Source: Candidatus Thorarchaeota archaeon (lineage in GTDB: Archaea > Asgardarchaeota > Thorarchaeia > Thorarchaeales > Thorarchaeaceae). From it: 14,601 nucleotides of DNA. The notes below the pieces were generated by a model, which saw only the letters and a list, made by a program, of their open reading frames with translations, ran no database searches and was not told the DNA's origin. The stretch lies in NCBI GenBank assembly GCA_046758445.1, contig JBHIAE010000064.1, positions 1 through 14,601 on the forward strand, given 5' to 3'. The number at the start of each line of letters is the position of its first letter. Positions within the stretch are counted from its first letter, which is position 1. This document shows positions 1 through 14,601 of the stretch, one piece after another. A program made the translations under genes and the position numbers.

Positions 1-1064
1 GGTGCCATTTCAGCAACAATCGAATAGCTTGATGACTGTATGACCACGTGCGATGCACCAATGAGAAATGAAGAGAGAAGAGCCAATGCAAGCGTCGGGG
101 TGACTATGAGCCATGAAATCCCGAGGAGTGACAAGACAACTCCAACCATCATGACCTTTCTATCACTGGCCTTGGCAACCACTGATCCAACCAAGAGCCC
201 TGCAATCATGGATGCAATACTGCCCACATTACTGTAGAGTGCAATCTCTTCGCCCGTCGCATTGAATCCTGTCGGGTCCGCGATAAAGAGAGCCGTGATT
301 ATCGCAATGGAGTTTCTCCCGAAGTTGATGAATATCAACGCTGCTATGAAGATCAAGTATCCAACACGCAGCGCGGAGGGAAGTGCGCTGAGTGGATAGT
401 CCTCTTGAGTTGCGGCCTCGTCAGATTCCTGCGTTCCTTCCTCCTTCTTGAGACGGATTGAGAAGTAGACGATGATGCTCGAGAAGATCATGACTACAGC
501 CGCGATGTTGAATATGATTCCATTGGCAAACCCTGCACCATTATCATAGAGGAACCCACCAAGATAGGCTCCACCTAGCCCCCCAAAGCCTCCAATGATT
601 GAGAACTGCCCCATGATCCTCTTTCTCTCATCGATCTCGGTCAATACTGAGATTAATGCTGACCAACCGACATTGGACATACTCCAGAAGACTTCGATGC
701 CTCCAAGGCTGAGTATTATCACATAACCAGCAATGACTAGCTGATTCATTCCAAGAAAGAACATGTATCCAAAAACCATGAAGAAATGACCAATGCCTGC
801 AAGGAATTCTCCTATGACTACGAACTCCCTGGGCTTTCGGTACTTGTCAAGTAGATTGCCCCAGAGGAATGATTGAGTAAGGGCATTGGCTATCATCCCG
901 ACTGTAGCCATCAGAGTCACTTCGGTAGTTGAGAGGCCAAGTGACCGAAGGTATATTGACAAGAAGGCGTACACTATAGATCTTCGAAAATCGATGAGAA
1001 TCTGGAATGTAGATAGCCCAGTGAATTCTCGAGCTTTGAGCCTTGAGTAGTTAAGTATCTTCAA
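1..1064 (-). CDS. MFS transporter (3' end outside the window)
   Basis: Not in the ORF track; translated by hand at both ends and one internal stretch, all in one frame. TTG at 1064-1062, with an upstream in-frame TAG at 1076-1074. Reads MKILNYSRLKAREFTGLSTFQILIDFRRSIVYAFLSIYLRSLGLSTTEVTLMATVGMIANALTQSFLWGNLLDKYRKPR... The WGNLLDKYRKPR loop resembles MFS motif A. Many hydrophobic helices follow, ending ...GASHVVIQSSSYSIVAEMAP at the window edge. Confidence 0.85.
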   Translation of the reverse strand, partial: MKILNYSRLKAREFTGLSTFQILIDFRRSIVYAFLSIYLRSLGLSTTEVTLMATVGMIANALTQSFLWGNLLDKYRKPREFVVIGEFLAGIGHFFMVFGYMFFLGMNQLVIAGYVIILSLGGIEVFWSMSNVGWSALISVLTEIDERKRIMGQFSIIGGFGGLGGAYLGGFLYDNGAGFANGIIFNIAAVVMIFSSIIVYFSIRLKKEEGTQESDEAATQEDYPLSALPSALRVGYLIFIAALIFINFGRNSIAIITALFIADPTGFNATGEEIALYSNVGSIASMIAGLLVGSVVAKASDRKVMMVGVVLSLLGISWLIVTPTLALALLSSFLIGASHVVIQSSSYSIVAEMA

Positions 1065-1282
1065 ACTAGATTTCTAGGACTAATCTCCATCTTAAATACC
1101 ATTTTCTACCAACTCAGCTTTCTGGGAGCGTCTTTGCATCATCCAGCATTTGGAGATACCAGTATCTATAACACATTTGCTGCACTGTTGGAGGTATAAG
1201 AAATGAAAAGGTAAGACATCAAAGTGGATTTGAACAGAAATAAAGGCATGTCTTTCTTGCATATCACAAGGCATATTCCCCA

Positions 1283-2507
1283 ATGAGGTACACCAAAATG
1301 GCATCTCTAAGAAGCTACAAACGAGTTGTTGGAGAAAGAAAGTTGGAACAACTTCAGAGCAAAGCGGAACAATTATCCAAGTATCATATCCTTTCAATTA
1401 GCTCCACTTATCAAGGGGGAGGCGTTGCTGAGATGCTTAATAGTATGGCTCCGATGTTTCATGATATGGGAATAGATTTCGGCTGGAGAATTCTACATGG
1501 GACCCCTGACTTCTTTAGAATTACAAAGGAATTCCACAATGCACTCCAAGGTGATAATATCAATCTTTCAAAAAGAATGAAGAAAACATACATCGAAACC
1601 AATGAACGCTTCTCAAAATTCACACATGTAGATAATCACGACCTCGTTATAGTTAATGATCCCCAACCACTGGCATTGATTGATTTCTTTGAAAAAAGAC
1701 AGCCATGGATTCTTAGAGTTCACATAGACATATCTCATCCAGAGCCAAGACTCTGGATGTATCTAAAAGGGTTCATCGAGAAATATACACAATTGATTAT
1801 CTCAATGAATGAATATAGGAAATCCTTACGTATTCCACAAAGTGTTATTCATCCCGGAATAGACCCCTTAAGTGAGAAGAATAAGAAACTCTCTAAGAAT
1901 ACAATTGATAGACATCTTACTAAGAATGGAATCAATATAGAAAGACCGATAGTATCTCAAATATCAAGGTTTGATAAATGGAAAGACCCGATTGGAGTCA
2001 TAAGAGTCTTTGAAAAGGTTAGACAAAAAGCGAATTGTCAATTAGCTTTGATTGGATCTTTTGCAAGAGATGATCCAGAGGGGCATCAAATCTACGAAAA
2101 GGTTAGTAAAAGAGTTGAAAAAAAGCAAATACGAGAAAGACATCACAATACTCCTGAACGGAACTGATATCTTGGTAAATAGCCTACAATCCGCTTCCTC
2201 AGTCGTAATTCAAAAATCTCAAAGGGAAGGCTTCGGATTAGTAGTTTCAGAAGCACTATGGAAAGGTACACCTGTTGTTGCTTCAAATGTGGGAGGAATT
2301 CCATTACAAGTAATTGATGGGGTGAATGGCTTCTTACAAGAACCAAAAGATGTCAGGGGTTTTGCTGAGAGCATAATTAAACTTTTAGAAAATGAGAAAC
2401 TGAGGAGGGATATGGGCGAAACTGGAAGAGAACATGTGAAGCATAATTTCCTGATTACTAGAGTAATGATGGAATGGCTTGATGTATTTGAGAAATACTT
2501 GGATTAG
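1283..2507 (+). pseudogene. treT: Trehalose synthase TreT-type glycosyltransferase (GT4), frameshifted at the A7 run 2118-2124 (true pseudogene or sequencing error)
   Basis: ORF 1283-2167 has TreT motifs STYQGGGVAEML, FFRITKEFHNALQG, NDPQP, RVHID, IDPLSEKN, SRFDKWKDP and DDPEG. ORF 2052-2507 continues with QKSQREGFGLVVSEALWKGTPVVASNVGGIP (GT4 E-x7-E). Removing one A joins them as ...VEKSKYEKD..., giving 407 aa, a normal TreT length. Confidence 0.88.
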
Positions 2508-2560
2508 AAATTCTTCAGCGTATACAAGGCCAACGATCTGCAACATGTGATACCGTGTAC

Positions 2561-2567
2561 TTATAAT
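2561..2567 (+). promoter_or_regulatory. Putative archaeal TATA box for the TPS/TPP gene
   Basis: TTATAAT lies about 25-30 nt upstream of the in-frame TTG at 2590 and about 45-50 nt upstream of ATG 2611. Confidence 0.4.
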
Positions 2568-2610
2568 GCGTCGCCAACAGTAGATGTGATTGGAGATTAC
2601 AGAGAAACAT

Positions 2611-4800
2611 ATGAATAGATTATTGATCGTTTCAAATAGACTACCCATTAAGGTAAAGAAAGAGAACCAACTGGAATTTGAAGAAAGTGTAGGTGGACTA
2701 GCGACAGGTTTGAGTTCATTCTACAAGTCACATGGAGGTCTTTGGATAGGATGGCCTGGTGTTACACTTGAACAAATCGATGGACAGGAAAACGAAGTCA
2801 ACACCAGATTGAGAGTCGAGAAATGTTATCCAGTATATATCTCCCGGCAAGATATCGAAGACTATTATGAAGGATTCTGTAATAAGACAATTTGGCCTCT
2901 TTTCCATTACTTCCCCCAATATACCGAATATGGTGAGATTACGTGGAATTCTTACAAGAAGGTGAATCAGATCTTTTTTGATGCGATTATGGAGGAAATT
3001 GAGCCAGGTGATACCATTTGGGTGCACGATTATCACCTTATGCTATTACCAGAACTCATAAGAAAAGAAATTCCAGATGCGACAATAGGCTTCTTCCTTC
3101 ACATTCCATTCCCCTCTTTTGAAGTGTTCCGACTCCTTCCTTGGCGAAAGGAAATTCTAAATGGACTTCTGGGAGCAGATCTCATAGGATTTCATGCATT
3201 CGACTATGTCCGACATTTTAATTCGAGTATTGGTCGACTGTTAGGTTTAGAATCCGCTCTTGGTCAGATCAAGGTTGGTAATCGTGTAGTAAAAGCAGAT
3301 ACTTTTCCTATGGGTATAGACTATGAAGGATTTGCAGGCTCAGTACATGAGTCAGCGGTACAAGACGAAATCAAGAGAATCCGGGAGGAGGTAGGCAAGC
3401 GGAAGATCCTCTTTTCCATTGACAGATTGGACTACACTAAAGGCATATTGGAAAGATTGGAATCGTTTGACCTGTTTTTAGACAAGAATCCAGAATACAA
3501 AGAGAAGGTTGTTTTGATTCTTGCAGCAGTCCCTTCTCGAACAGGAGTAGATCAGTATGAACTGCTGAAAAAGCAGTTGGATGAGTCAGTCGGCAGAATT
3601 AACGGAAAACACGGAACGATTGGGTGGGTGCCCGTTTGGTATCAATACAGATTCTTGCCATTTCATCTTCTCGTTGCCTTATACAATGTCGCAGATATTG
3701 CACTAGTAACTCCTCTGAGAGATGGAATGAACTTAATAGCTAAAGAATTCGTTGCCACTAAGCTAGATAGCAAGGGTGTTCTAATTCTCAGCGAAATGGC
3801 GGGAGCCTCAAGAGAAATGGGAGAAGCCCTCATAATAAATCCTAATGATACCGAGATGGTTGCAAACGCCATTAAGGAAGCCTTGACAATGCCTGAAAAG
3901 CTGCAAATAGAAAACACTAGGGCGATGCAAAGAAAGCTAAGAAGACACAATGTTGTCCGTTGGGCTGAGAATTTTGTTGAGGAATTGAAATCGATTAAGA
4001 GAGTTCAGCAAGACCTCCATGCGGCAAAACTAACAGATGAAAGGAAAATGAGGCTAATTACCGACTATCTTGAAAGCAATAAACGATTGATACTATTGGA
4101 TTATGATGGGACACTCAGTCCCCTCGTAGAAAAACCCTCAGCAGCAAAACCTGATGTTGAACTCCTAACGATGCTGAAGAGTATTGATGAGGATGCAAGA
4201 AACACAATCGTCCTAGTAAGCGGGCGGGATAAGGGAATATTGGACGAGTGGTTTAGTAGTCTGAATTTGGATATGATTGCTGAGCATGGTGCATGGCAAA
4301 AAGAGAAGGATAGAAAGTGGCAGATGGTGGAACCTTTGAGAAGCGATTGGAAGGAAGAAATACGGCCACTTCTTGAAGAGTATGAAGATAGAACTCCTGG
4401 CGCTTTAATAGAAGAAAAGGACTATTCTCTCGTTTGGCACTATCGGCGGGTGGATCCAGAATTGGCGATAATCAGGGCGGGAGAGTTGAAATCTGCACTT
4501 TTGGATTATCTTTCCAATCTAGATGTATCTGTTCTAGAGGGGAATAAGGTTATTGAGATTAAGAATGTTGGCTTAAACAAGGGTAGGACAGCATCAAACT
4601 GGATTTCCAAGGATGATTGGGACTTTATTTTGGCAATGGGAGATGATATCACTGATGAGGACGTTTTTGCAGTCTTACCTGAATCAGGATATTCTATTAA
4701 GGTGGGAATAGGACCTTCTCATGCGAGATTCTTTGTGGACTCTTTTGAGGAAGTGAAGTCAATATTGAAAGAATTGGGAGAGGTAGAAAGTGACAAATGA
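2611..4800 (+). CDS. tpsp: Bifunctional trehalose-6-phosphate synthase/phosphatase (GT20 OtsA domain + HAD OtsB domain)
   Basis: GT20 motifs: LIVSNRLP, GGLATGL, WIGWPG, WPLFHY, WVHDYHL, FFLHIPFP, DRLDYTKG, DGMNLIAKE, LSEMAGA. C-terminal HAD motifs: LDYDGTL, VSGR, AEHG, GDDITDED. Alternative start is TTG 2590. Confidence 0.96.
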   Translation: MNRLLIVSNRLPIKVKKENQLEFEESVGGLATGLSSFYKSHGGLWIGWPGVTLEQIDGQENEVNTRLRVEKCYPVYISRQDIEDYYEGFCNKTIWPLFHYFPQYTEYGEITWNSYKKVNQIFFDAIMEEIEPGDTIWVHDYHLMLLPELIRKEIPDATIGFFLHIPFPSFEVFRLLPWRKEILNGLLGADLIGFHAFDYVRHFNSSIGRLLGLESALGQIKVGNRVVKADTFPMGIDYEGFAGSVHESAVQDEIKRIREEVGKRKILFSIDRLDYTKGILERLESFDLFLDKNPEYKEKVVLILAAVPSRTGVDQYELLKKQLDESVGRINGKHGTIGWVPVWYQYRFLPFHLLVALYNVADIALVTPLRDGMNLIAKEFVATKLDSKGVLILSEMAGASREMGEALIINPNDTEMVANAIKEALTMPEKLQIENTRAMQRKLRRHNVVRWAENFVEELKSIKRVQQDLHAAKLTDERKMRLITDYLESNKRLILLDYDGTLSPLVEKPSAAKPDVELLTMLKSIDEDARNTIVLVSGRDKGILDEWFSSLNLDMIAEHGAWQKEKDRKWQMVEPLRSDWKEEIRPLLEEYEDRTPGALIEEKDYSLVWHYRRVDPELAIIRAGELKSALLDYLSNLDVSVLEGNKVIEIKNVGLNKGRTASNWISKDDWDFILAMGDDITDEDVFAVLPESGYSIKVGIGPSHARFFVDSFEEVKSILKELGEVESDK

Positions 4801-4968
4801 CTCCCGTCATCCAATCATTTCAAATCTATTTCAGACATGATTGTGTTCACAGAACAGCTCCAGAAATCTAACATGACACTCTCTGTGATCTTCGCTTGGT
4901 CTTCTTGGAATTCCTCACCAGCCGCGAATACATCGATTCTCTTTCAAGATTCTCTACCCTCGCAACCG

Positions 4969-5300
4969 ATGGTAATCGAATTGCTTGCAACACTTTTCGG
5001 TGTCCACATTACAATAGCACTCGGTGAAGCATTCCAAGCTAATAGAGAGGTAGCGTGAGCAAAGTGGGTAGAGAACGAGCTTGTTGAAGAACTTGAAGAG
5101 ATTCTAGAACAGGCCCAGCGAGAAAGCATAGATGAGCTCCACTCACCAAAATGGACCGCGATCAAAGTGACAGGCATTACAGATAGGATTGAGCCCAGAC
5201 TACAGAGAGTCTTGGCTGATGCCTTTGCGATCTTCGACATCTACAACTACGAGGTCCGTCGATACAAGGAGCATAGCTTCACTGCAAGTCCAGGAGTACC
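4969..5300 (+). pseudogene. Remnant of a membrane-anchored hypothetical protein gene with an in-frame TGA (5056-5058) and probable 3' truncation
   Basis: ORFs 4837-5058 and 5167-5427 share a frame. Read-through gives MVIELLATLFGVHITIALGEAFQANREVA*AKWVENELVEELEEILEQAQRESIDELHSPKWTAIKVTGITDRIEPRLQRVLADAFAIFDIYNYEVRRYKEH, a hydrophobic helix followed by amphipathic helices. Beyond about 5300 it is antisense to the EutA-like gene. Confidence 0.45.
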
Positions 5301-5996
5301 TCGATTGAACAGACTCTTCTCGCGCTTGAGTGTGAGTCGTGAGAAGATAAGATGTGATGTAGACGAGCCAATGTCAATGCCTACACTCAAGACCTTCATG
5401 TACTCTACATTGTCAGCTGGAAGATGACCCATTAGCAGCTCTACTGGTTCAAATGGTTCGTCTTCTTCTACTTCCTCGACTTGAGGTTCTTCTTGTTTCC
5501 TGGAGATTCTGATCTTCACATCCTGTCCACAGTGTTCAGGAAGTTCGACCTCGTCTTCTGAATTGAGAATCTGCATCTTCTTCTCATGGGGCACATCGAC
5601 TTCCTCCCCACAGACGGTGCAAAAGAAAGTGATGTCAATCGACTGGTCACTACCAGGCATCACTGGTCCATCTCTTCGAGGAGCTGGTTTCTTCTTATGT
5701 CGGTGTGCACCTTCCCATGGAGCCTTGAACATCCATTGGACCATTGTCAGAAGAGTATCGAATTCTTCACTTGGCTGCAGGACTGAGGCCAGTGCGGGCT
5801 TGAAGGAAACAATGAGTCTACGAATTCCTTCTACTTCTGATGCGGCTTCATGTTCATGTTGCTGTAATAATGCAGTGTAATTCTGTTCAAACAACTTGCC
5901 CAAGGCATCAGCATCTTCGCTGAAGTGCTCCCCAAAGAAATCCTTGACAACTCTAAGGACATAATACTTCATGTTCTCTGCTTTGTCGACCGTCAT
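5247..5996 (-). pseudogene. eutA: Zn-ribbon-containing protein with the start of an EutA-like (ASKHA/actin-fold ATPase) domain, 3'-truncated
   Basis: Helical N-terminus, then CTVC...EHCG putative Zn ribbon and an acidic linker, then VLSVGIDIGSSTSHLIFSRLTL. The last closely matches the EutA N-terminus as recalled (LLSVGIDIGTTTTQVIFSRLEL). Similarity stops about 10 residues later and the ORF ends, whereas EutA normally continues for more than 400 aa. Confidence 0.65.
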
Positions 5997-6058
5997 GTCT
6001 GATCATCCTTGAAACAGTAGAGGTTCTAAGCAACTGGGATTCCCATATAAGACATATG

Positions 6059-6090
6059 TTTATATATTAAATAATACGATATTGTATTAT
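6059..6090 (+). promoter_or_regulatory. TATA box plus 20-bp palindromic operator candidate overlapping the start codon
   Basis: TTTATATATT at 6059-6068. ATAATACGATATTGTATTAT at 6071-6090 matches its reverse complement at 18/20 positions. ATG is at 6089. Confidence 0.6.
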
Positions 6091-6454
6091 GCCCAGGAAG
6101 AGACGAACTCTGGCTGAGCGTGCAGAATCGATCTTTGAGTTCATCAATGCTCAGGGAGAGCCATTTCCAAAATCAAAGCTCCAAGCTATTGGACTCAATC
6201 CGTCAACGGCCGAGAATTGGGTCCGACTGATTGAGTACATTCAGAGTCAACCGCGAATCAGGATTACTCGTTTGGGGTCAACAACATACATCGAACAGCT
6301 AGAGAATCGGTACCTAAGCATGCTCAGAAAGAGAATCCTTGATTCGAAGCTCTCATTGAAAGAACGGTCGAAGACTATGGATGACTATATAGCGGCACTC
6401 ATTACACTTGAACGAGCAGAGATGGCCCGAATCAAGAAGATACCGTCGAGATGA
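6089..6454 (+). CDS. Hypothetical protein, probable winged-helix DNA-binding protein
   Basis: 121 aa, basic N-terminus (MPRKRRT). Predicted helix-helix-turn-helix (FPKSKLQAIGLNPSTAENWVRLIEYIQ), then a beta-hairpin wing (RIRITRLGSTTYIE) and C-terminal helices. Fold is inferred from pattern only. Confidence 0.7.
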   Translation: MPRKRRTLAERAESIFEFINAQGEPFPKSKLQAIGLNPSTAENWVRLIEYIQSQPRIRITRLGSTTYIEQLENRYLSMLRKRILDSKLSLKERSKTMDDYIAALITLERAEMARIKKIPSR

Positions 6455-6459
6455 TACCT

Positions 6460-6885
6460 CTACTTATCCAACACAAGTATCCTAGGCAGCTTCAAGAGTT
6501 TCCCCAAGTTTCTGCCAGAGGTACCTCCTCTGTAGCGGAGCCTTCTCTTCCCGTACCTGTTTCTTGTCGTCATCATCTTGAGGGTAGAGTATTTCCCGTT
6601 TGTGAAGTACATCAAGTCCTCTGGATCAGCGATGAGCTCCAAGTCGTATGCATCCAGCTTTCCCTTGTTGAGTTTGTATTCGCCGCCGCCAGAAACAAGG
6701 TTCACCCATAGGACGAATTCCTCTTCTGCGTGGAGGCCTATGTTGATTCTGGCTTGGAATTCGTTGAGAGTCTTCGTGTTCCTGGGATTCTTTCGTTTAT
6801 CGGCAATGACATCTTTGACCACAGCCCTGAATGTCAGGAACAGTGTTTCTTGTGCTGCTTCATCCATTGCGTTCCACCCAGTCAT
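6460..6885 (-). CDS. SCP2 sterol/lipid-binding domain-like protein (divergent)
   Basis: 141 aa with SCP2-like topology: N-terminal helix, strands, GKLDAYDLELIADPEDLMYFTNGKYSTLKMM, then RLRYRG...LGKLLKL. Starts 2 nt after the stop of the upstream SCP2 gene. Confidence 0.65.
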   Translation of the reverse strand: MTGWNAMDEAAQETLFLTFRAVVKDVIADKRKNPRNTKTLNEFQARINIGLHAEEEFVLWVNLVSGGGEYKLNKGKLDAYDLELIADPEDLMYFTNGKYSTLKMMTTRNRYGKRRLRYRGGTSGRNLGKLLKLPRILVLDK

Positions 6886-6887
6886 GC

Positions 6888-7337
6888 TTAGTAGAGTTCG
6901 GTATCAATCAGTGTGGCAGTTCGTACCAACTCTTTGGCGGCATCAGTGGCCTTCAGCACCTTTGCCATGTCCCCCTCTATCTTTGCTTGGCCGCTGAGGA
7001 GAGCACGAATCGGGTCCAATTCACCATTTAAGATCTGCACCCATGTGTCGTAGCCTGCTTCATAGGTGTATTCCACTGCGAGCTTGTCCTCGCTGCTTGC
7101 GCTCTCTCCAGGCCTCACAACCTCGTATTCATTCGCCGATGAAACAGGCTTGACACCTGTGCACTTTCCGTGGCTTAGGCCGACAAAGGCCATAGCATCG
7201 CCATCCAAATTGCCGGCGGCCTTGACAATGAAGACGAAATCTCCGGTCCACCAAGATGCGGCCTTGGCATAGGCCTCGTTTGCGTTGAGTGCTTCCTTAT
7301 AGACATCTAACCATTCTTCTGACATGAACTTCGGCAT
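6888..7337 (-). CDS. SCP2 sterol/lipid-binding domain protein
   Basis: Likely start is ATG 7337, preceded by SD-like GAGGAG at 7352-7347; 149 aa. FMSEEWLDVYKEALNANEAYAKAASWWTGDF and YDTWVQILNGELDPIRALLSGQAKIEGDMAKVLK are typical SCP2 signatures. The ORF-track extension to 7505 overlaps moaD. Confidence 0.88.
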   Translation of the reverse strand: MPKFMSEEWLDVYKEALNANEAYAKAASWWTGDFVFIVKAAGNLDGDAMAFVGLSHGKCTGVKPVSSANEYEVVRPGESASSEDKLAVEYTYEAGYDTWVQILNGELDPIRALLSGQAKIEGDMAKVLKATDAAKELVRTATLIDTELY

Positions 7338-7467
7338 TGTAGTCAGCTCCTCAAATGTCGCCCACTTTAAACCGTTCGGTTCTTGTTGCTGCAACAAGAG
7401 AGACTGTGTGATAAATAGAGCGTCGTGAGAAGTGAGTGTCATTAGAGGGCCTTCATTGCTGAACCCT

Positions 7468-7749
7468 TCAACCACCGGCAACCACCGGAAAGAACGATAT
7501 CTCATCCCCCGATGACAGACCAGTTTCTATCCCTGAGAGGAACCTTATCTCCCTGCCGTTCTTGAGGATAGTAATGTCGGACTTGGTCTCTTGGTTCTTG
7601 TCAAGGAGGGCTTCTCGAATCTTCGAATCCAGGAGTAGCTTTTTGAGAAGCTCGGAGATGGTGGCGCCTTCTTCTAGGTCCAGCTCCATTGTGCCCTTCT
7701 TGCCGACGAGGTCACGCAGATGCGCGTAGAACCTCACCCTTACCTTCAT
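7468..7749 (-). CDS. moaD: MoaD/ThiS/SAMP-family ubiquitin-like sulfur carrier
   Basis: 93 aa beta-grasp pattern MKVRVRFYAHLRDLVG...ILKNGREI...LSSGDEISFFPVVAGG with C-terminal di-glycine. SD-like GGAGGAG at 7761-7755. Adjacent to a pterin-cofactor AOR. Confidence 0.93.
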   Translation of the reverse strand: MKVRVRFYAHLRDLVGKKGTMELDLEEGATISELLKKLLLDSKIREALLDKNQETKSDITILKNGREIRFLSGIETGLSSGDEISFFPVVAGG

Positions 7750-7781
7750 ACGAGCTCCTCCCGTGTTTGGGCGAACATCAG

Positions 7782-7793
7782 GCTTATAAAAGC
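7782..7793. promoter_or_regulatory. Candidate shared TATA element between the divergent moaD and AOR-ligase genes
   Basis: GCTTATAAAAGC reads TTATAAAA on + and TTTTATAA on -. It is the most AT-rich box in the 84-bp intergenic region, 35-50 nt from each start. Confidence 0.45.
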
Positions 7794-7833
7794 GTATAGA
7801 ACCGCTTACTGAGCAATCGAGGTCTCTCTCACT

Positions 7834-10800
7834 ATGTTTGGTTACATGGGCAAGATCCTGCGAGTCAGTCTGACAACTTCCACCATAACCGAGGAGTTTC
7901 CGGATGAGGAAACATTGAGGAAGTACATCGGAGGCGCGGGATTAGGGACCAAAATCCTTCTTGATGAAACCGAGAAAGGAATTGACCCCCTAGGACCTGA
8001 GAACAGACTCATCTTCATGACTGGTCCTTTAACTGGAACACACTCACCCAGCACTGGACGATACAGCGTGGTCACGAAGTCCCCGCTCACAAATGGCTGG
8101 GGTCAGGCGAACTCAGCGGGCTTCTGGGGAAGGGATTTCAAGCGCTCAGGTTTTGATGGTGTGATATTCGAGGGGAAAGCACCAAAACCTGTCTACCTGC
8201 TCACTGAAGATGGAAAGGCAGAACTGAGGGATGCAGCGGAGATATGGGGAAGGAACACATCTGAGACCACACGGATCTTGAAGGAGAAGCATGGACCGAA
8301 ATTCAATGTCGCATGCATTGGCATTGGTGGAGAGAATCTAGTAAAGTACGCTGCTATCATGAATGATTGCGATGAAGAAAACTGGGGTCGAGCGGCGGGT
8401 CGGTGCGGCGTTGGCGCAGTCATGGGGTCAAAGAACCTGAAGGCCATAGCATCGAAGGGGACCATGACAATTCCGGTTGCTGATATCGAGGCGTATAGGA
8501 AAGAAGCAAAGCAGAGGTTTGACTGGGTAAACCAAAGCATCTTGAAGATGACCCTCGAGGTCTACGGTACAGCCACAATGGTCGACCTTGTCAATGTGAA
8601 GGGTGGCATCCCGACGAGGAATTGGCAAACCGGGGTCTTCGAGAATACAGATATGATCAATGGAACTGCCATAAATGAGAACATCCTCGTGAGACGAAAG
8701 CCTTGCTTTGCGTGTCCCATCCACTGTGGTAGGATTGCTGAGATCAAGTCTGGTCCGTTCAAGAGCAAGGGAGAAGGACCTGAGTACGAAACCATAAGCT
8801 CGTTTGGGACAATGTGCGGCGTGGACAACCTAGAAGCGATTACGCTGGCTCACTTCCTATGTAATGAATATGGAATAGACACAATCTCTGCAGGTAGCAC
8901 CGTAGCGTTTGCAATGGAGTGTTTCCAGAGAGGCATCTTGAAGGATGAGGACGTCCACGGAATGGACTTCTCTTGGGGAAATGCACAACTTATAGTCGAC
9001 ATTGTCCACAAGATCGGAAGACGCGAAGGCATCGGCGACATGCTGGCCGAGGGTACAATGAGGATGGCCGAAAGACTCGGTGGGGGTTCTGAGAGATTCG
9101 CAATGCATGTCAAAGGGCTAGAGCTTCCTGGTTATGATAGCCGCGCGGCGAAGGTGACAGGGCTAGCCTATGCTGTCGCCAACCGTGGTGGAGACCACAT
9201 AACTGCATACATCGAAGGACCTGCTTTCCTAGCCATGCCATTCATGATTGTTGAAGATGCGGACATTGGGGACCCCTTGAAGGAGATCCCTGAGACGTCG
9301 CTGATCGTCAAGAACTTCGAAGACGCTCTTGGCTTCTTTGATTCTATCGGCGGCTGCAAGTTCATGGGCATGGTACTCACCGCCGAGGATTGGGCCAAGT
9401 TGATCTCCACACTAATGGGTTACGACTTCACTGCTGAGGACTTTCGTAAGACGGGCGAAACAATATACAATCTCGAACGTGCCTACATTCTGAGGGAAGG
9501 ATTCACTGGGGCAGACGACACACTGCCACCCCGACTGCTGGAAGACCCATTGCCAGAAGGTCCCGCTCAGGGCCATGTGGTGAACCTGGACGTCTTGCTG
9601 GATGCCTACTACGAGTACCGCGGCTGGGACAGTCAAGGCAGGCCGACGCCAGAGAAGCTCCAAGAGCTCGGCTTGGAATGGCTGACCGAAATGATACCTG
9701 CTGATGCAGAGGTAAGCAAAGAGGCAGCCAAGATTGAAACCCAGGACAGCCCAGTAATCATCGGCAGGGTATCGACAACCGCGGCATCCCAAGAAGTGAT
9801 CGAGGGCAAGCCTTGGCTCAATAGCTACCAGATAGGTCCCTTCAAGCTTGAGCACTCCATGGCTCCATATCCTGAGATGAACGTCTACAAGTTCCTAGAG
9901 GATACTGCAGGAGAATTGCCTGACAACGTAGCGTGCCAGTACGCTGATGAGGAAATGACCTACCCGGAACTGAAGCTAAAGGTAGACAAGTTGGCATCAG
10001 CCTTGGTGGCACTCGGAGTAAAGAAGGGTGACACTGTCGCGACGGTTCTTCCGTCATGCCCTGAGTTCATCATCGCGGACTATGCAGCCATGAAGGTTGG
10101 GGCTATACATGTGCCCCTGAGCATTCTGCATAAGGCAGATGACCTGCTCTATGAGCTAAGGGAGAGTCGCGCCGAGATTGTCATTTGCTCCTATAGACGA
10201 GTCGAACGGGTCAACCAAGTGAAACATGAAACGAGCGTGAAGTCCGTCATCTATGCACCAACGAAGCTATTTCCGGACTACGAGTACCCTGAGATGGAGA
10301 AGATTGAGGATGAGAACTACCTCCTCATGGACGACCTGATTGACAGATATGAACCGCACACGGAAACTGTCGACATCAATCCGAAAGAAGACATTGCATT
10401 GTTGCCATTCACTGGAGGTACCACGGGTGTTCCAAAGGGGACTATGTTGACGCATCACAATCTAACTACTGTCGTAATCCAGTCTATCCAGTGGATGATG
10501 GACCCACTGAAAGAGGGAATCATAGGCAAGGGCGCTGGCGTGATATGCGTGCCCATCTTCCACACTTACGGCCATTGGGCTGTCCACGCGTGCATCTCGT
10601 GGGGGTTGAAGATGTACTTGATGGACTCTCGCGATATCCAGAAGATCGTGGATGTGATAAACGAACATCGTCCCTTCGCGGTGTTTGCGGTGCCAGCCCA
10701 TTATACCATGTTCAGGAGGATGGACCTCATCAAGGGGCAGATATTCTACTACTCTGGTGCGGCAGCCCTTCCAGCAGACCTTGCAGAGGAGTTCGAAGAG

Positions 10801-11472
10801 AAGTCGGGAGTGCCCATGGGCGAGGGCTACGGTGCTACGGAAACATCTGGTATCGTTTCAATCAACATATCGGCCTTGTCAAAGGTAACGGGCTTCATGG
10901 CCGAGGTGAAGAGGGGCGTTGGGATTCCTATCCCAGACACTGAGATCAAGATTGTAGATCCTGACACGGGCAAGGAGCTTCCACTTGGCAGGCGAGGCGA
11001 ATTGTGGGTTCGTGGTCCGCAGATCATGAGGGGATATTGGCCGACGCCAGGGAGTGGTCTGAGGGAAGGCGGTTGGCTGCCCATGGAAGACATCGTGGAA
11101 ATGGACAGCGATGGCTACTTCAAAGTCGTGGACCGAATCAAGGACATGATCAATGTTTCCGGCAACAAGGTCTACAGCAGGGTCGTTGATGACATTCTTC
11201 ACGAGCACGAGGCGGTCGACCTTGCGGGAATGATAGGCATTCCCGACCCGGAGAGACCTGGAAGTGAGAGAGTCAAGGCCTTCATTCAGTTGAAGCCCGA
11301 GTACAGAGGAAAGGTATCCGAGGAAGAGATAATCGAATTCCTGAAAGACAAGGTGAAACCCTACGCGATACCAAAGTGGGTTGAATTCAGGGATGAGTTG
11401 CCCTTGACGATTGTAATGAAGCTCTTCAAGAAGAAGCTCAGGGAAGAAGAGCTTACGAAACTGAACCAATGA
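7834..11472 (+). CDS. aor: Fusion: tungsten-type aldehyde:ferredoxin oxidoreductase (aa 1 to ~616) + long-chain acyl-CoA synthetase/AMP-forming ligase (aa ~659-1212)
   Basis: AOR motifs: GYMGKILRVSL, KSPLT, GRAAGRCGVGAVMGSKNLKAI, CFACPIHC plus GGCKF ([4Fe-4S] ligands), GPEYET, GIDTIS, HVKGLELPGYDSR, NRGGDH, YYEYRGWD..GRPTPEKLQELGL. Ligase motifs: KPWLNSY, FTGGTTGVPKG, GEGYGATET, GELWVRGPQIMRGYW, DRIKDMINVSG, LPLTIVMK. One stop-free frame with a ~42-aa linker. Confidence 0.95.
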   Translation: MFGYMGKILRVSLTTSTITEEFPDEETLRKYIGGAGLGTKILLDETEKGIDPLGPENRLIFMTGPLTGTHSPSTGRYSVVTKSPLTNGWGQANSAGFWGRDFKRSGFDGVIFEGKAPKPVYLLTEDGKAELRDAAEIWGRNTSETTRILKEKHGPKFNVACIGIGGENLVKYAAIMNDCDEENWGRAAGRCGVGAVMGSKNLKAIASKGTMTIPVADIEAYRKEAKQRFDWVNQSILKMTLEVYGTATMVDLVNVKGGIPTRNWQTGVFENTDMINGTAINENILVRRKPCFACPIHCGRIAEIKSGPFKSKGEGPEYETISSFGTMCGVDNLEAITLAHFLCNEYGIDTISAGSTVAFAMECFQRGILKDEDVHGMDFSWGNAQLIVDIVHKIGRREGIGDMLAEGTMRMAERLGGGSERFAMHVKGLELPGYDSRAAKVTGLAYAVANRGGDHITAYIEGPAFLAMPFMIVEDADIGDPLKEIPETSLIVKNFEDALGFFDSIGGCKFMGMVLTAEDWAKLISTLMGYDFTAEDFRKTGETIYNLERAYILREGFTGADDTLPPRLLEDPLPEGPAQGHVVNLDVLLDAYYEYRGWDSQGRPTPEKLQELGLEWLTEMIPADAEVSKEAAKIETQDSPVIIGRVSTTAASQEVIEGKPWLNSYQIGPFKLEHSMAPYPEMNVYKFLEDTAGELPDNVACQYADEEMTYPELKLKVDKLASALVALGVKKGDTVATVLPSCPEFIIADYAAMKVGAIHVPLSILHKADDLLYELRESRAEIVICSYRRVERVNQVKHETSVKSVIYAPTKLFPDYEYPEMEKIEDENYLLMDDLIDRYEPHTETVDINPKEDIALLPFTGGTTGVPKGTMLTHHNLTTVVIQSIQWMMDPLKEGIIGKGAGVICVPIFHTYGHWAVHACISWGLKMYLMDSRDIQKIVDVINEHRPFAVFAVPAHYTMFRRMDLIKGQIFYYSGAAALPADLAEEFEEKSGVPMGEGYGATETSGIVSINISALSKVTGFMAEVKRGVGIPIPDTEIKIVDPDTGKELPLGRRGELWVRGPQIMRGYWPTPGSGLREGGWLPMEDIVEMDSDGYFKVVDRIKDMINVSGNKVYSRVVDDILHEHEAVDLAGMIGIPDPERPGSERVKAFIQLKPEYRGKVSEEEIIEFLKDKVKPYAIPKWVEFRDELPLTIVMKLFKKKLREEELTKLNQ

Positions 11473-11508
11473 GATTCTGTTCTCAGAGTCATTCATCTGT
11501 AGTGGGAA

Positions 11509-12492
11509 TCAACTTCTCTCCTCAACTACTCGCCTCAGTCTTTCATATGCATCAGGACCACTCGAGAATGGACATGCTTTGATACACACTGAACAGCCAT
11601 AGTATTGCGCGAAGTACTCGAAACAAGTCTGCTGAGTGATGTTTGTGATTCGTCCCGTGTCATGGATCACTGCATCTTCAAGTATGGCTTGGGGTGGACA
11701 CTGCTTGATACACAGTCCGCAGATCTTGCAGTATTCGTCAATCCATTCATGAACATTTGAATCGGCAAAGGGCAAGTTCCGAATGTTTGTATAGACAACT
11801 GCCAGACGAAGTCTGGGTCCAAACTCAGGGGTGATTAGGAGACCGTGCTTCCCAACCCAACCAATGCCGGCTTTCTGAGCTAGAGGAGGAAACAGAACCA
11901 GACCACCGAGAGGATGATCAGCCTGAGCTGCATAGCCGTGCTCTCTGAGGAAGTCAGCAATCTTGTTTGCTGCTTTTCCTAGATCATCATAGGTCCCAAA
12001 CACCATGCTCAACGTTGCCTGGCTTGGAGCCCTGTCGATCTTCTCTTTACTCATCTCCATTCCAAGAATGATTGCGTTATCGTAGAGCACTCCATATTCT
12101 TGGAAGATGAGGTCCAGAGGCAGCTTCACGAATTCGAATGGGCCAACTCCAAGGCTCAGGGAGTAATCCTTGAGTTGTTCCAAAAACTCCTCAGTGGCCT
12201 CCGAAATCGGATCTGATGGATTCTCTTGGATTGAATCAACTGAAAGGTGGATGTTCTTTATGATTGAGAGAAGACGTCTAATGGGCAGCAAGTGCCTCAT
12301 CTGAATATCATCTCGCTCATGAAGTAAGTTCAACATCTCCAGTGGTATCTCAAACCTTGTCGGAGATTGTGATATTGGTTGAAGGATCCCAGGCATGTCA
12401 TTCAGCGATCTCTGCTTAGCCACCATTCTTCTGACTCTAGGTATGCCAAATCTCATGACGAAAGACTTCGTGATCGTGTGTCTAATCCTCAT
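11509..12492 (-). CDS. Reductive dehalogenase/epoxyqueuosine reductase (QueG)-like cobalamin-dependent 2x[4Fe-4S] protein
   Basis: LAQKAGIGWVGKHGLLITPEFGPRLRLAVVYTN (cobalamin-binding core of the RdhA/QueG superfamily), CKICGLCIKQCPPQAI and CFEYFAQYYGCSVCIKACPF. Confidence 0.85.
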   Translation of the reverse strand: MRIRHTITKSFVMRFGIPRVRRMVAKQRSLNDMPGILQPISQSPTRFEIPLEMLNLLHERDDIQMRHLLPIRRLLSIIKNIHLSVDSIQENPSDPISEATEEFLEQLKDYSLSLGVGPFEFVKLPLDLIFQEYGVLYDNAIILGMEMSKEKIDRAPSQATLSMVFGTYDDLGKAANKIADFLREHGYAAQADHPLGGLVLFPPLAQKAGIGWVGKHGLLITPEFGPRLRLAVVYTNIRNLPFADSNVHEWIDEYCKICGLCIKQCPPQAILEDAVIHDTGRITNITQQTCFEYFAQYYGCSVCIKACPFSSGPDAYERLRRVVEERS

Positions 12493-12519
12493 TTCTGGTC
12501 TAGCAACTTCCGAAGGTGA

Positions 12520-12526
12520 TTATAAA
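12520..12526 (-). promoter_or_regulatory. TATA box for the RdhA-like gene (probably leaderless)
   Basis: TTTATAA on the minus strand, 28-34 nt upstream of ATG 12492, within the small inverted repeat TGAT-TATAA-ATCA. Confidence 0.55.
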
Positions 12527-12885
12527 TCATGGCGGACAACACCTGATACAACAACAGGAGTGACATCTACATATGCGAGGTAAGATACGAGGTAATGTAT
12601 GAAACCGGGGAGTTTGATCCTATAGTTCTCCTATTGATCGGGCTTCTGAGATTCATATGGCTGGGTGCAGGATGGAGAATGTTCAAGATTTCGAGGTTTG
12701 AGTCAAACGGGGAGTAGGCATCGCCATCTTCTACAGACCTTCCGATGAGATGACTGTACAGGTGCTTGGGAGAATCAGAGAGGGAGTAACCGAGCTCTTC
12801 TTTGACGATATCCTTCAACACCCATTGACATCATGATAGTGTGTGGATGGACTGGCTGGCCTAATCATGGAGAACACTAATATCA

Positions 12886-13200
12886 ATGGACTACCACGAT
12901 TTGTTGATTGACATGCAGAAGAAATCGAAAAGGCTTGAGAAACCGCACAAGGACTCTGTCAGTGCCATTGTTCTAATTGAAGTCATACCACACGAACATC
13001 TGAACGTCATGAAGTCAGCCAAAAAGGACCTTGAGGATATTCCTGGAGTGAAAGAAGCGTGGGGCATCTTTGGCCCCTGGGATCTAGCAGCGATTGTTGA
13101 AGCTTCGTCCTTTGAAGAACTAAAGGACAAAGTGATTGATGAGATTCGAGCCGTTCCAGGTGTTGGGAAGACTGAAACGCTACCCAGATTTCCTCTATAG
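12886..13200 (+). CDS. Stand-alone Lrp/AsnC ligand-binding (RAM) domain protein
   Basis: VSAIVLIEV...LEDIPGVKEAWGIFGPWDLAAIVEASSFEELKDKVIDEIRAVPGVGKTETL; no HTH. Start is uncertain (12886 or ATG 12913). Confidence 0.88.
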   Translation: MDYHDLLIDMQKKSKRLEKPHKDSVSAIVLIEVIPHEHLNVMKSAKKDLEDIPGVKEAWGIFGPWDLAAIVEASSFEELKDKVIDEIRAVPGVGKTETLPRFPL

Positions 13201-13283
13201 TGTCTATCTAAGAGCTACCCCAGAACCACTCATTACTCTCCCAATCCCCACCGGCAAGCGAATGCAAGCGGAGAGTATCTCAT

Positions 13284-13760
13284 TCAGGAGGTTCCACTCG
13301 GATCAATCAGAAGCCACTCTGAAGGCTCATTCTGTACAAACCACTTATCGACATACTCAAGGATGATCTTCTGTGGTGGGAAAGGGACTTTGGAGATTGC
13401 GTCCTCAAAGGACGTCCAAATGTATTCGCTGTGCTCGAAGTTCAACTGCACTTCTTGGTCAGGTCCCACGAAGGCCACAAAGACTGGGGCAATCCAGTAG
13501 TCATCTTTGTTCGCCAGATAGAATTGTTCGGAGGTATCAGCAGAATAGAGCCTCTCTGGGACTAATCCAGTCTCCTCTCTCGTTTCCCTAAGGGCGGCTT
13601 CCCATGCCTTTTCGCCCTCTTCAATTCTCCCCGAAACATAGCACCACTCTCCCTCATAGGAAACCTTTCTCCGAAGTAGTAGTGTTTGAGAGGTGTCCTT
13701 GGACTTCCTTATCACAATACACACGATTCCTTTGCATTCTACGGGTATCCCCTGTCCCAA
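13284..13760 (-). CDS. Nudix hydrolase (NudB/dATP pyrophosphohydrolase-like)
   Basis: Nudix box GRIEEGEKAWEAALRETREETGL, plus LNFEHSEYIW. TTG 13760 is preferred because GGAGGAG lies 6 nt upstream; the ORF track starts at TTG 13775. Confidence 0.92.
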   Translation of the reverse strand: MGQGIPVECKGIVCIVIRKSKDTSQTLLLRRKVSYEGEWCYVSGRIEEGEKAWEAALRETREETGLVPERLYSADTSEQFYLANKDDYWIAPVFVAFVGPDQEVQLNFEHSEYIWTSFEDAISKVPFPPQKIILEYVDKWFVQNEPSEWLLIDPSGTS

Positions 13761-14044
13761 AGTAGGCTCCTCCAACTGTCATCGCCTCGGGTCCAATTGG
13801 TCTTAAGGCATTCGGGAGCATCACTGATCGAGTGTCTTGGGAGAGGACATACTCCTTTCTTGCCCGCACACCTAATATTCATTAGAAACTGACCTCAGTG
13901 AACTAGGGAACATTCACTGGCAAAGTCCGAGTCTTGGGCCAGATTCGTTCGGGGAGTACTGGTGCCCATCAGAATTGTGCATATGGAAGTACTCAAATTG
14001 GAAAGCTGGCCGAAAGCTACAATTCAGTGAGGAGTTTCAGAGCA

Positions 14045-14601
14045 TTGTCATCCAAGTTCCATCGTGGTACAATATTCAAGTCGGTGTTGATCGGGGACGG
14101 GGCTGTAGGAAAGACCAGTATCCGTCGCAGATACCTAGGTGACGAGTTCATAGAAGGGCATCTCGCTACCATCGGAGTAGACTTCGCTCAGAAATGGGTG
14201 AGCTATGAAGGCGCGACTGTCAGGTTCGTGTGTTGGGATTTGTCGGGCCAACCTAGCTTCAAACAAGTCCGTAAGCATTACTATCAAGGCTCTGACGGAA
14301 TCATTCTCGTGTACTCTGTCACGGACCGGGAATCATTTGACAACGCCTCAAAATGGCTTGTGGAGGCCTACAAGAATATGGAGAAGCTCCCTCCAACTGT
14401 GATTGTTGCAAACAAGATTGACCTACGTCCCACCACACCTGAAGGTCAACTGGTCAGCACCGAGGAGGGCAATGAGTTCGTGGAATACTTCATTGACAAA
14501 CTTGGTGTCCCCGCCATCTTTCGAGAAACCAGCGCAAAGACAGGGGAGAACATTGAGGACACGTTCCAAGAGCTTCTTAGGATGATGAGTGAGGTCGAAG
14601 T
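14045..14601 (+). CDS. Rab-like small GTPase (Ras superfamily), stop codon beyond the window
   Basis: Not in the ORF track; translated by hand. MSSKFHRGTIFKSVLIGDGAVGKTS (G1), ATIGVDF (G2/RabF1), WDLSGQ (G3), YYQGS and LVYSVT (RabF4/F5-like), ANKIDL (G4), ETSAKTGENI (G5). TTG at 14045 with GAGGAG at 14029-14034; in-frame GTG 14027 is an alternative start. Confidence 0.93.
   Translation, partial: MSSKFHRGTIFKSVLIGDGAVGKTSIRRRYLGDEFIEGHLATIGVDFAQKWVSYEGATVRFVCWDLSGQPSFKQVRKHYYQGSDGIILVYSVTDRESFDNASKWLVEAYKNMEKLPPTVIVANKIDLRPTTPEGQLVSTEEGNEFVEYFIDKLGVPAIFRETSAKTGENIEDTFQELLRMMSEVE

Follow-up and report, generated by a model that had tools for sequence, protein, structure and literature searches.

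A single gene in the window, the 14,601-nucleotide stretch of Thorarchaeota DNA that was analysed, encodes, in one reading frame, a complete aldehyde:ferredoxin oxidoreductase (AOR) followed by a complete ANL acyl-CoA ligase, as the earlier note on this DNA had claimed and as the open reading frame, the Pfam domains and the motifs confirm. On balance, and with moderate confidence, we favor the reading that AOR-ANL is a tethered and docked unit, in which a hydrophobic aldehyde would be oxidized to the acid with reduction of ferredoxin and the acid converted to acyl-CoA with the assistance of SCP2 proteins; the direction and the substrate are suggested by gene context and family knowledge. The fusion would then belong to a route in Asgard archaea that has yet to be studied, probably from greasy aldehydes to acyl-CoA.

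The fusion gene and its two enzyme modules

The gene is one open reading frame of 1,212 codons plus a stop, with zero internal stops, and its product contains the Pfam domains AFOR_N (residues 6-210; E 8.5e-77; 257.8 bits, gathering cut-off 29.8), AFOR_C (237-614; E 1.2e-137; 459.6 bits, gathering cut-off 27), AMP-binding (689-1069; E 6.3e-84) and AMP-binding_C (1118-1193; E 3.6e-11). The ATG at 7834 is supported because the orthologues and Pyrococcus furiosus AOR open alike, with M-(F/Y)-G-Y-M-G-K. Homologues over the full length were found in Thor- and Hodarchaeota, with 62-93% identity. The AOR module ends in GLEWLTEMI, where split orthologues carry a stop codon. The linker that follows had been placed at ~9682-9807, close to where it lies, and its length of 36 residues replaces the earlier estimate of ~42; it is the sole unassigned stretch of the protein, and its length and sequence differ among fused homologues. 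The source genome is a 113-contig MAG, in which a lost stop codon or a frameshift might have produced such a frame as an assembly or sequencing artefact. However, the same unbroken four-domain architecture was recovered in ~38 protein clusters and in at least 16 further species-level genomes, all the product of independent studies and assemblers. Because no stop interrupts the fusion in those genomes either, it is neither a chance event nor an assembly error, and the probability of an artefact is negligible.

By its sequence and motifs, the first half is an AOR-type aldehyde:ferredoxin oxidoreductase with intact catalytic motifs, the ligands of a [4Fe-4S] cluster and a putatively tungsten-bearing pterin cofactor (Table 1). 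The four Fe-S cysteines, EYET and RGGDH, all noticed at the outset, were located at C291/C294/C298/C508, within EGPEYET at residues 314-320 and at residues 451-455, respectively. The cysteines are invariant in fused and split orthologues alike, and Y318, E319 and H455 are conserved; in P. furiosus AOR, Y312 and E313 lie near the tungsten, and the roles given here to the other motif residues likewise follow the 1AOR literature. The pterin-binding DxxGL(C/D) motifs are present as DTISAG and DSIGGC, and motif 1 has Asn (N344) in place of its first Asp, a substitution seen in most aligned relatives.

Placement in the AOR clade, against FOR, GAPOR, WOR5 and BamB, was based on bit scores, TM-scores and catalytic residues. 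The AOR half scored 552 bits with P. furiosus AOR (1AOR), 430 with Aromatoleum AorB, 376 with FOR, 288 with WOR5 and 224 with BamB, and the Foldseek TM-scores were 0.96, 0.93, 0.92, 0.83 and 0.79, respectively. With 1AOR, Clostridium autoethanogenum 9G7J and the electron-bifurcating tungsten aldehyde oxidoreductase 9MQX (chain D), it shares a three-domain fold (TM 0.96 to each) at 41-44% identity, together with cluster-binding cysteines spaced as CxxCxxxC...C, the motifs for pterin binding, and a Tyr-Glu pair and a His close to the tungsten. Like that of P. furiosus AOR, the fusion locus has no adjacent Fe-S partner subunit. Unlike P. furiosus AOR, the fusion adds a C-terminal linker and an entire ligase, has an orthogroup-specific surface patch (residues 230-256 and 465-477) predicted to bind the ligase, and belongs to an AOR-ANL pair accompanied by SCP2 proteins. 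L338 and V388 of the fusion correspond to P. furiosus E332 and H383, which we take to be ligands of the dimer-bridging metal.

These comparisons bear on one of the three options offered in the earlier note, by which the AOR module works on the CoA thioester that the ligase makes, at its acyl or aryl moiety, as does the class II benzoyl-CoA reductase subunit BamB (4Z3W). BamB has the same AOR-superfamily fold and proves that it can bind a CoA ester, and in the fusion the ligase is physically attached to the AOR. However, BamB is by both scores the weakest relative among the solved AOR-family structures, the fusion retains an AOR-type active site with conserved catalytic Glu, His and Tyr, and no BamC-I-like partner genes were found in 34 neighborhoods, which leaves the protein outside the class II benzoyl-CoA reductases (BamB-I). 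A BamB-like reaction is very improbable.

In the second half, all of the ANL core motifs (A3, A5, the A7 Asp, the A8 hinge and the A10 Lys) are conserved, and by these motifs it is an acyl-CoA ligase of the two-step, adenylate-forming kind with its catalytic residues intact. The top NCBIfam model was long-chain-fatty-acid--CoA ligase PRK06187, at 358 bits under its cut-off of 476, and all other NCBIfam models were also far under their cut-offs, which places the protein outside the FadD/long-chain-fatty-acid--CoA ligase equivalog. Its nearest relatives were archaeal FadD-1 (Archaeoglobus fulgidus, 3G7S) and other CoA ligases, and in Foldseek its model fitted thioester-forming conformers best. 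The AMP-binding plus AMP-binding_C fold, the A3 P-loop, A5 YGxTE, the A7 Asp, the hinge DRxKD and the A10 Lys are common to the fusion, FadD-1 and the class-I ANL acyl/aryl-CoA ligases (4-coumarate, benzoate and feruloyl), but identity to these enzymes in Foldseek alignments was merely ~26%, and the subfamily differs from them in A7 (MGD/MED), in A10 (LPLTxxMKL) and in a conserved N-terminal extension, (D/G)KPWLxSYxxGPFKL. Since these variants are common to fused, split and 41-49%-identical relatives, they are not due to the fusion.

Table 1. Positions of the fusion gene, its modules and motifs, and the neighboring genes in the window
Feature	Position	Strand	Basis
Whole AOR-ANL fusion gene	7834..11472	+	One open frame; four Pfam domains; full-length homologues
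AOR module, aa 1-621 (AFOR_N + AFOR_C)	7834..9696	+	Pfam; 1AOR E 1.3e-164; Foldseek; pLDDT mostly >90
Predicted ANL-docking patch of AOR, aa 230-256, DWVNQSILKMTLEV...DLVNVK	8521..8601	+	Complex-prediction interface list
[4Fe-4S] motif KPCFACPIHCGR with C291, C294, C298 (KPCFACPIHC)	8698..8733	+	Alignment to P. furiosus AOR
EGPEYET; Y318, E319 = P. furiosus AOR Y312, E313	8773..8793	+	Alignment; conservation
NEYGIDTISAG, pterin/active-site motif	8863-8895	+	
RGGDH, pterin/active-site motif; H455 = P. furiosus H448	9184-9198	+	
Predicted docking loop, aa 465-477, FLAMPFMIVEDAD	9226-9264	+	Complex-prediction interface list
Fourth cluster ligand C508, in DSIGGCKF	9340-9363	+	
Inter-module linker, aa 622-657 (36 aa), disordered, poorly conserved	9697..9804	+	AlphaFold2 pLDDT ~28
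ANL acyl-CoA ligase module, aa 658-1212	9805..11469	+	Pfam; NCBIfam; 3G7S E 9e-56; motifs
A3, FTGGTTGVPKG	10408-10440	+	
A5, GYGATE	10825-10842	+	
A7, WLPMEDI with D1086	11074-11094	+	
Hinge (A8), DRIKD	11131-11145	+	
A10, LPLTIVMKL with K1196	11398-11424	+	
Divergent intergenic region, 84 bp	7750..7833	.	Read from sequence
MoaD/SAMP-like protein, 93 aa, divergent from fusion gene	7468..7749	-	Pfam ThiS 3.8e-13
SCP2 lipid-carrier protein c1, 149 aa	6888..7337	-	Pfam SCP2; family profile
Second, divergent SCP2-fold protein c3, 141 aa	6460..6885	-	AlphaFold2 model + Foldseek

Origin of the fusion and predicted docking of its halves

The fused clusters occur only in Thorarchaeota and Hodarchaeota MAGs. 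Two adjacent genes, AOR first, take the place of the fusion in Lokiarchaeota, in most Heimdall/Hodarchaeales genomes and in one Thor genus, as orthologues at 59-77% identity. The earlier note had said that two separate genes in all related genomes would count against the fusion; many relatives have them, but many others carry the fusion. Adjacency and gene order are conserved across three Asgard lineages, and in one genome (G397) the AOR and ANL orthologues lie on separate contigs. The linker sits at the position of the 6-25-codon intergenic spacer of the split orthologues, and the fusion originated by loss of the AOR stop codon in a conserved AOR-ANL pair, the short spacer becoming the linker. 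The AOR tree and the ANL tree each showed two fusion events, and monophyly of the fused forms was rejected by an AU test (delta lnL 382, p 2.4e-5). These results indicate that the fusion arose twice independently, in Thorarchaeota and in one Hodarchaeales lineage. The earlier note knew of no characterized fusion, and our literature searches found no paper describing one, nor did a 2025 review of obligately tungsten-dependent enzymes mention it.

The full-length AlphaFold2 model had a pTM of 0.82 and a pLDDT of 90, though the linker was disordered. Complex prediction of AOR and ANL, an interface check proposed earlier, was carried out with our own alignment and with domain 1 of the AOR left out. 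It gave a score of 0.82, a level that 58 of 80 solved complexes attained, as did 2 of 110 mismatched pairs, and the best control scored 0.00. The runs shared at least 90% of contacts, and the partner pLDDT was 88. PDB sequence and fold searches found no chain matching both halves, and the score is therefore unlikely to come from predictor memory. Docking of AOR helices 230-256 and loop 465-477 on the N-domain surface of the ANL half, near the A3-A4 loop and the stretches on either side of A5, is supported by the models. Among fused and split orthologues, conservation at the docking-patch positions is 92%, equally in the split forms, but these positions match the consensus of more distant AORs in only 12% of cases, against a background of 55%. 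Since the interface is conserved in split orthologues, the split pairs probably form a non-covalent AOR:ANL complex.

The fusion might instead serve co-expression only, being neutral or fixing stoichiometry, with independent halves, diffusing intermediates and an interface that is a modelling artefact. The existence of split orthologues, unlinked in one genome, and the long, unconstrained linker are consistent with this explanation, and structure predictors can place chains side by side. It is at odds, however, with a docking score so far above the controls, with a contact patch that is near-invariant in the orthogroup and unlike that of more distant AORs, with the double origin of the fusion and with the retention of adjacency and order in three Asgard lineages. 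We consider it unlikely.

Gene neighborhood and the proposed reaction

Across the 34 loci covered by the neighborhood counts, the AOR-ANL pair belongs to a conserved module that also comprises a MoaD-like protein and either one or two lipid carriers of the SCP2 fold. The first carrier, c1, adjoins the pair in 32 loci, and its family profile matched Thermus thermophilus SCP2 (2CX7/1WFR) with an E-value of 6e-24; its start, MPKFMSEEW, was set from homologues, the 205-aa ORF call being too long. Sequence searches with the second carrier, c3 (21 of the 34 loci), gave no match to c1 or the PDB. Its AlphaFold2 model (pLDDT 88, pTM 0.80) was used for Foldseek, and the first 42 among the matches listed were SCP2-family folds (TM 0.5-0.7), which included human SCP2, UbiJ-SCP2, Yarrowia SCP2 and the SCP2 domain of alkylsulfatase. 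Thus c1, by sequence, and c3, by its predicted fold, are members of the SCP2 lipid-carrier family, with putative lipid binding. The MoaD-like protein, whose gene adjoins the pair in 22 of the 34 loci, scored 67.7 bits with NCBIfam moaD_arch, over the cut-off of 49.5. A TTATAAAA box at 7784-7791, ~45 nt upstream of the fusion ATG, is a putative promoter element. An Fe-alcohol dehydrogenase (Fe-ADH) neighbors the pair in 8 of the 34 loci and a class-III aminotransferase in 6, and a more distant contig carries an SCP2>AOR>ANL string of overlapping genes, with an ANL that is 45% identical. The earlier reading, made from the letters of the stretch, had missed both the SCP2/MoaD module and the split orthologues.

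AOR-clade enzymes convert free aldehydes to acids with ferredoxin as the partner, and SCP2 proteins bind fatty acids, acyl-CoAs and isoprenoid lipids. In the mechanism that we propose, the AOR half would oxidize a hydrophobic aldehyde (fatty or isoprenoid), supplied in some lineages by the neighboring Fe-ADH, and two electrons would leave via the [4Fe-4S] cluster to ferredoxin. The ligase would then convert the acid, ATP and CoA to acyl-CoA, AMP and PPi, with the acyl-CoA entering lipid metabolism or beta-oxidation. As carriers, the SCP2 proteins would bring the poorly soluble substrate or collect the acyl-CoA product, and docking or fusion would stop the acid from diffusing away; such channelling between AOR and ligase is hypothetical. 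Among the earlier options, this oxidative route fits best because the active site is of the AOR type, the ligase is complete for both of its steps and the neighbors include SCP2, Fe-ADH and a transaminase; the BamB-like option is disfavored. Against the oxidative route, the Fe-ADH and aminotransferase neighbors are confined to a minority of loci, AORs are reversible and an Fe-ADH neighbor fits a reductive route equally, and the route costs ATP to AMP plus PPi, whereas a CoA-acylating aldehyde dehydrogenase yields acyl-CoA free. A benefit in low-potential electrons or substrate range is therefore assumed.

Reductive alternatives and known counterparts

Running in the opposite direction, AOR:ANL (fused, or as a non-covalent complex elsewhere) could be a ferredoxin- and ATP-dependent carboxylate reductase, in which acyl-AMP or acyl-CoA, formed from an acid by the ligase, is reduced at the tungsten center to the aldehyde, which the Fe-ADH neighbor may then turn into the alcohol. 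In favor of this possibility, AORs can run in both directions and work as acid reductases in acetogens (PMC12727526). The acid/aldehyde couple has a very low potential, and ATP activation would make the reduction feasible, as is established thermodynamics; the tight, conserved interface in the models is what hand-over of a labile intermediate would need, and the Fe-ADH adjacency is neutral as to direction. However, the fusion lacks a carrier (PCP) domain, the active-site residues match those of ordinary AORs, the predicted contact lies on the ANL N-domain surface, by our reading away from the adenylate cleft that separates the N- and C-subdomains, and two ATP equivalents per aldehyde are costly for energy-limited sediment archaea. 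We know of no AOR-clade enzyme that takes acyl-AMP or a thioester at tungsten. Carboxylate reduction has a low but appreciable probability; if true, the protein would be an anaerobic, carrier-free counterpart of carboxylic acid reductase (CAR), making lipid aldehydes or alcohols in Asgard archaea. No evidence points specifically to this option of the earlier note.

CAR, with its A-domain, PCP and NADPH reductase, resembles the fusion in pairing adenylating and acid/aldehyde redox domains in one chain. Unlike CAR, the fusion has no phosphopantetheine carrier and no NAD(P)H (Rossmann) reductase domain among its four Pfam domains, leaving the disordered linker as the only room for a PCP; its N-terminal redox module, which reverses the CAR domain order, would work with tungstopterin and ferredoxin, and the likely physiological direction is oxidative.

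A fermentative reversal of the whole sequence was also considered, in which the ligase would run backwards from acyl-CoA to acid, gaining ATP from AMP and PPi, and the AOR, with ferredoxin, and then Fe-ADH would form aldehyde and alcohol as an electron sink. AMP-forming ligases can run backwards in some syntrophs, PPDK genes lie near the pair in five Loki loci, a PPDK_N/PEP-utilizers gene is present in locus L044, and Fe-ADH adjoins the pair in some loci. However, Fe-ADH and PPDK occur in a minority of loci, the PPDK adjacency being lineage-specific synteny, reduction of an unactivated acid demands very low-potential ferredoxin, and short-chain fermentation leaves the SCP2 carriers unexplained. 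This reversal is quite improbable.

The favored oxidative sequence, aldehyde to acid to CoA ester, is the same as that of known separate-enzyme routes. In anaerobic phenylalanine catabolism in Aromatoleum, an AOR or an aldehyde dehydrogenase is followed by phenylacetate-CoA ligase, and eukaryotic fatty and phytol alcohols pass through aldehyde and acid to acyl-CoA with SCP2 involved as a lipid carrier. Unlike in these routes, the Asgard steps reside in a fixed gene pair or one protein with a predicted dedicated interface, and the electron acceptor is probably ferredoxin.

The AOR-ANL fusion and its recurrence

The fusion gene was found to be one uninterrupted frame encoding four Pfam domains, each far over its gathering score. 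As the earlier note had read it, a tungsten-type aldehyde:ferredoxin oxidoreductase (AOR) is joined in frame to an adenylate-forming acyl-CoA ligase (ANL), and the Fe-S cysteines and the EYET and RGGDH motifs quoted there were located in the AOR half. The start at 7834 is supported by the orthologues and P. furiosus AOR, which share the same beginning. A single polypeptide carrying two apparently intact catalysts is strongly supported by the sequence.

Features of the fusion gene, its product and its neighbours (nt, window positions with strand; aa, residues of the fusion protein; loci, occurrence in the 34-locus neighbourhood set)
Feature	Position	Detail
Fusion gene	nt 7834-11472 (+)	1212 codons
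Upstream box	~45 nt upstream of start	TTATAAAA, within 84-bp divergent spacer
AFOR_N	aa 6-210	Pfam
AFOR_C	aa 237-614	Pfam
AMP-binding	aa 689-1069	Pfam
AMP-binding_C	aa 1118-1193	Pfam
Cluster motif KPCFACPIHC	C291, C294, C298	AOR module
Fourth cluster Cys	C508	AOR module, within DSIGGCKF
EGPEYET	aa 314-320	AOR module
RGGDH	aa 451-455	AOR module
Inter-module linker	aa 622-657 (nt 9697-9804)	36 aa
Predicted AOR contacts	aa 230-256, 276, 465-477, 514	Complex prediction
Predicted ANL contacts	aa 668-669, 891-901, 945-948, 966-971	Complex prediction; 891-901, loop between A3 and A4
Predicted ANL contacts around A5	aa 992-993, 1015-1021	Complex prediction; just before and after A5
SCP2 protein c1	nt 6888-7337 (-)	~150 aa; 32/34 loci
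Small protein c3	nt 6460-6885 (-)	~136 aa; 21/34 loci
MoaD/SAMP-like protein (moaD)	nt 7468-7749 (-)	22/34 loci
Iron alcohol dehydrogenase (Fe-ADH)		8/34 loci
Class-III aminotransferase		6/34 loci
TreT ORF 1	nt 1283-2167 (+)	TreT_GT1 and start of Glycos_transf_1
TreT ORF 2	nt 2052-2507 (+)	Remainder of Glycos_transf_1
Trehalose-6-phosphate synthase/phosphatase	nt 2590-4800 (+)	736 aa; Glyco_transf_20 and Trehalose_PPase
ORF	nt 5247-5996 (-)	249 aa
Reductive dehalogenase (RdhA)/QueG-like Fe-S protein	nt 11509-12492 (-)	327 aa
Ras/Rab-like small GTPase	nt 13934-14599 (+)	Runs off the end; Pfam Ras 1.9e-41

The four-domain architecture, for which the earlier note had proposed a search, recurs in ~38 clusters from Thorarchaeota and Hodarchaeota. 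Among 5.8 billion proteins searched, ~34 clusters of 1204-1226 aa had the identical domains at 77-86% identity, every named member being a Candidatus Thorarchaeota MAG, and four further fused clusters were 59-64% identical, one of them named Hodarchaeota. Two separate genes in all relatives had been considered as evidence against the fusion; across the 400 phylum genomes searched, uninterrupted full-length copies (81-93% identity) were present in at least 16 species-level genomes belonging to the window's own family, other relatives carried split genes, and several additional genomes held contig-truncated copies spanning the AOR/ANL junction. Recurrence in so many MAGs and genomes excludes an assembly error in practice, and against these uninterrupted copies the probability of an artefact is negligible. 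The fusion of two known enzyme families is genuine and lineage-restricted. One Thorarchaeota MAG (G328) contained two full-length fused copies, on contigs C40 and C142, each ~82-83% identical to the query, which are either true paralogues or two strains in one bin.

When longer proteins with relatives of the ANL half were searched, AOR domains occurred in Thorarchaeota and Hodarchaeota proteins only, the remaining long matches being fusions of the alpha/beta-hydrolase, TPP-enzyme, acyl-CoA-dehydrogenase and NRPS types. An exhaustive search of representatives returned no AOR-ANL fusion from outside these lineages among the best 150 matches listed; the fused family itself was also missing from those 150, so fused forms may hide behind single-domain representatives and this negative is weak.

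The public database name of these proteins is only [quoted passage not shown]. The earlier note had known of no characterised fusion, and full-text literature searches likewise found no paper that describes AOR and ligase as a fusion or as an obligate pair. AORs receive only generic mention in Asgard metabolic reconstructions, and the terms "fusion", "fused" and "CoA ligase" are all absent from a 2025 review of obligately tungsten-dependent enzymes. The two enzyme families are each well known; for their obligate partnership, fused or as an SCP2-associated conserved complex, no described case was found.

Split orthologues and the origin of the fusion

In the split form, AOR and ANL are adjacent, co-directional genes whose products are 66-75% and 59-77% identical, respectively, to the fusion halves. 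Genomes with split pairs belong to a large family with members named Lokiarchaeota/Promethearchaeota, to Heimdallarchaeota/Hodarchaeales and to a single genus within the window's family; in one genome (G397) the two orthologues lay on different contigs. The split AOR ends in ...GLEW(V/A)IDxIY and a stop, followed by a 6-25-codon spacer and an ANL start just ahead of a conserved (D/E)KPWLKSY. In the fused genes the AOR stop is missing and replaced by a 35-50-aa linker rich in Ser, Thr, Glu, Lys and Gln, which differs in length and sequence among the genes and shows no obvious similarity between Thorarchaeota and Hodarchaeota. Comparison of the two gene forms strongly supports derivation of the fusion protein from a conserved AOR/ANL gene pair.

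Quick trees of the AOR and ANL halves, built independently, were concordant, and both placed the orthogroup well apart from this genome's own paralogues. The Thorarchaeota fused sequences formed one clade in both (99-100% SH-aLRT), and a second fused clade was nested among split Heimdallarchaeota/Hodarchaeota sequences (94-99% SH-aLRT), the fewest fused/split state changes being two. A single fused clade was rejected by an AU test (delta lnL 382, p 2.4e-5), for which the group was set by architecture beforehand, yet after the first tree had been viewed. Two independent fusions are classic Rosetta-stone evidence for interaction of the split proteins, and we consider it unlikely that the partners are co-expressed only, with no functional coupling.

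Recoding (selenocysteine, pyrrolysine or read-through) was rejected for the in-frame TGA, TAG and TAA codons seen in many matches and in this genome's AOR paralogues. On inspection these were ordinary gene ends: an AOR stop, a short spacer and a same-frame ANL start, or terminal stops. A third fusion, suggested by an open frame (1276) in the Lokiarchaeota genome G173, gave two genes upon translation.

Identity and predicted docking of the two halves

Judged by PDB bit scores and TM-scores, which were used in place of a reference tree, the AOR half is closest to AOR sensu stricto. The counterparts of P. furiosus Y312, E313 and H448 and the four cysteines are invariant across fused and split orthologues. 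The suggestion that the AOR half might act on the CoA thioester itself, as BamB does, was rejected, since the AOR-type catalytic residues are kept and BamB is lowest in both bits and TM-score; we give such chemistry a very small probability. Like P. furiosus AOR, the fusion has no Fe-S or FAD partner subunit encoded nearby. This genome contains 11 other AOR-family loci.

Matches of the AOR half to structures in the PDB
Structure	phmmer	Foldseek TM
P. furiosus AOR (1AOR)	552.5 bits, E 1.3e-164	0.96
9MQX	532 bits	0.96
C. autoethanogenum AOR (9G7J)	506 bits	0.96
Aromatoleum AorB (8C0Z)	430 bits	0.93
FOR (1B25)	376 bits	0.92
WOR5 (6X1O/6X6U)	288 bits	0.83
BamB (4Z3W)	224 bits	0.79

Next in similarity to the AOR half among long proteins (38-48% identity) were AOR modules of ~830 aa from Methanomethylicaceae, Nezhaarchaeales and Hodarchaeales, fused to a C-terminal OMP-decarboxylase/3-hexulose-6-phosphate-synthase family domain. 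Theirs would be a further AOR fusion, one that could couple the oxidation of formaldehyde to its release by the reverse RuMP pathway.

The best match of the ANL half was A. fulgidus FadD-1 (3G7S, E 9e-56), followed by feruloyl-, coumarate-, malonyl- and benzoate-CoA ligases. It fell under every NCBIfam equivalog cut-off, so family membership does not reveal the substrate. The core motifs A3 and A5, the A7 Asp, the hinge DRIKD and the A10 Lys (K1196) are complete in fused and split forms. The unusual A7 (MGD; MED in this copy) and A10 (LPLTxxMKL) were rejected as a sign of fusion-specific altered chemistry, since they are subfamily traits common to split forms and to 41-49%-identical relatives, with the catalytic residues kept.

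AlphaFold2 modelling of residues 5-1204 with an 88-row alignment gave a mean pLDDT of 90 and a pTM of 0.82, with the linker at pLDDT ~28. Set against ~0.55-0.6, our own estimate for two well-folded, mutually unplaced modules of such size, this pTM suggests a confident relative placement of the two modules in the model. The ANL part superposed best on the thioester-forming conformers 5BSR, 4G37 and 4EAT (rmsd ~4.7 A), versus ~10.7 A for adenylate-forming conformers; this resemblance is a property of the model only.

A controlled complex prediction was carried out with AOR domains 2-3 (aa 211-620; domain 1 omitted) and the ANL module (aa 655-1204). It scored 0.82, 0.83 and 0.82, with none of the three controls above 0.00; of 80 solved complexes 58 reach this mark, as do 2 of 110 mismatched pairs, counts that are rough for a custom alignment such as the one used. 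The runs shared at least 90% of contacts, with a partner pLDDT of 88. Neither by sequence nor by fold did the PDB searches return a chain that matches both halves, making it unlikely that the predictor passed by reproducing a memorised structure.

Conservation gave independent support for the interface: across fused and split orthologues the 26 AOR contact positions are 92% conserved, versus 85% for domains 2-3 overall, and the fused and split consensus are identical at 92% of them. The consensus of AORs further away is shared at just 12% of these positions, versus a 55% background. This pattern is the mark of a dedicated surface for interaction, specific to the orthogroup and older than the fusions. 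The ANL contact side showed no such contrast (86% versus 81%). The ANL-partnered AOR of a more distant contig (L044) retains part of the patch. A predicted and conserved docking surface is strongly supported.

The SCP2-associated module, its proposed route and further genes

Neighbourhood counts were obtained by clustering the ORFs of 34 loci and annotating representatives. In the window, moaD, c1 and c3 form a divergent operon. The c1 profile matched T. thermophilus SCP2 (2CX7/1WFR) at E 6e-24, which identifies c1, on profile similarity, as a bona fide SCP2. No sequence similarity of c3 to c1 or the PDB was detected; the first 42 listed Foldseek matches of its AF2 model (pLDDT 88) were all SCP2-family folds, including human SCP2, Yarrowia SCP2, UbiJ-SCP2 and an alkylsulfatase SCP2 domain. 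PPDK, HAD, DUF1512 and a RuBisCO-like protein were lineage-specific neighbours. These results strongly support a conserved module of the pair with SCP2-fold carriers and MoaD. The RdhA/QueG-like gene was rejected as a member, since no more than 3 of the 34 loci have it beside the pair.

On L044 (GCA_900174595.1, 1823-10648), SCP2, AOR and ANL follow one another, the AOR and ANL genes overlapping by 7 nt and the ANL being 45% identical, indicating that the association reaches past the close orthogroup. Around this string lie genes for a PPDK_N/PEP-utilizers protein, for a molybdopterin oxidoreductase accompanied by a ferredoxin-like protein, for CoA-transferase fragments and for a MaoC-like dehydratase. 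A Lokiarchaeota locus (L033, G277:C3, 871-9701) reads AOR paralogue (38% identity), SCP2, AOR, ANL, Fe-ADH and MoaD, with c3 next on the opposite strand; here a second AOR has joined the module.

We propose that a hydrophobic aldehyde would be oxidised to the acid at the tungsten centre, with electrons leaving through the [4Fe-4S] cluster to ferredoxin, and that the ligase would convert the acid, ATP and CoA to acyl-CoA, while SCP2 proteins would ferry the substrate or product, which dissolves poorly. Possible sources of the aldehyde are alcohols, through the neighbouring Fe-ADH, or, in some lineages, amines, through class-III transaminases. We favour this whole route, with this direction and substrate, as somewhat probable. 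The reverse, ATP-driven reduction of the acid, which the earlier note had likened to carboxylic acid reductase, seems unlikely; the fusion protein has no carrier domain, its sole unassigned stretch being the linker. A fermentative reverse route is distinctly improbable. For the favoured oxidative route, fatty aldehydes and isoprenoid aldehydes, for example phytol-derived ones, are plausible, if speculative, substrates in sediments.

The fusion reveals that Asgard archaea have a conserved, as yet uncharacterised AOR:ANL:SCP2 unit and offers a concrete, testable function for one of many unassigned Asgard AOR paralogues. The unit suggests that lipid or isoprenoid aldehydes are catabolised by Thor-, Loki- and Heimdall/Hodarchaeota, which among archaeal lineages stand nearest to eukaryotes. 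The eukaryotic alcohol-aldehyde-acid-acyl-CoA route likewise uses SCP2. Biocatalysis would benefit from a tungsten enzyme that is self-contained and coupled to CoA activation, and possibly from an ATP-driven acid reductase, if it is one.

Elsewhere in the window, a trehalose synthase (TreT) gene (1283-2507) lies in two overlapping ORFs in different frames, reflecting a frameshift, a pseudogene or a sequencing error. It adjoins a bifunctional trehalose-6-phosphate synthase/phosphatase gene, so two trehalose routes stand side by side. The last ~30 residues of the 249-aa ORF match the extreme N-terminus of EutA (E 1.1e-5, below cut-off), and this ORF may be the start of a longer, frameshift-broken gene. 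The RdhA/QueG-like gene, convergent with the fusion gene, is below both cut-offs (RDH, 81 bits versus 160; QueG, 63 versus 200). The Ras/Rab-like GTPase is a typical Asgard "eukaryotic signature" protein, and on a Hodarchaeota contig (L012) the fusion likewise has a similar Arf/Ras gene in its vicinity.
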